This document shows, in pieces, positions 1 to 64,000 of a DNA stretch of 64,000 nucleotides. Each line of letters opens with the position of its first letter. The stretch's first letter is position 1. Source of the stretch: Escherichia phage vB_EcoM_HZ_ZJUN4; sequence record PP216085. The stretch is one strand, 5' to 3'. Made by a program: the position numbers and the translations under genes. A model generated the notes under the pieces. The model was not told where the DNA came from, did not search any database, and saw nothing but the letters and a program-made list of their open reading frames with translations.

Positions 1-56
1 TGATATGTTGTTTATGTGTAGTAGTTGCATACGGTTATTACGCAATTAATGATTAT

Positions 57-374
57 ATGCATTATAAAGATTATGATGTTACTGTAGTTAATACCATTAC
101 AGGAACACAAGGAAAAGGGTCTAGTTTATCGTTTATTGCCGTATATGAACTCAAAGACGGTTATAGATTTAGTGAATATATTTCCCCAGAGATGTATTCT
201 TCAATAGAAAAGGGTGATAATATTACTGTAAGTTTACGTCCTTTCGACGTAAAACAGACACTGTTTGATAATATTGTTTGGTTCTTTGGGATGGTATTAG
301 TTCAATCCGTGTGTGGCGCTTATGTAGTCTGTTCAATCATATTCTGTGTATTTAGTAAAATTGAAATTGAGTGA
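57..374 (+). CDS. hypothetical protein
   Basis: Track ORF; hydrophobic C-terminus; no clear RBS; overlaps next gene. Confidence 0.25.
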   Translation: MHYKDYDVTVVNTITGTQGKGSSLSFIAVYELKDGYRFSEYISPEMYSSIEKGDNITVSLRPFDVKQTLFDNIVWFFGMVLVQSVCGAYVVCSIIFCVFSKIEIE

Positions 375-381
375 GGAAAAT

Positions 382-1272
382 ATGTCAGTAGTAATTAATA
401 ATGTCAATGCAGTAATTAAATCATTAGTTAATAAAAAAATGATGAATGAATGGACTGTACTTCGCCGTGGAGAGCCAGATAAATTTTTTCATAGATTTAA
501 CCCAACTTTGGATTTGAATGTTATCGACAAAGATGTTCATGCAGAAATTTTAGATAAGTTTAAAGTTGATATTGGATTTGGATTAGAAAAACATTTGCAG
601 CGAACAACCGGGTCTGGAATGAGTTTATCTAATCGCATTATGAAAGCCCTTAATAAAATTGGAGCGTTGTCTCGTATTAATGCGAGCGAAATCCTTCGTA
701 ATTATAATAAAGGATATGACCTTTACGGTCGACTAATGCCAAAATTATCATTCGATCAAATGATTGCGGATTTGTGGGAAAATCAACGACGATTATTAGC
801 ATTAGGCGCTCGATTAGCTAAAGGTCTAGATAAACAAATGATTTTTAAGACCAATAATACAGAAGACCTTAAATGCTTTAAATTTAGTATTCGCGGAGAT
901 GATTATTACATCAGAGCTCGCTCTACAGATTATGTTAATATGGGACATCATCTCTGTTTAGCTTTTGAAGTTTTAAAAGAAGCTGGAACACTAGAATATT
1001 CATCTGGTGCTAAATGCCCTATTGGTTCAAGTTGTATTTTAATTTATCGCCCGGATGAATCCAGTTCAACTAAATTGCCTACGAAACCTGTGCCAGTTCG
1101 TAGTAACGAAAAACATTCTGAACAAATTGATTATTTTAATAAGCAGATTGAAGAGCTGAATATTTCTATTCAACAATATGACGATGAAATTTTCAGACTA
1201 TCTGGATTGAGTAGTAAAGCTAAATCTGAGCGTGAAAAGTTAATTAAAATTGTTGATTTACTTAAATCTTAA
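382..1272 (+). CDS. hypothetical protein, tandem paralog 1 (K/E-rich coiled-coil-like C-terminal tail)
   Basis: Track ORF 346..1272 trimmed to ATG (MSVVINN) preceded by GAGGAAAAT RBS; motif RRLLALGARLAKG resembles motifs in next three ORFs. Confidence 0.6.
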   Translation: MSVVINNVNAVIKSLVNKKMMNEWTVLRRGEPDKFFHRFNPTLDLNVIDKDVHAEILDKFKVDIGFGLEKHLQRTTGSGMSLSNRIMKALNKIGALSRINASEILRNYNKGYDLYGRLMPKLSFDQMIADLWENQRRLLALGARLAKGLDKQMIFKTNNTEDLKCFKFSIRGDDYYIRARSTDYVNMGHHLCLAFEVLKEAGTLEYSSGAKCPIGSSCILIYRPDESSSTKLPTKPVPVRSNEKHSEQIDYFNKQIEELNISIQQYDDEIFRLSGLSSKAKSEREKLIKIVDLLKS

Positions 1273-1280
1273 GGAACACT

Positions 1281-2309
1281 ATGAAAACTCGTTCTCAAAT
1301 TGAAGATATGGTTCGTAATGCTAGCTATACTCGTGATGTTATGACATTTTTGTGTGAAAATAATTTAGACCCTGATAAAGTTAATCGTGTTATTCATCAC
1401 TTTAAGTATACGAATAGCAGTGAATGGGTGCGTAATTTTAGTAAAGCGGGGTATATTACACAAATGACGGCTCGTGAGCAGCTCACCGATTTCTGTAAAA
1501 CTATTGATTATAAAAATCCTCTATTTGTTCAAGGCGTTGGTCAAAGTAAGGTCGATTTATCATCTGGATTTTTCAATCCAAATCATTATCGTATTGAATG
1601 GAGATTTATTGCTCTGTTCCGTAGACAATTAAAGCAAATTTTATCAACTGCGAGTCGATTAAAAGGTTCTGATATTAACTTAAAGAATCTGAAATTTGAT
1701 GGTTATACTCTTCAGATGGAAGTAAGACCATTAAAAGAAAATAATAGAACTGCACGAATTAGCTTTAAACCTAATACAAAAAATTCTCTTTCAATTTGCG
1801 AATGCCTTAAATTGCAGTTGACAGAAGCATTTAAGTATATGGATGTTGTTGCCGCTGTTCAGTCTAAGATTTTACCTCGTTTTGAGCGAAATTGGGAACA
1901 TACAACAACGTATGAACTTGATATGATCGTTTCATTTAAATACGATTTTTTGAGAAAGGACGAAGTCCCGCAAGAGAAAAAGCAGGAAGTACAAGATAAC
2001 TTAAATTTAAATTTATCCAATTACTCATCAAACGATCCTAAATTTTGGATGTATAGTTCAGGTAATAAAGATGCATGGAAATTCAATAAAGTGAATTTTC
2101 TTCCTGTTGAAAATCCGAGTCTTAAACCTGTTGAAAAATGGCACGCGGATGCGATTGAGAAGTCTATCAAGGCAGTAGATGATGAACTCGTTAAAGCAAC
2201 TAATGAAGTGCTAGAAGCTGAAAAGATGCTAGAAAAAGCTCAAGAAAAAGTCAAAAATCTCACGAAGCAACGTTCTAAACTGAACAATGCACTAAATGCA
2301 CTAAACTAG
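1281..2309 (+). CDS. hypothetical protein, tandem paralog 2 (coiled-coil-like C-terminus)
   Basis: ATG preceded by AAGGA; N-term MKTRSQIEDM; motif RRQLKQILSTASRLKGSD; tail LEAEKMLEKAQEKVKNLTKQRSKLNNALNALN. Confidence 0.65.
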   Translation: MKTRSQIEDMVRNASYTRDVMTFLCENNLDPDKVNRVIHHFKYTNSSEWVRNFSKAGYITQMTAREQLTDFCKTIDYKNPLFVQGVGQSKVDLSSGFFNPNHYRIEWRFIALFRRQLKQILSTASRLKGSDINLKNLKFDGYTLQMEVRPLKENNRTARISFKPNTKNSLSICECLKLQLTEAFKYMDVVAAVQSKILPRFERNWEHTTTYELDMIVSFKYDFLRKDEVPQEKKQEVQDNLNLNLSNYSSNDPKFWMYSSGNKDAWKFNKVNFLPVENPSLKPVEKWHADAIEKSIKAVDDELVKATNEVLEAEKMLEKAQEKVKNLTKQRSKLNNALNALN

Positions 2310-2338
2310 TTTACTTTGCCACAAGGATGTGGTATAAT
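2310..2338 (+). promoter_or_regulatory. T4-type early promoter
   Basis: GTTTAC -35-like element then TGGTATAAT extended -10 with about 17 nt spacing, upstream of CDS 2367. Confidence 0.6.
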
Positions 2339-2366
2339 GTTCTTACTTTCTACTGAGGAGATTAAT

Positions 2367-3368
2367 ATGACTCGTAACGAATATATCAAATCATTCAATA
2401 GTGTTATTGATGATAAAGCTATACCGGTGTTTGGCCAAAATAGCGTTATTTCTATTATCAATCAATGGCTCAATAGCGTTGACGCGAGTATTGTTTCTTC
2501 TGCTAAATTTATTCATGAAATTCGTAAAATTTCTAGCCGTGTAGATAAAGATGTTATCAAGAAAACCTTTAAAGAGTCTCGTCTTCTTTCATATTTGGTT
2601 AATCGGGATATTCTTGGTAATTTTGGGAAAGAAATTAAACGAACCAAAGATGTAGTAGGATATAATTGGTTCGGTGATGTTAATTCTTATCATCTTAATG
2701 TCAAAGAAGACCCTGAGAATATTTTTACTCGTCGTTGGATTAGTAATTTCAGACTTTTCAAAGGACAGATTCTAAAATCAGCTTCTAAATTATGTTATGG
2801 CGATTATCGTCAAATTCATCCTTTGGCTTCTGATATGATTATCATAAAAGAATATGAACTTGATAAAAATAAAGTATCTATTTTTGTGAATTATGGATTT
2901 TTTACACCAGAAACTAACCAAAAGAATATTAATAAATTTTTCTCAATTGCTAGCACTATAACTCGTCAATTAGAAACCGCATTACTTTGTATGGAAACGG
3001 TAGAAAATATTCATACTTATCCTTTTAAGAATATGTGTGGTTGGGAAGGATATAAAATTATAATTAGCCTTCGTGAAGTGAAATGCGCTTATTCACCGAC
3101 TGATAAAGAAATTTACCAACAAAAATGTGATGAAATTGTGAATACTCCTAAAGAAGAAACTACCCTTGAAGAACTAATGGATAATCTTGACGATTCGCCT
3201 GAACCGATAGAAATTCGTCCAGAAGTTATTGCACTAGAAAAAGCTTATAAAGAAGTTCTAGAAATTTCTAATAAAGCGCAGAAAGAATATGAGAAGGCTA
3301 AAAGGATTTGGGAAGAATCTGTTAATCGCCTGGATCGTCTTGAACAAGCTTTACAGCTAATTAAGTAA
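2367..3368 (+). CDS. hypothetical protein, tandem paralog 3 (coiled-coil-like C-terminus)
   Basis: Track ORF 2316..3368 trimmed to ATG (MTRNEYIKS) preceded by GAGGAG RBS; motif FKGQILKSASKLCYGD; K/E-rich tail. Confidence 0.65.
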   Translation: MTRNEYIKSFNSVIDDKAIPVFGQNSVISIINQWLNSVDASIVSSAKFIHEIRKISSRVDKDVIKKTFKESRLLSYLVNRDILGNFGKEIKRTKDVVGYNWFGDVNSYHLNVKEDPENIFTRRWISNFRLFKGQILKSASKLCYGDYRQIHPLASDMIIIKEYELDKNKVSIFVNYGFFTPETNQKNINKFFSIASTITRQLETALLCMETVENIHTYPFKNMCGWEGYKIIISLREVKCAYSPTDKEIYQQKCDEIVNTPKEETTLEELMDNLDDSPEPIEIRPEVIALEKAYKEVLEISNKAQKEYEKAKRIWEESVNRLDRLEQALQLIK

Positions 3369-3420
3369 TTTAAAGCCAAGGATGGCTCGGAGTATAAATC
3401 ATTAACCAAGTGAGAAGAAC

Positions 3421-4350
3421 ATGAAAACTCGTAAACATTATATTGATTATTTTGACAGTCTTATTACTAAACATCGTAATTATCAGATAGGACATAGAGC
3501 AGTAATCAATAATATTCTTCGTGATTTCCTTCAATATGTTGGCCAGGAAAATCATATCTGTAAAGATACACAGAACGCTTATTCTCATTCGTTGGGCAAT
3601 TTGCTTCAATGGTTTAAACGTTCTCGTATGTTATCTTCTACTGTAGCTCGTGATAACATTAAAAACTTTATGAAGCCGAGCTTTATTAAATCTGAGACAT
3701 CTATAACTGATTTGGTTGAATTTACTATTGTTAACGATGTTAAAAAGACCCATTTGGCTGATTGGTTATCTACCATTCCTGAAACTAAATTTGCTGATAA
3801 ATTCGCTTGTCAATTCAATGACCAAGTGAATATGCTTTTTAAGCATGCTCGTAAACTATTTACCGCAGGCGATGACCGTACAAATACAGTTCATGTTAAG
3901 GACTGGGTTATTGCTGATGAAGTAACGCACAAGCCAGGTGGTTCATCAGTATTAATTAATATCCAGGTTCCTTATTATTACTCACGTAATCTCGGCACCA
4001 TGACAGCTAGAGAAATTAATAAGCATAACAAAACTATTCGTTCGTTGTCTTATAAACTCTGCACGATGGTGGAGATGATGGACGTAGTGGAAATGTATGA
4101 TGAAACCGAAGATAATAGTTCAATGTTATACAGTTCACGCATTTTAATTAAACTGAAGAATCCTAATACATATAAGCCAGTTGTAAAAGAACCTAAAGTA
4201 GAAAAGGTTGATAACTTGAGCGAAGAACGTGAATACCTCAAATCTCGACTAGTTGAAGTTGAAGCCCAGATTGCCGAACACACCAAATTGTTAAAAGCTC
4301 TTAATGCAAAAGCAAATGGTTTACGCAATGCTATTGAGGTATTGAAATGA
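3421..4350 (+). CDS. hypothetical protein, tandem paralog 4 (coiled-coil-like C-terminus)
   Basis: N-term MKTRKHYIDYF similar to paralog 2; motif MLFKHARKLFTAGDD; tail [33 protein letters not shown]. Confidence 0.65.
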   Translation: MKTRKHYIDYFDSLITKHRNYQIGHRAVINNILRDFLQYVGQENHICKDTQNAYSHSLGNLLQWFKRSRMLSSTVARDNIKNFMKPSFIKSETSITDLVEFTIVNDVKKTHLADWLSTIPETKFADKFACQFNDQVNMLFKHARKLFTAGDDRTNTVHVKDWVIADEVTHKPGGSSVLINIQVPYYYSRNLGTMTAREINKHNKTIRSLSYKLCTMVEMMDVVEMYDETEDNSSMLYSSRILIKLKNPNTYKPVVKEPKVEKVDNLSEEREYLKSRLVEVEAQIAEHTKLLKALNAKANGLRNAIEVLK

Positions 4351-4664
4351 AAAAGCGTCTATTAGAAGATATTGCAGCTTCAAGTAATTCCAGTCTAATT
4401 AAAATTATTATGGCTGGTGAAGAAGACGATCTGGAAATGCGCGGAAAGATTCATGGTTGTGACGATCTAGACTTTAAACCTCCTGCTTGGGATGCCATTA
4501 TGGCTATGGTTGAACGTCGCGAAAGGGCTTCTAAGAGTGTTCCGAACTGCCCAAAATGTGGTACCGAACAGGTACAATTAGTTCATTGGCAGACTAGTAT
4601 TCTTCGTTATAAATGTCGTCATTGCAAACACCGATTTAACCGAGAAGAAAATGACAAAGCGTAA
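4347..4664 (+). CDS. small zinc-ribbon protein
   Basis: C-terminal CPKCG...CRHCKH (CxxC-x17-CxxC); start overlaps previous stop (ATGA). Confidence 0.5.
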
Positions 4665-4893
4665 AGAATATATGGAGATTGCTGAAAAAGCAGTCCGTGA
4701 ATTAGCAATAGCTTATTATAATGAACATGGTAAATTTCCTGATAGATACAGCGTGCTTAAATCTGCTTTAACTCGTTCATATAAAAATATGCTATCAGAA
4801 GTAAGTGATATTATATACAAACATAAAGAACAAACTGGCCAAAGTCTTGATTATGACGAGACTTTTAAACAAGTACTAGGAATTAAGGAATAA
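4651..4893 (+). CDS. hypothetical protein
   Basis: Track ORF, 80 aa, tightly packed between neighbours. Confidence 0.45.
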
Positions 4894-4894
4894 T

Positions 4895-5158
4895 ATGTTT
4901 AAAGTATATGGTTATGATAGCAACATCCATAAATGTGTGTATTGTGATAATGCAAAACGTCTCTTGACTGTGAAGAAACAGCCGTTTGAATTTATCAACA
5001 TTATGCCGGAAAAAGGTGTTTTTGATGATGAGAAAATCGCTGAGCTTCTGACTAAACTAGGTCGTGATACTCAAATCGGATTGACGATGCCTCAGGTATT
5101 TGCTCCTGATGGAAGTCATATTGGTGGATTTGACCAATTGCGGGAATACTTTAAATGA
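4895..5158 (+). CDS. nrdC: phage thioredoxin/glutaredoxin NrdC
   Basis: 87 aa with CVYC redox motif near N-terminus; matches recalled T4 NrdC. Confidence 0.85.
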   Translation: MFKVYGYDSNIHKCVYCDNAKRLLTVKKQPFEFINIMPEKGVFDDEKIAELLTKLGRDTQIGLTMPQVFAPDGSHIGGFDQLREYFK

Positions 5159-5370
5159 TGCTTGAAGGAACTGATTATATCCATGACTACCGCGGAAGCG
5201 CGGTATATGTGGGTGATGAGGTTGCAGTTTATTATGGGTATGGAACTTTGATGACAGCAAAGGTTATTCAAATTAAAAATGGCCGTGCTAAACTCGAAGT
5301 TTATTATTCTAATGGTGAAAAGTCTATTTCTAAATGGAAATATGGCGATTGCATGGTTAAACTGGGGTAA
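5155..5370 (+). CDS. hypothetical protein
   Basis: Track ORF, 71 aa; ATGA overlap with nrdC stop. Confidence 0.4.
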   Translation: MMLEGTDYIHDYRGSAVYVGDEVAVYYGYGTLMTAKVIQIKNGRAKLEVYYSNGEKSISKWKYGDCMVKLG

Positions 5371-5372
5371 AT

Positions 5373-5681
5373 ATGATTTACGATGTTGATGCAGTTTTGA
5401 GCGAAATCATCGAAGACCATGATGCATTTTCTGAAAATTATGATTTCGATTTTTCGGATTATCTTAAACCTATCGAAATAGAAGACTGGGTACAAGATGG
5501 CAAATGCCAATATCGGCAGTGTGTTTATTTTAGCCCAAAACATAATGTACATGTTTCCGTAAATGAATGCCGTTCAGGTTCTTATCATTCTGACTGGTAT
5601 TATGCAGTTCCAACTGTTGAGTTAGTTGAACTACGAGAACGTGTAGTAACTCAGACAATACGAGAATGGATTACGCTATAA
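5373..5681 (+). CDS. hypothetical protein
   Basis: Track ORF, 102 aa. Confidence 0.45.
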   Translation: MIYDVDAVLSEIIEDHDAFSENYDFDFSDYLKPIEIEDWVQDGKCQYRQCVYFSPKHNVHVSVNECRSGSYHSDWYYAVPTVELVELRERVVTQTIREWITL

Positions 5682-5786
5682 AACCCTGGTGGGCGGCTAG
5701 ATGGGAAACTGTAGAGCCAGAGCCGGAAGAACCGGTTTACACTGATGAAGAAACAGTATATAATGAACCAACGATAAATGACTTAA

Positions 5787-6251
5787 TTGATATGGAGATG
5801 GGATATGATTGCAGTAGATAAGTGGTTTAGAATTAATCGTGCTGATAAAGGGCTGTGTAATTACTGGCCGGAACTTAGTGCAGGTACTGTCTTTAAAGTT
5901 CGTGAACTTGCAAAAGAATGTGAAGACGATATAGAACCTGATACTGGAATTATTGAAATTGAACTTTCTGGCGGAAAGATTATTAACATCTATGATAAGC
6001 CTATTACATATTGGTGCTTGTGGAATACTGAATCAGTAGAAAATGGCGAAATTGAAGAAGTTGTAGAACGAGTTGATCAAGCTATTCATAAACCTAAAGC
6101 CGCTTTTCAAGGTGAACGTATTTCATATGCATTAGCTAAATTAGCTGCACAAGAAAATAACGATGGTTATGAAGGAAATTTGATGCAAGCTGCGGCAGAA
6201 TATATTGAATGGCTTGAAACTCAAATTTCTTTTTCTGACCGAGCGTTTTAA
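5787..6251 (+). CDS. hypothetical protein; candidate Pin (Lon protease inhibitor) by position between nrdC and gene 49
   Basis: Track start is TTG; in-frame ATG at 5805 preceded by GGAGATGGG is the more likely start; identity by synteny and size only. Confidence 0.4.
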   Translation: MIWRWDMIAVDKWFRINRADKGLCNYWPELSAGTVFKVRELAKECEDDIEPDTGIIEIELSGGKIINIYDKPITYWCLWNTESVENGEIEEVVERVDQAIHKPKAAFQGERISYALAKLAAQENNDGYEGNLMQAAAEYIEWLETQISFSDRAF

Positions 6252-6270
6252 TACTTGAAAATAATAAATA

Positions 6271-6299
6271 CCCTTATCTATTCAAGGTAAGGGTTTTAT
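6271..6299 (+). terminator. stem-loop CCCTTA...TAAGGG followed by TTTTATT immediately upstream of gene 49
   Basis: Inverted repeat plus T-tract; could terminate the upstream transcript and/or sequester the gene 49 initiation region. Confidence 0.4.
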
Positions 6300-6300
6300 T

Positions 6301-6774
6301 ATGTTATTGACTGGCAAATTGTACAAAGAAGAAAAACAAAAATTTTATGATGCACAAAACGGTAAATGCTTAATTTGCCAACGAGAATTAAATCCTGATG
6401 TTCAAGCTAATCACCTTGACCATGACCATGAATTAAATGGACCGAAAGCTGGAAAGGTACGTGGGTTGCTTTGTAATCTCTGTAATGCGGCAGAAGGTCA
6501 AATGAAACATAAATTTAATCGTTCTGGCTTAAAAGGACAAGGCGTTGATTATCTTGAATGGTTAGAAAATTTACTTACTTATTTAAAATCCGATTACACC
6601 CAAAATAATATTCACCCTAACTTTGTTGGAGATAAATCAAAGGAATTTTCTCGTTTAGGAAAAGAGGAAATGATGGCTGAGATGCTTCAAAGAGGATTTG
6701 AATATAATGAATCTGACACTAAAACACAATTAATAGCTTCATTTAAGAAGCAGCTTAGAAAGAGTTTAAAATGA
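6301..6774 (+). CDS. 49: endonuclease VII, Holliday junction resolvase
   Basis: 157 aa; Cys cluster CLICQ...CNLCN; matches recalled T4 gp49. Confidence 0.85.
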   Translation: MLLTGKLYKEEKQKFYDAQNGKCLICQRELNPDVQANHLDHDHELNGPKAGKVRGLLCNLCNAAEGQMKHKFNRSGLKGQGVDYLEWLENLLTYLKSDYTQNNIHPNFVGDKSKEFSRLGKEEMMAEMLQRGFEYNESDTKTQLIASFKKQLRKSLK

Positions 6775-8588
6775 CAATTGAAAAAGAAATTGAAGGATTA
6801 ATTCATAAAACTAATAAAGACCTTTTGAACGAGAATGCTAATAAAGATTCTCGTGTTTTTCCAACTCAACGGGACCTTATGGCTGGTATTGTGTCTAAAC
6901 ACATTGCCAAAAATATGGTCCCGTCTTTTATTATGAAAGCGCATGAAAGCGGAATTATTCATTTCCATGATATTGATTATTCCCCTGCTCTTCCATTTAC
7001 TAATTGCTGTTTAGTAGATTTAAAAGGAATGCTTGAGAACGGGTTTAAGCTTGGTAATGCACAGATTGAAACCCCTAAATCAATCGGCGTTGCTACTGCA
7101 ATTATGGCACAAATTACTGCACAGGTTGCTTCCCATCAATACGGTGGAACGACTTTTGCGAATGTAGATAAAGTCCTTTCTCCTTATGTTAAACGCACCT
7201 ATGCAAAACATATTGAAGACGCGGAAAAATGGCAAATCACTGATGCGTTGAATTATGCCCAATCTAAAACAGAAAAAGATGTATACGATGCGTTCCAAGC
7301 TTATGAATATGAAGTAAATACTCTCTTTAGTTCAAACGGACAAACGCCTTTTGTAACAATTACATTTGGTACGGGAACTGACTGGACTGAACGAATGATT
7401 CAGAAAGCAATTCTGAAAAATCGTATTAAAGGTCTTGGTCGTGACGGGATAACTCCTATTTTCCCTAAACTTGTTATGTTCGTTGAAGAAGGTGTTAATC
7501 TTTATAAAGACGATCCGAACTATGATATTAAGCAGCTTGCTCTAGAGTGTGCAAGCAAAAGAATGTATCCTGATATTATTTCAGCTAAGAACAATAAAGC
7601 TATCACCGGTTCATCTATTCCTGTTTCTCCAATGGGTTGCCGTAGTTTCTTGAGCGTATGGAAAGATTCGACTGGTAATGAAATTCTTGATGGACGTAAT
7701 AATCTTGGTGTTGTAACACTGAATCTTCCTCGCATTGCACTAGATTCTTATATTGGAACACAGTTCAATGAACAGAAATTTGCCGAATTGTTCAATGAGA
7801 GAATGGATTTATGTTTTGAAGCATTGATGTGTAGAATTAGTTCCTTAAAAGGAGTTAAAGCTACTGTTGCTCCTATTCTTTACCAAGAAGGTGCATTCGG
7901 GGTTCGTCTTAAACCTGATGACGATATAATTGAGTTATTTAAAAACGGTAGAAGTTCAGTGTCCCTAGGATACATTGGTATTCACGAATTGAATATTCTT
8001 GTCGGTCGTGATATTGGACAAGAAATTTTAACTAAAATGAATACTCATCTTAAGCAGTGGACTGAAAGAACCGGTTTTGCTTTTAGCTTGTATTCTACTC
8101 CTGCTGAAAACCTGTGCTATCGCTTCTGTAAACTTGATACTGAGAAATATGGAAGTGTAAAAGATGTTACTGATAAAGGATGGTACACTAATAGTTTCCA
8201 TGTTTCAGTAGAAGAAAATATCACTCCGTTTGAAAAGATTTCTCGTGAAGCACCATATCATTTCATTGCGACAGGTGGTCACATTTCTTATGTTGAACTT
8301 CCTGATATGAAAAATAACTTAAAAGGTCTTGAGGCTGTATGGGATTATGCTGCGCAACATTTAGATTATTTTGGCGTTAACATGCCAGTAGATAAATGTT
8401 TTACGTGTGGAAGTACCCATGAAATGACTCCTACTGAAAACGGATTTGTTTGTTCTATTTGTGGAGAAACTGATCCTAAAAAGATGAACACAATAAGAAG
8501 AACTTGTGGTTATTTGGGAAATCCGAATGAACGCGGATTTAATCTTGGCAAAAATAAAGAAATCATGCATAGGGTTAAACACCAATGA
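6771..8588 (+). CDS. nrdD: anaerobic ribonucleoside-triphosphate reductase NrdD (uninterrupted, no intron)
   Basis: 605 aa; C-terminal Cys cluster CFTCGS...CSICGE and glycyl-radical region RRTCGYLGNPNERGFNLGK; matches recalled T4 NrdD. Confidence 0.95.
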   Translation: MTIEKEIEGLIHKTNKDLLNENANKDSRVFPTQRDLMAGIVSKHIAKNMVPSFIMKAHESGIIHFHDIDYSPALPFTNCCLVDLKGMLENGFKLGNAQIETPKSIGVATAIMAQITAQVASHQYGGTTFANVDKVLSPYVKRTYAKHIEDAEKWQITDALNYAQSKTEKDVYDAFQAYEYEVNTLFSSNGQTPFVTITFGTGTDWTERMIQKAILKNRIKGLGRDGITPIFPKLVMFVEEGVNLYKDDPNYDIKQLALECASKRMYPDIISAKNNKAITGSSIPVSPMGCRSFLSVWKDSTGNEILDGRNNLGVVTLNLPRIALDSYIGTQFNEQKFAELFNERMDLCFEALMCRISSLKGVKATVAPILYQEGAFGVRLKPDDDIIELFKNGRSSVSLGYIGIHELNILVGRDIGQEILTKMNTHLKQWTERTGFAFSLYSTPAENLCYRFCKLDTEKYGSVKDVTDKGWYTNSFHVSVEENITPFEKISREAPYHFIATGGHISYVELPDMKNNLKGLEAVWDYAAQHLDYFGVNMPVDKCFTCGSTHEMTPTENGFVCSICGETDPKKMNTIRRTCGYLGNPNERGFNLGKNKEIMHRVKHQ

Positions 8589-9424
8589 ATTACGATAGAT
8601 TTTATCCCTGTGATTTTGTGAATGATAAATTATCTTTAATATTTGAAGAAAATAATGATTTACTATTGTCATATGTTGATTTGATAACAAAAAATTATAA
8701 TAATCCTAAAATAAAAGGAAAAACGGAAGCACATCACGTGCTTCCCAAATCTATATTTCCCGAATATAAAACAGATAAATGGAATATTGTTAATTTGTCA
8801 TATTATGACCACGCGTTAGCTCATTACTATTTAGCTAAAACAAGTAATAGTAAAATGTGTTATGCCTTTCATAGAATGATAAACTCGAATACCGATAGAT
8901 TTAATACAGATGAATTGGATGAAATTCTTAAATTGTATTCCAGTGAAAAGGAATTATTTCACCGCTCTATGTCAAAATTATCGAAAAATATATGGAAGGA
9001 TGACGATTTTAGAAAAAGACATAGAGAACTAACTAAGTTAGCAATGCAAAAACCTGAAGTTAGAAATAAAACTTTATTAAATTTGTCAAATGCAATGAAA
9101 ACTGACGAAGTTAGAAATAAAATTTCCAGGCTAACTAAGTTAGCAATGCAAAAACCTGAAGTAAAAGAAAAACATAGAAATTCATTGAGGTTGGCGTATG
9201 CAAATCCTGAGGTTATGAAAAGAAAACATCAACGTCTTCGAGAAAAATATACTCTTAATTTATTTGGCGCATATAAAGATGGTGTTCTTTTAAAAACATT
9301 TAATTATATACCAGACGCAGCAAAATATTTTAATATTTCTAGCAAAGGAAATATTTTAAAATGTTTAAATGGCGAACGTAAAAGTGTTGAAGGCTATAAT
9401 TGGAAATATATAAATGAATTATGA
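8585..9424 (+). CDS. free-standing HNH homing endonuclease (Mob-like) inserted between nrdD and nrdG
   Basis: HNH region EAHHVLPKS...NIVNLSYYDHALAH; tandem repeated modules LTKLAMQKPEV(R/K)(N/E)K; first 13 codons MNYDRFYPCDFVN nearly identical to nrdG start. Confidence 0.85.
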   Translation: MNYDRFYPCDFVNDKLSLIFEENNDLLLSYVDLITKNYNNPKIKGKTEAHHVLPKSIFPEYKTDKWNIVNLSYYDHALAHYYLAKTSNSKMCYAFHRMINSNTDRFNTDELDEILKLYSSEKELFHRSMSKLSKNIWKDDDFRKRHRELTKLAMQKPEVRNKTLLNLSNAMKTDEVRNKISRLTKLAMQKPEVKEKHRNSLRLAYANPEVMKRKHQRLREKYTLNLFGAYKDGVLLKTFNYIPDAAKYFNISSKGNILKCLNGERKSVEGYNWKYINEL

Positions 9425-9884
9425 CAGAATATACCCGTGCTGCTTTGTGAATGGCCCTGGATGCAGGACCGTTCTTTTCGTTACAGGTTGTTTGCATAAA
9501 TGTGAAGGGTGTTATAATAAATCAACATGGAATGCTAGAAATGGCGTTCCATTCACTGGTGAAACACTGGAACAATTAATTAAATGTTTGAATAATGATT
9601 ATATAGAAGGATTAACTATAACTGGAGGAGACCCTCTTTATCCTGATAACCGAGATGTTGTTCATTGCATTGTTCAAACAGTAAAAAATCTTTATCCAAA
9701 TAAAAGCATTTGGTTGTGGACAGGATATAAGTTTGAAGATATTAAACAACTAGAAATGCTTAAATATGTTGATGTTATTATTGATGGGAAGTATGAGAAA
9801 AATCTTCCGACCAAAAAGCTGTGGCGAGGTTCAGATAATCAGCGACTTTGGTCAAATACCGATGGGGTGTGGAAACATGATTAA
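9414..9884 (+). CDS. nrdG: anaerobic RNR activating enzyme NrdG (radical SAM)
   Basis: 156 aa; CLHKCEGC radical-SAM cysteine motif; N-terminus MNYDRIYPCCFVNGPGC. Confidence 0.9.
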   Translation: MNYDRIYPCCFVNGPGCRTVLFVTGCLHKCEGCYNKSTWNARNGVPFTGETLEQLIKCLNNDYIEGLTITGGDPLYPDNRDVVHCIVQTVKNLYPNKSIWLWTGYKFEDIKQLEMLKYVDVIIDGKYEKNLPTKKLWRGSDNQRLWSNTDGVWKHD

Positions 9885-9998
9885 ACTGAATTATATTATT
9901 GATACTATAAATGATATGATTTTTCATTTTGGTCCAGAATTTTATTCGCAGTATAGTTTAGTACTTATCAATGCTTGGTTAATCAATTAAGGGTAAAT

Positions 9999-10214
9999 AT
10001 GTATAAATTTCGTAAAGGTTTAGCTGATTTTCTTACAACTGTAACGTTCTTTTTGTTTATGGCAGTTGGTGCTATTTTTCTTATTCCTTTTATTGCTATA
10101 TTTTTCGTGATTAGTTTGATTTCTCCAGAAAAAGGACTGTCTTCTAGCGAGTTCAATGAACGCCTGGATAAAATTACTAATAAGCTGAATGCTGTTCTTG
10201 ATAAAAAGGATTAA
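9999..10214 (+). CDS. small membrane protein
   Basis: Track ORF 9975..10214 trimmed to ATG (MYKFRKG) after AAGGG; one long hydrophobic segment. Confidence 0.4.
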   Translation: MYKFRKGLADFLTTVTFFLFMAVGAIFLIPFIAIFFVISLISPEKGLSSSEFNERLDKITNKLNAVLDKKD

Positions 10215-10216
10215 TT

Positions 10217-10528
10217 ATGATTAGTTTTGAGCGGTATGTGGTAGAGAGTTGGAAAGGTTTTGATATGTTCGGTAATGACTATTATTTTTACGAATGTAAT
10301 CTAAATCCTAGTTTTTGGGCTGGACGTGAACGAGATCTCGAAGAAATTAATGCTCGTGCCGAATTGTTAGGTGAACTACCTACGGTTTATTTTACCTTTG
10401 ATGCATCTGGATTTGTTATCCAGGTTTATTTTCCTGAAGAAAACTCTGGTGAGGATTCTGTTAACCCGCCATACTGGGCTTATCAAGGAATTATTTCTCG
10501 TGGAACAAAACTCGAACTTAAAGAATAA
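10217..10528 (+). CDS. hypothetical protein
   Basis: Track ORF, 103 aa, ATG 2 nt after previous stop. Confidence 0.45.
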   Translation: MISFERYVVESWKGFDMFGNDYYFYECNLNPSFWAGRERDLEEINARAELLGELPTVYFTFDASGFVIQVYFPEENSGEDSVNPPYWAYQGIISRGTKLELKE

Positions 10529-10823
10529 GATTGAAGTCTATGGAATTCCAGATGAAGTAGGTCGTTGTCCTGGATGTCAATCAGTTACAAAACTTCTAAA
10601 GGAGCTCAATGCTCCTTTTACTTTCTATAAAGTTCTTACAAATAATGGTAAGATCGAGTATGATCGTCCATTGATTGTATCTCTTGCTAAACGCGCTGGA
10701 TTCACATCTCTTAACATTCGTTATCCAGTCATTTTCATCAATGATTCTAGACAAAAGAACATTAAACACTTCAAAGAAACTCTCATTTCACTTGGATATG
10801 ATAGAGATATCATAGAAGACTAA
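10500..10823 (+). CDS. glutaredoxin-like protein (NrdH-like), start uncertain
   Basis: KIEVYGIPDEVGRCPGCQ thioredoxin-fold motif; no in-frame ATG ahead of the domain, GTG at 10500 preceded by AAGGA is the best candidate; overlaps upstream ORF by 29 nt. Confidence 0.55.
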   Translation: MEQNSNLKNKIEVYGIPDEVGRCPGCQSVTKLLKELNAPFTFYKVLTNNGKIEYDRPLIVSLAKRAGFTSLNIRYPVIFINDSRQKNIKHFKETLISLGYDRDIIED

Positions 10824-10826
10824 GAC

Positions 10827-10849
10827 GGGCCCTCTGGGCCTTTCTTTCT
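10827..10849 (+). terminator. intrinsic terminator
   Basis: GGGCCC-TCT-GGGCC hairpin followed by TTTCTTTCT. Confidence 0.5.
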
Positions 10850-10920
10850 CGCATTCTGTATATTACCATTCTAAGCTATCGTTCCCTTCTTATCATTCCC
10901 TAAAATAATTTCACAAAGTT

Positions 10921-10950
10921 GTTTACAAGAAGTTCAAACTGTGGTATTAT
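10921..10950 (+). promoter_or_regulatory. T4-type early promoter
   Basis: GTTTACAAG...GTGGTATTAT. Confidence 0.6.
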
Positions 10951-10980
10951 TAACATATGAATTGCCTTTGAGGATTTGAT

Positions 10981-11163
10981 ATGGTTGTGGTTGATAAAGA
11001 AATTAAAAAGGGACAATATTATTTTATTAATGGTAATGTTGTTCGTGTTACTTATGTAAACGGTTTTGAAGTTTATTATCTTATACTCAAGTTACATAAA
11101 CAGATGATTTGTGATCGTGCTGTATTTAGTTCAGTTGCTAAGGAAATTAAACTCCATGGGTAA
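10981..11163 (+). CDS. hypothetical protein
   Basis: Track ORF, 60 aa, downstream of early promoter. Confidence 0.4.
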   Translation: MVVVDKEIKKGQYYFINGNVVRVTYVNGFEVYYLILKLHKQMICDRAVFSSVAKEIKLHG

Positions 11164-11588
11164 AACGTATCGTCGTAAAGATTTAAAAGTACGTGATTAT
11201 GACTATTTCGGAAAGCGTAAAGCTCCTGATGGTGTAAGTCATAAAGATATGGTTGAAAACATTTTTCACTCAGATAAATGACGTAGAATGAAAGGCATTG
11301 ATTCAGAAGTTAAAGATGAGTTAAATCGTCAATTACGTGGTGAAGTAAGAAAGTTGAAAAAATCAGTTTACATTGACGATGATTTTGATTACAATACTTC
11401 TCAACGAGTTGCTAAGCGTAAATCAAACGAGTGCTATCGTTACAGCTGAGGAAAATATGAATATCAAACGCATGCTTTTTAAACAGGGATTATATACTTT
11501 AAATGTTGCTCCAAAAGGCGATACGACCAAGTGGTCAGTAAATGACTGGATTAAATTTATTGATGAAAACGGTAACTGGAAAATTTAA

Positions 11589-11789
11589 ATGAATCCTGAA
11601 TCTAAATTATCGCAACGAATTGCTGAAGCTCGTCGTCAGTTCTTTGAAAATATGATAGCCCAAGGTATTGATGACGAAGTTTTTCTGAACTGGTTTTGGA
11701 ATCACAAATATTCAAAATGCGCAGGAGCAATATTAATATCAGCCGCAATGATGTACGAAGGCTGGAAGGGTGCCAAACAGTTTAGCTAA
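11589..11789 (+). CDS. hypothetical protein
   Basis: Track ORF, 66 aa. Confidence 0.45.
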   Translation: MNPESKLSQRIAEARRQFFENMIAQGIDDEVFLNWFWNHKYSKCAGAILISAAMMYEGWKGAKQFS

Positions 11790-11806
11790 GGGCTTCGGCC
11801 CTTTTT
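11790..11806 (+). terminator. GGGCTTCGGCCC hairpin (UUCG loop) + U-tract
   Basis: Perfect GC stem with UUCG tetraloop followed by TTTTT. Confidence 0.55.
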
Positions 11807-11841
11807 GGATAATAAAATTTTAATGCAATTGAGGATAATGT

Positions 11842-12168
11842 ATGACTATTCAAATTAAAAACGCCATCAATTCTTACGCATATGATAAAGTAGTTTCTTT
11901 GCTAGAAAAAGGCGATATTGTAACTCCTCAAATTTTGGATAAATGGGAAAAAGAGCTTCATCAGACGATGAAACAGAATGATCAGAAAATTGGACGAAAT
12001 ACTATCCGTGAATTGTTGGTTCAATATATCTTGTCAGAATTTGATGTTAAAGCTTTTGGCGTAGAATCTAAAGCTTATCAAAAGCATGAAATTTCTGATA
12101 AAACTATTCGTCGTATGAAAAATCAACGCAAGAAAAAATTTGCTGACCTGAAAATTGCTAAGGTATGA
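11842..12168 (+). CDS. hypothetical protein
   Basis: Track ORF, 108 aa, RBS GAGGATAATG. Confidence 0.5.
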   Translation: MTIQIKNAINSYAYDKVVSLLEKGDIVTPQILDKWEKELHQTMKQNDQKIGRNTIRELLVQYILSEFDVKAFGVESKAYQKHEISDKTIRRMKNQRKKKFADLKIAKV

Positions 12169-12386
12169 ATATGAACGAAGCTCTTATTAACGATTTGCGT
12201 CTTGCCGGATATGAAGTAAATACAAACGGCATTGGTTTAACTCAAATTGAAGGAAATGGATTCATCCTTGAGTATGAATTTAGCCAATGGTGGTTATACG
12301 CTAATTACGGCGAATTGATTGAATACGTTGACCAGTTTGATTCACTAGATGCAGCTCTCGAAGCGGCTAAGTTGATGAATGTATGA
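12165..12386 (+). CDS. hypothetical protein
   Basis: Track ORF, 73 aa, ATGA overlap. Confidence 0.45.
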   Translation: MNMNEALINDLRLAGYEVNTNGIGLTQIEGNGFILEYEFSQWWLYANYGELIEYVDQFDSLDAALEAAKLMNV

Positions 12387-12652
12387 AATTTATTAATATT
12401 TCTATTACTATTGAAAATTATGGAATTTTCTATGTTGACCAATACATGAAAATTTCATTTTTCCCAAATAAGACTGGTGTTGGATATTGGGAAAGCCATG
12501 TTTCTGAATTAAATGAAAGTGAATATGCTAGCACACATGAAAAGTTTTTAGACTTTTTATATCATGCTGATTTAACTAGTCATTACATAGATATTCATGA
12601 ATTTAAAAAGATGATGGAGAAAGTGTTCCAAGCATACTGTTTACTTAGATAA
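12383..12652 (+). CDS. hypothetical protein
   Basis: Track ORF, 89 aa, ATGA overlap. Confidence 0.4.
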   Translation: MKFINISITIENYGIFYVDQYMKISFFPNKTGVGYWESHVSELNESEYASTHEKFLDFLYHADLTSHYIDIHEFKKMMEKVFQAYCLLR

Positions 12653-12730
12653 CTGATATCCTCTATGCTTTAAGATAGATCTTCAAATATTATGATATAA
12701 TAGATCTATGAATTGAGCTAAGAGGTGAAA

Positions 12731-13288
12731 ATGTCAGAAACTAAGCCTAAATATAATTACGTAAACAATAAAGAGCTTTTACAGGCTATTATTGATTGGA
12801 AAACAGAATTAGCAAATAATAAAGACCCAAATAAAGTAGTTCGTCAGAATGATACTATCGGATTAGCCATTATGCTTATCGCAGAAGGCTTATCTAAACG
12901 TTTCAACTTTTCAGGATACACCCAATCTTGGAAACAAGAAATGATTGCAGATGGTATAGAAGCTTCTATTAAGGGGCTTCATAATTTTGATGAAACGAAA
13001 TATAAAAACCCACATGCATATATAACTCAAGCTTGTTTTAATGCATTCGTCCAACGTATTAAAAAAGAACGTAAGGAAGTTGCAAAGAAATATAGTTACT
13101 TCGTTCACAATGTCTATGACAGTCGTGACGACGATATGGTTGCGTTAGTAGATGAAACTTTTATTCAAGACATCTACGATAAAATGACGCATTACGAAGA
13201 ATCAACCTATAGAACACCAGGGGCTGAAAAGAAAAGTGTTGTAGACGATTCTCCTAGTTTGGATTTTTTATATGAGGCTAACGATTAA
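12731..13288 (+). CDS. 55: late-transcription sigma factor gp55
   Basis: Track ORF 12725 (GTG) trimmed to ATG with AGAGGTGAAA RBS giving 185 aa [24 protein letters not shown]; matches recalled T4 gp55. Confidence 0.9.
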
Positions 13289-13490
13289 CCTCTCCGGATT
13301 CTTGGAAGAAATACCTGAAGTTGAAGCTATTCCCTATTTACTTAAAATGTATCTCAGGGAAGTTTTAGCTCTTGACATTGATATTGATCCAGAAAATCCG
13401 TATGATACCGCTTTTAAATCTAATGGTGTAGAATTAAACTATCGGTATCATTTAACAGATGATGATTTTTATTTTATATTAGAGAAATAA
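13272..13490 (+). CDS. hypothetical protein
   Basis: Track ORF, 72 aa. Confidence 0.4.
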
Positions 13491-13491
13491 T

Positions 13492-13809
13492 ATGACTGAT
13501 AAACCCGAAATTAATGATGAAGTGGAAAAGCTTATTTCTTCTATTGAAGAAAAGAACCGTCTTGAAGCAGAAAGAAAAGCAAATAAGTTATTGTCTAAAA
13601 ATAAACGCGAACTGAACCGTCTTTATAAACACGCTCAGATTGCAGCTGAAAACAATAATTTTGCTCAATACGAATATGCTATCAAGAAAAGTCGGGATAT
13701 TCTAAAACAGCCATATAATGATGAACTCATTAGTATTCTTTGGAAGACTACTAGATCGCAGATTGAGGATATGATTGATGCTTACACACGTAAAATTCAA
13801 GCGTCTTAA
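13492..13809 (+). CDS. hypothetical protein
   Basis: Track ORF, 105 aa, K/E-rich. Confidence 0.5.
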   Translation: MTDKPEINDEVEKLISSIEEKNRLEAERKANKLLSKNKRELNRLYKHAQIAAENNNFAQYEYAIKKSRDILKQPYNDELISILWKTTRSQIEDMIDAYTRKIQAS

Positions 13810-13981
13810 AATTAATGCAGGATTTACTGAATCTTTGAACGGTCATCTTTGTGTGAAAATTTCTGAAAAAGAATACCATGATAGTTCAATTAAAGAAGTT
13901 AATCCTCCTATTGTAAGAGCAGACCCTAATATGAAAGTGTGGGTTGATTCTTATCAAGTCAAAAAATGGTGGCAACTGTGA
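13775..13981 (+). CDS. hypothetical protein
   Basis: Track ORF, 68 aa; overlaps previous gene end. Confidence 0.3.
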   Translation: MMLTHVKFKRLKINAGFTESLNGHLCVKISEKEYHDSSIKEVNPPIVRADPNMKVWVDSYQVKKWWQL

Positions 13982-14224
13982 AAGATGAACACCCAGACTT
14001 CTGAAATAGATTATAACAAAATTCGTTCCTCTAAAGTAGAAATGATGAGACGCTTTAAAGAGGCTCATGATAAAGCTAAAGCAGAAGGAACTATAACATA
14101 TAAACGCATAAAATTTAGAAGCTCTAATGAGCCTCTGTATGGTGTATTATGTGGATAGGAGCTTCGGCTCCTATATTGCTTTATAAATTTTTGGTAAAAT
14201 AAACCAAAACAATGAGGATATTAA

Positions 14225-15427
14225 ATGAAAGTATGTATTTTTATGGCTCGAGGTCTTGAAGGTTGCGGTGTAACTAAATTTTCTCTTGAGCAGCGTGATT
14301 GGTTTATTAAAAATGGTCATGAAGTAACTTTGGTTTATGCTAAAGATAAATCATTTACTCGTAATTGCGCGCATGATTATAAATCATTTTCAATTCCGGT
14401 TTTATTGGCAAAAGAATACGATAAAACACTTAAGTTGGTAAATGATTGTGATATTCTAATTATCAATTCAGTTCCTGCTACTTCAGTTGAAGAAGACACG
14501 ATTAATAACTATAAAAAAATTATTGATAACATTAAACCTTCGGTTCGTGTTGTAGTTTATCAGCATGACCATTCTTCTCTTTCTTTACGCCGAAATTTGG
14601 GATTAGAAGAAACTGTTCGTCGAGCTGATGTTATTTTTAGCCATTCTGATAATGGCGATTTTAATAAAGTTTTAATGAAAGAATGGTATCCAGAAACTGT
14701 TTCACTGTTTGATGATATTGAAGAAGCACCGACTGTATATAACTTTCAGCCTCCTATGGATATTGCGAAGGTTCGATCAACTTACTGGAAAGATGTTTCT
14801 GAAATTAACATGAATATCAACCGTTGGATTGGTCGTACTACTACATGGAAAGGCTTTTATCAGATGTTTGATTTTCACGAAAAACATCTTAAACCTGCAG
14901 GACTAAGTACTATTATGGAAGGTCTGGAACGTTCTCCAGCGTTCATTCCTATTAAAGAAAAAGGAATTCCATACGAGTATTATCGTCTTCATCAAGTAGA
15001 CCAAATTAAAATTGCTCCTAATTTGCCAACGCAAATTCTCGACCGTTATGTAAATAGCGAAATGCTTGAACGTATGAGTAAATCCGGATTTGGTTATCAG
15101 CTGAGTAAATTAGATAAAAAATATCTACAACGTTCTTTAGAATACACTCATCTCGAGCTTGGTGCATGCGGAACAATTCCAGTATTTTGGAAATCTACTG
15201 GTGAAAATTTAAAATTCCGTGTTGATAATACTCCGTTAATTTCTCATGATAGCGGTATCGTTTGGTTTGATGAAAATGACATGAAATCAACATTTGAGCG
15301 TATTAAAGAACTGTCATCTGACCGAGCTCTTTATGACCGTGAACGTGAAAAAGCTTATGAATTTTTGTATCAGCATCAAGATTCAAGCTTCTGCTTTAAA
15401 GAGCAGTTTGACATTATTACAAAATAA
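14225..15427 (+). CDS. agt: DNA alpha-glucosyltransferase
   Basis: 400 aa, N-terminus M-x-CIFMARGLEGCGVTKFSLEQRDWFIKNGHEVTLVYAKDKSF matches recalled T4 Agt. Confidence 0.9.
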   Translation: MKVCIFMARGLEGCGVTKFSLEQRDWFIKNGHEVTLVYAKDKSFTRNCAHDYKSFSIPVLLAKEYDKTLKLVNDCDILIINSVPATSVEEDTINNYKKIIDNIKPSVRVVVYQHDHSSLSLRRNLGLEETVRRADVIFSHSDNGDFNKVLMKEWYPETVSLFDDIEEAPTVYNFQPPMDIAKVRSTYWKDVSEINMNINRWIGRTTTWKGFYQMFDFHEKHLKPAGLSTIMEGLERSPAFIPIKEKGIPYEYYRLHQVDQIKIAPNLPTQILDRYVNSEMLERMSKSGFGYQLSKLDKKYLQRSLEYTHLELGACGTIPVFWKSTGENLKFRVDNTPLISHDSGIVWFDENDMKSTFERIKELSSDRALYDREREKAYEFLYQHQDSSFCFKEQFDIITK

Positions 15428-15428
15428 A

Positions 15429-15443
15429 GGGCTTCGGCCCTTT
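15429..15443 (+). terminator. GGGCTTCGGCCC hairpin + short U-tract
   Basis: UUCG-loop GC hairpin directly after agt stop. Confidence 0.5.
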
Positions 15444-15466
15444 AGCTTTATACGGAGTTTGATATA

Positions 15467-15607
15467 ATGATATTTCTTGGATATGTGATACTTTTTCTTG
15501 CATTTTATCTATTTGCTAGAGCATGTTGGATTGGGTTCTTTAGCACTCCAGATGGATTTATTTCAATAATTTTATTTTGCATTTCAATGACGGTTCTTGA
15601 TATATGA
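15467..15607 (+). CDS. small hydrophobic peptide (46 aa)
   Basis: Not in ORF track; ATG after GGAG; MIFLGYVILFLAFYLFARACWIGFF...; stop overlaps gene 47 start (ATATGA). Confidence 0.3.
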   Translation: MIFLGYVILFLAFYLFARACWIGFFSTPDGFISIILFCISMTVLDI

Positions 15608-16623
15608 AAATTTTAAATTTAGGTGATTGGCATTTAGGCGTTAAAGCTGATGATGAGTGGATTCAATCAATCCAGTTGGATGGAATTAAGCAAGCGATAG
15701 AATATTCTAAGAAAAACGGAATTACTACATGGATTCAATACGGCGATATTTTTGATGTGCGAAAAGCAATCACACATAAAACTATGGAGTTCGCCCGTGA
15801 AATAGTTCAAATGCTTGATGATGCTGGTATTACCCTGCATACTGTTGTAGGAAACCATGATATGCACTTTAAAAATACTTTAACTCCAAATGCTTCTACT
15901 GAGCTTTTGGCTAAATATCCTAATGTTAAAGTATATGATAAGCCTACTACAGTAGATTTTGACGGATGTTTGATTGATTTAATTCCTTGGATGTGTGAAG
16001 AAAATACCGGTGAAATTCTTGAACACATCAAAACTTCATCTGCTTCTTTTTGTGTTGGTCACTGGGAACTGAATGGATTTTATTTTTATAAAGGAATGAA
16101 ATCTCACGGTCTTGAACCTGATTTCCTTAAGACTTATAAAGAGGTGTGGTCTGGTCACTTCCATACTATCTCTGAGGCTGCTAACGTCAAATATATTGGG
16201 ACACCATGGACACTAACTGCAGGTGACGAGAATGACCCTCGCGGGTTCTGGATGTTTGATACAGAAACAGAACGAATGGAATTTATTCCAAACAACACTA
16301 CCTGGCATCGTCGAATTCAATATCCATTTAAGGGAAAAATTGACTACAAAGATTTTACAAATCTATCAGTACGTGTTATAGTAACTGAAGTAGACAAAAA
16401 TCTAACGAAGTTCGAATCTGAACTAGAAAAAGTTGTGCATTCATTACGAGTTGTGTCAAAGATTGATAACTCTGTCGAGTCAGATGATAGCGAAGAAGTT
16501 GAAGTTCAATCTCTTCAGACGTTGATGGAAGAATACATTAATGCAATTCCAGACATCACTGATTCTGATCGCGAAGCACTTATTCAATATGCAAATCAGT
16601 TATATGTAGAGGCAACACAATGA
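15604..16623 (+). CDS. 47: recombination endonuclease subunit gp47 (Mre11/SbcD-like)
   Basis: 339 aa; phosphoesterase motifs GDWHLG, GDIFD, GNHD. Confidence 0.9.
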   Translation: MKILNLGDWHLGVKADDEWIQSIQLDGIKQAIEYSKKNGITTWIQYGDIFDVRKAITHKTMEFAREIVQMLDDAGITLHTVVGNHDMHFKNTLTPNASTELLAKYPNVKVYDKPTTVDFDGCLIDLIPWMCEENTGEILEHIKTSSASFCVGHWELNGFYFYKGMKSHGLEPDFLKTYKEVWSGHFHTISEAANVKYIGTPWTLTAGDENDPRGFWMFDTETERMEFIPNNTTWHRRIQYPFKGKIDYKDFTNLSVRVIVTEVDKNLTKFESELEKVVHSLRVVSKIDNSVESDDSEEVEVQSLQTLMEEYINAIPDITDSDREALIQYANQLYVEATQ

Positions 16624-16883
16624 CTTTTGATGAATTTAAAAATGTTATGATGTGTCAGCATTTTGAATGCGAAGTAAAAGATGATATTGGGCATAAAGAA
16701 ATTATTGAATATTGGTTTGAACCGCTAGAGGTTGAAGATAATTGTATTAAAAAGGTCACGGTCTGCACTGACTGGGCGGTATCTTTTAACTTCAACATTT
16801 TAGATAATGACACACCTAAATCATTACAAGATATGGCTGTATCTTGTATTAAGGATGCATACTGTGAAGTTTTCGACATTTGA
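16620..16883 (+). CDS. hypothetical protein
   Basis: Track ORF, 87 aa, ATGA overlap with gene 47. Confidence 0.5.
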   Translation: MTFDEFKNVMMCQHFECEVKDDIGHKEIIEYWFEPLEVEDNCIKKVTVCTDWAVSFNFNILDNDTPKSLQDMAVSCIKDAYCEVFDI

Positions 16884-17070
16884 CATTAACGATGAATTCA
16901 TAGCAAATATTGATTACACCGAAGAAGATTCTAGATATGTTGGAATAATTTATATCACATCAAAAGCAGCACAAGGTGTTGTTTGCATGGCTGAATTTGA
17001 TGAATACTTTTTAGATTATGATGATATGATAGAATGGTCTAAAAGATACATTAAAAGGAATCTTTTGTGA
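16855..17070 (+). CDS. hypothetical protein
   Basis: Track ORF 16807..17070 trimmed to ATG (MHTVKFSTFD) after AAGGATG. Confidence 0.35.
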   Translation: MHTVKFSTFDINDEFIANIDYTEEDSRYVGIIYITSKAAQGVVCMAEFDEYFLDYDDMIEWSKRYIKRNLL

Positions 17071-18749
17071 AGAATTTTAAACTAAACCGAGTTAGGTATC
17101 AAAATATAATGTCAGTAGGTGGAAATCCTATTGACATTCAACTAGATAAGGTTCAAAAAACTCTTATTACTGGACGAAATGGCGGTGGTAAGTCTACTAT
17201 GTTAGAAGCCATCACATTTGGGCTTTTTGGCAAGCCATTCCGTGATGTAAAGAAAGGTCAATTAATAAACAGCACAAATAAGAAAGAACTTTTAGTTGAA
17301 CTGTGGATGGAATATGATGAGAAAAAGTACTATATCAAAAGAGGACAAAAACCAAACGTTTTCGAAATCACCGTTAACGGTACACGTCTTAATGAATCTG
17401 CCAGCAGTAAAGATTTCCAAGCAGAATTTGAACAGCTTATCGGAATGTCATATGCCAGTTTCAAGCAGATCGTCGTACTCGGCACGGCTGGATATACCCC
17501 TTTCATGGGCCTATCCACTCCTGCAAGAAGAAAACTCGTCGAAGACCTGCTCGAGGTAGGAACATTAGCTGAAATGGATAAGCTTAATAAAGCACTAATA
17601 CGTGAATTAAATTCACAAAACCAAGTGCTTGATGTTAAAAAAGATAGTATTATCCAACAAATTAAAATATATAATGATAACGTTGAACGCCAGAAAAAAT
17701 TAACCGGTGATAACCTTACTCGTCTGCAGAATATGTATGATGATTTGGCAAAAGAAGCTAGAACGTTAAAATCGGAAATAGAAGAAGCTAATGAAAGATT
17801 AGTTAATATTGTTTTGGATGAAGACCCGACTGATGCATTTAATAAAATCGGTCAAGAAGCATTTTTAATTAAATCAAAAATTGACTCGTATAATAAAGTC
17901 ATTAATATGTATCACGAAGGTGGATTATGTCCAACCTGTTTGTCACAATTAAGTTCCGGTGATAAAGTTGTTTCTAAAATTAAAGATAAAGTTTCTGAAT
18001 GCACGCATTCGTTTGAACAGCTTTCAACGCATCGTGATAATTTAAAAGTTCTTGTTGATGAATACCGAGATAATATTAAAACCCAGCAGACGTTGGCGAA
18101 TGATATTCGCAATAAAAAGCAATCCTTAATCACGACGGTAGATAAAGCTAAAAAGGTTAAAGCGGCTATAGAAAAAGCATCATCTGAGTTTATTGACCAT
18201 GCTGATGAAATAGCACTGCTTCAAGAAGAACTTGATAAAATTGTTAAGACAAAAACTAATTTGGTAATGGAAAAATACCACAGAGGAATTTTGACTGACA
18301 TGCTCAAAGATTCTGGTATTAAAGGTGCTATTATTAAAAAGTACATTCCATTATTTAATAAGCAGATTAACCATTATCTTAAAATAATGGAAGCGGATTA
18401 TGTGTTTACATTAGATGAAGAATTTAATGAGACAATTAAATCACGTGGTCGTGAAGATTTTAGTTATGCTTCATTTAGTGAAGGTGAAAAAGCACGAATC
18501 GATATTGCTCTTTTATTTACTTGGCGTGATATTGCTTCTATCGTATCTGGTGTTAGTATTAGTACATTAATTCTTGATGAAGTGTTTGATGGGTCATTTG
18601 ATGCCGAAGGTATTAAAGGCGTAGCTAATATTATAAATTCAATGAAAAATACTAATGTTTTTATAATTTCGCATAAAGACCATGACCCGCAAGAATATGG
18701 TCAGCATCTTCAAATGAAGAAAGTTGGTCGGTTTACTGTAATGGTTTAA
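17067..18749 (+). CDS. 46: recombination endonuclease subunit gp46 (Rad50/SbcC-like ATPase)
   Basis: 560 aa, GTG start after AAAAGGAA; Walker A GRNGGGKST; coiled-coil middle; CxxC zinc hook CPTC. Confidence 0.9.
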   Translation: MKNFKLNRVRYQNIMSVGGNPIDIQLDKVQKTLITGRNGGGKSTMLEAITFGLFGKPFRDVKKGQLINSTNKKELLVELWMEYDEKKYYIKRGQKPNVFEITVNGTRLNESASSKDFQAEFEQLIGMSYASFKQIVVLGTAGYTPFMGLSTPARRKLVEDLLEVGTLAEMDKLNKALIRELNSQNQVLDVKKDSIIQQIKIYNDNVERQKKLTGDNLTRLQNMYDDLAKEARTLKSEIEEANERLVNIVLDEDPTDAFNKIGQEAFLIKSKIDSYNKVINMYHEGGLCPTCLSQLSSGDKVVSKIKDKVSECTHSFEQLSTHRDNLKVLVDEYRDNIKTQQTLANDIRNKKQSLITTVDKAKKVKAAIEKASSEFIDHADEIALLQEELDKIVKTKTNLVMEKYHRGILTDMLKDSGIKGAIIKKYIPLFNKQINHYLKIMEADYVFTLDEEFNETIKSRGREDFSYASFSEGEKARIDIALLFTWRDIASIVSGVSISTLILDEVFDGSFDAEGIKGVANIINSMKNTNVFIISHKDHDPQEYGQHLQMKKVGRFTVMV

Positions 18750-18763
18750 TTTATAAGAGATTA

Positions 18764-18787
18764 TGCTTTAATTTATTAGAGTATAAT
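18764..18787 (+). promoter_or_regulatory. candidate MotA-dependent middle promoter
   Basis: MotA-box-like TATGCTTTA about 11 nt upstream of TATAAT. Confidence 0.35.
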
Positions 18788-18804
18788 CTCTATGGAGGAA
18801 AAAC

Positions 18805-18993
18805 ATGGAATATTCAACTGGACAGCATCTATTAACTATTCCCGAAATAAAACGATATATTCTGAGAAATAATTTTTCTAATGAAGAGCATATAGTTACT
18901 GAATCTATGCTTAAGAATGCATTTAAATCAGAATATACGAAAATAATGTCCAACAGAAATGAAGCTTGGACTGTTACTGATTATTATGACTAA
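18805..18993 (+). CDS. hypothetical protein
   Basis: 62 aa, RBS GGAGGAAAAAC. Confidence 0.5.
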   Translation: MEYSTGQHLLTIPEIKRYILRNNFSNEEHIVTESMLKNAFKSEYTKIMSNRNEAWTVTDYYD

Positions 18994-19002
18994 AGGTGTA
19001 TT

Positions 19003-19392
19003 ATGACTAAAATTACTGTGAATTATAGTGTTGATGTAAAAGATATTCAGCCAAAACACGTGCGTTCTGAATCAAATCCACAAAACCAAAATAAAATTCG
19101 TCGAGCATGGGTTTTGTCTCTTTCTGATAACGCGATGGAAGTTATTCAGAGCAAAATTAAATCTGCACCTGCTCGTCATGCGTATTATGAAGCTATCGAT
19201 CGTGAAGTGAGTGATAAATGGATTGAACTGATGCGCAAACATACGGCAGAATCTCTAAACGCTGGTGCCAAATTTATTATGACTTCATGTGGTGAACGCC
19301 TTGAAGATGATTATTGCGGTAATGCAGATGAACGTCTAATTGTTGCTGCTCAAATTGTTGCGGAAATAATTGCTGCTGATTTTAATCGTTAA
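19003..19392 (+). CDS. rpbA: probable RNA polymerase-binding protein RpbA
   Basis: 129 aa ORF between genes 46 and 45; assignment by synteny and length, not sequence recall. Confidence 0.5.
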
Positions 19393-19447
19393 TTGCTTTA
19401 TTAAATTAGTTATAAAATTAAATCTCATTTGAATTGAAGGAAATTAC

Positions 19448-20134
19448 ATGAAACTGTCTAAAGATACTACTGCTCTGCTTAAAAATTTCGCTACTATTAA
19501 CTCTGGTATTATGCTTAAATCCGGTCAATTTATTATGACTCGCGCGGTTAATGGTACTACTTATGCGGAAGCAAATATTTCTGACACTATTGATTTTGAT
19601 GTAGCAATTTACGATTTGAACGGTTTTCTCGGTATTCTGTCTCTAGTTAATGACGATGCAGAAATTTCCCAGTCAGAAGATGGTAATATTAAAATTGCTG
19701 ATGCCCGTTCAACAATTTTTTGGCCAGCAGCCGATCCGAGTACAGTAGTTGCTCCTAATAAACCAATTCCATTCCCGGTAGCATCTGTTGTTACTGAAAT
19801 TAAAGCTGAAGACCTTCAACAGCTGTTGCGTGTATCTCGTGGTCTGCAGATTGATACAATTGCTATCACAGTAAAAGAAGGTAAAATCGTAATTAATGGT
19901 TTTAATAAAGTGGAAGATTCTGCTTTGACTCGTGTTAAATATTCTTTGACTCTTGGTGATTATGATGGTGAAAATACATTTAATTTCATTATCAATATGG
20001 CAAATATGAAAATGCAACCAGGAAATTATAAACTTCTGCTCTGGGCAAAAGGTAAACAAGGTGCTGCTAAATTTGAAGGTGAACACGCGAATTATGTAGT
20101 AGCTCTTGAAGCTGATTCTACCCACGATTTTTAA
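19448..20134 (+). CDS. 45: sliding clamp gp45
   Basis: 228 aa; MKLSKDTTALLKNFATINSGIMLKSGQFIMTRAVNGTTYAEANISDTIDFDVAIYDLNGFLGILSL matches recalled T4 gp45. Confidence 0.92.
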   Translation: MKLSKDTTALLKNFATINSGIMLKSGQFIMTRAVNGTTYAEANISDTIDFDVAIYDLNGFLGILSLVNDDAEISQSEDGNIKIADARSTIFWPAADPSTVVAPNKPIPFPVASVVTEIKAEDLQQLLRVSRGLQIDTIAITVKEGKIVINGFNKVEDSALTRVKYSLTLGDYDGENTFNFIINMANMKMQPGNYKLLLWAKGKQGAAKFEGEHANYVVALEADSTHDF

Positions 20135-20138
20135 TAGA

Positions 20139-20153
20139 GGGCTTCGGCCCTTT
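20139..20153 (+). terminator. GGGCTTCGGCCC hairpin + short U-tract
   Basis: UUCG-loop hairpin after gene 45 stop. Confidence 0.5.
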
Positions 20154-20185
20154 ATAATTTACATTAAAACTTGAATGAGGAAATT

Positions 20186-21145
20186 ATGATTACTGTAAAT
20201 GAAAAAGAACACATTCTTGAACAGAAATATCGTCCATCTACTATCGATGAATGTATTCTTCCCGCCTTTGATAAAGAAACCTTTAAATCTATTACAAGTA
20301 AAGGTAAAATTCCACATATTATTCTTCATTCTCCTTCTCCAGGAACAGGTAAAACAACCGTAGCAAAAGCATTATGTCATGATGTAAATGCTGATATGAT
20401 GTTTGTGAATGGGTCAGATTGTAAAATTGATTTCGTTCGCGGTCCTTTGACTAATTTTGCTAGTGCAGCTTCATTTGATGGTCGTCAAAAAGTAATTGTT
20501 ATTGATGAATTTGACCGTTCAGGGTTAGCAGAGTCTCAGCGACATCTTCGTTCCTTTATGGAAGCTTATAGTTCAAACTGTAGTATTATTATTACTGCTA
20601 ACAATATTGATGGTATTATTAAACCGCTTCAGTCACGCTGCCGAGTTATTACATTCGGTCAACCAACCGATGAAGATAAAATTGAAATGATGAAGCAGAT
20701 GATTCGTCGATTGACTGAAATCTGTAAGCATGAAGGAATTGCTATAGCTGATATGAAAGTTGTAGCAGCTTTGGTTAAAAAGAATTTTCCTGATTTTCGT
20801 AAAACTATTGGCGAGCTCGATAGTTATTCGTCTAAAGGTGTTTTGGATGCTGGTATTTTATCACTGGTTACTAACGATCGTGGTGCTATTGATGATGTTC
20901 TTGAATCTCTCAAAAATAAAGATGTTAAACAGCTCAGAGCTTTAGCACCAAAATATGCAGCTGATTATTCGTGGTTCGTAGGTAAACTTGCCGAAGAAAT
21001 TTATACACGCGTAACTCCGCAAAGTATTATTCGTATGTATGAAATTGTTGGTGAAAATAACCAGTATCATGGAATTGCGGCTAATACTGAATTACATTTA
21101 GCATATCTTTTCATTCAATTGGCATGTGAAATGCAGTGGAAGTGA
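20186..21145 (+). CDS. 44: clamp loader large subunit gp44 (AAA+)
   Basis: Track ORF trimmed to ATG after GAGGAAATT giving 319 aa MITVNEKEH...; Walker A SPGTGKTT. Confidence 0.92.
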
Positions 21146-21146
21146 T

Positions 21147-21710
21147 ATGAGCTTATTTGAAGATGATATTCAATTAAACGAGCATCAAGTTGCTTGGTAT
21201 TCAAAAGATTGGACAGCTGTCCAATCTGCTGCTGATTCTTTTAAAGAAAAAGCTGAAAATGAGTTTTTTGAAATAATTGGGGCTATCAATAATAAAACTA
21301 AATGCTCTATTGCTCAAAAAGATTATTCAAAATACATGGTTGAAAATGCATTATCACAATTTCCGGAGTGCATGCCAGCTGTATATGCTATGAATTTAAT
21401 TGGATCAGGTTTAAGCGATGAAGCCCATTTTAATTATCTGATGGCTGCTGTTCCTCGGGGTAAAAGATACGGTAAATGGGCAAAACTGGTTGAAGATTCT
21501 ACCGAAGTATTGATTATTAAGTTACTTGCTAAGAGGTATCAAGTTAATACAAATGATGCAATTAACTATAAATCAATTCTTACTAAAAATGGAAAACTTC
21601 CTTTAGTATTAAAAGAACTAAAAGGTTTAGTCACGGATGATTTTTTGAAAGAAGTGACTAAGAATGTAAAAGAACAGAAACAACTTAAAAAACTAGCATT
21701 GGAATGGTAA
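21147..21710 (+). CDS. 62: clamp loader small subunit gp62
   Basis: 187 aa from [22 protein letters not shown]; start 2 nt after gene 44 stop. Confidence 0.9.
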
Positions 21711-21711
21711 A

Positions 21712-22080
21712 ATGATTGAAATTACTCTTAAAAAACCTGAAGATTTTCTGAAAGTAAAAGAAACTTTGACTCGCATGGGAATTGCTAATAATAAAGATAA
21801 AGTTCTGTATCAGTCCTGTCATATTCTTCAGAAAAAAGGACTATACTATATCGTTCATTTTAAAGAAATGCTTCGTATGGATGGTCGTCAAGTTGAAATG
21901 ACAGAAGAAGATGAAGTTCGTCGTGATTCGATTGCATGGCTGTTAGAAGATTGGGGACTGATTGAAATCGCTCCAGGTCAAAGAACTTTTATGAAAGATT
22001 TAACTAATAACTTCCGAGTTATTTCTTTTAAGCAAAAACATGAATGGAAACTCGTTCCTAAATATACGATTGGAAATTAA
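21712..22080 (+). CDS. regA: translational repressor RegA
   Basis: 122 aa MIEITLKKPEDFLKVKETLTRMGIANNKDKVLYQSCHILQKKGLYYIVHFKEMLRMDGRQ matches recalled T4 RegA. Confidence 0.9.
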   Translation: MIEITLKKPEDFLKVKETLTRMGIANNKDKVLYQSCHILQKKGLYYIVHFKEMLRMDGRQVEMTEEDEVRRDSIAWLLEDWGLIEIAPGQRTFMKDLTNNFRVISFKQKHEWKLVPKYTIGN

Positions 22081-22084
22081 GCAA

Positions 22085-22104
22085 GGGGCTTCGGCCCCTT
22101 ATTT
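22085..22104 (+). terminator. GGGGCTTCGGCCCC hairpin + U-tract
   Basis: UUCG-loop hairpin after regA. Confidence 0.5.
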
Positions 22105-22158
22105 GGAGTATAATATATCAAGAGCCTAATAACTCGGGCTATAAACTAAGGAATATCT

Positions 22159-24855
22159 ATGAAAGAATTTTATATCTCTATTGAAACAGTCGGAAATAAC
22201 ATTGTTGAACGTTATATTGATGAAAATGGAAAGGAACGTACTCGTGAAGTAGAATATCTTCCGACTATGTTTAGGCATTGTAAGGAAGAGTCAAAATACA
22301 AAGACATTTATGGTAAAAATTGTGCTCCTCAAAAATTTCCATCAATGAAAGATGCCCGAGACTGGATGAAACGAATGGAAGACATCGGTCTCGAAGCTCT
22401 CGGTATGAACGATTTTAAACTCGCTTATATCAGTGATACATATGGTTCAGAAATTGTTTATGACCGAAAATTTGTTCGTGTAGCTAACTGTGACATTGAG
22501 GTTACTGGTGATAAATTTCCTGACCCAATGAAAGCAGAATATGAAATTGATGCTATCACTCATTATGATTCAATTGACGACCGTTTTTACGTCTTTGATT
22601 TGTTGAATTCAATGTACGGTTCAGTATCAAAATGGGATGCAAAGTTAGCTGCTAAGCTTGACTGTGAAGGTGGTGATGAAGTTCCTCAAGAAATTCTTGA
22701 CCGAGTAATTTATATGCCATTTGATAATGAGCGTGATATGCTCATGGAATATATTAATCTCTGGGAACAGAAACGACCTGCTATTTTTACTGGTTGGAAT
22801 ATTGAGGGATTTGACGTTCCGTATATCATGAATCGTGTTAAAATGGTTCTCGGCGAACGCAGTATGAAACGCTTCTCTCCAATCGGTCGAGTAAAATCTA
22901 AACTAATTCAAAATATGTACGGTAGCAAAGAAATTTATTCTATTGATGGCGTATCTATTCTTGATTATTTAGATTTGTACAAGAAATTCGCATTTACTAA
23001 TTTGCCATCATTCTCTTTGGAATCAGTTGCTCAGCACGAAACCAAAAAAGGTAAATTACCATACGACGGTCCTATTAATAAACTTCGTGAGACTAATCAT
23101 CAACGATACATTAGTTATAACATCATTGACGTAGAATCAGTTCAAGCAATTGATAAAATTCGCGGGTTTATTGATCTAGTTTTAAGTATGTCTTATTACG
23201 CTAAAATGCCTTTTTCTGGTGTAATGAGTCCTATTAAAACTTGGGATGCTATTATTTTTAACTCATTGAAAGGTGAACATAAGGTTATTCCTCAACAAGG
23301 TTCGCACGTTAAACAAAGTTTTCCAGGTGCATTTGTATTTGAACCTAAAGCGATTGCTCGTCGATACATTATGAGTTTTGACTTGACGTCTCTGTATCCG
23401 AGTATTATTCGTCAGGTTAACATTAGTCCTGAAACTATTCGTGGTCAGTTTAAAGTTCATCCAATTCATGAATATATCGCAGGAACAGCTCCTAAACCGA
23501 GTGATGAATATTCTTGTTCTCCGAATGGATGGATGTATGATAAGCATCAAGAAGGTATCATTCCAAAGGAAATCGCTAAAGTATTTTTCCAGCGTAAAGA
23601 TTGGAAAAAGAAAATGTTCGCCGAAGAAATGAATGCCGAAGCTATTAAAAAGATTATTATGAAAGGTGCAGGGTCTTGTTCAACTAAACCAGAAGTTGAA
23701 CGATATGTTAAGTTCAATGATGATTTCTTAAATGAATTATCGAATTACACCGAATCTGTTCTTAATAGTCTGATCGAAGAATGTGAAAAAGCAGCTACAC
23801 TTGCTAACACAAATCAGCTGAACCGTAAAATTCTTATTAACAGTCTTTATGGTGCTCTTGGTAACATTCATTTCCGCTATTATGATTTGCGAAATGCTAC
23901 TGCTATCACAATTTTTGGTCAAGTCGGTATTCAGTGGATTGCTCGTAAAATTAATGAATACCTGAATAAAGTGTGTGGAACTGATGGTGAAGATTTCATT
24001 GCAGCGGGTGACACTGATTCTGTATATGTTTGTGTAGATAAAGTAATTGAAAAAGTAGGTCTTGACCGCTTTAAAGAACAAAATGATTTAGTTGAATTCA
24101 TGAATCAGTTCGGTAAGAAAAAGATGGAACCTATGATTGATGTTGCATATCGTGAGTTATGTGATTATATGAATAACCGCGAGCATCTGATGCATATGGA
24201 CCGTGAAGCTATTTCTTGTCCTCCGCTTGGTTCAAAGGGTGTCGGTGGATTTTGGAAAGCGAAAAAACGTTATGCTCTAAACGTTTATGATATGGAAGAT
24301 AAGCGATTTGCTGAACCACATCTAAAAATCATGGGTATGGAAACTCAGCAGAGTTCAACACCAAAAGCAGTACAAGAAGCTCTCGAAGAAAGTATTCGTC
24401 GTATTCTTCAGGAAGGCGAAGAGTCTGTCCAAGAATACTACAAGAACTTTGAGAAAGAATATCGTCAACTTGACTATAAAGTTATTGCTGAAGTAAAAAC
24501 TGCGAATGATATAGCGAAATATGATGATAAAGGTTGGCCAGGATTTAAATGCCCGTTCCACATTCGCGGGGTGCTAACTTATCGTCGAGCTGTTAGTGGT
24601 TTAGGTGTAGCTCCAATTTTGGATGGAAATAAGGTAATGGTTCTTCCATTACGTGAGGGAAATCCATTTGGTGACAAGTGCATTGCTTGGCCATCAGGTA
24701 CGGAACTTCCAAAAGAAATTCGTTCTGATGTACTGTCTTGGATTGACTACTCAACTTTGTTCCAAAAATCGTTTGTTAAACCGCTTGCGGGCATGTGTGA
24801 ATCGGCAGGTATGGACTATGAGGAAAAAGCTTCGTTAGACTTCCTGTTTGGCTGA
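22159..24855 (+). CDS. 43: DNA polymerase gp43 (family B, with 3'-5' exonuclease)
   Basis: 898 aa; exo motif ANCDIEV, polymerase motifs SLYPSII, KILINSLYGALG, YGDTDS. Confidence 0.95.
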   Translation: MKEFYISIETVGNNIVERYIDENGKERTREVEYLPTMFRHCKEESKYKDIYGKNCAPQKFPSMKDARDWMKRMEDIGLEALGMNDFKLAYISDTYGSEIVYDRKFVRVANCDIEVTGDKFPDPMKAEYEIDAITHYDSIDDRFYVFDLLNSMYGSVSKWDAKLAAKLDCEGGDEVPQEILDRVIYMPFDNERDMLMEYINLWEQKRPAIFTGWNIEGFDVPYIMNRVKMVLGERSMKRFSPIGRVKSKLIQNMYGSKEIYSIDGVSILDYLDLYKKFAFTNLPSFSLESVAQHETKKGKLPYDGPINKLRETNHQRYISYNIIDVESVQAIDKIRGFIDLVLSMSYYAKMPFSGVMSPIKTWDAIIFNSLKGEHKVIPQQGSHVKQSFPGAFVFEPKAIARRYIMSFDLTSLYPSIIRQVNISPETIRGQFKVHPIHEYIAGTAPKPSDEYSCSPNGWMYDKHQEGIIPKEIAKVFFQRKDWKKKMFAEEMNAEAIKKIIMKGAGSCSTKPEVERYVKFNDDFLNELSNYTESVLNSLIEECEKAATLANTNQLNRKILINSLYGALGNIHFRYYDLRNATAITIFGQVGIQWIARKINEYLNKVCGTDGEDFIAAGDTDSVYVCVDKVIEKVGLDRFKEQNDLVEFMNQFGKKKMEPMIDVAYRELCDYMNNREHLMHMDREAISCPPLGSKGVGGFWKAKKRYALNVYDMEDKRFAEPHLKIMGMETQQSSTPKAVQEALEESIRRILQEGEESVQEYYKNFEKEYRQLDYKVIAEVKTANDIAKYDDKGWPGFKCPFHIRGVLTYRRAVSGLGVAPILDGNKVMVLPLREGNPFGDKCIAWPSGTELPKEIRSDVLSWIDYSTLFQKSFVKPLAGMCESAGMDYEEKASLDFLFG

Positions 24856-24868
24856 TAGAATAAATCTA

Positions 24869-24889
24869 GGGACCTCCGGGTCCCTTTTT
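24869..24889 (+). terminator. intrinsic terminator
   Basis: GGGACC-TCCG-GGTCCC hairpin followed by TTTTT. Confidence 0.55.
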
Positions 24890-24972
24890 CATACAAGTAA
24901 TATAAATCTATACTTAGGAAAAATAGATGATTCTGGGCCCTTTGAATTCATTAAAAATTTTTTCACAAAATG

Positions 24973-25002
24973 GTTTACATCTCTGTTCTTCCGTGGTACT
25001 AT
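24973..25002 (+). promoter_or_regulatory. T4-type early promoter (copy A of repeated promoter-leader cassette)
   Basis: GTTTACATC...CGTGGTACTAT; leader ATACAACTATCAACTGATGCGGATTTGGAGAAT shared with cassette at 53744. Confidence 0.6.
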
Positions 25003-25036
25003 ACAACTATCAACTGATGCGGATTTGGAGAATGAA

Positions 25037-25417
25037 ATGAAAATCGCTATTTTGGTTATTGCATTGGGTCTTACTGGTTGTGTAGCTCAAGGACCGGTAG
25101 TAAATCAATCTGATGTAGGAAAAATTGTAAACTGTTCAAGCAAATTTTATAATCCTAATGTTAAGTGTTATAAAGAAGCTCCAAAACAGACATTAGAACA
25201 AATGCAGGCGAATTTTGATGAAGCTATTCGTCCAGATGAATCTGCACAAGCATATCGTAATTCAGATGTAATTACACGCGAAGAAAAAATTGAAAACTAC
25301 TGCGCTGTGCTTTGGGCAAATTGGGCTAATAATTACCAATGGCGCACAGGTAAAAATGCTCCAATGGAGTATGTAGTGAATTCTTATAATTCATGTGTAA
25401 AAAATTTGACTAAGTGA
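25037..25417 (+). CDS. predicted lipoprotein
   Basis: Track ORF 24848..25417 trimmed to ATG after GGAGAATGAA; signal peptide MKIAILVIALGLTGC with lipobox LTGC. Confidence 0.55.
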   Translation: MKIAILVIALGLTGCVAQGPVVNQSDVGKIVNCSSKFYNPNVKCYKEAPKQTLEQMQANFDEAIRPDESAQAYRNSDVITREEKIENYCAVLWANWANNYQWRTGKNAPMEYVVNSYNSCVKNLTK

Positions 25418-25424
25418 GGAAAAC

Positions 25425-25676
25425 ATGGAAACTTTAGTAGCAGGTTCAATTTTTATGGTTTTAGTTTCAGGCGTGTTGGCTATTATTATATACATGCTTC
25501 CATGGTTCATCGCCTTGATGCGCGGGTCAAAATCGACAGTAGGAATCTTTTTCACATCTTTACTGTTTAACTGGTCAATTATTGGTTGGTTTATTACATT
25601 TATTTGGTCAATTGCTGGTGAAACTAAAAAATCTGCGCAGCCAAATCAGGTAATTATCATCAGAGAGAAGGAATGA
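25425..25676 (+). CDS. imm: probable superinfection immunity membrane protein Imm
   Basis: 83 aa, two hydrophobic helices, directly upstream of gene 42; assignment by synteny and length. Confidence 0.65.
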   Translation: METLVAGSIFMVLVSGVLAIIIYMLPWFIALMRGSKSTVGIFFTSLLFNWSIIGWFITFIWSIAGETKKSAQPNQVIIIREKE

Positions 25677-25822
25677 AAAGCAAAATTTTAGCAGTATTGC
25701 TTTTAATATTGATGATTATAATAAGTATATACTATAGCGTAACAGTTCCTTGTATGATTCCGCCACTTATTATAGGTTGGGGTTTATTACTGTTACAAGT
25801 TAAATATGAATGTATCAATTGA
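25673..25822 (+). CDS. small membrane peptide (49 aa)
   Basis: Not in ORF track; ATGA overlap with imm stop; MKSKILAVLLLILMIIISIYY... Confidence 0.3.
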   Translation: MKSKILAVLLLILMIIISIYYSVTVPCMIPPLIIGWGLLLLQVKYECIN

Positions 25823-25829
25823 GGTTTAA

Positions 25830-26570
25830 ATGATTAATGACTCTATGACAGTTGAAGAAATTCGTCTTCATTTGGGAATTGCATTAAAGGAAAAAGATTT
25901 TGTAATTGACAAAACCGGGGTTAAAACTATTGAAATTATTGGTGCATCATTTGTAGCAGATGAACCTTTTATTTTTGGCGCTCTTAATGATGAATACATT
26001 CAGCGTGAACTTGAATGGTATAAGTCTCAAAGTTTGTTTGTTAAAGATATTCCAGGTGAAACACCAAAGATTTGGCAGCAGGTAGCATCTTCTAAAGGCG
26101 AAATTAACTCGAATTATGGTTGGGCTATTTGGTCAGAAGATAACTATGCTCAGTATGATATGTGTTTAGCTGAACTTGGTCAAAATCCTGATTCTCGGCG
26201 TGGTATCATGATTTATACTCGTCCATCCATGCAGTTTGACTACAATAAAGATGGTATGTCAGATTTCATGTGTACGAATACAGTACAGTACCTGATTCGT
26301 GATAAGAAAGTCAATGCAGTAGTAAGCATGAGAAGCAATGATTGCTGGGCAGGCTATCGTAATGATTATGCTTGGCAAAAATACGTACTAGATAAATTAG
26401 TATCTGACTTGAATGCAGGCGACCCATCGCGGCAATATAAAGCAGGTTCTATTATATGGAACGTTGGAAGTCTTCATGTGTACGAAAATCAGTTTTATTT
26501 AGTTGACCATTGGTGGAACACCGGTGAGACTCATATTGCTAAAAAGGATTATACTGGAAAATGGAAGTAA
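25830..26570 (+). CDS. 42: dCMP hydroxymethylase gp42
   Basis: 246 aa thymidylate-synthase-like; catalytic Cys context FMCTNTVQY. Confidence 0.92.
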   Translation: MINDSMTVEEIRLHLGIALKEKDFVIDKTGVKTIEIIGASFVADEPFIFGALNDEYIQRELEWYKSQSLFVKDIPGETPKIWQQVASSKGEINSNYGWAIWSEDNYAQYDMCLAELGQNPDSRRGIMIYTRPSMQFDYNKDGMSDFMCTNTVQYLIRDKKVNAVVSMRSNDCWAGYRNDYAWQKYVLDKLVSDLNAGDPSRQYKAGSIIWNVGSLHVYENQFYLVDHWWNTGETHIAKKDYTGKWK

Positions 26571-27202
26571 ATGTGCCACATGTTTATAAGTATAAACATC
26601 CTAAAACTAAAAAGTGGTATATAGGAAGTCATGATGGTCACAACCCGAATTATGATGGTTCGGGTGTAGTTTGGCAACATGCTAAAAAGAAATATGGAAT
26701 AAAATCCTTTAATAAAGAAATATTATATGAAGGACCAATGTTTAGACAGGTTGAAGAAATTATTTTAACTTGTTTAGATGCTGCTAATTGTCCGGATTCA
26801 TATAATTTAAAGAATGAAGCATGGGGAGGAAGTTTTCCAGGCAAATTAAATGGAATGTACGGTAAAAAACTATCTCCAGAAGAAAGATATAAGTGCGGAA
26901 ATGCCTTTCGTGGAATCAAGCGTCCTGATCATTCTAAAAGAATGAAAGGCGAAGGTAATCCAATGTATGGTAAAAATGAGCAGGCATATGGAATTATAAA
27001 TCGAGCCAAGGAAAATTCTGGTAAAACTTATGAAGAAATTTTTGGCGTAGAAAAAGCTAAAATAATTAAAGAAACGATGTCTAAAAATCGTAAAGGAAAA
27101 CCTCATAATTTGATAGAAAAAATATGTCCGCATTGCGGACTAAAAGGACGTGGGCCAAATATGACAAGATACCATTTTGACAAATGTAAGGCACTTAAAT
27201 GA
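26561..27202 (+). CDS. GIY-YIG homing endonuclease (Seg-like)
   Basis: N-terminal KWYIGSHDG...YDGSG GIY-YIG-like motif; repeated modules (GKKLSPEERYK / GIKRPDHSKRMKGEGNPMYGK); C-terminal CPHCG; overlaps gene 42 end. Confidence 0.75.
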   Translation: MEVNVPHVYKYKHPKTKKWYIGSHDGHNPNYDGSGVVWQHAKKKYGIKSFNKEILYEGPMFRQVEEIILTCLDAANCPDSYNLKNEAWGGSFPGKLNGMYGKKLSPEERYKCGNAFRGIKRPDHSKRMKGEGNPMYGKNEQAYGIINRAKENSGKTYEEIFGVEKAKIIKETMSKNRKGKPHNLIEKICPHCGLKGRGPNMTRYHFDKCKALK

Positions 27203-28041
27203 TTCAATTCGTAATTCCAAGTTATCAACGCGTAGGGGCAGTTTCTGCCCTTGATATGTTTCCGACTGATTATGAACCTCATATTGTAGTACGTGAACAC
27301 GAAGAAAAAGCTTATTATGACGCTTACGGGTCTAGAGCTAAAATTATAACTATTCCTGATGATGTTAATGGAATTGCTGGAACTCGTAAAGCAATTACTG
27401 ATATGTATGCAGGTCAACGAATCTGGATGATTGACGATGATACTACTATTCGTATGAGTTCAATGCGAAAGAAAGATGATCGTCGCTGCGTAGATAAAAT
27501 TAACCAGTTAACTCGTGAACAGTTCTATGAATTGATTCAATACGTTGAAGATGCCATGGATTGCGGGTATTATCATGGTCATGCTCGTTTACCTATTTTT
27601 AAAATTACTTCATCTTGGGGTAATTATCGTGAAAATTCATATGGATTCACGAATACTTGGTATGACCTCGGAAAACTTGCAACAGAACAAATTGGGTATG
27701 GAAAAATTGATTTATGCGAAGATATGTATGCATTTCTCAATTTAATTAATCAAGGTTATCCGCATTTGGCCTTGTTCAAATATCTAGTTGTATCTGGAAA
27801 AGCACAGGCTCCCGGTGGATGCAGCTCAATTCGTAGTAATTCAAAACATAATAGAGCGCTTGAGCAAATCAATAGAGAGTTTCCAGAGCAAGCTCGTTGG
27901 AAAACTTCTAATATTGAAAAACGAAAATCATTGGGTGAAGAAGACGAGCCATTAAAGGTTCTTCGCATGTGTGTTTCACGCAAAGAAAAGTCAGAAGCAT
28001 TTCATAAGTTTAATGCTATTCATCCAATAGCAGTTGATTAA
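27199..28041 (+). CDS. putative DNA-modifying glycosyltransferase at the beta-gt locus (possibly beta-glucosyl-HMC-alpha-glucosyltransferase type)
   Basis: 280 aa between gene 42 and uvsX; N-terminus MIQFVIPSYQRVG and acidic MIDDDTT; not the recalled T4 Bgt sequence. Confidence 0.45.
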   Translation: MIQFVIPSYQRVGAVSALDMFPTDYEPHIVVREHEEKAYYDAYGSRAKIITIPDDVNGIAGTRKAITDMYAGQRIWMIDDDTTIRMSSMRKKDDRRCVDKINQLTREQFYELIQYVEDAMDCGYYHGHARLPIFKITSSWGNYRENSYGFTNTWYDLGKLATEQIGYGKIDLCEDMYAFLNLINQGYPHLALFKYLVVSGKAQAPGGCSSIRSNSKHNRALEQINREFPEQARWKTSNIEKRKSLGEEDEPLKVLRMCVSRKEKSEAFHKFNAIHPIAVD

Positions 28042-28065
28042 TGCCTAAATTTATTGTGTTATAAT
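28042..28065 (+). promoter_or_regulatory. candidate middle promoter upstream of uvsX
   Basis: MotA-box-like ATGCCTAAA about 11 nt upstream of TATAAT. Confidence 0.3.
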
Positions 28066-28118
28066 TACTTTATCTTTAACCAGTGAGGAAAATATAATGA
28101 TGCCTATGGAAAAAATGA

Positions 28119-29300
28119 ATGTCTATTGCAGATTTAAAATCCCGTTTGATTAAAGCTTCCACTTCTAAAATGACTGCTGAACTGACTACATCTAAATTCT
28201 TTAATGAAAAGGATGTAATCCGTACAAAAATCCCAATGCTTAATATCGCTATTTCAGGTGCGATTGACGGTGGTATGCAGTCTGGTTTAACCATTTTTGC
28301 AGGTCCTTCTAAACACTTTAAATCAAATATGTCTTTGACTATGGTTGCGGCGTATTTGAACAAATATCCTGACGCGGTATGTCTATTTTATGATAGCGAA
28401 TTTGGTATTACTCCAGCTTATTTGCGATCCATGGGAGTTGACCCGGAACGAGTAATTCATACACCAATCCAGTCAGTTGAACAACTGAAAATTGATATGG
28501 TGAATCAGCTTGAAGCTATTGAGCGCGGTGAAAAAGTTATTGTATTCATCGACTCAATCGGTAATATGGCTTCTAAGAAAGAAACGGAAGATGCCTTGAA
28601 TGAAAAATCTGTGGCAGATATGACTCGTGCTAAATCACTGAAGTCATTATTCCGTATTGTTACTCCTTATTTTAGCATTAAAAATATTCCATGCGTTGCG
28701 GTTAACCATACAATTGAAACAATTGAAATGTTTAGTAAAACCGTGATGACAGGTGGTACAGGCGTAATGTATTCGGCTGATACTGTATTCATTATCGGTA
28801 AGCGTCAGATTAAAGATGGTTCTGATCTTCAGGGGTATCAATTTGTTCTAAATGTAGAAAAATCTCGTACCGTTAAAGAAAAAAGTAAATTCTTTATTGA
28901 TGTTAAATTTGACGGTGGTATCGATCCTTATTCTGGATTGTTAGATATGGCTCTTGAATTAGGATTTGTGGTAAAACCTAAAAATGGCTGGTATGCTCGT
29001 GAATTTCTTGATGAAGAAACCGGCGAGATGATTCGTGAAGAAAAATCTTGGCGTGCAAAAGATACCAATTGCACTACATTCTGGGGTCCTTTATTTAAGC
29101 ATCAACCATTCCGAGATGCTATTAAACGTGCTTATCAGTTAGGTGCTATTGATAGTAATGAAATTGTTGAAGCTGAAGTTGATGAATTGATTAACTCAAA
29201 GGTTGAAAAATTTAAATCTCCAGAAAGTAAAAGTAAATCAGCAGCTGATTTAGAAACTGACCTAGAACAGTTAAGTGATATGGAAGAATTTAATGAATAA
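28119..29300 (+). CDS. uvsX: recombinase UvsX (RecA-like)
   Basis: 393 aa; Walker A GPSKHFKS; C-terminal sequence matches recalled T4 UvsX closely. Confidence 0.95.
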   Translation: MSIADLKSRLIKASTSKMTAELTTSKFFNEKDVIRTKIPMLNIAISGAIDGGMQSGLTIFAGPSKHFKSNMSLTMVAAYLNKYPDAVCLFYDSEFGITPAYLRSMGVDPERVIHTPIQSVEQLKIDMVNQLEAIERGEKVIVFIDSIGNMASKKETEDALNEKSVADMTRAKSLKSLFRIVTPYFSIKNIPCVAVNHTIETIEMFSKTVMTGGTGVMYSADTVFIIGKRQIKDGSDLQGYQFVLNVEKSRTVKEKSKFFIDVKFDGGIDPYSGLLDMALELGFVVKPKNGWYAREFLDEETGEMIREEKSWRAKDTNCTTFWGPLFKHQPFRDAIKRAYQLGAIDSNEIVEAEVDELINSKVEKFKSPESKSKSAADLETDLEQLSDMEEFNE

Positions 29301-29637
29301 AGATGATTTAGATTTAGATCTAGAAATTATCGACGAATCCCCCTCTTCGGAGGGGGAAGAAGAAAGAAAAGAACGTCTTTTTAATGAATCTCTTAAGATA
29401 ATTAAATCTGCCATGGAAAATGTTATCCAGGAGATTGTCATTAAACTAGAAGATGGTTCTACACACATTGTGTATGTGACAAAATTAGATTGGGTTGATG
29501 GAAAAGTCGTAATGGACTTTGCTGTTCTTGACCAAGAAAGAAAAGCTGAGTTAGCTCCTCATGTAGAAAAATGTATTACAATGCAACTACAAGATGCATT
29601 TAATAAAAGGTCAAAGAAAAAATTTAAATTCTTTTAA
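29293..29637 (+). CDS. 40: gp40 (head assembly-associated protein)
   Basis: Track ORF 29275 (GTG) trimmed to ATG giving 114 aa MNKDDLDLDLEII; position between uvsX and 41. Confidence 0.65.
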   Translation: MNKDDLDLDLEIIDESPSSEGEEERKERLFNESLKIIKSAMENVIQEIVIKLEDGSTHIVYVTKLDWVDGKVVMDFAVLDQERKAELAPHVEKCITMQLQDAFNKRSKKKFKFF

Positions 29638-29646
29638 GGAGTAAGT

Positions 29647-31074
29647 GTGGTAGAAATTATTCTTTCTCATCTCATATTTGATCAAGCTTATTTTTCAAAA
29701 GTTTGGCCATATATGGATTCAGAATATTTTGAAAGTGGTCCAGCTAAAAATACATTCAAATTAATTAAATCACATGTTAATGAGTATCATAGCGTTCCAT
29801 CTATTAATGCGTTAAATGTTGCATTAGAAAATAGTTCATTTACTGAAACAGAATATTCTGGTGTAAAAACACTTATTTCAAAACTAACCGATTCTCCGGA
29901 AGACCACAGCTGGTTAGTAAAAGAAACAGAAAAATATGTTCAGCAAAGGGCGATGTTTAACGCCACATCTAAAATAATTGAAATTCAAACCAATGCTGAG
30001 CTTCCTCCAGAAAAACGAAATAAGAAAATGCCGGATGTAGGTGCTATTCCTGACATCATGCGCCAAGCATTATCAATTTCATTTGATAGTTACGTTGGTC
30101 ATGATTGGATGGATGACTATGAAGCACGTTGGCTATCTTATATGAATAAAGCTCGTAAGGTTCCATTTAAACTCAAAATTCTAAATAAAATTACTAAAGG
30201 CGGAGCTGAGACTGGAACACTGAACGTTTTAATGGCTGGTGTTAACGTTGGTAAGTCATTAGGTCTATGTTCATTGGCAGCAGATTATTTGCAGCTCGGT
30301 CATAATGTTCTTTACATTTCAATGGAAATGGCAGAAGAAGTCTGTGCTAAACGTATTGACGCTAATATGCTTGACGTTTCTCTTGATGACATTGATGATG
30401 GGCATATTTCTTACGCTGAATATAAAGGAAAAATGGAAAAATGGCGTGAGAAATCTACTCTCGGTCGTTTAATCGTTAAACAGTATCCTACTGGTGGTGC
30501 AGACGCTAATACATTTCGTTCTCTTTTGAACGAATTGAAGCTCAAGAAGAATTTTGTTCCAACAATCATTATTGTTGACTATCTAGGTATTTGTAAATCT
30601 TGTCGCATCAGAGTTTACTCAGAAAATAGTTACACAACTGTTAAAGCTATCGCAGAGGAATTGCGTGCTCTGGCTGTTGAAACCGAAACTGTTCTTTGGA
30701 CTGCAGCACAGGTTGGTAAGCAGGCTTGGGATTCTTCTGATGTTAACATGAGCGATATTGCAGAATCCGCCGGTCTTCCAGCAACAGCCGATTTTATGCT
30801 TGCGGTCATTGAAACCGAGGAGTTAGCAGCTGCTGAACAACAACTCATTAAGCAAATCAAATCACGATATGGTGATAAGAATAAATGGAATAAGTTTTTG
30901 ATGGGTGTTCAAAAAGGAAATCAAAAATGGGTAGAAATTGAGCAAGATTCTACTCCAACCGAAGTGAACGAAGTAGCAGGTTCACAGCAGATTCAGGCTG
31001 AGCAGAATCGCTATCAAAGAAACGAATCTACTCGAGCCCAGTTAGATGCTTTGGCAAATGAATTAAAATTTTAG
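29647..31074 (+). CDS. 41: replicative DNA helicase gp41 (DnaB-like)
   Basis: 475 aa, GTG start; Walker A GVNVGKS; matches recalled T4 gp41. Confidence 0.95.
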   Translation: MVEIILSHLIFDQAYFSKVWPYMDSEYFESGPAKNTFKLIKSHVNEYHSVPSINALNVALENSSFTETEYSGVKTLISKLTDSPEDHSWLVKETEKYVQQRAMFNATSKIIEIQTNAELPPEKRNKKMPDVGAIPDIMRQALSISFDSYVGHDWMDDYEARWLSYMNKARKVPFKLKILNKITKGGAETGTLNVLMAGVNVGKSLGLCSLAADYLQLGHNVLYISMEMAEEVCAKRIDANMLDVSLDDIDDGHISYAEYKGKMEKWREKSTLGRLIVKQYPTGGADANTFRSLLNELKLKKNFVPTIIIVDYLGICKSCRIRVYSENSYTTVKAIAEELRALAVETETVLWTAAQVGKQAWDSSDVNMSDIAESAGLPATADFMLAVIETEELAAAEQQLIKQIKSRYGDKNKWNKFLMGVQKGNQKWVEIEQDSTPTEVNEVAGSQQIQAEQNRYQRNESTRAQLDALANELKF

Positions 31075-31103
31075 TTTACAAGCTGACAGGACTATGGTAT
31101 AGT
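31074..31103 (+). promoter_or_regulatory. T4-type early promoter
   Basis: GTTTACAAG...TATGGTATAGT. Confidence 0.6.
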
Positions 31104-31132
31104 AGTCTTGTTGGTTAAATGAGGAGATTGTT

Positions 31133-31315
31133 ATGGAATTGGTAAAGGTAGTTTTTATGGGGTGGTTTAAGAATGAAAGCATGTTTACTAAAGAAATCAC
31201 AATGATGAAAGACGACGTTCAATGGGCTACTACTCAATATGCTGAAGTTAATAAAGCATTAGTTAAAGCTTTCATTGATGACAAGAAAGTATGCGAAGTG
31301 GATTGCCGAGGATAA
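31133..31315 (+). CDS. dmd: Dmd, antitoxin against host RnlA/LsoA toxins
   Basis: 60 aa MELVKVVFMGWFKNESMFTKEITMMKDDVQW... between 41 and 61; matches recalled T4 Dmd. Confidence 0.7.
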   Translation: MELVKVVFMGWFKNESMFTKEITMMKDDVQWATTQYAEVNKALVKAFIDDKKVCEVDCRG

Positions 31316-31316
31316 T

Positions 31317-31571
31317 ATGCACATTGTTTTATTTAAACCTACTCCATACAGTGAATCATACTGTGTTAGGAAAAATACAAAATTTAAATTACCTATTTCA
31401 TCCGCATGGGAATTGGTATTAGATATTCCAGCAGAAGAAAGCCCTCCATTCGGTCGAGTGGAATTTATTGAGTTTGTTGTACGTCCTACGAAGCGACAGA
31501 TTCGCCAATGCAAAAGATACTTTCGTAAAATAGTCAAGTTAGAGAAACAGTTACTGATGCTAGTAAAATAG
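31317..31571 (+). CDS. hypothetical protein
   Basis: Track ORF 31275..31571 trimmed to ATG after GAGGATAAT; 84 aa. Confidence 0.5.
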   Translation: MHIVLFKPTPYSESYCVRKNTKFKLPISSAWELVLDIPAEESPPFGRVEFIEFVVRPTKRQIRQCKRYFRKIVKLEKQLLMLVK

Positions 31572-31573
31572 TA

Positions 31574-31603
31574 GTTTACAAGCTGATAGAGTTGTGTTAT
31601 AGT
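31574..31603 (+). promoter_or_regulatory. T4-type early promoter
   Basis: GTTTACAAG...TGTTATAGT. Confidence 0.55.
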
Positions 31604-31634
31604 AATTCTATCAGCTAATCGCGGAGAAAAGAAA

Positions 31635-31889
31635 ATGATGCTAGTTAATAGAGAATATCAGTTTAAATCAGAAGAAGATTTGGAAAAATTCGCAAGTGGT
31701 TGTGAACTGAATAGACGCACAGCTAAAGTCATAGGATTAAAACCCTTTACAGTTCTAGATTGTGAAGTTTCTAAATTCCGCAGAGGGTGTTCTATTAGCG
31801 GTCATGCTCTGGTTGATGGGAACACATTTTTCTTTGTTTTTAGCGTCAGAGAACTTTTATTGATTAACGAACTTGAGGAAATAAAATAG
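31635..31889 (+). CDS. hypothetical protein
   Basis: 84 aa, RBS GGAGAAAAGAAA. Confidence 0.5.
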   Translation: MMLVNREYQFKSEEDLEKFASGCELNRRTAKVIGLKPFTVLDCEVSKFRRGCSISGHALVDGNTFFFVFSVRELLLINELEEIK

Positions 31890-31919
31890 TTTACTTTTGT
31901 TGGAAATTGAGATACTATA
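31887..31919 (+). promoter_or_regulatory. T4-type early promoter
   Basis: GTTTACTTT...GATACTATAT. Confidence 0.45.
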
Positions 31920-31946
31920 TAAACATAAACTACTGAGGAGATTATC

Positions 31947-32240
31947 ATGAAAAAATTTGTTTTTGCTGCAATTTTTGCTTTGACTTCTTGTGCTGCTCAG
32001 CCTGCTATGGCGGGTTATGATAAAGATTTGTGCGAATGGTCTATGACTGCAGATCAGACTGAGGTTGAAACTCAAATTGAAGCGGATATTATGAATATCG
32101 TTGAGCGTGATCGTCCTGAAATGAAAGCTGAAGTACAAAAACAGCTTAAATCTGGTGGTGTAATGCAGTATAATTATGTTCTGTATTGCGATAAAAACTT
32201 CAATAATAAAAATATCATCGCTGAAGTGGTAGGTGAATAA
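31947..32240 (+). CDS. sp: probable Spackle (periplasmic lysozyme inhibitor / superinfection exclusion)
   Basis: 97 aa with signal peptide MKKFVFAAIFALTSCAAQPAMA; between 41 and 61; RBS GAGGAGATT. Confidence 0.65.
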   Translation: MKKFVFAAIFALTSCAAQPAMAGYDKDLCEWSMTADQTEVETQIEADIMNIVERDRPEMKAEVQKQLKSGGVMQYNYVLYCDKNFNNKNIIAEVVGE

Positions 32241-32851
32241 TGCTTTATCAAATGCACAAGTGCAAAGACACGTACAAATATAAAGGTGCCCAGTGTTATA
32301 TCATTAATCGTGAAAACGCAGGTCCAGGTCATTCGCATCAATCGCGGTTTGTATTCGTTAAAAACAACGAAATTATAGCAGTTGCTAATTACATGCTTGC
32401 GACTAGTGATGTTAATCCGGTGCCTTTCACATATTATAATCTAATGGACTTGGCGTACGATTATAATTGGTTTAATCATGATACTTTGGCTCATATTGAA
32501 GGTGTAGGATTTGATATCTCTTATTCTAGTTACTCGTTGTGTCCTATGAGCCGAGCTCATAAAGAGCCTGAATATTTTTCATTTCGTCGGCGTGTAGACT
32601 TTAAACGCAGCACAGAGTATGTCGGTGGAATCTTTGTTAAAGATAATCGAATTACTCGCATTATTTATCCTTTGGGCTGTGGTCAAAAAGATATTGATGT
32701 TGATTTAGACTTTACTGAAAACATCATTAATCATATTGCTTCTGTGTATTTTGATATTGATCACAAAATTGTAATATGTGGATATGAATTACCATCAGAA
32801 AAACAGTCTATTGATGACCAAATTTTTAATGCTTTTATGAATAGAGGTTAA
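32240..32851 (+). CDS. hypothetical protein
   Basis: 203 aa; start overlaps sp stop. Confidence 0.55.
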   Translation: MLYQMHKCKDTYKYKGAQCYIINRENAGPGHSHQSRFVFVKNNEIIAVANYMLATSDVNPVPFTYYNLMDLAYDYNWFNHDTLAHIEGVGFDISYSSYSLCPMSRAHKEPEYFSFRRRVDFKRSTEYVGGIFVKDNRITRIIYPLGCGQKDIDVDLDFTENIINHIASVYFDIDHKIVICGYELPSEKQSIDDQIFNAFMNRG

Positions 32852-32852
32852 T

Positions 32853-33017
32853 ATGAAAACGTTTAAAGAATTTATCAAAGAAGATATGGTCGCTGGAGAT
32901 TCAGGTGGTAATCCTGAAAATATCTCTACTGGAACAACGTCAGGCGCTGCAGTAAATAAAGGTCCTGAACAGATTCCTAAAAAGAAAAAAGAGGAATCTA
33001 AAGAAAAAGAAGAGTAA
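32853..33017 (+). CDS. small acidic/lysine-rich protein (54 aa)
   Basis: Not in ORF track; ATG after GAGGTTAAT; fills the gap before gene 61. Confidence 0.35.
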   Translation: MKTFKEFIKEDMVAGDSGGNPENISTGTTSGAAVNKGPEQIPKKKKEESKEKEE

Positions 33018-33020
33018 AAA

Positions 33021-34049
33021 ATGTCATCAATACCTTGGATTGATAATGAGTTTGCATATCGTGCGCTAGCTCATTTACCTAAATTCACACAAGTAAATAA
33101 TAGTTCAACTTTTAAATTGCGGTTTAGATGCCCTGTTTGTGGAGATTCAAAAACCGACCAAAATAAAGCCCGTGGATGGTATTACGGCGATAATAATGAA
33201 GGAAATATTCATTGTTATAACTGTAACTATCATGCACCAATCGGAATATATTTAAAGGAGTTTGAACCTGATTTATATCGTGAGTATATCTTTGAAATAA
33301 GAAAAGAAAAAGGTAAAAGTCGTCTAGTAGAAAAACCTAAAGAACTTCCTAAACAACCCGAGAAGAAAATAATTAAATCTCTTCCGTCATGCATTAGATT
33401 AGATAAACTGGCGGAAGACCATCCAATTATAAAATACGTAAAAGCTCGCTGTATTCCAAAGGATAAATGGAAATATCTTTGGTTTACAACCGAATGGCCT
33501 AAATTAGTTAATAGTATAGCACCAGGAACATATAAAAAGGAAATACCTGAGCCTCGTCTTGTTATTCCAATTTATAATGCTAATGGAAAAGCTGAGTCTT
33601 TTCAAGGACGTGCATTAAAGAAAGATGCTCCTCAAAAATATATCACCATCAAAGCTTATCCTGAGGCAACAAAAATCTATGGAGTTGAACGAGTTAAAGA
33701 TGGTGATGTATATGTTCTAGAAGGACCTATAGATTCACTTTTTATTGAAAATGGTATAGCTATTACGGGTGGTCAATTAGACCTAGAAATTGTTCCATTT
33801 AAAGATAGACGTGTATGGGTTTTAGATAATGAACCTCGTCACCCTGACACTATTAAACGAATGACTAAATTAGTTGATGCAGGAGAAAGGGTTATGTTTT
33901 GGGATAAATCTCCCTGGAAATCAAAAGATGTTAATGATATGATTAGAAAGGAAGGTGCAACCCCTGAACAAATTATGGAATATATGAAAAATAATATTGC
34001 CCAAGGGTTGATGGCTAAAATGCGGCTATCTAAATATGCTAAGATTTAA
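33021..34049 (+). CDS. 61: DNA primase gp61
   Basis: 342 aa; zinc ribbon CPVCGDS...CYNC; TOPRIM acidic residues. Confidence 0.92.
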   Translation: MSSIPWIDNEFAYRALAHLPKFTQVNNSSTFKLRFRCPVCGDSKTDQNKARGWYYGDNNEGNIHCYNCNYHAPIGIYLKEFEPDLYREYIFEIRKEKGKSRLVEKPKELPKQPEKKIIKSLPSCIRLDKLAEDHPIIKYVKARCIPKDKWKYLWFTTEWPKLVNSIAPGTYKKEIPEPRLVIPIYNANGKAESFQGRALKKDAPQKYITIKAYPEATKIYGVERVKDGDVYVLEGPIDSLFIENGIAITGGQLDLEIVPFKDRRVWVLDNEPRHPDTIKRMTKLVDAGERVMFWDKSPWKSKDVNDMIRKEGATPEQIMEYMKNNIAQGLMAKMRLSKYAKI

Positions 34050-34246
34050 ATTAACCCAACCAAAGCAAATGCTAAATCTACGAATGTATCAAGAGTAATT
34101 ACTGGAATACTAACGCCATGAGCAATAGCAACTGGCGATAAAACAAAATTCCAAAGTAAAATTCCTATCATAGCAGAAATAGTAAAAGCTATACGTTTTT
34201 TATTACCTTTGATGGCATTAACAAGTGCCATTAATTTTTGTACCAT
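34046..34246 (-). CDS. small membrane protein, antisense to flanking early genes
   Basis: 66 aa hydrophobic; strong RBS AAAGGAGG 7 nt upstream of ATG on - strand; convergent with gene 61. Confidence 0.45.
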   Translation of the reverse strand: MVQKLMALVNAIKGNKKRIAFTISAMIGILLWNFVLSPVAIAHGVSIPVITLDTFVDLAFALVGLI

Positions 34247-34295
34247 GCGTCGTCCTCCTTTAAATTAAATATTTATCGCAAATTTTACAAAATTT

Positions 34296-34325
34296 GTTTA
34301 CTTTCTCAGCTTGTTGTGGTATTAT
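34296..34325 (+). promoter_or_regulatory. T4-type early promoter
   Basis: GTTTACTTT...TGTGGTATTAT. Confidence 0.6.
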
Positions 34326-34350
34326 AAAATAAACTGCTGAGGATAATATA

Positions 34351-35690
<1,340 letters not shown>

Positions 35691-35753
35691 CTGCTTATAT
35701 ATTCAAATGATATAATTATTTAACTTATTAATGAATTGAAAGGAAAACTAATG

Positions 35754-36269
35754 GCTCACTTTAATGAATGTGCTCATTTGATCGAAGGTGTTGATAAAGC
35801 AAATCGTGCATATGCTGAGAATATTATGCACAATATTGACCCACTGCAGGTTATGCTTGATATGCAGAAATCTTTACAGATTCGCTTGGCTAATGATAAG
35901 CCAGAAACAAATCGTCATCCTGATTCGCTTGAAACTGCAGGAGAAGTTCTTGCTTGGTTGCGAAACCAAGACGATTATATCGCAGACGAAACTCGCGAGC
36001 TATATACTTCTCTTGGCGGTATGAGTAATGGCGAAAAAGAAGCTTCTGCTGTATGGAAACCTTGGAAGAAACGTTATTCTGAAATGCAATCCAAGAAAAT
36101 TCAAGATTTATCTCCTGAAGATCAACTTGAAATTAAATTTGAACTAATTGACCAATTTCACTTTTTCATGAATAAATTCATTGCTCTTGGAATGTCAGCT
36201 GAAGAAATCTTTAAACTTTATTATCTGAAAAATGCCGAAAACTTCGCTCGTCAAGACCGAGGCTATTAA
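35754..36269 (+). CDS. 56: dCTPase-dUTPase gp56 (MazG-like)
   Basis: Track ORF trimmed to 171 aa MAHFNECAHLIEGVDKA... Confidence 0.85.
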   Translation, partial: AHFNECAHLIEGVDKANRAYAENIMHNIDPLQVMLDMQKSLQIRLANDKPETNRHPDSLETAGEVLAWLRNQDDYIADETRELYTSLGGMSNGEKEASAVWKPWKKRYSEMQSKKIQDLSPEDQLEIKFELIDQFHFFMNKFIALGMSAEEIFKLYYLKNAENFARQDRGY

Positions 36270-36436
36270 TGGCTCGTTTAAATAAACGTCAGCTTAAGAA
36301 AGCCCATAAGAAACGTATTGACCAGCTATTTAAAGATTATAACAAAGAGCTCGTGTGTGAGCTCTTAACTAATCAACTTCGTATGGTTGAAATTATAGAA
36401 GGTCCTGACGAAATTTTGTCAGTGAAGAAGCTTTAA
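36269..36436 (+). CDS. small basic protein (55 aa)
   Basis: Not in ORF track; TAATG overlap with gene 56 stop. Confidence 0.3.
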   Translation: MARLNKRQLKKAHKKRIDQLFKDYNKELVCELLTNQLRMVEIIEGPDEILSVKKL

Positions 36437-36465
36437 AATTAATTATAGAGCATTCAAAATGAAAT

Positions 36466-36669
36466 TTGATTTTTTATGCATGGCAAAAAGCCGGGAGACC
36501 GGCTAGTCGAGCATTTGGTTCCGATGGATATAATATTAGAGCCCATTGGAAATTTAATGCTCCAGAAGATTATTCTCCGGTAATTATTAACGGCGATGTT
36601 GTTATATTAACTAAAATCGGGTATTTTAACGTTCCGCGAGAATTTATTATAAATAATCATGTAATTTAA
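36466..36669 (+). CDS. hypothetical protein
   Basis: Track ORF, 67 aa; contains soc late promoter near its 3' end. Confidence 0.3.
   Translation: MIFYAWQKAGRPASRAFGSDGYNIRAHWKFNAPEDYSPVIINGDVVILTKIGYFNVPREFIINNHVI
36648..36655 (+). promoter_or_regulatory. late promoter core TATAAATA upstream of soc
   Basis: Exact TATAAATA about 30 nt upstream of soc ATG. Confidence 0.5.
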
Positions 36670-36685
36670 ATAAAAGGAGAATTAC

Positions 36686-36943
36686 ATGGCTAGTACTCGC
36701 GGTTATGTTAATATCAAAACATTTGACCAAGCAGTTGATGGTGGTACAATTCAGGGTAAAGAAATTTCTGTAGCTTTCCCTCTTTATTCTGATGTTCACA
36801 AAATTTCTGGTGCTCATTATCAGACATTCCCTTCTGAAAAAGCAGCATATTCTACAGTATATGAAGAAAATCAGCGTACTGAATGGATCACTGCAAATGA
36901 AGGTCTTTGGACTGTTACACCTACACCTGGTGTAGGTGGTTAA
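36686..36943 (+). CDS. soc: small outer capsid protein Soc
   Basis: MASTRGYVNIKTF...EISVAFPLYSDVHKISGAHYQTFPSEKAAYSTVYEENQRTEW matches recalled T4 Soc. Confidence 0.9.
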   Translation: MASTRGYVNIKTFDQAVDGGTIQGKEISVAFPLYSDVHKISGAHYQTFPSEKAAYSTVYEENQRTEWITANEGLWTVTPTPGVGG

Positions 36944-36952
36944 ATAATTTAA

Positions 36953-36976
36953 GGAATCCTTCGGGGTTCCTTTTTT
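36953..36976 (+). terminator. intrinsic terminator
   Basis: GGAATCC-UUCG-GGGTTCC hairpin followed by TTTTTT. Confidence 0.6.
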
Positions 36977-36986
36977 CGTTTTTGCA

Positions 36987-37016
36987 GTTTACTTTCCAAA
37001 ACAAGTATGGTATAAT
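36987..37016 (+). promoter_or_regulatory. T4-type early promoter
   Basis: GTTTACTTT...TATGGTATAAT. Confidence 0.6.
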
Positions 37017-37042
37017 AGAATTATCTTATAGAGGAGAGCACT

Positions 37043-37255
37043 ATGTTAAATCGCTGGATTAAACCAAATGAAGACCTCCAGAAGGTTCTTGATAAAGCTA
37101 TCGCTGATAAATGGGGTATGAAAAGCTGGGATTGTGATGTCGTCACGCATTCATTCATGATGCATGCAGATGGTTCAGTCGAGTTCAATGCTGAAATGCG
37201 ATATACTGACTGGGGTGGATTTCAAAGAGTCGAATTTCAAAGAGGCTTTTTGTAA
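37043..37255 (+). CDS. hypothetical protein
   Basis: 70 aa, RBS AGAGGAGAG. Confidence 0.5.
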   Translation: MLNRWIKPNEDLQKVLDKAIADKWGMKSWDCDVVTHSFMMHADGSVEFNAEMRYTDWGGFQRVEFQRGFL

Positions 37256-37596
37256 TGTTTATCTTTAATTGGTTTAAAAATTTCTTTATGGATTTTTTCT
37301 TTACAGCTCCTGGAGAAGGTGTAGTTCCTATTTCAAATGACTACCTTCCTTTAACTGTAGTTGAATATGTTTATATGGGAGATGGAACAGTAGAAGCAGT
37401 TACTATGACTTATGAAGAAGCCCAGGAATATTATAAAAATCCTTGGCGCTGGTCAACACCTACTACATCATCTAATACACAGAATACACAGTCTAATTCT
37501 GATTCATATGACACTAATGTTCCTGTTCATGTATGGACGGGCGATTCGTGTGGAAGTTCTTGCGATTCTAGTTGTTCATCTACATCTTGCGATTGA
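37255..37596 (+). CDS. hypothetical protein with Cys/Ser-rich C-terminal tail
   Basis: 113 aa; ends [17 protein letters not shown]. Confidence 0.5.
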
Positions 37597-37604
37597 GGAA
37601 AATT

Positions 37605-38090
37605 ATGGAAGCGATTTTGTTTGAAATGTATATTAGCAGTGATAGCATGTCGTTTGCTAAAGACGTTCCAATTACTGTAGCAGTAATGATTGATAAGGGT
37701 TATTGTGACCCAATGTATCTCGTAGAAAATTTCGTTTCAATGCCAGTTCCAGAAGATGCTGAAATAAAACTTAAAAAGATTGGTATTATTGAAACTGTAC
37801 CAAATATTCCATTTAGAGCAATTGAAGCATTTACTAAATCCGAATACATTAATGTTAGCGCAGAACAATATAATGATAAACCTTTATCTTTCTATTCGTA
37901 TGATTCATTATATAGTTGGAAAATAGATAAAGGAAATAAATTTATAATTGCAAGTGAAGATGCTTTATCATACTTTATTTCTTCTATATGGAATAGTTTA
38001 CATCCAAATTTGCTAAAAATTCATAAATTCGATGATGCTCCTACTGTTGTTTTAGGTAAAATAAATGAAAGTTCTGAAGAAAATGTTTGA
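37605..38090 (+). CDS. hypothetical protein (possible Mrh by position)
   Basis: Track ORF 37572..38090 trimmed to ATG after GAGGAAAATT; 161 aa. Confidence 0.45.
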
Positions 38091-38268
38091 ATGGTTCAAT
38101 AGACCAAACTCAATGTACATTGACGATGGTTGGGTTGAACAAGCAAATAAAGAAATGCAGAACGAATCAGAAGAATGGATGAAATCAATGATTAGTGCTG
38201 AGAAAGAAAAGAAATTAGAACGCTCAGCGCTTAAATTGATGAGAGACATCTATGGGGATAAATCGTGA
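38065..38268 (+). CDS. hypothetical protein
   Basis: Track ORF, 67 aa, overlaps previous gene end. Confidence 0.35.
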
Positions 38269-38421
38269 ACAGAGATATGACGTTAGAAGAGGCCAAGGCT
38301 AAAGCAAATGAAGCATTGGATTTGCTTCTTAAAATTGGCAGTAAAATGATGGAAGAAAATGAGAAATATATCCAGGAAAACAAAATTCCTGACGGCCCGT
38401 TAGTAGGCAAGAGGAAATCAC

Positions 38422-38892
38422 ATGATTGAAGTAGCAAAACATTATTCAATAGAATTTATGTCTAAAGAAGGTAAATCAGTAAATACGCTTGACAAAGATT
38501 GCTCATTAATTATTCCTTTAGCAGAAAATCCGGACCTTTTAATTAAAGATATAAAAGAAAGAAAATATCCAGAAAATGTTATTCTAATTATAAAGCATAC
38601 TGAAGATATTTTGCAGCATACTGATTCACCATTTTCTTCTTCTGAGGCTTTAACTATTAAAGGCTATAAAAGAGCTCATGAATATGGTCTTTTTGACCTG
38701 TTTGAAGACGATAAAGTTAAATTAGCGAGTCAACCTTCTAAAAGTAAAACATTCATTATTGAAGATATTAAAGATATAAATGCATTTGTTAAGATGGTCT
38801 GGGCTCATTTTGATGTTGGACTACGCTGGAGAATGTCCGAAGAAGAAAGAAAGATTATTGAAGCTAATCGTTATTTTGGTTTTTATCGCTAG
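38422..38892 (+). CDS. hypothetical protein
   Basis: Track ORF, 156 aa. Confidence 0.5.
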
Positions 38893-38900
38893 GAATTAAT

Positions 38901-39083
38901 ATGGATTTATTTGAGATGTTAGAAGATAATCATTCTACGAATATCCAGAATGATTCTAGTGATTATAAGAAAGAATACCGTATAGTATTACAGAATTATG
39001 GAATTGAAGCTCCAGATGCTCTTCTAGAAGAACTAGCTTCATACCATCTTGACCCTCCGCCCTGGGCTCCCTGGGCAAAATAA
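38901..39083 (+). CDS. hypothetical protein
   Basis: Track ORF, 60 aa, acidic. Confidence 0.4.
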   Translation: MDLFEMLEDNHSTNIQNDSSDYKKEYRIVLQNYGIEAPDALLEELASYHLDPPPWAPWAK

Positions 39084-39094
39084 TTCAAAAAGTT

Positions 39095-39124
39095 GTTTAC
39101 TTTCCTTCCTAACAATGATATGAT
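39095..39124 (+). promoter_or_regulatory. T4-type early promoter
   Basis: GTTTACTTT...GATATGATAG. Confidence 0.5.
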
Positions 39125-39150
39125 AGCTTCTGAAGTATATGGAGGCTATC

Positions 39151-39774
39151 ATGATTATTAATCTTGCAGATGTTGAACAGTTATCTATAAAAGCTGAAAG
39201 CGTTGATTTTCAATATGATATGTATAAAAAGGTCTGTGAAAAATTTACTGACTTTGAACAGTCAGTTCTTTGGCAATGTATGGAAGCCAAAAAGAATGAA
39301 GCTCTTCATCGGCAGTTGAATAAAATCGTTAAAAAGCATTTAACTAAATCACCTTATCAGCTATATCGTGGTATATCAAAATCGACAAAAGAACTCATTA
39401 AAGATTTACAAGTCGGAGAAGTGTTTTCAACGAACAGAGTAGATTCATTTACTACTAGTTTGCATACAGCGTGTTCTTTTTCTTATGCTGAATATTTCAC
39501 TGAAATAGTACTTCGCTTAAAAACTGATAAAGCTTTTAATTATTCTGACCATATCAGTGATATCATACTTTCTTCTCCTAATACTGAGTTTAAGTATACA
39601 TATGAAGATACTGATGGATTAGATTCAGAACGTACTGATAACTTAATGATGATTGTGCGTGAACAAGAATGGATGATTCCAATTGGAAAGTATAAAATAA
39701 CTTCTATTTCAAAAGAAAAATTACACGATTCATTTGGAACATTTAAAGTGTATGATATTGAGGTAGTTGAATGA
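39151..39774 (+). CDS. modB: ADP-ribosyltransferase ModB
   Basis: Track ORF trimmed to ATG after GGAGGCTATC (207 aa); R-S-E motifs YRGIS, FTTSL, EQEWMIP. Confidence 0.65.
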   Translation: MIINLADVEQLSIKAESVDFQYDMYKKVCEKFTDFEQSVLWQCMEAKKNEALHRQLNKIVKKHLTKSPYQLYRGISKSTKELIKDLQVGEVFSTNRVDSFTTSLHTACSFSYAEYFTEIVLRLKTDKAFNYSDHISDIILSSPNTEFKYTYEDTDGLDSERTDNLMMIVREQEWMIPIGKYKITSISKEKLHDSFGTFKVYDIEVVE

Positions 39775-40373
39775 AATATTCAGCAATGCAATTAAAAGAT
39801 TTTAAAATCAAATCAATGGATGCATCGGTGCGTGCTTCTATTCGTGAAGAATTACTTTCTGAAGGATTTAATTTATCCGAAATTGAACTTTTAATTCATT
39901 GTATTACTAATAAGCCAGACGACCACTCTTGGTTAAATGAAATAATCAAATCTCGTTTGGTTCCAAACGATAAACCTCTTTGGAGAGGTGTTCCAGTTGA
40001 AACTAAGCAGGTGTTAAATCAAGGAATTGATATTATTACATTTGATAAAGTAGTATCAGCTTCATATGATAAAAATATAGCTCTACATTTTGCTTCTGGA
40101 TTAGAATACAACACACAAGTTATTTTTGAATTCAAAGCTCCTATGGTATTTAATTTTCAGGAGTATGCTATAAAAGCTCTACGTTGTAAAGAATATAGTC
40201 CGAGTTTTAAGTTTCCGGATAGCCATCGTTATCGTAATATGGAATTAGTTTCAGATGAACAAGAAGTAATGATACCAGCTGGAAGTGTATTTAGAATTGC
40301 GGATAGATATGAGTATAAAAAGCATTCAACATACACTATCTATACTCTTGACTTTGAAGGATTTAATCTATAA
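39771..40373 (+). CDS. modA: ADP-ribosyltransferase ModA
   Basis: 200 aa; R-S-E motifs LWRGV, SASYD, EQEVMIP; ATGA overlap with modB. Confidence 0.7.
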   Translation: MKYSAMQLKDFKIKSMDASVRASIREELLSEGFNLSEIELLIHCITNKPDDHSWLNEIIKSRLVPNDKPLWRGVPVETKQVLNQGIDIITFDKVVSASYDKNIALHFASGLEYNTQVIFEFKAPMVFNFQEYAIKALRCKEYSPSFKFPDSHRYRNMELVSDEQEVMIPAGSVFRIADRYEYKKHSTYTIYTLDFEGFNL

Positions 40374-40428
40374 TGGAAGGACTTAGATTCATTATACCAT
40401 GAAAGTTTTAAAGCATTTTTCATAAAGT

Positions 40429-40460
40429 TGTTTACAAGCTGAAGTAAAAATGTTATAGTA
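40429..40460 (+). promoter_or_regulatory. T4-type early promoter
   Basis: GTTTACAAG...TGTTATAGT. Confidence 0.55.
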
Positions 40461-40488
40461 TAAGTAGTTAACCGTCCGTGAGAAAAAT

Positions 40489-41235
40489 ATGAAACTGTCT
40501 AAAAATCAAATTCGTAAAATTACACGTCGTCTAGAGCATACTCAGGCATCTGCTAAAAGACGTTCTAAAGATTTTAACTTAGACTTCAATTACATTAAGA
40601 ACATTTTAGATCAGAAAGTTTGCGCTTACTCGGGAGAACCTTTTGATAATCGTATTGAAGGAGAGAAATTATCGTTAGAACGTTTTGATAATAACGTTGG
40701 ATATATTAAAGGGAATGTTATTGCAGTAAAGAAAAAGTATAATACATTTCGTTCTGATTATACTTTAGAAGAGTTGATTGAAAAGCGTGATTTATTTGCT
40801 TTGCGAATTTGTCGTTCATCTGCGAAAAAAGTTCATAAACTAAATTTAGATGAAAAGAAATGGGCTAAAATCAAAAAGACTTATAATCAAATTAAAGCTA
40901 TACAGAAAAAACGTGAAAACCGAATTGAGCACATTTCTCAGCTTTCTAAATCAAAACAAACCTCTGACATTAAGCTAACGATTATAGCACTTAAAGCTCG
41001 TATTGATGGTTCTCGTATAGCAGAAGGCGCTGAAGTTGTTAAATTGAACGTTCTTCTTAAAGGCTCGGATTGGAAAACTGTGAAAAAGTTGTCAGAAGCA
41101 GAAATGCAATATGATATGTGTGATAAAATTATTCAAGGTGTAGAGCGGTATCAAAACTTGTCTTTTATTGATAAACTTAAACTGAAAAGAGGATACCCGC
41201 TAAATTGTTCAATTTTTAAACTTATCCGAGGATAA
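40489..41235 (+). CDS. hypothetical protein (Srd-like by position between modA and dda)
   Basis: 248 aa basic protein; assignment by synteny only. Confidence 0.45.
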   Translation: MKLSKNQIRKITRRLEHTQASAKRRSKDFNLDFNYIKNILDQKVCAYSGEPFDNRIEGEKLSLERFDNNVGYIKGNVIAVKKKYNTFRSDYTLEELIEKRDLFALRICRSSAKKVHKLNLDEKKWAKIKKTYNQIKAIQKKRENRIEHISQLSKSKQTSDIKLTIIALKARIDGSRIAEGAEVVKLNVLLKGSDWKTVKKLSEAEMQYDMCDKIIQGVERYQNLSFIDKLKLKRGYPLNCSIFKLIRG

Positions 41236-41236
41236 T

Positions 41237-41548
41237 ATGTTTTATGTATATGCGATAGTGTATAGAGATAAAGATGGATTTGCGGTGCCTGTTCCTCTTG
41301 ATGAACATCGTCCTGCTGTATTTTTTGAAAGGGAGATTGCTGATAAAGTATTTACTACTCTTAAAGAGCAGTATCGACTAGCTTTAAGTATGGGAATTCC
41401 GAGATTAGTTGAGACTCCACGCAAGTTTTGGTTTAATAAAATAGAAGTTAAACATGTTAAGCCTGATGTAGACACACAAAGATTATATCGGCGAATTTTA
41501 GATACTGGGCGTATTGTTAGTATACCAATTGCAGGGAATTTACGATGA
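41237..41548 (+). CDS. hypothetical protein
   Basis: Track ORF, 103 aa. Confidence 0.5.
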   Translation: MFYVYAIVYRDKDGFAVPVPLDEHRPAVFFEREIADKVFTTLKEQYRLALSMGIPRLVETPRKFWFNKIEVKHVKPDVDTQRLYRRILDTGRIVSIPIAGNLR

Positions 41549-42864
41549 CATTTGATGATTTGACTGAAGGCCAGAAAAATGCCTTTAACATCGTTATGAG
41601 GGCTATTAAAGAAAAGAAACATCATGTAACTATTAATGGACCTGCTGGTACTGGTAAGACTACTCTTACTAAGTTCATCATTGAAGCCTTAATATCTACG
41701 GGCGAAACTGGCATTATTTTAGCAGCTCCTACTCATGCAGCTAAAAAGATTCTTTCAAAACTGTCAGGGAAAGAAGCGAGTACTATTCACAGTATTCTCA
41801 AAATTAACCCAGTAACATATGAAGAAAACGTTCTTTTTGAGCAAAAAGAAGTACCGGATTTAGCCAAATGCAGAGTATTAATCTGCGACGAAGTGTCAAT
41901 GTATGATAGAAAGCTATTTAAAATTCTGCTTTCAACTATTCCACCGTGGTGTACTATAATTGGAATAGGCGATAATAAGCAAATTAGACCTGTTGACCCA
42001 GGAGAAAACACTGCTTATATCAGTCCATTCTTTACACACAAAGATTTTTATCAATGTGAACTCACTGAAGTTAAACGCAGTAATGCTCCTATTATTGATG
42101 TAGCTACTGATGTTCGTAACGGTAAGTGGATTTATGATAAAATTGTTGACGGACATGGAGTACGTGGATTTACTGGTGATACTGCTTTACGCGATTTTAT
42201 GGTAAATTATTTTTCAATCGTCAAATCGTTAGATGATTTGTTTGAAAATCGCGTAATGGCATTTACGAATAAATCTGTTGATAAGTTAAATAGCATTATT
42301 CGTAAAAAGATTTTTGAAACTGATAAAGATTTTATTGTCGGTGAAATTATTGTAATGCAGGAACCATTAATTAAAACATATAAAATTGATGGAAAGCCTG
42401 TGTCAGAAATTATTTTTAATAACGGACAATTAGTTCGTATTATAGAAGCAGAGTATACATCAACATTTGTTAAAGCTCGTGGTGTTCCTGGAGAATATCT
42501 AATTCGTCATTGGGATTTAACAGTAGAAACTTACGGCGATGATGAATATTATCGTGAAAAGATTAAAATAATTTCATCTGATGAAGAGCTGTATAAGTTT
42601 AACTTATTTTTAGGTAAAACTGCAGAAACTTACAAAAATTGGAATAAAGGCGGAAAGGCTCCATGGAGTGATTTTTGGGATGCTAAATCACAATTTAGTA
42701 AAGTGAAAGCACTTCCTGCATCAACATTCCACAAAGCTCAGGGCATGTCTGTAGACCGTGCTTTCATCTATACGCCTTGTATTCATTATGCAGACGCTGA
42801 ATTGGCTCAGCAGCTTCTTTATGTTGGTGTCACTCGTGGTCGTTATGATGTGTTTTACGTATGA
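41545..42864 (+). CDS. dda: DNA helicase Dda (SF1B)
   Basis: 439 aa; Walker A GPAGTGKTT; Walker B LICDEVSM. Confidence 0.92.
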   Translation: MTFDDLTEGQKNAFNIVMRAIKEKKHHVTINGPAGTGKTTLTKFIIEALISTGETGIILAAPTHAAKKILSKLSGKEASTIHSILKINPVTYEENVLFEQKEVPDLAKCRVLICDEVSMYDRKLFKILLSTIPPWCTIIGIGDNKQIRPVDPGENTAYISPFFTHKDFYQCELTEVKRSNAPIIDVATDVRNGKWIYDKIVDGHGVRGFTGDTALRDFMVNYFSIVKSLDDLFENRVMAFTNKSVDKLNSIIRKKIFETDKDFIVGEIIVMQEPLIKTYKIDGKPVSEIIFNNGQLVRIIEAEYTSTFVKARGVPGEYLIRHWDLTVETYGDDEYYREKIKIISSDEELYKFNLFLGKTAETYKNWNKGGKAPWSDFWDAKSQFSKVKALPASTFHKAQGMSVDRAFIYTPCIHYADAELAQQLLYVGVTRGRYDVFYV

Positions 42865-42885
42865 TTAAATTTGAGGAAGCTATTC

Positions 42886-43131
42886 GTGGAAATAACTAAA
42901 GACCAGTTTTATCTGCTTCAAGATAAAGTAAGCGAAATTTATGAAATATCTTATAGTAAAAATTATGAAACTGTGAAAATTGAGTCTAGTAAGTTAATGC
43001 TTCAATTGGAAGAAATTGAACGAGATTTGACTGCGTTAGAATTCTTTTGTGGTAGAGTGAAAACTGTTACAATCAGTGATTATATTTTAGGTGAAATTAG
43101 TCATCTTTATAAGGCGATTATTAATGTTTGA
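42886..43131 (+). CDS. hypothetical protein
   Basis: Track ORF 42871 (TTG) trimmed to GTG after GAGGAAG; 81 aa. Confidence 0.4.
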   Translation: MEITKDQFYLLQDKVSEIYEISYSKNYETVKIESSKLMLQLEEIERDLTALEFFCGRVKTVTISDYILGEISHLYKAIINV

Positions 43132-43807
43132 TTTTATTATAGATTTTGAAACAATGGGAAGCGGTGAAAAAGCAGCTGTTATTGATTTGGCTGTTATTGC
43201 CTTTGACCCTAATCCAGAAGTAGTTGAATCATTTGATGAATTAGTTTCACGTGGCATTAAAATCAAGTTTGATTTAAAAAGCCAAAAAGGACATCGTCTT
43301 TTTACTAAAAGCACTATCGAATGGTGGAAAAATCAGTCTCCTGAAGCTCGAAAAAATATTGCACCATCAGATGAAGATGTAAGCACTATCGATGGTATTG
43401 TAAAATTTAATGATTACATCAATGCGCATAACATCGATCCTTGGAAATCTCAAGGCTGGTGCCGTGGAATGTCGTTTGATTTTCCAATTTTAGTCGATCT
43501 CATTCGCGATATTCAACGTCTTAATGGCGTTTCTGAGAATGAACTTGACACATTTAAGTTAGAACCATGTAAATTCTGGAATCAGCGTGATATTCGTACA
43601 AGAATTGAAGCACTTCTGCTTGTTCGTGATATGACCACGTGTCCTCTTCCAAAGGGAACTTTAGATGGATTCGTTGCACATGATTCTATTCATGACTGTG
43701 CGAAAGACATCCTGATGATGAAGTATGCTTTGCGATATGCTATGGGTCTTGAAGATGCTCCGTCAGAAGAAGAGTGCGATCCTCTATCTCTTCCAACAAA
43801 ACGATAA
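43124..43807 (+). CDS. dexA: exonuclease A DexA (DEDD family)
   Basis: Track ORF trimmed to 227 aa MFDFIIDFETMGS; exo motif I DFET. Confidence 0.85.
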   Translation: MFDFIIDFETMGSGEKAAVIDLAVIAFDPNPEVVESFDELVSRGIKIKFDLKSQKGHRLFTKSTIEWWKNQSPEARKNIAPSDEDVSTIDGIVKFNDYINAHNIDPWKSQGWCRGMSFDFPILVDLIRDIQRLNGVSENELDTFKLEPCKFWNQRDIRTRIEALLLVRDMTTCPLPKGTLDGFVAHDSIHDCAKDILMMKYALRYAMGLEDAPSEEECDPLSLPTKR

Positions 43808-43813
43808 AAAGTT

Positions 43814-43843
43814 GTTTACTTCCTCGGTTAGTTGTGGTATTAT
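43814..43843 (+). promoter_or_regulatory. T4-type early promoter
   Basis: GTTTACTTC...TGTGGTATTAT. Confidence 0.6.
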
Positions 43844-43870
43844 AACACCATAGCTACTGAGGATAATAAA

Positions 43871-43915
43871 ATGAAAATTTATCGTGTTGAATCATCGTTT
43901 AGTGAATTAAATTAA
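43871..43915 (+). CDS. 14-codon mini-ORF (possible leader peptide)
   Basis: ATG after GAGGATAATAAA between two early promoters; MKIYRVESSFSELN. Confidence 0.2.
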   Translation: MKIYRVESSFSELN

Positions 43916-43945
43916 GTTTACAAACTCTTGGGACCAGAGTATAAT
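43916..43945 (+). promoter_or_regulatory. T4-type early promoter with dyad around -10
   Basis: GTTTACAAA...GAGTATAAT; -10 flanked by inverted repeat GGGACC...GGTCCC. Confidence 0.5.
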
Positions 43946-43989
43946 GGTCCCGCGGAGTATAAAATCTTTTTAACAAGTGAGAGATAACT

Positions 43990-44487
43990 ATGATTATTAA
44001 TATTGGTGAAATTGCTCGTGTATCTGATAAATCCCGTTCTAAAGCAGCAGGAAAATTGGTCGAAATTGTAAGCATTCAGCTTAAACACGGCGTTAAAGAT
44101 GAAGATTCTGAAGTAAAAGTGCGTATCATTCCTAAAGATGGAAAGTCTAAACCCCAGTTTGGCTATGTTCGTGCGAAATTTCTTGAATCTGCGTTTTTGA
44201 AAGCTGTTCCTGCTAAAGAAATTGAAACGATTGATACTTCGCATGTAGGTGTAGACTTTAAGTGGAAACTCGGTCAGGCTATTAAGTTCATTGCTCCTTA
44301 TGAATTCGAATTTACCGAAGATGAGGAAGGGGTTGTTCAAAAACATCGTACTCGTGCTATGTGTGCATACATTACTGATCAATGGGTAGAAGATGGCGTT
44401 AAGCTGTACAACGCGGTATTTTTAGGAACATACAAAGTCATTCCTGAAAGTTGGATTAAACACTATAGCAAAGCTCGCTGTGCATAA
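43990..44487 (+). CDS. hypothetical protein (MotB-like by position and size)
   Basis: 165 aa basic protein, RBS GAGAGATAACT. Confidence 0.45.
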   Translation: MIINIGEIARVSDKSRSKAAGKLVEIVSIQLKHGVKDEDSEVKVRIIPKDGKSKPQFGYVRAKFLESAFLKAVPAKEIETIDTSHVGVDFKWKLGQAIKFIAPYEFEFTEDEEGVVQKHRTRAMCAYITDQWVEDGVKLYNAVFLGTYKVIPESWIKHYSKARCA

Positions 44488-44585
44488 AGTTTAAAATTTT
44501 TTCATAAAACTATATACATCAGTAGTTGATTATGGTACTATATCAATATCAACTACTGATACAGAAAAACAACTTGGAGAATAAA

Positions 44586-44855
44586 ATGGAAAACTTAATT
44601 ATCATCGAGCAATCTTTCAACGATTATGGTATGGCTTACGGTTATCGTGCGATAATGGAAGATTCTCGTGGATGTGTTATCGATATTGCTGAATGTAAAG
44701 ATTTACTGCAGCTTTTGAAGATTGTTCGCAAAAATTGGGATTGTGAAAACATTAAAGTTCGTGTTGTAACGGAAGAAGAAACTGTTTTTCATGATGTAAA
44801 ATTTGCCAAAGGTGCTGCTACTCTTCTGAAACGCATCGCTCCACTGTTCAATTAA
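44586..44855 (+). CDS. hypothetical protein
   Basis: Track ORF 44526 trimmed to ATG after TGGAGAATAAA; 89 aa. Confidence 0.5.
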   Translation: MENLIIIEQSFNDYGMAYGYRAIMEDSRGCVIDIAECKDLLQLLKIVRKNWDCENIKVRVVTEEETVFHDVKFAKGAATLLKRIAPLFN

Positions 44856-44868
44856 TGAGGAAATTGTA

Positions 44869-45084
44869 ATGAAACGTAAAACTGTTCAGAATTGCACTAA
44901 TGACGAATTTGAAGATGTATTATTCGATCCAGATTTGGTAGTAGTTCAAAAAGAACATACCGTTAAGTTTACTCACTTGACTTCGGTTTATGTGTATGAA
45001 AAGGTTGGTGATAAACAGCCAATTTACGGTGTATTTCGTGAAATTACTGAAGATGGCACAACTTACTGGAAGGAAATTTATTAA
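44869..45084 (+). CDS. hypothetical protein
   Basis: 71 aa, RBS GAGGAAATTG. Confidence 0.5.
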
Positions 45085-45503
45085 TGGCTATTAAATTTGA
45101 AGTTAATAAATGGTATCAATTTAAAAATAAACAAGCTCAAGAAAATTTTATTAAAGACCATACTGATAACGGAATCTATGCACGACGTTTAGGTATGGAA
45201 CCTTTTAAAATTTTAGATGCTGATTATCTTGGGCGTCCTACTAAAATTGTGACATCCACAGGTGTACTCAAACGTTGTGCCGGCGCTGATATCCTTGACG
45301 AAAACTTTATCTGGCTCTCTACTAACGAAGCTGGGTTCTTTGATGAAGTGGAAAATCCATATCAGGCAGCTGGAGAGCAAGAGCAGGAAGAGCAAGAACA
45401 AATAGAAGATTTCACAGAATTCCCGGTAATGAAAGTTACTATTGAAAATAATGAGCAGGCATGGTCCTTGTATCAGATGTTGAAAGCACACTTTAAGGAA
45501 TAA
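45084..45503 (+). CDS. hypothetical protein (GoF-like by position)
   Basis: 139 aa with acidic stretch EQEQEEQEQ. Confidence 0.45.
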
Positions 45504-45505
45504 TT

Positions 45506-45682
45506 ATGCCAATGTATGATTATAAATGCCAATCTGAAGATTGCGGGCATGAATATGAAAAAATTAAAAAGATTTCTGAACGAGAAAATGATGTTTGCCC
45601 TAAATGTCATCGTTTGTCTACTCGTCGGCCTTCTGCTCCTAAGCATGTGAATGGTGGTTTTTACGACTTACTTAAAGGGTAA
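45506..45682 (+). CDS. small zinc-ribbon protein (FmdB-like)
   Basis: Not in ORF track; MPMYDYKCQSEDCGHEYE...CPKCH (CxxC-x17-CxxC). Confidence 0.45.
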   Translation: MPMYDYKCQSEDCGHEYEKIKKISERENDVCPKCHRLSTRRPSAPKHVNGGFYDLLKG

Positions 45683-45684
45683 TT

Positions 45685-46056
45685 ATGTTTAAAATTGGTA
45701 AGAAATATCGCATTCGTGAAGGTGAAGAACAGAAATATCTACTTTCTGCTAGTAATAGGAATAGTTCTATTAATGCTGTAATATTGACTAGTGAATTTAT
45801 CGTTGAAGATATGAAAGGTCATAATGTTACAATGATTAGTACAGCATCTAGAAATGACGGAAAAATTCTTCATAGTTGTCAGAGTAGTGTTCTAATTTAT
45901 GATGAAGAATTTGACTTCTTCAAAGAAGTTTCCGAAGATTTTGATTTTGAATGCACTATCACTATGAAATCTGGCGACCCTCTTTCTTTTACAGTTAAAG
46001 ATGAAAGAAGCCGCTTGAGAATTATTAGTCTCCTTCAAGCCATTAAATTTGAGTGA
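45685..46056 (+). CDS. hypothetical protein
   Basis: Track ORF, 123 aa. Confidence 0.5.
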   Translation: MFKIGKKYRIREGEEQKYLLSASNRNSSINAVILTSEFIVEDMKGHNVTMISTASRNDGKILHSCQSSVLIYDEEFDFFKEVSEDFDFECTITMKSGDPLSFTVKDERSRLRIISLLQAIKFE

Positions 46057-46060
46057 AATT

Positions 46061-46321
46061 ATGAAATATGTTAATCGTTCTATCGCAGCATTAGTATTAG
46101 CAGTATCTTTAGTAGGATGTACTGATGCTGATAATGCAACCAAAGTTTTGTCTTCAAGCGGTTTTACTAATATTGAAATCACTGGATATAATTGGTTCGG
46201 TTGCTCTGAAAATGATTTCCAACACACTGGATTTCGTGCTATTGGACCTACCGGGCAGAAAGTAGAAGGAACAGTATGTTCTGGTCTATTCTTCAAGGAT
46301 TCGACTATCCGTTTTAAATAA
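46061..46321 (+). CDS. predicted lipoprotein
   Basis: Track ORF trimmed to MKYVNRSIAALVLAVSLVGC (lipobox LVGC). Confidence 0.5.
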   Translation: MKYVNRSIAALVLAVSLVGCTDADNATKVLSSSGFTNIEITGYNWFGCSENDFQHTGFRAIGPTGQKVEGTVCSGLFFKDSTIRFK

Positions 46322-46338
46322 AAGGCCTTCGGGCCTTT
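46322..46338 (+). terminator. GGCCTTCGGGCC hairpin + short U-tract
   Basis: UUCG-loop hairpin after lipoprotein gene. Confidence 0.5.
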
Positions 46339-46390
46339 AGCTTTATGATTACCGGAGTATAATATTCCCGAAACCAAACGAGGATAAGTG

Positions 46391-47941
46391 ATGATTAAGA
46401 ATGAAATTAAAATTCTAAGCGATATTGAACATATCAAAAAGCGTAGCGGCATGTATATTGGCTCTTCTGCTAATGAAATGCATGAGCGCTTTCTGTTTGG
46501 TAAATGGGAAAGTGTTCAGTATGTACCTGGTCTTGTTAAGCTTATTGATGAAATTATCGATAACTCAGTAGATGAAGGTATTCGTACTAAGTTTAAATTC
46601 GCAAATAAAATTAATGTTACTATTAAAAACAATCAAGTAACAGTTGAAGATAACGGTCGTGGTATTCCACAAGCGATGGTTAAAACACCTACCGGTGAAG
46701 AAATTCCTGGTCCTGTTGCTGCATGGACTATTCCAAAAGCAGGCGGTAACTTTGGTGATGATAAAGAACGCGTCACTGGCGGTATGAACGGTGTTGGTTC
46801 TAGTTTAACTAACATTTTTTCTGTGATGTTTGTCGGTGAAACTGGCGACGGTCAAAATAATATTGTAGTTCGTTGTTCAAATGGCATGGAAAATAAATCA
46901 TGGGAAACTATTCCTGGAAAATGGAAAGGAACTCGCGTTACTTTCATTCCTGATTTTATGTCATTTGAAACTAATGAGCTATCTCAAGTTTATCTTGACA
47001 TTACACTAGATCGTCTCCAGACACTTGCAGTAGTTTATCCTGATATTCAATTTACCTTTAATGGTAAAAAGGTTCAGGGTAATTTTAAGAAATATGCACG
47101 CCAATATGATGAACACGCTATCGTTCAAGAACAAGAAAATTGTTCTATTGCGGTTGGTCGTTCACCCGATGGTTTTCGTCAATTAACATACGTCAATAAC
47201 ATTCATACTAAGAATGGTGGCCATCACATTGACTGCGTTATGGATGATATTTGTGAAGACCTTATTCCACAAATCAAACGTAAGTTCAAAATTGACGTAA
47301 CTAAAGCACGTGTTAAAGAATGTTTGACTATCGTTATGTTTGTTCGTGATATGAAAAACATGCGATTTGATTCTCAAACTAAAGAGCGTCTGACTTCTCC
47401 ATTTGGTGAAATCCGTAGTCATATTCAGCTTGATGCTAAAAAGATTTCACGTGCTATTTTGAATAATGAAGCAATTTTAATGCCAATCATTGAAGCTGCC
47501 TTGGCTCGTAAATTGGCGGCAGAAAAAGCAGCAGAAACTAAAGCAGCTAAAAAGGCTTCTAAAGCTAAGGTTCATAAACATATTAAAGCGAATCTTTGCG
47601 GTAAAGATGCTGATACTACTCTTTTCTTGACTGAGGGTGATTCTGCTATCGGATATCTTATTGATGTTCGTGATAAAGAACTTCATGGTGGTTATCCATT
47701 GCGTGGTAAAGTTCTTAACAGTTGGGGTATGTCATATGCTGATATGCTTAAAAATAAAGAACTGTTTGATATTTGCGCAATCACTGGATTAGTTCTTGGT
47801 GAAAAGGCGTTTGAAGAAAAAGAAGATGGCGAGTGGTTTACTTTCGAACTAAATGGCGATACAATTATCGTAAATGAAAATGATGAAGTACAGATTAATG
47901 GTAAATGGATAACAGTAGGTGAATTACGAAAAAATCTATAA
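46391..47941 (+). CDS. 39: DNA topoisomerase II large subunit gp39 (GyrB-like ATPase)
   Basis: ATG after CGAGGATAA; GHKL ATPase motifs (IDNSVDEG, DNGRGIP); 516 aa. Confidence 0.92.
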   Translation: MIKNEIKILSDIEHIKKRSGMYIGSSANEMHERFLFGKWESVQYVPGLVKLIDEIIDNSVDEGIRTKFKFANKINVTIKNNQVTVEDNGRGIPQAMVKTPTGEEIPGPVAAWTIPKAGGNFGDDKERVTGGMNGVGSSLTNIFSVMFVGETGDGQNNIVVRCSNGMENKSWETIPGKWKGTRVTFIPDFMSFETNELSQVYLDITLDRLQTLAVVYPDIQFTFNGKKVQGNFKKYARQYDEHAIVQEQENCSIAVGRSPDGFRQLTYVNNIHTKNGGHHIDCVMDDICEDLIPQIKRKFKIDVTKARVKECLTIVMFVRDMKNMRFDSQTKERLTSPFGEIRSHIQLDAKKISRAILNNEAILMPIIEAALARKLAAEKAAETKAAKKASKAKVHKHIKANLCGKDADTTLFLTEGDSAIGYLIDVRDKELHGGYPLRGKVLNSWGMSYADMLKNKELFDICAITGLVLGEKAFEEKEDGEWFTFELNGDTIIVNENDEVQINGKWITVGELRKNL

Positions 47942-48737
47942 TGACTTAATAGTGCGGGGTAAAACCCGCGTTTCTAAATTTAAGGGTGAAATTCATCATA
48001 TCCTTCCAAGATCAATGGGAGGTTCTGATGATAAAGAAAATTTGGTGAAACTGACTTTTCGTGAACATTTTTTAGCACATTTTCTACTATATAAAATTCA
48101 TCGTAATCGTGAAATGGCATATGCGATGAATAGAATGTTAAACACTGAAAAATATTTACGTTCTAGTAAATTATATGAAATTACTAGAATTTACCATCAA
48201 AGAGCAGTATCTGAATGGTCAAAAAACTTTATGAAAGATAAAGTTTTAATGAGAAGTATTAAATCGGGTAAATGCGCCTTATTAATTAAAGGATCATTTA
48301 ACCCAAAGGAATGGTGCGGTGTTAATAAAGGTGTTAAGCTTCCTGGAATTAAAGGCATGACATGCTTTAAAAATGAAAAAGGCGAAGTTTTTCGTCTTCA
48401 TGTTAATGATCCACGCATTAAAGCTGAAAAATTAGTTGGTATTGGAAATACTGTTGCTGCTACTGCAAAAGCAGCTGAACTTGAAAAAGCGAAACCATGG
48501 TATAATAAATCAGCGACAAATCCAGAGGCTGTAAAATTAATACCAAATTTATATGAATGGTACGTCACGAAATATGACCCCGATCATTATAAACGAACGG
48601 GAGTTGCTAAATGGAAATCAGTTAATAATATAACTGTGAATTCAAAATTATTCGGCCGAGCATTTAATGAATTTAAACGCGGTTGGATTCCTGATGAAAA
48701 GTTCTATGAGGTGTATAATGAAATTTGTAAAAATTGA
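47919..48737 (+). CDS. mobA: HNH homing endonuclease MobA between genes 39 and 60
   Basis: 272 aa; HNH region EIHHILPRSMGGSDDKENLVKLTFREHFLAH; overlaps gene 39 end (23 nt) and gene 60 start (20 nt). Confidence 0.85.
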   Translation: MNYEKIYNDLIVRGKTRVSKFKGEIHHILPRSMGGSDDKENLVKLTFREHFLAHFLLYKIHRNREMAYAMNRMLNTEKYLRSSKLYEITRIYHQRAVSEWSKNFMKDKVLMRSIKSGKCALLIKGSFNPKEWCGVNKGVKLPGIKGMTCFKNEKGEVFRLHVNDPRIKAEKLVGIGNTVAATAKAAELEKAKPWYNKSATNPEAVKLIPNLYEWYVTKYDPDHYKRTGVAKWKSVNNITVNSKLFGRAFNEFKRGWIPDEKFYEVYNEICKN

Positions 48738-49250
48738 TTCTTCTAGCGTTGATATGAAAAAATATAAATTGCAGAACAATGTTCGTCGTTCTATTAAATC
48801 CTCTTCAATGAACTATGCGAATGTCGCTATTATGACAGACGCAGATCACGATGGATAGCCTTCGGGCTATCTATAGAAATACCTCATAATTAAGAGATTA
48901 TTGGATTAGGTTCTATTTATCCTTCTCTGCTCGGATTTTTTAGTAATTGGCCAGAATTGTTTGAACAAGGAAGAATTCGCTTTGTCAAAACTCCTGTAAT
49001 CATCGCTCAGGTCGGTAAAAAACAAGAATGGTTTTATACAGTCGCTGAATATGAGAGTGCCAAAGATGCTCTACCTAAACATAGCATCCGTTATATTAAA
49101 GGACTTGGCTCTTTGGAAAAATCTGAATATCGTGAGATGATTCAAAACCCAGTATATGATGTTGTTAAACTTCCTGAGAACTGGAAAGAGCTTTTTGAAA
49201 TGCTCATGGGAGATAATGCTGACCTTCGTAAAGAATGGATGAGCCAGTAG
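48718..49250 (+). CDS. 60: DNA topoisomerase II small subunit gp60, translated by ribosomal bypass of a 50-nt gap (segment 1 48718..48855, segment 2 48906..49250)
   Basis: Segment 1 ends ...DADHDG at GGA then TAG; matching GGA lies 47 nt downstream and the continuing frame encodes LGSIYPSLLGFFSNWPELFEQGRIRF...; matches recalled T4 gp60. Confidence 0.9.
48853..48908 (+). other. gene 60 translational bypass (hop) element: take-off GGA, UAG stop, CCUUCGGG hairpin, landing GGA
   Basis: GGATAGCCTTCGGGCTATCTATAGAAATACCTCATAATTAAGAGATTATTGGATTA read directly. Confidence 0.9.
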
Positions 49251-49279
49251 TTTACTTTACCACAAGGACGTGGTATAAT
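49249..49279 (+). promoter_or_regulatory. T4-type early promoter
   Basis: GTTTACTTT...CGTGGTATAAT. Confidence 0.6.
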
Positions 49280-49304
49280 TAATTGGGCAAATGAGGATAT
49301 TGAA

Positions 49305-49508
49305 ATGAAATCATATAAAGTAAATTTAGAACTTTTTGATAAAGCAGTTCATCGAGAATATAGAATCATTCAACGCTTTTTCGATATGGGAGAAGCCGAA
49401 GAGTTTAAAAACCGCTTTAAGAATATTAGAGATAAAATTCAATCCGACACCGCAACTAAAGATGAACTACTAGAAGTTGCTGAAGTTATTAAACGCAATA
49501 TGAATTAA
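49305..49508 (+). CDS. hypothetical protein upstream of rIIA
   Basis: 67 aa, RBS GAGGATATTGAA. Confidence 0.5.
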
Positions 49509-49518
49509 TGAGGAAATT

Positions 49519-51696
49519 ATGATTATCACCACTGAAAAAGAAACTATTCTTGGTAATGGTTCTAAATCAAAAGCATTTAGCATCACAGCATCTCCTAAAG
49601 TATTTAAAATTCTGTCATCTGATTTGTATACAAACAAGATTCGCGCAGTAGTACGTGAATTGATTACTAATATGATTGATGCCCATGCTCTTAATGGAAA
49701 TCCTGAAAAATTTATCATACAAGTTCCAGGACGATTAGACCCACGATTTGTTTGCCGAGATTTTGGTCCGGGTATGAGCGATTTTGATATTCAGGGTGAT
49801 GATAATTCTCCTGGGTTGTATAATTCATACTTTAGTTCATCTAAGGCTGAATCTAACGATTTCATTGGCGGATTTGGTTTAGGTTCTAAATCTCCGTTTA
49901 GTTATACTGATACATTTAGTATTACTTCATATCATAAAGGTGAAATTCGTGGTTATGTAGCTTACATGGATGGTGACGGTCCGCAGATTAAACCTACATT
50001 CGTAAAAGAAATGGGTCCAAATGATAAAACTGGTATTGAAATCGTAGTTCCAGTTGAAGAAAAAGACTTTAGAAACTTTGCTTATGAAGTTTCTTATATC
50101 ATGCGACCATTCAAAGATTTGGCTATTATTAATGGTCTTGACCGTGAAATTGATTATTTTCCGGATTTTGATGACTATTACGGCGTAAATCCAGAAAGAT
50201 ATTGGCCAGATCGTGGTGGATTGTATGCTATCTATGGCGGTATTGTTTATCCTATTGATGGTGTTATTAGAGACCGTAACTGGTTAAGCATCCGCAATGA
50301 AGTGAATTATATTAAGTTTCCAATGGGTTCACTTGATATTGCTCCATCGCGTGAGGCTCTTTCACTAGATGATCGTACTCGTAAAAATATTATTGAGCGT
50401 GTTAAAGAGCTCAGTGAGAAGGCATTTAATGAAGATGTAAAACGATTTAAAGAATCTACATCTCCTCGTCATACATACCGTGAATTGATGAAGATGGGGT
50501 ATTCTGCTCGAGATTATATGATTAGTAATTCAGTCAAATTCACGACTAAAAATCTGTCATATAAGAAGATGCAGAGCATGTTTGAACCTGACAGTAAGTT
50601 ATGCAATGCAGGGGTTGTGTATGAAGTAAATCTTGACCCTCGACTGAAACGCATTAAGCAAAGTCATGAAACTTCAGCCGTTGCATCAAGCTATCGTCTG
50701 TTTGGTATTAATACGACAAAAATTAATATTGTTATTGATAATACTAAAAATCGTGTTAATATTGTCCGTGGATTAGCACGCGCGTTAGATGATAGTGAAT
50801 TTAATAACACCTTAAATATTCATCACAATGAGCGGCTTCTGTTTATTAATCCGGAAGTAGAATCGCAGATTGATTTGCTTCCTGATATTATGGCAATGTT
50901 TGAAAGTGATGAAGTTAACATTCATTATTTATCAGAAATTGAAGCTTTAGTTAAAAGTTATATTCCAAAGGCAGTAAAAAGTACAGCTCCTCGTCCTAAA
51001 GCTGCTACTGCATTTAAGTTTGAAATTAAAGACGGGCGCTGGGAAAAAGAGGAATTGTTTACGCTCACATCAGAAGCAGATGAAATTACTGGTTATGTAG
51101 CATACATGCATCGTTCTGATATTTTCTCTATGGATGGTACTACATCGCTTTGTCATCCATCTACGAGTATTTTGACTCGTATGGCTAATCTTATTGGCAT
51201 TAATGAATTTTATGTTATTCGTCCGCTTTTGCAGAAAAAGGTAAAAGAACTTGGTCAATGCCAATGTATTTTTGAAACTTTGCGTGATTTATATGTAGAT
51301 GCTTTTGATGATGTAGATTATGATAAGTATGTAGGTTATTCAAGTTCAGCTAAACGATATATTGATAAAATTATCAAGTATCCTGAGTTAGATTTTATGA
51401 TGAAGTACTTCAGTGTAGATGAAGTTTCTGAAGAATATACACGACTCGCTAATATGGTTAGTTCATTACAGGGTGTATATTTCAACGGTGGAAAAGATAC
51501 CATCGGTCATGACATCTGGACAGTAACTAATCTTTTTGATGTATTATCAAATAATGCTTCAAAAAACAGTGATAAAATGGTTGCTGAGTTTACCAAGAAA
51601 TTCCGTATTGTTTCCGACTTCATCGGTTATCGCAACTCTTTAAGTGATGATGAAGTTTCCCAAATCGCTAAAACTATGAAGGCCCTTGCGGCCTAA
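49519..51696 (+). CDS. rIIA: rIIA protein
   Basis: 725 aa; N-terminal GHKL-like ATPase motifs ([25 protein letters not shown]); followed by rIIB. Confidence 0.9.
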
Positions 51697-51707
51697 TAAG
51701 GAAAATT

Positions 51708-52646
51708 ATGTACAATATTAAATGCCTGACCAAAAACGAACAAGCTGAAATTGTTAAACTGTATTCAAGCGGTAATTATACCCAACAGGAATTGGCTTAT
51801 TGGAAAGATGTATCGGTTGACACCATCCGTCGTGTTTTGAAAAATGCTGAAGAAGCTGAACGCTCCAAAGTTACTATTAGCGGTGACATTACAGTTGAAG
51901 TTAAGAGTGATGTAGCTATTGCTCCAGTTGCTAAATCTGACATTATTTGGAATGCATCTAAAAAATTCATTTCAATTACTGTTGACGGCGTAACTTATAA
52001 CGCAACTCCTAATACTCATTCAAACTTCCAGGAAATTCTTAACCTGCTTGTTGCAGATAAATTGGAAGAAGCAGCACAAAAAATTAACGTTCGTCGCGCT
52101 GTTGAAAAATATATTTCCGGTGATGTTCGAATTGAAGGTGGAAGCTTGTTCTATCAAAACATTGAATTGCGGTCTGGTTTAGTTGATCGTATTCTCGATT
52201 CGATGGAAAAAGGCGAAAACTTTGAATTTTATTTTCCGTTCTTGGAAAATCTGCTGGAAAACCCAAGCCAAAAAGCGGTATCTCGACTCTTTGATTTCTT
52301 GGTAGCAAACGATATTGAAATTACAGAAGACGGTTACTTCTATGCTTGGAAAGTAGTTCGCAGTAATTACTTTGACTGCCATTCAAATACTTTTGATAAC
52401 AGTCCTGGTAAAGTAGTTAAAATGCCACGTACTCGTGTGAATGACGATGATACACAAACTTGTTCTCGTGGTCTGCATGTGTGTTCTAAATCTTATATTC
52501 GTCACTTTGGCAGTTCAACCAGCCGAGTTGTAAAAGTTAAAGTACATCCTCGCGATGTAGTATCAATTCCGATTGATTACAACGATGCTAAAATGCGTAC
52601 CTGCCAATACGAAGTAGTTGAAGACGTTACTGAACAATTTAAATAA
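51708..52646 (+). CDS. rIIB: rIIB protein
   Basis: 312 aa; MYNIKCLTKNEQAEIVKLY...; immediately downstream of rIIA. Confidence 0.9.
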   Translation: MYNIKCLTKNEQAEIVKLYSSGNYTQQELAYWKDVSVDTIRRVLKNAEEAERSKVTISGDITVEVKSDVAIAPVAKSDIIWNASKKFISITVDGVTYNATPNTHSNFQEILNLLVADKLEEAAQKINVRRAVEKYISGDVRIEGGSLFYQNIELRSGLVDRILDSMEKGENFEFYFPFLENLLENPSQKAVSRLFDFLVANDIEITEDGYFYAWKVVRSNYFDCHSNTFDNSPGKVVKMPRTRVNDDDTQTCSRGLHVCSKSYIRHFGSSTSRVVKVKVHPRDVVSIPIDYNDAKMRTCQYEVVEDVTEQFK

Positions 52647-52658
52647 GGGCTTCGGCCC
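52647..52658 (+). other. GGGCTTCGGCCC hairpin after rIIB (no strong U-tract)
   Basis: UUCG-loop GC hairpin; likely RNA structure or weak terminator. Confidence 0.4.
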
Positions 52659-52674
52659 CTTACTGAGGAAAATT

Positions 52675-52869
52675 ATGTTAGGTTATCAAGCACGAGTAAA
52701 AGAAGAATACGATCAATTAATGCTCAAAATTAATGCGCTGAGCAAATTTTTAGAAAGCACAAAGTTTCTAACGATTAATGAAGTTGAACAAGAATTACTG
52801 CTTTCACAGTTCATCTCAATGAAATCTTACGCAGATTGTTTAGAAAAAAGAATTGCACAATTCAAATAA
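52675..52869 (+). CDS. hypothetical protein
   Basis: Track ORF 52618 trimmed to ATG after TGAGGAAAATT; 64 aa. Confidence 0.45.
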   Translation: MLGYQARVKEEYDQLMLKINALSKFLESTKFLTINEVEQELLLSQFISMKSYADCLEKRIAQFK

Positions 52870-52874
52870 AATAA

Positions 52875-52896
52875 GGGGCTTCGGCCCTTTTGTTTT
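52875..52896 (+). terminator. GGGGCTTCGGCCC hairpin + U-tract
   Basis: UUCG-loop hairpin followed by TTTTGTTTT. Confidence 0.55.
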
Positions 52897-52907
52897 AAGG
52901 AAAAATT

Positions 52908-53237
52908 ATGATTTATTGTATGAATATCGGTGATTCCGACATAAAAGAGATTAAACTGCACGGAAATCATCACGCTAATATTGTGTACTGCAATAAATTT
53001 GAGTTTGGTCACGAAAAACTTGGGTTTCTTTACTGTAATGATGTTATAGTCATGGATAAAAAGGAACTCGATGATCTCGACCATGAGTCTTTAGATGAAA
53101 ATGATCGAATTTATTATGGCACTCTTAAAGTATATAACGCTTATCTCAGCGGTAAAAAGGAAAGTCTAAATGCAGAAAACGAATCCGGGTTTACAGAGAC
53201 TATTTCAGATTCCGACATTTACCCTATCGAACAATGA
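52908..53237 (+). CDS. hypothetical protein
   Basis: 109 aa, RBS AAGGAAAAATT; overlaps next ORF. Confidence 0.4.
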   Translation: MIYCMNIGDSDIKEIKLHGNHHANIVYCNKFEFGHEKLGFLYCNDVIVMDKKELDDLDHESLDENDRIYYGTLKVYNAYLSGKKESLNAENESGFTETISDSDIYPIEQ

Positions 53238-53727
53238 TTTGACTAGTGAAATGAAGGTCAAAATTGCTGATACAGCAAGATACTCTTTAAAACAAAATCC
53301 AAATCAGGATAAAGCAGAAGTCATCGAAAGATGCCGTATCGCTGTGTATGCAGAGTTTTTTGTAGCAGATTGGTTAAGCGGGTATGTTAACAAAGGCCAA
53401 GAGGATGTTAATGACCCGTATACATACGCATGGGATGTATTGGCGCATCCAAGATACTGCGGGCTTCGTGTAGAAGTTAAGACACATCAAACTGACTCAC
53501 GTTGGATTTCTGTAACAACAGGATGCAGCGGAGAGTATCCATACGGTTCTGGAATAAATCTAGGGCCCATTCTGAATCATCAGGTCGCTGACTGTATAAT
53601 TATATTCAACACTAAAGAAATTCACCCAGGTGTCATCCAGTACACTCCGAAGTTCATCGGTGATAGAGAAGACCTTCGTAAAGTTGTAAGAAAAAGCAAC
53701 TACAACGGATGGTATCTTTCCATTTAA
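53170..53727 (+). CDS. denB: probable endonuclease IV DenB
   Basis: 185 aa ORF between rIIB and ndd; assignment mainly by synteny and length. Confidence 0.55.
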   Translation: MQKTNPGLQRLFQIPTFTLSNNDLTSEMKVKIADTARYSLKQNPNQDKAEVIERCRIAVYAEFFVADWLSGYVNKGQEDVNDPYTYAWDVLAHPRYCGLRVEVKTHQTDSRWISVTTGCSGEYPYGSGINLGPILNHQVADCIIIFNTKEIHPGVIQYTPKFIGDREDLRKVVRKSNYNGWYLSI

Positions 53728-53743
53728 AAAATTTCACAAAACG

Positions 53744-53773
53744 GTTTACATACCACAAGGACTGTGGTACTAT
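53744..53773 (+). promoter_or_regulatory. T4-type early promoter (copy B of repeated promoter-leader cassette)
   Basis: GTTTACATA...CTGTGGTACTAT followed by leader identical to copy A. Confidence 0.6.
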
Positions 53774-53807
53774 ACAACTATCAACTGATGCGGATTTGGA
53801 GAATAAA

Positions 53808-54014
53808 ATGTTTACTACAGCTGAATTAAAACGAGCAAAAGCTAAGAAAGGGCAAGGAAAATATAAAGCTGAATTAGTTAAAGAACTTCAGTTTGCTGAG
53901 GCTGAATTGAATTCAATGATTATTCAAAATGCTCCAGAAACTGAAATTGCTCTTAAACGTATTGCGAATAAGTGTCTTCGTGATGCAATTGTCGATCTTT
54001 TAGCGGATTATTGA
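53808..54014 (+). CDS. hypothetical protein
   Basis: Track ORF 53709 trimmed to ATG after GGAGAATAAA; 68 aa. Confidence 0.45.
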   Translation: MFTTAELKRAKAKKGQGKYKAELVKELQFAEAELNSMIIQNAPETEIALKRIANKCLRDAIVDLLADY

Positions 54015-54283
54015 ATAAAATGAAATTTAAATTTTATTACGCTAAACATAAAATAACTGATGAGTTTGTGTCAGTTGAATATTCTAGCGATGATGAAGGT
54101 ATGATTTATACTCGCTTGGGACTATCGCACTGGGAGTCTGATACGCCTTATTTTTCAACTCCCGAAGAAATTACACGCTTAGTTAATGGTCATATGAATG
54201 ACCACTGGAATGTAATTCTTTCAGATAGTCTTAAAGCGGCTATTAATAGTAATGAAATGAAAATCGCTGAGATTGAACTATGA
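54011..54283 (+). CDS. hypothetical protein
   Basis: Track ORF, 90 aa, ATGA overlap. Confidence 0.45.
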   Translation: MNKMKFKFYYAKHKITDEFVSVEYSSDDEGMIYTRLGLSHWESDTPYFSTPEEITRLVNGHMNDHWNVILSDSLKAAINSNEMKIAEIEL

Positions 54284-54468
54284 GTTCATTATGGTGGTGT
54301 TTTGTTTGGTTAATTAGTATTCCATTGATTTGTTTAGTATTTACTTTTGTGATGAGGTTATTATGAAAATTTTGAATTCTGTACTTATTGCTTGTGCATG
54401 GTGGGTTGCGCAAGTTTCAGCAGTAGTAGTTGGTATTCACATTTATTACGAATATTTTTAAAAAAGTT

Positions 54469-54498
54469 ATTTACAAGACTGTTCCTCTGTGGTATTAT
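54469..54498 (+). promoter_or_regulatory. T4-type early promoter
   Basis: ATTTACAAG...TGTGGTATTAT. Confidence 0.55.
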
Positions 54499-54526
54499 TA
54501 CCCTATCAACTACGGAGGAACAGAAA

Positions 54527-54640
54527 ATGAAAAAGATTGTTAAAGCTATATGGAATGTAGTTATAATACTAATAGTTTTGAGTATATTCCCAATCGTTTT
54601 AATGATTGATGTATTAAACGCTTACTTTGGATTTATGTGA
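54527..54640 (+). CDS. small hydrophobic peptide (37 aa)
   Basis: ATG after CGGAGGAACAGAAA; MKKIVKAIWNVVIILIVLSIFPIVLMIDVLNAYFGFM. Confidence 0.4.
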   Translation: MKKIVKAIWNVVIILIVLSIFPIVLMIDVLNAYFGFM

Positions 54641-54647
54641 GGAAAAT

Positions 54648-54845
54648 ATGAAGCGTAAACGTAGTGCTTTTACATTTATGGAATGGTTTTTCGATAATAT
54701 TTTTCCAGCTTTATTCATTTTCATGCTGATTTTTGCCTTAGGTTCAGTTGTAGTTGGAATCTATTTGATGGCAGTTGTCGGAATGGACATTCATCAAAAT
54801 GGCTTAAAATCTGTAGTTGAAACAATTTGGAATGGTGTAAAATAA
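54648..54845 (+). CDS. small membrane protein (65 aa)
   Basis: Track ORF 54627 trimmed to ATG after GAGGAAAAT. Confidence 0.45.
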   Translation: MKRKRSAFTFMEWFFDNIFPALFIFMLIFALGSVVVGIYLMAVVGMDIHQNGLKSVVETIWNGVK

Positions 54846-54960
54846 TGAATTTACTAAGCATTTGGTTTTATATTCTTATGTTTTACATTGGTGCAAATTT
54901 CCCATACTGGATGGGATGGTCAACAACTGCATTTGGATTTTATACTCCCTGAGGTGAATT

Positions 54961-55176
54961 ATGAAAATTTTTAAAGATGTAAAGGTCGGTGAAATTTTTT
55001 GCTTAGATAATGGTGATCAGTTAATTCGTATTTCACCTCTTAAGAGCACTAGCGAGAAAATGACAGTTAACGCTACTTTAGCAAATAACAGTAATGAACG
55101 TTTCTGTATTGAAAATGATACTGAAACTTATACTGTAGAAGAATTCTGGGAATTAAGTGTCGACTGCGACGATTAA
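54961..55176 (+). CDS. hypothetical protein
   Basis: 71 aa, RBS TGAGGTGAATT. Confidence 0.5.
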   Translation: MKIFKDVKVGEIFCLDNGDQLIRISPLKSTSEKMTVNATLANNSNERFCIENDTETYTVEEFWELSVDCDD

Positions 55177-55236
55177 TTTATCGGCCGTGTGTATTCATGC
55201 GGCCTTGGAGTAGAAAATAATTTAGAGGAAATTAAT

Positions 55237-55692
55237 ATGAAATACATGACTGTTACTGATCTGAATAATGCAGGCGCAACTGTTATTGGTACAATTAAGG
55301 GCGGTGAATGGGTTTTTGGAACTCCGCATAAAGACATTTTGTCTAACCCTGGATTTTACTTTTTAGTAAGCAAATTTGGTGGTCCATTTGATAGTCCATG
55401 TGTATCTGCACGATTTTATGTAGGTAATCAGCGTTCTAAACAAGGATTTAGCGCAGTTCTAAGTCATATTCGCCAGCGTCGGTCTCAGCTTGCGCGTACT
55501 ATTGCAAATAACAATGTTCCATACACGGTATTTTATCTACCTGCTTCTAAGATGAAACCTCTGACGACGGGATTTGGAAAAGGTCAGTTAGCTTTAGCGT
55601 TTACTCGTAATCATCATTCTGAGTATCAAACACTTGAAGAAATGAACCGTATGTTGGCTGATAACTTTAAATTTGTTTTGCAGGCATATTAA
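55237..55692 (+). CDS. ndd: nucleoid disruption protein Ndd
   Basis: Track ORF trimmed to 151 aa [25 protein letters not shown]...; matches recalled T4 Ndd. Confidence 0.8.
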
Positions 55693-55772
55693 TGAGTAAT
55701 TTCCATAACGAACATGTAATGCAGTTCTATCGTAACAATCTTAAAACTAAAGGCGTCTTCGGACGCCAGTGA
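55692..55772 (+). CDS. stp: Stp peptide (activator of host PrrC anticodon nuclease)
   Basis: Not in ORF track; 26 aa [26 protein letters not shown]; start overlaps ndd stop (TAATG); matches recalled T4 Stp. Confidence 0.75.
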
Positions 55773-55779
55773 GGAAAAT

Positions 55780-55935
55780 ATGAATATTGCAAAACTATTA
55801 GGAGTTATTTCATTTATTTGTTGGATAGTAGCATGTGTTTTAACTATCTGTATCGATGCTAGCAGTGTGTTTTCGCAAGCTTTAGCTCAGGGTATGTGTG
55901 CATATTTAACATTTGCGTTGTTATCTAATGATTAA
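55780..55935 (+). CDS. ac: probable Ac (acriflavine sensitivity) membrane protein
   Basis: Not in ORF track; 51 aa hydrophobic peptide between stp and 52, RBS GTGAGGAAAAT. Confidence 0.55.
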   Translation: MNIAKLLGVISFICWIVACVLTICIDASSVFSQALAQGMCAYLTFALLSND

Positions 55936-56068
55936 GAAAATCTTGGGCTACTCGGTAGCCCTTGCTGCTTTATTGGTAGCACTATATTATGGAGTAATGT
56001 TCGGATTAATTCAAGTCGTGCTTTTCATTTCTGATGTTATTATGGCACTACATTCACTAGTATGGTAA
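55928..56068 (+). CDS. small membrane peptide (46 aa)
   Basis: Not in ORF track; ATG overlaps the preceding stop. Confidence 0.3.
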   Translation: MIKKILGYSVALAALLVALYYGVMFGLIQVVLFISDVIMALHSLVW

Positions 56069-56072
56069 ATTT

Positions 56073-57401
56073 ATGCAACTGAATAATCGCGATTTAAAAA
56101 GTATCATTGATAATGAAGCATTGGCTTATGCTATGTACACGGTTGAAAATCGTGCTATTCCAAATATGATTGATGGATTTAAGCCAGTTCAACGATTTGT
56201 TATTGCTCGAGCTCTTGATTTGGCACGGGGAAATAAAGATAAGTTTCACAAACTTGCTTCTATTGCAGGTGGTGTAGCAGACCTTGGATATCATCATGGT
56301 GAAAACTCTGCGCAAGACGCGGGGGCTTTGATGGCTAATACTTGGAATAATAACTTTCCTTTGTTAGATGGTCAAGGAAACTTTGGTTCTCGTACCGTCC
56401 AAAAAGCAGCAGCAAGTCGTTATATTTTTGCTCGTGTAAGTAAAAATTTCTATAACGTATATAAAGATACTGAATATGCTCCGGTACATCAAGATAAAGA
56501 ACACATTCCTCCTGCTTTCTATCTGCCTATTATTCCTACTGTTCTTCTTAATGGTGTTTCCGGTATTGCAACTGGTTATGCAACTTACATTCTTCCTCAT
56601 AGTGTTTCTTCTGTCAAGAAAGCTGTACTACAAGCTCTTCAAGGAAAGAAAGTAACTAAACCAAAGGTAGAATTCCCAGAATTTCGCGGTGAAGTCGTTG
56701 AAATTGAAGGTCAATATGAAATTCGTGGAACGTACAAGTTTACTTCACGAACTCAAATGAATATCACTGAGATTCCGTATAAGTATGATCGCGAAACTTA
56801 TGTGAGTAAAATCTTAGACCCGCTTGAAGATAAAGGCTTCATTACGTGGGATGATGCTTGTGGTGAGCATGGTTTTGGCTTTAAAATTAAATTCCGCAAA
56901 GAATACTCTTTGAGCGATAACGAAGAAGAACGCCATGCAAAAATTATGAAAGACTTCGGGTTGATTGAGCGTCGTTCCCAGAATATTACAGTCATCAACG
57001 AGAAAGGAAAACTACAAGTTTACGATAACGTAGTTGATTTAATTAAAGACTTCGTTGAAGTTCGTAAAACTTATGTCCAAAAACGAATTGATAACAAAAT
57101 CAAAGAAACTGAATCAGCATTTCGTTTAGCCTTTGCCAAGGCACATTTCATTAAGAAAGTGATTTCAGGTGAAATTGTTGTACAAGGTAAAACTCGCAAA
57201 GAACTGACTGAAGAACTTTCTAAAATTGATATGTATTCTTCTTATGTTGATAAACTAGTTGGAATGAACATTTTTCATATGACTTCCGACGAAGCAAAGA
57301 AACTTGCTGAAGAAGCTAAAGCTAAGAAAGAAGAAAACGAATATTGGAAAACTACTGATGTAGTTACAGAATACACCAAAGATTTAGAGGAAATCAAATG
57401 A
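56073..57401 (+). CDS. 52: DNA topoisomerase II medium subunit gp52 (GyrA-like)
   Basis: 442 aa; N-terminal MQLNNRDLKSIIDNEALAYAMYTVENRAIPNMIDGFKPVQRF breakage-reunion domain. Confidence 0.92.
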   Translation: MQLNNRDLKSIIDNEALAYAMYTVENRAIPNMIDGFKPVQRFVIARALDLARGNKDKFHKLASIAGGVADLGYHHGENSAQDAGALMANTWNNNFPLLDGQGNFGSRTVQKAAASRYIFARVSKNFYNVYKDTEYAPVHQDKEHIPPAFYLPIIPTVLLNGVSGIATGYATYILPHSVSSVKKAVLQALQGKKVTKPKVEFPEFRGEVVEIEGQYEIRGTYKFTSRTQMNITEIPYKYDRETYVSKILDPLEDKGFITWDDACGEHGFGFKIKFRKEYSLSDNEEERHAKIMKDFGLIERRSQNITVINEKGKLQVYDNVVDLIKDFVEVRKTYVQKRIDNKIKETESAFRLAFAKAHFIKKVISGEIVVQGKTRKELTEELSKIDMYSSYVDKLVGMNIFHMTSDEAKKLAEEAKAKKEENEYWKTTDVVTEYTKDLEEIK

Positions 57402-57547
57402 GTCCATTCATAGGTATTACAAGCGCTGCATTAGTATCCGGTGGCATTTTACTGGCGGGTTTAGGTGTTGTTCCAGCTGTAGCAGGAGGTCTTCTTGCGT
57501 TCGGCATTCAACGTGTTATCATGACAGTTATCACAGTCATGCAGTAA
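57398..57547 (+). CDS. small glycine-rich membrane peptide (49 aa)
   Basis: Not in ORF track; ATGA overlap with gene 52 stop. Confidence 0.35.
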   Translation: MSPFIGITSAALVSGGILLAGLGVVPAVAGGLLAFGIQRVIMTVITVMQ

Positions 57548-57552
57548 TTTTA

Positions 57553-57578
57553 GGGAGAGCCTCGGCTCTCCCTTTTTT
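57553..57578 (+). terminator. intrinsic terminator
   Basis: GGGAGAGC-CTCG-GCTCTCCC hairpin followed by TTTTTT. Confidence 0.65.
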
Positions 57579-57603
57579 ATTTCAAAATTTTTTTCACAAA
57601 ACG

Positions 57604-57633
57604 GTTTACAACCAAAGCATACTGTGGTACTAT
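57604..57633 (+). promoter_or_regulatory. T4-type early promoter (copy C of repeated promoter-leader cassette) upstream of motA
   Basis: GTTTACAAC...CTGTGGTACTAT; shares 23-nt GTGGTACTATACAACTATCAACT with copies A and B. Confidence 0.6.
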
Positions 57634-57674
57634 ACAACTATCAACTACTGATACAGAATTACGGAGATTAGAAA

Positions 57675-58310
57675 ATGTCTAAAGTAACTTACATCATCAA
57701 AGCTTCTAACGATGTTCTGAATGAAAAAACTGCTGCGATTTTAATTACCATTGCTAAGAAAGATTTCATTACAGCTGCAGAAGTTCGTGAGGTGCATCTA
57801 GATTTAGGTAACGCAGTAGTTAATAGTAATATTGGGGTATTGATTAAAAAAGGCCTGGTGGAGAAATCTGGTGATGGATTAATCATTACAGGTGAAGCTC
57901 AGGATATTATTTCAAATGCAGCAACTTTATACGCACAGGAAAATGCTCCTGAACTGTTGAAAAAACGAGCAACACGTAAAGCTCGCGAGATTACTTCCGA
58001 TATGGAAGAAGATAAAGACTTCATGTTAAAACTTTTAGATGAAAATGGATTTGTTCTTAAAAAAGTTGAAACTTATCGTAGTAACTATCTCGCTATTTTA
58101 GAAAAACGCACTCACGGAATTCGCAATTTTGAAATTAACAACAATGGAAATATGCGAATTTTTGGATACAAAATGATGGAACATCATATTCAGAAATTTA
58201 CTGATATTGGAATGTCATGTAAAATCGCTAAAAACGGTAATGTGTATCTTGACATTAAACGCTCGGCAGAAAACATTGAAGCTGTAATCACCGTAGCATC
58301 TGAACTGTGA
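57675..58310 (+). CDS. motA: middle-transcription activator MotA
   Basis: 211 aa MSKVTYIIKASNDVLNEKTAAILITIAKKDFITAAEVREVH...; matches recalled T4 MotA. Confidence 0.85.
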   Translation: MSKVTYIIKASNDVLNEKTAAILITIAKKDFITAAEVREVHLDLGNAVVNSNIGVLIKKGLVEKSGDGLIITGEAQDIISNAATLYAQENAPELLKKRATRKAREITSDMEEDKDFMLKLLDENGFVLKKVETYRSNYLAILEKRTHGIRNFEINNNGNMRIFGYKMMEHHIQKFTDIGMSCKIAKNGNVYLDIKRSAENIEAVITVASEL

Positions 58311-58320
58311 GGAATAAATA

Positions 58321-58650
58321 ATGAACAAGTTAGAAATTATCAATGAACTTCGTCGCTGTGCAGAACCCACTCAAGAGGGGTGGGACATCTGGTACCATGG
58401 AGCTTATCTTGGAACCATCGTAAAGATTAAGACTGGCAAATACATGATTATTCGTGAAAGTAAAGATGCTCCAGTAGGTATTCGCAATAATTTCATGGCA
58501 GCGATAAGTTCCTTTACGGATTCAGCTTACGAAATTTACCTTGCTGATTATAAAGAATTCCAGGAATCTCAATCAGTTATTCGCTCAATTGGTGTTAACA
58601 AAGCTCAACAGAAAACCTTGTGGCAACGTATTAAAGGATGGTTTAAATGA
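58321..58650 (+). CDS. hypothetical protein
   Basis: Track ORF, 109 aa. Confidence 0.5.
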
Positions 58651-59108
58651 ACCCATTTATTAATCGTTTAAAAATGCTGAATGTTCCTTTATCTCGTGAA
58701 ACTCCAGAAAGTCTTGTTGAAAAATTTAAAGCGCATGGTTATAAATGCACAGAAGAAGATATTCTTGCAGAAGTTCCTGAAATCTGTTGGCAGTCTGCAT
58801 ACTGGGATGAAAACCAAAAGTATCAACGACGAATTGTTTGCGCAGCCAACCGTTTTAAATTAAAAGATGGACGAACTCTTGTTATTCCAGGTGCTCGTCA
58901 TTATTCTAAAGACATGGCAGCAGTTTTAGATGTAGTTAAACCTCAATTAGTTACTCAGCAAGTTTGTGATGATGACCAAGGGTTTATTGACCAATATAGT
59001 AATTATTGGACACGTGAAGAAGCAATGATTATTGCAACTTACGCTGGACAAGTACGCATTGAACGTGGTGGTAGTGAAAAAGAACTTTACTCTGAGGACC
59101 TTTACTAA
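58647..59108 (+). CDS. hypothetical protein
   Basis: Track ORF, 153 aa, ATGA overlap. Confidence 0.5.
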
Positions 59109-59404
59109 TGAATATTAAAAAGTTTCAAATTGACGGAATTATGAATCAAATCCAGGCATTGGAATATGCCAATAAAATGATGTCAACCAAATGGGGAATT
59201 TATGCCAATGAACCGGCATTTCAGTTCTGTAATATGGAATTCACTAAAAAGCTCGTAGGAAAAGATTATGTATGTCCATTTAGTTCTCCAGTAAATGGAA
59301 TGTTAAAGCCTGCTTTACGCGATCTTTATATCGCGATGAACGAAGAGATGATAAAAGAACTAAAACGTCAACTGAAGGTGATTCAATTTGGCCAGGGAAA
59401 TTAA
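59108..59404 (+). CDS. hypothetical protein
   Basis: Track ORF, 98 aa. Confidence 0.5.
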   Translation: MNIKKFQIDGIMNQIQALEYANKMMSTKWGIYANEPAFQFCNMEFTKKLVGKDYVCPFSSPVNGMLKPALRDLYIAMNEEMIKELKRQLKVIQFGQGN

Positions 59405-59606
59405 TTCAAAATCCGATTATTTTAATTCTCTTAATGATAAAGATAAAAATCTAATACGGCATTTTATCGTTGAGATGGGATATACTGATACACGTGATTT
59501 AAGAGAACATATATTTGAATGTGGTGTAGCTAAAAAGTTTTCATTCACATGCAAATGTTTAAGAGAGGTAATTCAGCACTATGAACAATTTAGTCGCAAA
59601 ACATAA
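59388..59606 (+). CDS. hypothetical protein
   Basis: Track ORF with TTG start; 72 aa. Confidence 0.3.
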   Translation: MAREINSKSDYFNSLNDKDKNLIRHFIVEMGYTDTRDLREHIFECGVAKKFSFTCKCLREVIQHYEQFSRKT

Positions 59607-59689
59607 TTTTAATAAAGCTTCTGTCCATAAGGATAAGAAGAAAGCGTTTAAAGAATCTAATCGCAAACAGAAACATAAGGGGAAGGTCT

Positions 59690-59968
59690 ATGATTATTGA
59701 TTCTCAATCTGTGGTTCAATACATAATCAAAATTGACATTCTAGAAAAGCTATATAAGTTTCTACCAAATTTATACCACTCAATTGTCGATGAATTAGTT
59801 GAAGAACTACATCTTGAGAATAATGATTTCTTGGTTGGAACTTATAAAGATAACTCAAAGGCGGGATATTTTTACGTAATTCCAGCTCCAGGAAAAAGTA
59901 TTGATGATGTATTAAAAACTATAATGATTTATGTCCATGATTACGAAATTGAAGATTATTTCGAATGA
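59690..59968 (+). CDS. hypothetical acidic protein (possible Arn anti-restriction protein by position and size)
   Basis: 92 aa acidic ORF just upstream of asiA; assignment by synteny and length only. Confidence 0.45.
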   Translation: MIIDSQSVVQYIIKIDILEKLYKFLPNLYHSIVDELVEELHLENNDFLVGTYKDNSKAGYFYVIPAPGKSIDDVLKTIMIYVHDYEIEDYFE

Positions 59969-60120
59969 GTCATAATCTTGAAATGGTAATCGAGCATAAT
60001 GTAGCTCAGGAACGTGAGTCGTTCAAAGAATTCGTAGAAAAAATTTTTGAAGAAAATAACACAGACCAGTTTACAAATCAAGCGTCTGATGATATTATAA
60101 TAAAGTCAACTAATTGAGTG
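59965..60120 (+). CDS. small acidic protein (51 aa)
   Basis: Not in ORF track; ATGA overlap with preceding ORF. Confidence 0.3.
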
Positions 60121-60129
60121 GTGTAGTTA

Positions 60130-60402
60130 ATGAATAAAAGCATTGATACAGTTCGTGAAATTATTACTGTTGCATCTATTTTGATTAAATTTTCCAGAGA
60201 AGATATTGTTGAGAATCGTGCTAATTTTATTGCATTTCTGAATGAGATTGGAGTAACGCATGAAGGTAGAAAGTTAAATCAGAATTCATTCCGTAAAATT
60301 GTTGCTGAATTAACTCAAGAAGATAAGAAAACCCTCATCGACGAATTCAACGAGGGTTTTGAAGGTGTATATCGATATCTAGAGATGTATACAAACAAAT
60401 AA
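60130..60402 (+). CDS. asiA: anti-sigma-70 factor AsiA
   Basis: 90 aa MNKSIDTVREIITVASILIKFSREDIVENRANFIAFLNEIGVTHEGRKLNQNSFRKIV; matches recalled T4 AsiA. Confidence 0.9.
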   Translation: MNKSIDTVREIITVASILIKFSREDIVENRANFIAFLNEIGVTHEGRKLNQNSFRKIVAELTQEDKKTLIDEFNEGFEGVYRYLEMYTNK

Positions 60403-61059
60403 TTATTTAGCCCTTCCTAATATTCTGGCCGCCTGAGAACATATTGATTCAAGGCGGTCATTACTTATATGATCATTTCTATACCAGTACATGGTTATTG
60501 TTCCAGCATAGATATTATCCAAATTGAAATATGGACAACTGTACATGTAATTTATTTCAGGAGTAGGCTTTTTAGTTGGTAAAAAAGCAAATTTTGAGTC
60601 GGAATAATAATGACGTCCATTTAAATGAACTGTATATTCATCCATAGTTTTATCAACAGGATATCCTCCAAGTGATTTTTCACTTATTGTTGAAGGTAAT
60701 TTTCCTTCATATGCTATAATATCAACAAAATAGTTTAAGTTTTTAGGGCGGAAAGAATACACCGCACTAAAGTCTGCCTCAGATGATATGTGAACTATCT
60801 GGAGTTGTTCCAGGGCGACAGATTCAAAGCGTGCATTTCTTTCCTTTTCAATAATTTCACTGTATGTTTCATACTTTGATTGCTTATAGTACTCAAAGAA
60901 ACTATCTCCCCTATACCAAACAATCGCCATTATAAACAAAAGAATTACGACAGCTACTCGGGAAGCAAGAACCTTCCCGGTAGCGTTATCTTTGAACAAG
61001 CGATCTAGAACACCCAACAGAATATCAGAGGGCGAAAATGATATTCTAGGTGCTGCCAT
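60403..61059 (-). CDS. t: holin T
   Basis: 218 aa MAAPRISFSPSDILLGVLDRLFKDNATGKVLASRVAVVILLFIMAIVWYRGD; single TMD plus large periplasmic domain; matches recalled T4 gpt. Confidence 0.95.
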   Translation of the reverse strand: MAAPRISFSPSDILLGVLDRLFKDNATGKVLASRVAVVILLFIMAIVWYRGDSFFEYYKQSKYETYSEIIEKERNARFESVALEQLQIVHISSEADFSAVYSFRPKNLNYFVDIIAYEGKLPSTISEKSLGGYPVDKTMDEYTVHLNGRHYYSDSKFAFLPTKKPTPEINYMYSCPYFNLDNIYAGTITMYWYRNDHISNDRLESICSQAARILGRAK

Positions 61060-61089
61060 AGACCCTCCTTTTAAGGGTATTTATTCAAA

Positions 61090-61866
61090 TTATACTCTTG
61101 GACCATATATTGCTCCAACGTTTTGCCATGTCGGTGTAGACCCTATGACGGCATAACCGGCAGCTCCGCCATCGTATTCATATCCTTGACCACGAATATT
61201 ACATCTACCTCCCGCTGAACCTACTTCACCGCCGTTTCCACCATTATAGATACCATTCACGGATCCTGAGCCAGGTGCAGAAATAGTACCGCCAGTCGCG
61301 CCTGATTGCATATCAATAGATCCGCCTGGCGCACCAAAAGGACGACCGCCACCGCCGCCAAAGGTCAATCTCATTTGTGAAAAAGGAGAATAATATCCGC
61401 CGCCACCGCCGCCGCCGCCGCCTGCAATAGCTCCGCCATTATTAATTCTTAGTCTCCCACCAATATCGTTTTGAATACAATGACCTCCAGCTGAGCCAGG
61501 ACTATTGCTACCGCCATTACCTCCACGACCATACATCGTTACGCCATGTATATTTAACTGAACATATTCATTTGGTGTATCTCCGTACATGAAGAATAAA
61601 GGAACATCTTTAGAATATGATACTAAATCTCCAGTGATATTAAACACTATAGGTGCACTACCTGCCTCAAAACATCTATCTCGGAACCATTGGCCATTGA
61701 AGTTATGGTCTGCTCCAAGCGTGTGAATTATTTCAACAGACCGCCCGTTCATATTACTCATCCAAAACGGAATACCCATTCTCAATCGTTGGGCGGCGCC
61801 GCCCATCCAATTTTGTCCTGTATTAACTACTGCAGACGATCCTACCCACGGTCCTGTTACTGCCAT
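61090..61866 (-). CDS. 38: long tail fiber adhesin gp38, T2-type with glycine-rich motifs
   Basis: Track ORF 61090..61878 (TTG) trimmed to ATG after GGAGG; polyglycine runs [11 protein letters not shown] and [13 protein letters not shown] separating variable segments. Confidence 0.85.
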
Positions 61867-61878
61867 ATAAACCTCCAA

Positions 61879-61892
61879 GGGGCCGAAGCCCC
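61879..61892 (-). other. GGGGCUUCGGCCCC hairpin in the 37-38 intergenic region
   Basis: UUCG-loop hairpin between gp37 stop and gp38 RBS; no U-tract. Confidence 0.4.
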
Positions 61893-61897
61893 TCTTA

Positions 61898-64000
61898 TTA
61901 TTTTAACAATGATTTAACTAATGCTTTAAGTTCTTCAATTTCTGATTTAAGTTCCGCAATTTCTGCAGTATGCTCATTGATTGCAGCTGTATTTAAACCA
62001 ATTACGCCGTTATAGTTCAAACGAAGTAAAGCTTCACCATCAGGGTCACCTTCAACTAATTCTGGTAAAATAGCTTGAACTTCTTGAGCTATCAAACCGG
62101 CGTTAGGTTCCCATTTCTGATTGCCTTCTTCATCTAGGCCTCGCTTCTGCATATAAGTGTAACCGTTAATTTTAGAAAGCTTCTCAGAAGCATTTTCAAA
62201 TTTAACAAGGTCTTTTTTAACACGAATATCAGAGCGGACATAAACGTCACGAACAAATGTTGAATAGTTGTCATTCGCCTGAATCAAATGACCATGTGAA
62301 ATAATAGCTTTGTCAACTTCAGTCCATAAAGCAGCACCAACAGACCACAATCCTGGGTGTTCTTGATGGAAAACCCCCCATGACGCAATATGTTGTCCGT
62401 TAGCAAACATGTTAATACGACCATCACCGCCATGGACTAAACCAGTATCATTATCACCGATGGCGATAGATGCTCCGCCCCATACCGGAATTGTACCGAC
62501 ACCCAAGTTAACACCAGCGCGAAGACCAGCCGGAGCTTTAAAATCGCCATTAGCTTGAAACACAAATATTGCATTAGGATGACTGCTATCTCCACTTTCC
62601 GCAGAACCAACACGAATTACTGCATTTCCCCAAGTAGCATCTCCGCCCAATCTAATAATACCAAAATCTGCCTTTGTTGCATATCCTTCGTTAATGATTT
62701 GGCTTCTTCCTTTAATTATAGGCATATAACTATCTTTCGGAACAGATTCACCAAAGTCAACGAAGAATGGGGCTTCTGTTTGCCATTGATTACTATATCC
62801 GTGGCCTTGGGTAGCTGTCCATTGTCTTCCGTTTAAATATAAACGATAAAAATTTAATGAAGCTGCAGTAGCTTGATTTTTAACATTAAAGTCAATATCG
62901 CCTACACTATTAAGAGTAATTCCTGCCGTAGTCTTAAAATTATAAAATGAAGCAGTGTCATCTGCCCCGCCTTTACCGATGTACCATGAATTCGCTCCAC
63001 CTGATGTTCCAAGTAAATAACCAGAATCATTTTCATCGGCAGCAATGTTAATAGCGTCAGAGCCTCTTTTAACGATTAATTTGCCGGTCATCGTATCGCC
63101 TTCTTTAGCAACACGGGAGGCAATAGCATCATGAAGGTTGGTTATATCACCAGCAGAGCTAAATAATTTCCAAATATCAGAGAAGATATTACCATTTCGA
63201 GCAATAGTAGCTTCGCCGCCACCGACCTGTACGTTATCCGGGAAGTTAACTGTACCGTCCTGATTAAAACGAGACGTATGGCCTTGTGAACCATCTTCTT
63301 TCAGATGATGAATAACGAATGTACCCGAATTAATTTCAGTACCTAAAGACCAAACAGCTTTGCCGTTTAAAAACTTCTGTTTAACAATAGGATAATATTT
63401 GCTTATAGCATCATCATCAATTTCCTGGAAAATAGGAGCTGCTTGAACATACTGAATGTCATAACCACCAGCGCCTGCGCCATGACCAGTAAATTTAATA
63501 TAGCCGTTTGCTGCGAACGTATTGTAACTTGATTGTAAATCTGGAATAGTAACTTTACCAGTATCTAAAGCCATACTAAACGGGCGAAGTGGACCGATAT
63601 CACCATATTTACCTTCACCGTAAGCAGTTGGAATAATATGAAGACTTCCTTCTGAACGTCTAAAAATGGCTCCATAATCTGCGTTCCAAATACGAAGAGC
63701 ATTCACTGCTCCAGATGAAATTTCGCCTGTTGTGTGAACTCCTCTATTTCCAGCAGTAACACCGGATGATTCAAATGAACCATTGACGTTCATTTCTACT
63801 TCGCCGGTAGTAAGTCTTTGAATATAGCTCATCCAACTAGTTGCGTCAGAAATTTCCATGACATTTTTACGATTACCTACGCTAGGATTAGTAAACGTAT
63901 TACCCCATACAGAAATTGTCATATTATCAACTGAACTGCTACCAGTTGTGTTACCTCTAAACATCAGCGTAGAAGCATTATTACGACCATCAATATTAAC
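61898..64000 (-). CDS. 37: long tail fiber distal subunit gp37 (C-terminal part; 5' end beyond window)
   Basis: ORF open to the window edge; C-terminal segment SDIRVKKD...[14 protein letters not shown] resembles an intramolecular-chaperone/auto-cleavage domain. Confidence 0.9.

Follow-up and report, generated by a model that had tools for sequence, protein, structure and literature searches.

Positions 55692–56068 on the plus strand of the window (the whole 64,000-nucleotide stretch of DNA analysed here) carry three small genes, stp, ac and 52.1, which lie between ndd and the topoisomerase gene 52. We consider it very probable (about 95%) that this region is the ndd–stp–ac–52.1–52 segment of the early/middle transcription unit of a T4-like phage (Tequatrovirus), organised gene for gene as in T4. 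The window is a close relative of T4, with a DNA identity of about 97–98% in this region, and the T4 RefSeq record lists ndd, stp (81 nt), ac (156 nt), 52.1 (141 nt) and gene 52 in identical order, with the 1-nt ndd/stp and 8-nt ac/52.1 overlaps of the window also present. On the upstream side the segment is bounded by ndd (55237–55692, plus strand), encoding the nucleoid disruption protein of 151 aa (Pfam PF06591, 6.4e-89; 144/151 residues identical to T4 Ndd), and on the downstream side by gene 52 (56073–57401, plus strand), encoding the 442-aa topoisomerase II medium subunit (PF00521, 8e-77; 438/442 residues identical to T4 gp52). A 931-bp segment matches 567 phage records, the best being phage EP01 at 98.9%, and is found at ≥90% identity in 515–567 phage records which are nearly all T4-like and come from Escherichia, Shigella, Yersinia and Salmonella. 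Reading of the sequence and of the ORF listing recovered all of the sequence features claimed by the initial annotation of this region where it had placed them. The gene identifications meet no contrary evidence, and the functions of Stp and Ac are predictions carried over from T4 because the sequences are identical or near-identical. For comparison we used a set of 36 IMG/VR loci gathered via Ndd (46%–95% identity to the window protein) plus T4 and two GenBank relatives.

The first of the three genes, stp (55692–55772, plus strand), begins within the ndd stop codon, the final A of this TAA (55690–55692) doubling as the first base of the stp ATG to give a 1-base TAATG overlap, and ends with a TGA at 55770–55772. 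The initial annotation had proposed that this 26-codon ORF encodes Stp, and the comparison with T4 bears this out: all 26 residues and 79/81 nucleotides are identical to T4 stp (NP_049878; PF08133 Nuclease_act), the two nucleotide differences being synonymous, and the T4 gene has the same place right after ndd, the same TAATG overlap and the same 3' hairpin. The peptide matches the Pfam family PF08133 'anticodon nuclease activator' over positions 1–26 of 26 (75.3 bits against a cut-off of 25, E 2e-21) as well as phrog_6763 (4.4e-21), and is hydrophilic (GRAVY –1.03). Members of this family have a conserved N-proximal stretch of 18 residues, with residues 4–14 critical (PMC3014915), and in T-even-type phages their gene comes straight after ndd; here all 26 residues are those of T4 and the gene directly follows ndd.

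For activation of the latent tRNA-Lys anticodon nuclease PrrC, Stp is both necessary and sufficient, although its primary activity is inhibition of the type Ic restriction enzymes EcoprrI and EcoR124I but not of type Ia enzymes, and PrrC activation is a host counter-response to Stp targeting EcoprrI, which masks PrrC (PMC3014915). The cut tRNA is repaired by T4 polynucleotide kinase and RNA ligase 1; Stp suppressor mutations cluster at residues 4–14, and deletion of the eight C-terminal stp codons leads to only a moderate loss of both Stp activities (PMC3014915). By extension from T4, the window protein would be a 26-residue cytoplasmic peptide that binds and inhibits type Ic restriction enzymes, and in hosts carrying the prr locus this inhibition would unmask latent PrrC, with the phage repairing the damage using Pnk and RNA ligase 1.

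The second gene, ac (55780–55935, plus strand), encodes a hydrophobic membrane peptide of 51 aa, the acridine susceptibility determinant, and lies between stp and 52.1 as expected of the T4 homologue. It had been suggested from the sequence that this membrane peptide was Ac, in agreement with which 50/51 residues are identical to T4 Ac (NP_049877), the sole substitution being V46 in T4 to A46 in the window. Ac matches phrog_2501 (5.4e-25) and the Pfam profile search found no matching family; the peptide has a GRAVY of 1.41 and a 20-residue apolar run at residues 6–25, which is of membrane-spanning length. T4 ac (phrog_2501) also shares the 51-aa length, the Shine-Dalgarno and start string, and the 8-nt overlap with 52.1, whereas in the closest-clade IMG/VR relatives Ac is 52 aa long with one extra residue close to the C-terminus. 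In phage G28 (900–902 of our locus L002) the ac start codon is GTG rather than ATG, behind the same Shine-Dalgarno. Ac is a non-essential protein; T4 without Ac is acriflavine-resistant, expression of Ac in E. coli leads to higher acriflavine susceptibility, and the current proposal places Ac in the membrane, where it would interfere with AcrAB-TolC efflux (bioRxiv 10.1101/2025.06.30.662393; PMC13250531). The window Ac would likewise be a 51-residue inner-membrane peptide through which infected cells accumulate acridines, perhaps by such interference with AcrAB-TolC.

The third gene, 52.1 (55928–56068, plus strand), encodes a hydrophobic peptide of 46 aa, and its ATG at 55928 lies 8 nt before the ac stop, with the overlap reading ATGATTAA. 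The initial annotation had described a 46-aa hydrophobic ORF overlapping the ac stop without naming it, and we can identify this as T4 gene 52.1 (NP_049876; PF24129; phrog_3595), which also encodes 46 aa directly upstream of gene 52 and differs by a single substitution (L10 in T4, V10 in the window; 45/46 residues identical). The match to Pfam PF24129 (DUF7396) covers positions 1–46 of 46 (79.8 bits against a cut-off of 27, 1.6e-22) and that to phrog_3595 has an E-value of 1.3e-25. The peptide has a GRAVY of 1.74 with an apolar run long enough for a membrane span. It should be noted that the ORF listing starts 52.1 at an upstream TTG (55913), and we have taken the ATG at 55928 as this is the conserved start in all homologues. 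The gene adjoins gene 52, its stop at 56068 being followed by the ATG of gene 52 at 56073, and this adjacency is also seen in T4 and in most related loci. A literature search for gp52.1 or DUF7396, in which the query was swamped by the number 52.1, found no report on function or translation. We picture gp52.1 as a 46-residue membrane peptide which would be the conserved member of a variable micro-peptide array ahead of the topoisomerase gene.

Two further features lie inside 52.1. A palindrome, GGGCTACTCGGTAGCCC, is found at its 5' end (55945–55961, plus strand) with a stem of 7 bp here compared to 6 bp in T4 (GGGCTATTCATTAGCCC), and the nucleotide difference which extends the stem accounts for the V10/L10 substitution. 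Close clades retain the palindrome core, where an A to G change produces a G.U pair, but distant 52.1 genes do not have it. A MotA-box-like putative middle promoter, TGCTTTA-N12-TATTAT, is located at 55966–55990 on the plus strand, some 80 nt upstream of gene 52; the pattern scan, which scores consensus matches, returned 11 matches in the window (eight on the plus strand) compared to 2.5 expected.

A start codon within or a few bases past the preceding stop is the usual arrangement for translational coupling. The TAATG at the ndd/stp junction, the ATGATTAA overlap between ac and 52.1, and the gap of 4 nt between 52.1 and gene 52 suggest that these genes are packed for such coupling. A strong Shine-Dalgarno is found for ac only among stp, ac, 52.1 and gene 52. 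The ac translation initiation region, GAGGAAAATATG (55771–55782, plus strand), consists of a GAGGA Shine-Dalgarno at 55771–55775, which overlaps the stp stop, and the ATG at 55780. As this 12-mer is recurrent across the window, with four exact and seven one-mismatch copies on the plus strand compared to 0.7 expected, we regard it as a generic T4-type initiation region.

Immediately upstream of this initiation region, stp codons 21–26 contain a C(UUCG)G tetraloop hairpin, GGCGTCTTCGGACGCC (55752–55767, plus strand), which is a perfect palindrome with a 6-bp stem (GGCGUC paired with GACGCC around the UUCG loop). It ends 2 nt short of the stp stop and 3 nt upstream of the ac Shine-Dalgarno, much as had been noticed earlier from the sequence when a GC hairpin was placed in front of the ribosome-binding site of the next gene. 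The predicted stability is –11.5 kcal/mol for the hairpin alone and –12.3 kcal/mol in a 66 nt context, where the z-score is only –1.8. None of the 15 stp-bearing loci has lost the stem, and the changes seen among them are UUCG to UUUG in the loop, the closing G-C to G.U, which introduces a TAA stop and shortens Stp to 25 aa, and one C-G to U-G. Compensatory double changes were not found in the stem among these 15 loci, which is near-invariant with G.U changes only, and covariation gives no positive support for the structure for this reason. An Rfam scan of 54300–57700 with E up to 1 assigned neither the hairpin nor the region to a family. Its only hits were weak sub-threshold matches, among them CrcZ/SorY ones attributable to a strong terminator-like hairpin further downstream, AGGGAGAGCCTCGGCTCTCCCT followed by a T-run (57552–57573, plus strand), which comes right after the motA.1 homologue (57398–57547).

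C(UUCG)G hairpins are strongly over-represented in the window, with 11 on the plus strand and two on the minus strand compared to 0.2 expected in shuffles. This extra-stable class was reportedly first described in T4 mRNA by Tuerk et al. in 1988. The T4 hairpins (the class is reviewed in PMC4371310) and that in stp have in common the UUCG loop, the closing C:G, a perfect GC-rich stem and over-representation on the early-transcript strand, although the T4 class is intercistronic and the stp hairpin is not, being inside the stp coding sequence and having a different stem. The other ten plus-strand copies start at 11788, 14155, 15425, 20134, 22083, 29338, 36951, 46321, 48851 and 52873; they are on the early-transcript strand with stems of 6–10 bp, often of the AAGGGC/GCCCTT type. 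At least six of the ten lie under no ATG-started ORF, and two more only under ORFs of fewer than 20 codons.

On balance we think that the hairpin has probably been selected in its own right as an RNA element, a reading we favour because of its strong conservation and because the eight C-terminal stp codons are reported to be dispensable. The hairpin could instead have no RNA function and be a by-product of coding the conserved residues GVFGR combined with the recent spread of one stp allele. This is possible but somewhat unlikely. GVFGR, encoded by the hairpin codons, is invariant in all stp copies, the whole of stp is 95–100% identical in DNA in most records, and the gene is near-identical even where Ndd is ~63% identical, a pattern more suggestive of lateral transfer than of long-term constraint; the lack of compensatory pair changes fits as well. 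Such an origin sits less comfortably with the report that the C-terminal codons encoding these residues are largely dispensable for both Stp activities (PMC3014915), with the hairpin being a C:G-closed UUCG loop on a perfect 6-bp stem and so of the class over-represented on the plus strand, and with the distribution of silent variation, as 14 of the 20 third-codon positions in stp codons 1–20 are variable whereas the four stem third positions show one change, to a G.U-compatible base, the other variable site in the hairpin being in the loop. We also compared a 36-mer made up of the hairpin, Shine-Dalgarno and ATG, which matches the window exactly in 395/533 records of the large phage collection, with a control 36-mer from the N-terminal critical coding part of stp, which does so in 22/552, but this comparison is biased as the window alleles in the control stretch are minority ones and the ac initiation region contributes 13 of the 36 test bases.

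A second alternative, which we judge decidedly unlikely, is that the hairpin is a Rho-independent terminator ending the ndd–stp transcript. The stem is stable and GC-rich, and the G28 and G2540 records label the hairpin as a 'putative transcriptional terminator, –10.30'. A consensus scan also flags it, but on the minus strand only, where the tail is TTTAGTTTTA; the sense strand continues AGUGAGGAAAAUAUG after the hairpin, without a U-tract. The next gene, ac, starts 12 nt later, which leaves no room for a promoter, and our scan found no promoter-like site between the two. An efficient terminator at this point would silence ac, yet ac expression from wild-type phage has been shown genetically. 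The sense-strand tail of the hairpin is AGUGAGGAAAAU and a U-rich tail is found on the antisense strand only, and we therefore rejected an intrinsic terminator on the sense strand, where the tail AGTGAGGAAAAT is not a U-tract and which the scan did not flag. As a selected RNA element, the hairpin would act not as a sense-strand terminator but by stabilising the mRNA or insulating its folding, which would keep the ac initiation region accessible.

The hairpin also invites comparison with the PeSL cassettes of T4-type phages (PMC2839356, PMC4122927), in which a stem-loop and an early sigma-70 promoter occupy an intergenic spacer (PMC4122927). The likeness is in having a conserved stem-loop where unrelated downstream genes swap, since 3' of the hairpin and Shine-Dalgarno we find genes of either the Ac family or phrog_9347, depending on the phage. 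However, PeSL have an early promoter and the window hairpin is without one, there being only 12 nt of spacer to the next ATG and no promoter-like site in 55767–55780, and we rejected this assignment. The suggestion that the hairpin, Shine-Dalgarno and ATG together serve as a specific recombination linker is weakened, as GAGGAAAATATG is generic and the single recombination scar examined (described below) joins elsewhere.

Small ORFs by themselves are not significant in this region, with 43 ORFs of ≥20 aa overlapping the surrounding 3 kb, and because chance alone often yields ORFs this short the case for stp, ac and 52.1 being genes rests on homology and purifying selection. The Pfam and PHROG E-values for the three peptides are of the order of 1e-21 to 1e-25, with scores well above the curated cut-offs. 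Each gene is intact in every compared sequence which carries it, and the pN/pS ratios of 0.07–0.30 indicate purifying selection: 0.15 for stp (17 sequences; 4, 3 and 16 variable sites at codon positions 1, 2 and 3), 0.07 for ac (nine sequences; 2, 2 and 7) and 0.30 for 52.1 (19 sequences; 25, 14 and 36). It is extremely improbable that at least one of the three is an untranslated chance ORF, a view to which their common size, the lack of a clear Shine-Dalgarno for stp and 52.1, and the failure of our literature search to find a Ribo-seq or proteomic report for gp52.1 (a search for T4 Ribo-seq or small-protein data likewise found nothing relevant) lend some substance, but against which stand the genetic and biochemical evidence for Stp and Ac in T4, the third-position bias of the variation seen in relatives, the start/stop overlaps which are a classic translational-coupling arrangement, and the retention in distant phages of the 52.1 length (44–46 aa) and motif YYG...VLFISDVI...SL.W at ~30–50% identity.

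Comparison of the IMG/VR loci indicates that the ndd–52 interval is a shuffled and variable array of micro-peptide genes in which 52.1 alone is near-universal. Of the 34 loci that extend to gene 52, 32 have a detected 52.1 (phrog_3595) immediately before it. Stp is confined to two clades, the closest one and another in which Ndd is ~63% identical and Stp 80–100% identical. Ac-family genes (phrog_2501) also occur in the closest clade, and several distant phages carry a diverged form with an SSV.SQ..AQ-like motif. Elsewhere the interval is filled by the hydrophobic families phrog_9347 and phrog_5941 and by an unclassified 43-aa peptide. Genes of different families upstream of 52.1 end in ...ND*, as AATGATTAA is fixed by the 52.1 start. 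A broader proposal, which we regard as speculative and quite unlikely, starts from the constant and apparently translationally coupled position of 52.1 before gene 52. In it gp52.1 would partner or modulate the phage topoisomerase at the membrane, and its variable neighbours (the Ac family, phrog_9347 and phrog_5941) would be hypervariable modulators of the host envelope or of defence comparable to Stp. A smaller version would see the stp C-terminus as a dual-use sequence in which selection really acts on the CUUCGG RNA hairpin.

In one IMG/VR locus (L010, 2660–2760) and at the equivalent position in another (L013) there are two stp–hairpin–Shine-Dalgarno modules, the second stp having no start codon. 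A GAGTAAT microhomology marks the join of this second copy with a piece of the 52.1 5' end which is 66 nt long and frameshifted. From its sequence, this junction is best read as a recombination scar fusing two micro-gene modules, with the join between 52.1 and stp and not at the hairpin.

As stp, ac and 52.1 are all in the T4 reference annotation, they are already known genes, and with two of the three having decades of genetics behind them the discovery value of the locus is low. Public annotation of T4-like phages is nonetheless uneven. We sampled 60 records evenly spaced among the 515 containing stp, 57 of which were annotated, and found a CDS for stp (other than ndd) in about 10 of these 57 (about 18%), leaving ~80% without an stp annotation. 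This agrees with the earlier remark that size-thresholded gene callers miss such genes, and in EP01 and G28, the two best-matching records inspected, none of stp, ac and 52.1 is annotated. Since automated annotation routinely drops or mislabels these genes, Stp counts will be too low in surveys of T4-like phages for anti-restriction and defence-trigger genes. We suggest that gp52.1, as a widely conserved micro-protein encoded beside a topoisomerase gene, is a reasonable target for small-protein studies.

Several individual records illustrate how genes of the segment have been labelled. Ndd is mislabelled as 'naphthalene 1,2-dioxygenase' in the T4 mutant record OL964735.1, and probably in two more records, and several RefSeq records wrongly call the 51-aa Ac a 'sugar ABC transporter permease'. 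In both OL964735.1 and NC_054928.1 (L040 and L041 in our set) stp is absent from the annotation, and in the latter 52.1 is called from an internal start to give 41 aa.

One further ORF in the window also differs from its treatment in the T4 reference. At 54651–54845 on the plus strand there is a single 65-aa ORF (MKRKRSAFTFMEWFFDNIFPALFIFMLIFALGS...WNGVK) behind GAGGAAAATATG, where a 1-nt deletion just past the start (ATGAA-CGT compared to ATGAAGCGT) is found in the T4 reference, which annotates two ORFs, ndd.3 (26 aa) and ndd.2a (40 aa). The 65-aa ORF is intact in all five of the T4-like IMG/VR loci which cover the site (L004–L007 and L028), and for this reason the ndd.3/ndd.2a pair of T4 looks like a frameshifted split of one gene.

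Follow-up and report, generated by a model that had tools for sequence, protein, structure and literature searches.

The adhesin-capped end of the long tail fibre in Escherichia phage vB_EcoM_HZ_ZJUN4 and its probable receptor

At one end of the stretch of DNA analysed here (the window, 64,000 nucleotides of record PP216085) lie gene 38 and the 3′ part of gene 37. The locus raises the question of whether its gp38 is an adhesin that stays on the fibre tip, as in T2 and T6, or an assembly chaperone that leaves it, as in T4, and, if an adhesin, which receptor it binds. We conclude with high confidence that the locus codes for the distal end of a T-even long tail fibre capped by an adhesin, the T2/T6 design, with the nucleoside channel Tsx as the most likely receptor, and we found no sequence evidence that contradicts the adhesin-capped model.

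Gene 38 and the domains of its adhesin

Gene 38 (61090..61866, minus strand, stop codon at 61090-61092) encodes a 258 amino acid receptor-binding adhesin. The open reading frame occupies 61090-61878 (minus strand) and would give 262 amino acids from a TTG start or 258 from the ATG at 61864-61866. We take the ATG as the real start because a GGAGG Shine-Dalgarno sequence (61872-61876) lies 5 nt upstream of it; the TTG, 12 nt before the ATG, falls inside the intercistronic hairpin, and the 262 amino acid version was rejected. This hairpin (GAGGGGC-UUCG-GCCCCUU, 61877..61894, minus strand) separates genes 37 and 38 and is directly followed by the Shine-Dalgarno sequence. A 61-nt stretch containing it folds at -17.8 kcal/mol (z -2.3), and a hairpin is present at this position in T4, T2, T6, RB27, KMB40, KIT03, and JEP6 as well. 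A scan of the whole window against Rfam gave no family at threshold. Immediately downstream of gene 38, as in every T-even phage, is gene t, a holin (60403..61059, minus strand; PF11031, E 8e-118), and the placement of gene 38 between gene 37 and t is shared by the same seven phages.

The protein belongs to the T-even adhesin family. It matches PF05268 (GP38) over all 218 profile positions (1-218 of 218; E 4e-71, 239.7 bits, cut-off 25) and PHROG 2056, “tail fiber protein; host specificity” (E 3e-109). Among solved structures it matches PDB 9V85 (E 2e-80), identified as the PP01 gp38 receptor-binding domain in PMC12892980, and 6F45_D, the gp38 of Salmonella phage S16 (E 2e-51), with the glycine motifs aligned in both. 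NCBIfam has no model for either gp37 or gp38. A cluster look-up returned the exact gp38 sequence as NCBI WVX92832.1, deposited for phage vB_EcoM_HZ_ZJUN4, though an index of contigs by exact protein held no record for it.

The N-terminal attachment domain (amino acids 1-39; 61750..61866, minus strand) matches PF21721, Gp38_N (E 3e-21, 75.5 bits, cut-off 25), and contains Trp7, Trp20, and Trp35, which are invariant in an alignment with T2, T6, RB27, and KMB40. This domain should fit into the gp37 trimer at its tip, by analogy with S16 gp38, whose tryptophan “prongs” dock into the gp37 tip according to PMC7917993. S16 gp38, matched along its full length, has these N-terminal tryptophans and all of the glycine motifs in common with the protein studied here. 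In its subtype the attachment domain is unlike that of T6 and matches the RB27/S16 form.

The remainder of the protein is organized around five glycine-rich motifs in fixed order that part four variable segments, which is the published definition of a T-even adhesin (PMC3157838). All of the following are on the minus strand and are delimited by alignment. Motif 1 (GRGGNGG, amino acids 113-119, 61510..61530; G113-G118 are invariant columns) precedes variable segment 1 (amino acids 120-129, 61480..61509), which is identical to that of T6. Motif 2 (amino acids 142-157, 61396..61443) includes a run of nine glycines and leads into variable segment 2 (amino acids 158-169, 61360..61395), with one difference from T6 (S163, a proline in T6). 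Then come motif 3 (GGGGGRPFG, amino acids 170-178, 61333..61359; G170-G178 invariant), variable segment 3 (amino acids 179-208, 61243..61332; two differences from T6), motif 4 (GGNGGEVG, amino acids 209-216, 61219..61242), and variable segment 4 (amino acids 217-231, 61174..61218; one difference). Motif 5 (DGGAAGYAV) and a conserved C-terminal end complete the protein (amino acids 232-258, 61093..61173).

Glycine accounts for 24% of gp38 overall and for 34% within residues 110-258. In comparison with T2, T6, RB27, KMB40, KIT03, and JEP6 the glycine blocks form invariant columns, and they are kept in the gp38 of S16 and PP01; the segments between them vary across the same alignment, as the original prediction had expected. 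It had also described a protein of about 258-262 amino acids with polyglycine blocks, and the open reading frame agrees with that length and contains both of the glycine strings that were quoted (Gly149-157 at 61396-61422, and Gly170-174 onwards at 61345-61359). We predict a polyglycine-II “sandwich” fold for the C-terminal domain, made up of the five conserved motifs, from which the four variable segments would project as loops that touch the outer-membrane receptor.

Comparison with the gene of phage KMB40 identified 44 codons that differ synonymously and three that differ non-synonymously (N41I, G192A, and S200A in KMB40), so strong purifying selection acts on gp38, including within its “variable” segments.

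The gp37 end and its intramolecular chaperone

Gene 37 encodes the distal subunit of the long tail fibre, and its last 701 codons, including the stop at 61898-61900, are in the window (61898..64000, minus strand). The frame is open from base 64000 to the stop, so the gene extends past the window end, and the 688 amino acid protein given in the list of open reading frames was rejected; full-length gp37 of relatives has 1103-1108 amino acids. The encoded part matches PHROG 1699, “long tail fiber protein distal subunit” (E 8e-193), and its closest relatives are the gp37 of UFV06 (94.6% amino acid identity) and KIT03 (93.9%).

The C-terminal 111 amino acids, from Ser590 (residue numbers are those of the in-window part) to the end of the protein, form a Peptidase_S74 intramolecular chaperone (61901..62233, minus strand; PF13884, 49 bits, cut-off 22), and the domain match starts one residue after Ser590. 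The motif SDIRVKKD occupies residues 590-597 and is followed by 103 more residues. Ser590 (62231-62233) is the predicted nucleophile, Lys595 is encoded at 62216-62218, and a Ser-Lys dyad of this kind is reportedly the catalytic pair, from work on endosialidases. Residues R589, S590, D591, R593, and K595 do not vary across T2, T6, RB27, and KMB40.

Similarity to S16 gp37 (6F45_A) is E 1e-43 overall and E 8e-35 over the chaperone part, with RDVYVR/SDIRVKKD aligned to RDLNVS/SDRRIKKD of S16. In S16 autocleavage occurs at that bond and releases 113 residues (PMC7917993). By this analogy we predict cleavage between Arg589 and Ser590 (VYVR/SDIRVK), with a mature fibre part that comprises in-window residues 1-589 (62234..64000, minus strand) and aligns with S16 gp37 up to RDLNVS. 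The original prediction that the gp37 C-terminus resembles auto-cleaving chaperone domains is thus supported by both the domain match and the aligned cleavage site. The two proteins differ in the residue before the cleaved bond (Arg here, Ser in S16) and in a 12-residue insertion in the gp37 tip relative to S16. The processing of such a gp37 is no open question, because it is documented for S16 (PMC7917993) and for T2, the latter by Drexler et al. 1986 as cited by Trojet et al. (PMC3157838).

The chaperone module is widespread. Endosialidases, other phage fibres, and eukaryotic MYRF have PF13884, a C-terminal module of about 110 residues that opens with S-D-x-R-x-K, and the gp37 chaperone could be aligned over S/A-D-x-R-x-K with MYRF and with another phage fibre (SDERLK). 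About 20 PHROG tail-fibre families match gp37 only at this terminal module, by their own C-terminal ends. Compared with other Peptidase_S74 proteins, the domain here comes after a T-even gp37 shaft, and cleaving it off, judging from S16, would create a docking site for a separate adhesin and not the final receptor-binding surface.

Taken as a mechanism, gp37 (about 1,100 amino acids, the last 700 in the window) would trimerise with the help of its own 111-residue chaperone, which would then cut itself off by means of Ser590 and Lys595. The new end of gp37 (...FVRDVYVR) would expose a hydrophobic triangular tip whose terminal strand probably forms the docking surface for gp38; docking of gp38 onto the gp37 end is known from the S16 structure, as described in PMC7917993. 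One gp38 monomer would dock there by its N-terminal domain and its three tryptophans, for a probable gp37:gp38 stoichiometry of 3:1.

Adhesin subtype and probable receptor

The original prediction placed gp38 in the T2 family of adhesins. This is right for the type of adhesin and is refined here for the specificity domain, whose sequence places it in the T6/RB27 (Tsx) subtype and not with that of T2 itself. Amino acid identity is 98.8% to KMB40, 98% to PD112, 96% to RB27, 95.3% to FL23 and FL44, 88% to T6, and 50% to T2. The gp38 proteins of KMB40, PD112, RB27, FL23/FL44, and T6 have the same gene position, domain order, and five glycine motifs, their four variable segments are nearly the same, and all fall with the window protein in one 90% cluster. 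The 258 amino acid length is that of the Tsx-binding relatives, with 261 in T6.

T2 gp37 and gp38, the classical example of an adhesin with a proteolytically processed gp37, have the same architecture (a C-terminal Peptidase_S74 domain and an adhesin with the same glycine motifs), but identity is 50% in gp38 and 33% in gp37, the attachment-domain and chaperone subtypes differ, and the T2 receptor is FadL/OmpF (PMC3157838). PP01 gp38 (9V85) is the best match among solved structures, with a beta-helix region and glycine lattice nearly identical to those of the protein studied here; all four variable segments differ, and the PP01 receptor is OmpC of E. coli O157, contacted by loops D and E (PMC12892980). 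The variable loops of S16 (PDB 6F45; Dunne et al. 2018, as described in PMC7917993 and PMC12892980) also differ, and S16 binds Salmonella OmpC.

Tsx is used by phages with T6-like adhesins, including RB27 and RB14 (Trojet et al., PMC3157838), and deletion of tsx abolishes the infectivity of FL23 and FL44 (PMC12032242). We predict that Tsx is most likely the receptor of this phage because the variable segments scarcely differ from those of T6, RB27, and FL23/FL44, and RB27, FL23, and T6 have been shown to need Tsx. We treat this as a prediction because about 10-12 residues differ from the tested RB27 and FL23 adhesins, and small changes can shift or widen T6-like specificity.

The module could be as described and yet use OmpA, LPS, or a dual specificity instead of Tsx, or in addition to it, since a handful of changes in their variable segments redirects T6-like adhesins. 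We consider this unlikely. Phage PST has three residue differences from the T6 adhesin, gains OmpA/Yersinia specificity, and requires OmpA, Tsx, FhuA, and LPS (PMC3157838), and the Tsx group is phylogenetically close to one class of OmpA-binding adhesins (PMC12032242). The protein also has residues that are absent from RB27 or T6, such as Y229 (also in KMB40), S163, and D185. At the positions that define the PST host range (Q167, M168, and G208 in T6), however, it has the T6 residues, with the Q-M pair in variable segment 2; its four variable segments are nearly those of T6 (0, 1, 2, and 1 differences); and the nearest experimentally typed adhesins (95-96% identity) are Tsx-dependent. These observations argue for Tsx.

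Mosaic ancestry, T4, and gene 60

The adhesin module is an already known and well-studied system, and only the local mosaic in gp37 is new. A distal-shaft segment (62420..63120, minus strand), delimited by sliding-window identity and protein alignment, is of KIT03/JEP6 type and begins just upstream of a GDTMTG motif. Its nucleotide identity is 92-98% to KIT03 and 78-98% to JEP6 (least similar towards 62420), compared with 48-74% to RB27 and KMB40. Next to it is a tip patch of roughly 150 nt (62270..62420, minus strand; about residues 527-577) that is unlike every relative examined, with 59-73% nucleotide identity to four relatives in the sliding window; in a search of 50,697 phage records, the best hit to 62180-62520 is 84-86% identical, and no deposited phage exceeds 86% over the patch. 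In KMB40, RB27, KIT03, and JEP6, too, the patch differs from one phage to the next, and beside it the chaperone and docking strand hardly vary.

The chaperone, the docking strand, and the gp38 N-terminal domain have one ancestry, RB27/JEP6-like (62270-61540), and the segments flanking them differ. This shared ancestry agrees, in a lock-and-key manner, with reports that gp37 C-terminus subtypes go together with gp38 N-terminus subtypes (PMC3157838) and that T2 gp37 proved incompatible with PP01 gp38 in experiments (PMC12892980). More speculatively, and we think improbably, the tip patch may be a second hypervariable determinant on the fibre tip that positions gp38 or touches LPS or a co-receptor as a secondary contact; if so, host range would be set by the pairing of gp37 tip and gp38 rather than by gp38 alone.

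The mosaic could in principle be an assembly chimera and not a phage allele, with a shaft resembling that of KIT03, the unique tip patch, and a chaperone and adhesin resembling those of RB27 joined by error. Along the 3 kb, the identity to each single relative changes sharply, and the 150-nt patch is without a close match in the phage records searched. We nevertheless regard a chimera as very improbable, as the reading frame is unbroken over all junctions, the junctions coincide with established borders between modules (at the GDTMTG motif, just upstream of the chaperone, and at glycine motif 1), the patch is variable among all compared relatives, the exact gp38 protein was deposited from a 167,022-bp phage genome, and published work shows such mosaicism to be the rule in these genes (PMC3157838).

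T4 has the same gene order (36-37-38-t) and the same UUCG hairpin between genes 37 and 38, and T4 gp37 is homologous to the proximal two-fifths of the in-window gp37 (30% identity over 349 amino acids). That gp38 could be an assembly chaperone that leaves the fibre, with gp37 itself binding the receptor as in T4, is scarcely credible: gene 38 does sit where T4 gene 38 sits, between gene 37 and t, and T2-type gp38 also acts first as a chaperone (PMC7917993), but direct BLASTP found no similarity to T4 gp38 (E 1.9, identities 5/12), T4 gp38 matches no Pfam family whereas the window protein matches the adhesin families, the T4 gp37 end (Pfam Collar and Phage_fiber, with a Collar and His-repeat needle that binds the receptor itself) is replaced here by the S74 chaperone also found on T2 and T6 gp37, and the homologue structure 6F45 shows gp38 at the fibre tip. 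The fibre-tip adhesin originally proposed, as opposed to the short T4 chaperone, is thus the reading that we retain.

The same genome was described as having a T4-type gene 60, and it does. This topoisomerase subunit gene (48718..49250, plus strand) is 99.6% identical in nucleotides to T4 records that annotate the bypass region, and it consists of codons 1-46 (48718-48855) and codons 47-160 plus the stop (114 codons; 48906-49250). Between them, directly after a take-off GGA, is a 50-nt gap (48856-48905) with a UAG stop, a UUCG hairpin, and a landing GGA. The take-off site and hairpin, GGATAGCCTTCGGGCTATC, occur once in the window, at 48853, with 0 expected. Gene 60 is of the T4 type with a bypass gap, and bypassing is predicted. 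Between genes 39 and 60 is an open reading frame for a mobA-like HNH homing endonuclease (47919..48737, plus strand), annotated as “mobA: homing endonuclease” in the matching records of T4T, RB55, and RB59, and this mobA-bypass cassette is present in 40 phage records. The pairing of a T2-like adhesin with a T4-like gene 60 is not unusual, as at least four of the phages with this cassette have the adhesin-type fibre module too (PD112, JEP6, vB_EcoM_112, and PEC04).

Published work already covers the architecture, gp37 autoprocessing, the motif and loop design of gp38, and how adhesin subtype relates to receptor, and we give the module little weight as a discovery. Its practical value is in annotation, as Tsx use becomes predictable for this phage. 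The mosaic junctions at the GDTMTG motif, the chaperone start, and glycine motif 1 illustrate natural sites of fibre-module exchange and provide background for host-range engineering.

Gp38 adhesin and its predicted receptor

Gene 38 (61090-61866, minus strand) was also identified by Pfam. Its reading frame has two candidate starts: a TTG, which would give 262 amino acids, and the ATG at 61864-61866, which would give 258. We accept the ATG, because it is preceded at a distance of 5 nt by GGAGG and because the TTG is buried in a stable hairpin. The length of 258-262 amino acids and the polyglycine blocks noted in the original prediction are present; both quoted glycine strings occur (residues 149-159 and 170-182, numbered from the ATG), and residues 110-258 are 34% glycine. 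The protein was proposed to be a T2-family adhesin and not the T4 chaperone, and database matches bear this out. It covers the whole Pfam GP38 profile (E 4e-71) and matches Gp38_N (E 3e-21), PHROG 2056, "tail fiber protein; host specificity" (E 3e-109), and the solved gp38 structures of phage PP01 (9V85, E 2e-80; PMC12892980) and Salmonella phage S16 (6F45_D, E 2e-51), whereas BLASTP against T4 gp38 gives E 1.9. Alignments with T2, T6, RB27, KMB40, KIT03 and JEP6 contain five invariant glycine-rich motifs and four variable intervening segments, the organization described by Trojet et al. (PMC3157838). Thus neither outcome named as contradicting the proposal was found: gp38 does not align with the T4 type, and its glycine blocks are conserved.

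The family assignment stands, and the subtype is that of T6 rather than T2: gp38 shares 99% identity with KMB40, 96% with RB27, and 88% with T6, but just 50% with T2. Variable segments 1-4 differ from those of T6 at 0, 1, 2, and 1 positions, respectively. Phages with T6-like adhesins, including RB27 and RB14, use the nucleoside channel Tsx (Trojet et al., PMC3157838), and FL23 and FL44, with gp38 95.3% identical to the one studied here, depend on tsx (PMC12032242). The broader-range phage PST differs from T6 by Q167R, M168I, and G208I in gp38 (PMC3157838); the T6 residues are retained at all three positions. Based on the T6-like segments, the adhesins of these Tsx-using phages and the residues at the PST positions, we predict that Tsx is probably the receptor; a firmer statement is unwarranted, since it is known that a few substitutions can redirect such adhesins to another receptor. 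Gene 38 differs from that of KMB40 by 44 synonymous and 3 non-synonymous codons, with the silent differences mostly in variable segments 3 and 4. This ratio indicates that the "hypervariable" loops are under strong purifying selection within the Tsx-type subtype.

The gp37 C-terminal chaperone and the gene 37/38 boundary

Only the 3′ part of gene 37, the long tail fibre distal subunit, is in the window (61898-64000, minus strand). Counted from the edge of the window, the frame is open for 701 codons and closes with the stop at 61898-61900, so a 688-amino acid open reading frame, the portion after the first in-frame ATG, was rejected as the full protein; relatives have 1103-1108 amino acids. 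The SDIRVKKD motif reported earlier starts at residue 590, counted from base 64000, and 103 more residues lie between it and the end of the protein. The suggested resemblance to autocleaving intramolecular chaperones is upheld by a match to Peptidase_S74 (PF13884, 49 bits; cut-off 22) and by similarity of the last 235 residues to S16 gp37 (6F45_A, E 1e-43). RDVYVR/SDIRVKKD aligns with RDLNVS/SDRRIKKD of S16, where cleavage at the marked bond releases 113 residues and exposes the gp38 docking surface; cleavage is predicted after DVYIR in related Yersinia phages (PMC7917993). The domain predicted to be released here has 111 residues (61901-62233, minus strand). No substitution occurs at R589, S590, D591, R593, or K595 in T2, T6, RB27, or KMB40. 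Peptidase_S74 is also found in T2 and T6 gp37, whereas T4 gp37 has the Collar and Phage_fiber tip in its place. Drexler et al. 1986, as cited in PMC3157838, reported that T2 gp37 is processed. Matches confined to this terminal module occur in about 20 different PHROG fibre families, in each case at the family's own C-terminal end, and the module is thus a cassette that many fibres share.

The gap separating genes 37 and 38 is taken up by a hairpin with a 7-bp stem and a UUCG loop (GAGGGGC-UUCG-GCCCCUU; 61877-61894, minus strand), which borders directly on the Shine-Dalgarno sequence of gp38. T4, T2, T6, RB27, KMB40, KIT03, and JEP6 have a nearly identical hairpin at the same place; in T4 this is so although its own gene 38 and the adhesin gene are unrelated. 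The window's hairpin also has a terminator-like score on the plus strand. It may act by stabilizing mRNA or by setting the ratio of gp37 to gp38 translation, or it may be a conserved recombination point.

Genome setting and gene 60

The window comes from the genome of a T4-like phage (Tequatrovirus). Over 24 kb it shows 95-97% identity to phages such as JEP6, PD112, PEC04, BMB16, and GEP001, and no identical record was found in the phage collection. Early genes, including 39, mobA, 60, rIIA, rIIB, 52 (topoisomerase medium subunit), and motA, are on the plus strand, and the final 3.6 kb contains late genes on the minus strand, among them the t holin (60403-61059; PF11031, E 8e-118). The T6 reference record (MH550421) has no CDS annotated at 11208-12537, the expected place of gene 52 between motA.1 and 52.1. 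The T4 late-promoter consensus TATAAATA occurs only once in the 64 kb (36648-36655, plus strand), where shuffled sequence would give 10.2 +/- 3.5 copies. The site upstream of t reads AATAAATA in the window (61078-61085, minus strand), T2, T6, RB27, and KIT03, and TATAAATA in T4.

The T4-type gene 60 (48718-49250, plus strand) was correctly recognized: sequence reading and motif matching recover the complete set of take-off GGA, UAG stop, UUCG hairpin, 50-nt gap (48856-48905), and landing GGA. The bypass would join 46 and 114 codons. An Rfam scan of positions 1-64000 returned 0 families at gathering score, so the window has no known RNA elements, group I introns included; the bypass element was likewise undetected by it. 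An intact-looking open reading frame for a mobA-like HNH homing endonuclease adjoins gene 60 (47919-48737, plus strand). Most T4 records match the 1-kb mobA-bypass cassette at 99.6% identity, and the AF158101/NC_000866 reference matches it at 98.2%. Of 50,697 phage records, only 40 have the cassette complete; they include PD112 (gp38 97.7% identical to that in the window), JEP6, vB_EcoM_112, and PEC04. Given these carriers, a T2/T6-type fibre tip with a T4-type gene 60 is an ordinary mosaic combination.

Mosaic ancestry of the fibre tip

Identity to relatives changes in steps along genes 37 and 38 (all minus strand). The proximal in-window part of gp37 (64000-63170) is about 90-100% identical to all relatives. 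The distal shaft, which starts near a GDTMTG motif (63120-62420), is 92-98% identical to KIT03, 78-98% to JEP6, and 48-74% to RB27 and KMB40. A tip patch (62420-62270) is 59-73% identical to all four relatives compared, and the best match to 62180-62520 among the 50,697 records has 84-86% nucleotide identity. The docking strand, chaperone, gp38 N-domain, and beta-helix (62270-61540) are mostly 87-100% identical to RB27, KMB40, and JEP6, with JEP6 falling to 76-78% over 61720-61870. From glycine motif 1, the gp38 specificity domain (61540-61120) is RB27/KMB40-like, whereas KIT03 and JEP6 have a different set of variable segments.

By these profiles, the chaperone, docking strand, and gp38 N-domain are co-inherited, which fits the published "lock-and-key" pairing (PMC3157838) and experiments in which T2 gp37 and PP01 gp38 proved incompatible (PMC12892980). 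The tip patch, just before the docking strand, differs among all relatives compared, and the adjacent chaperone is nearly invariant; the patch is the only unexplored element and a lead of low probability.

The exact gp38 sequence is on deposit (WVX92832.1, from the 167,022-bp contig of Escherichia phage vB_EcoM_HZ_ZJUN4), and RB27, PD112, FL23, and T4_ev151 are among the 76 members of its 90% cluster. The feature is already known, and the design and mechanism of the fibre tip are textbook for T-even phages; the initial observation is confirmed and its interpretation supported, with refinement to the T6/Tsx subtype.
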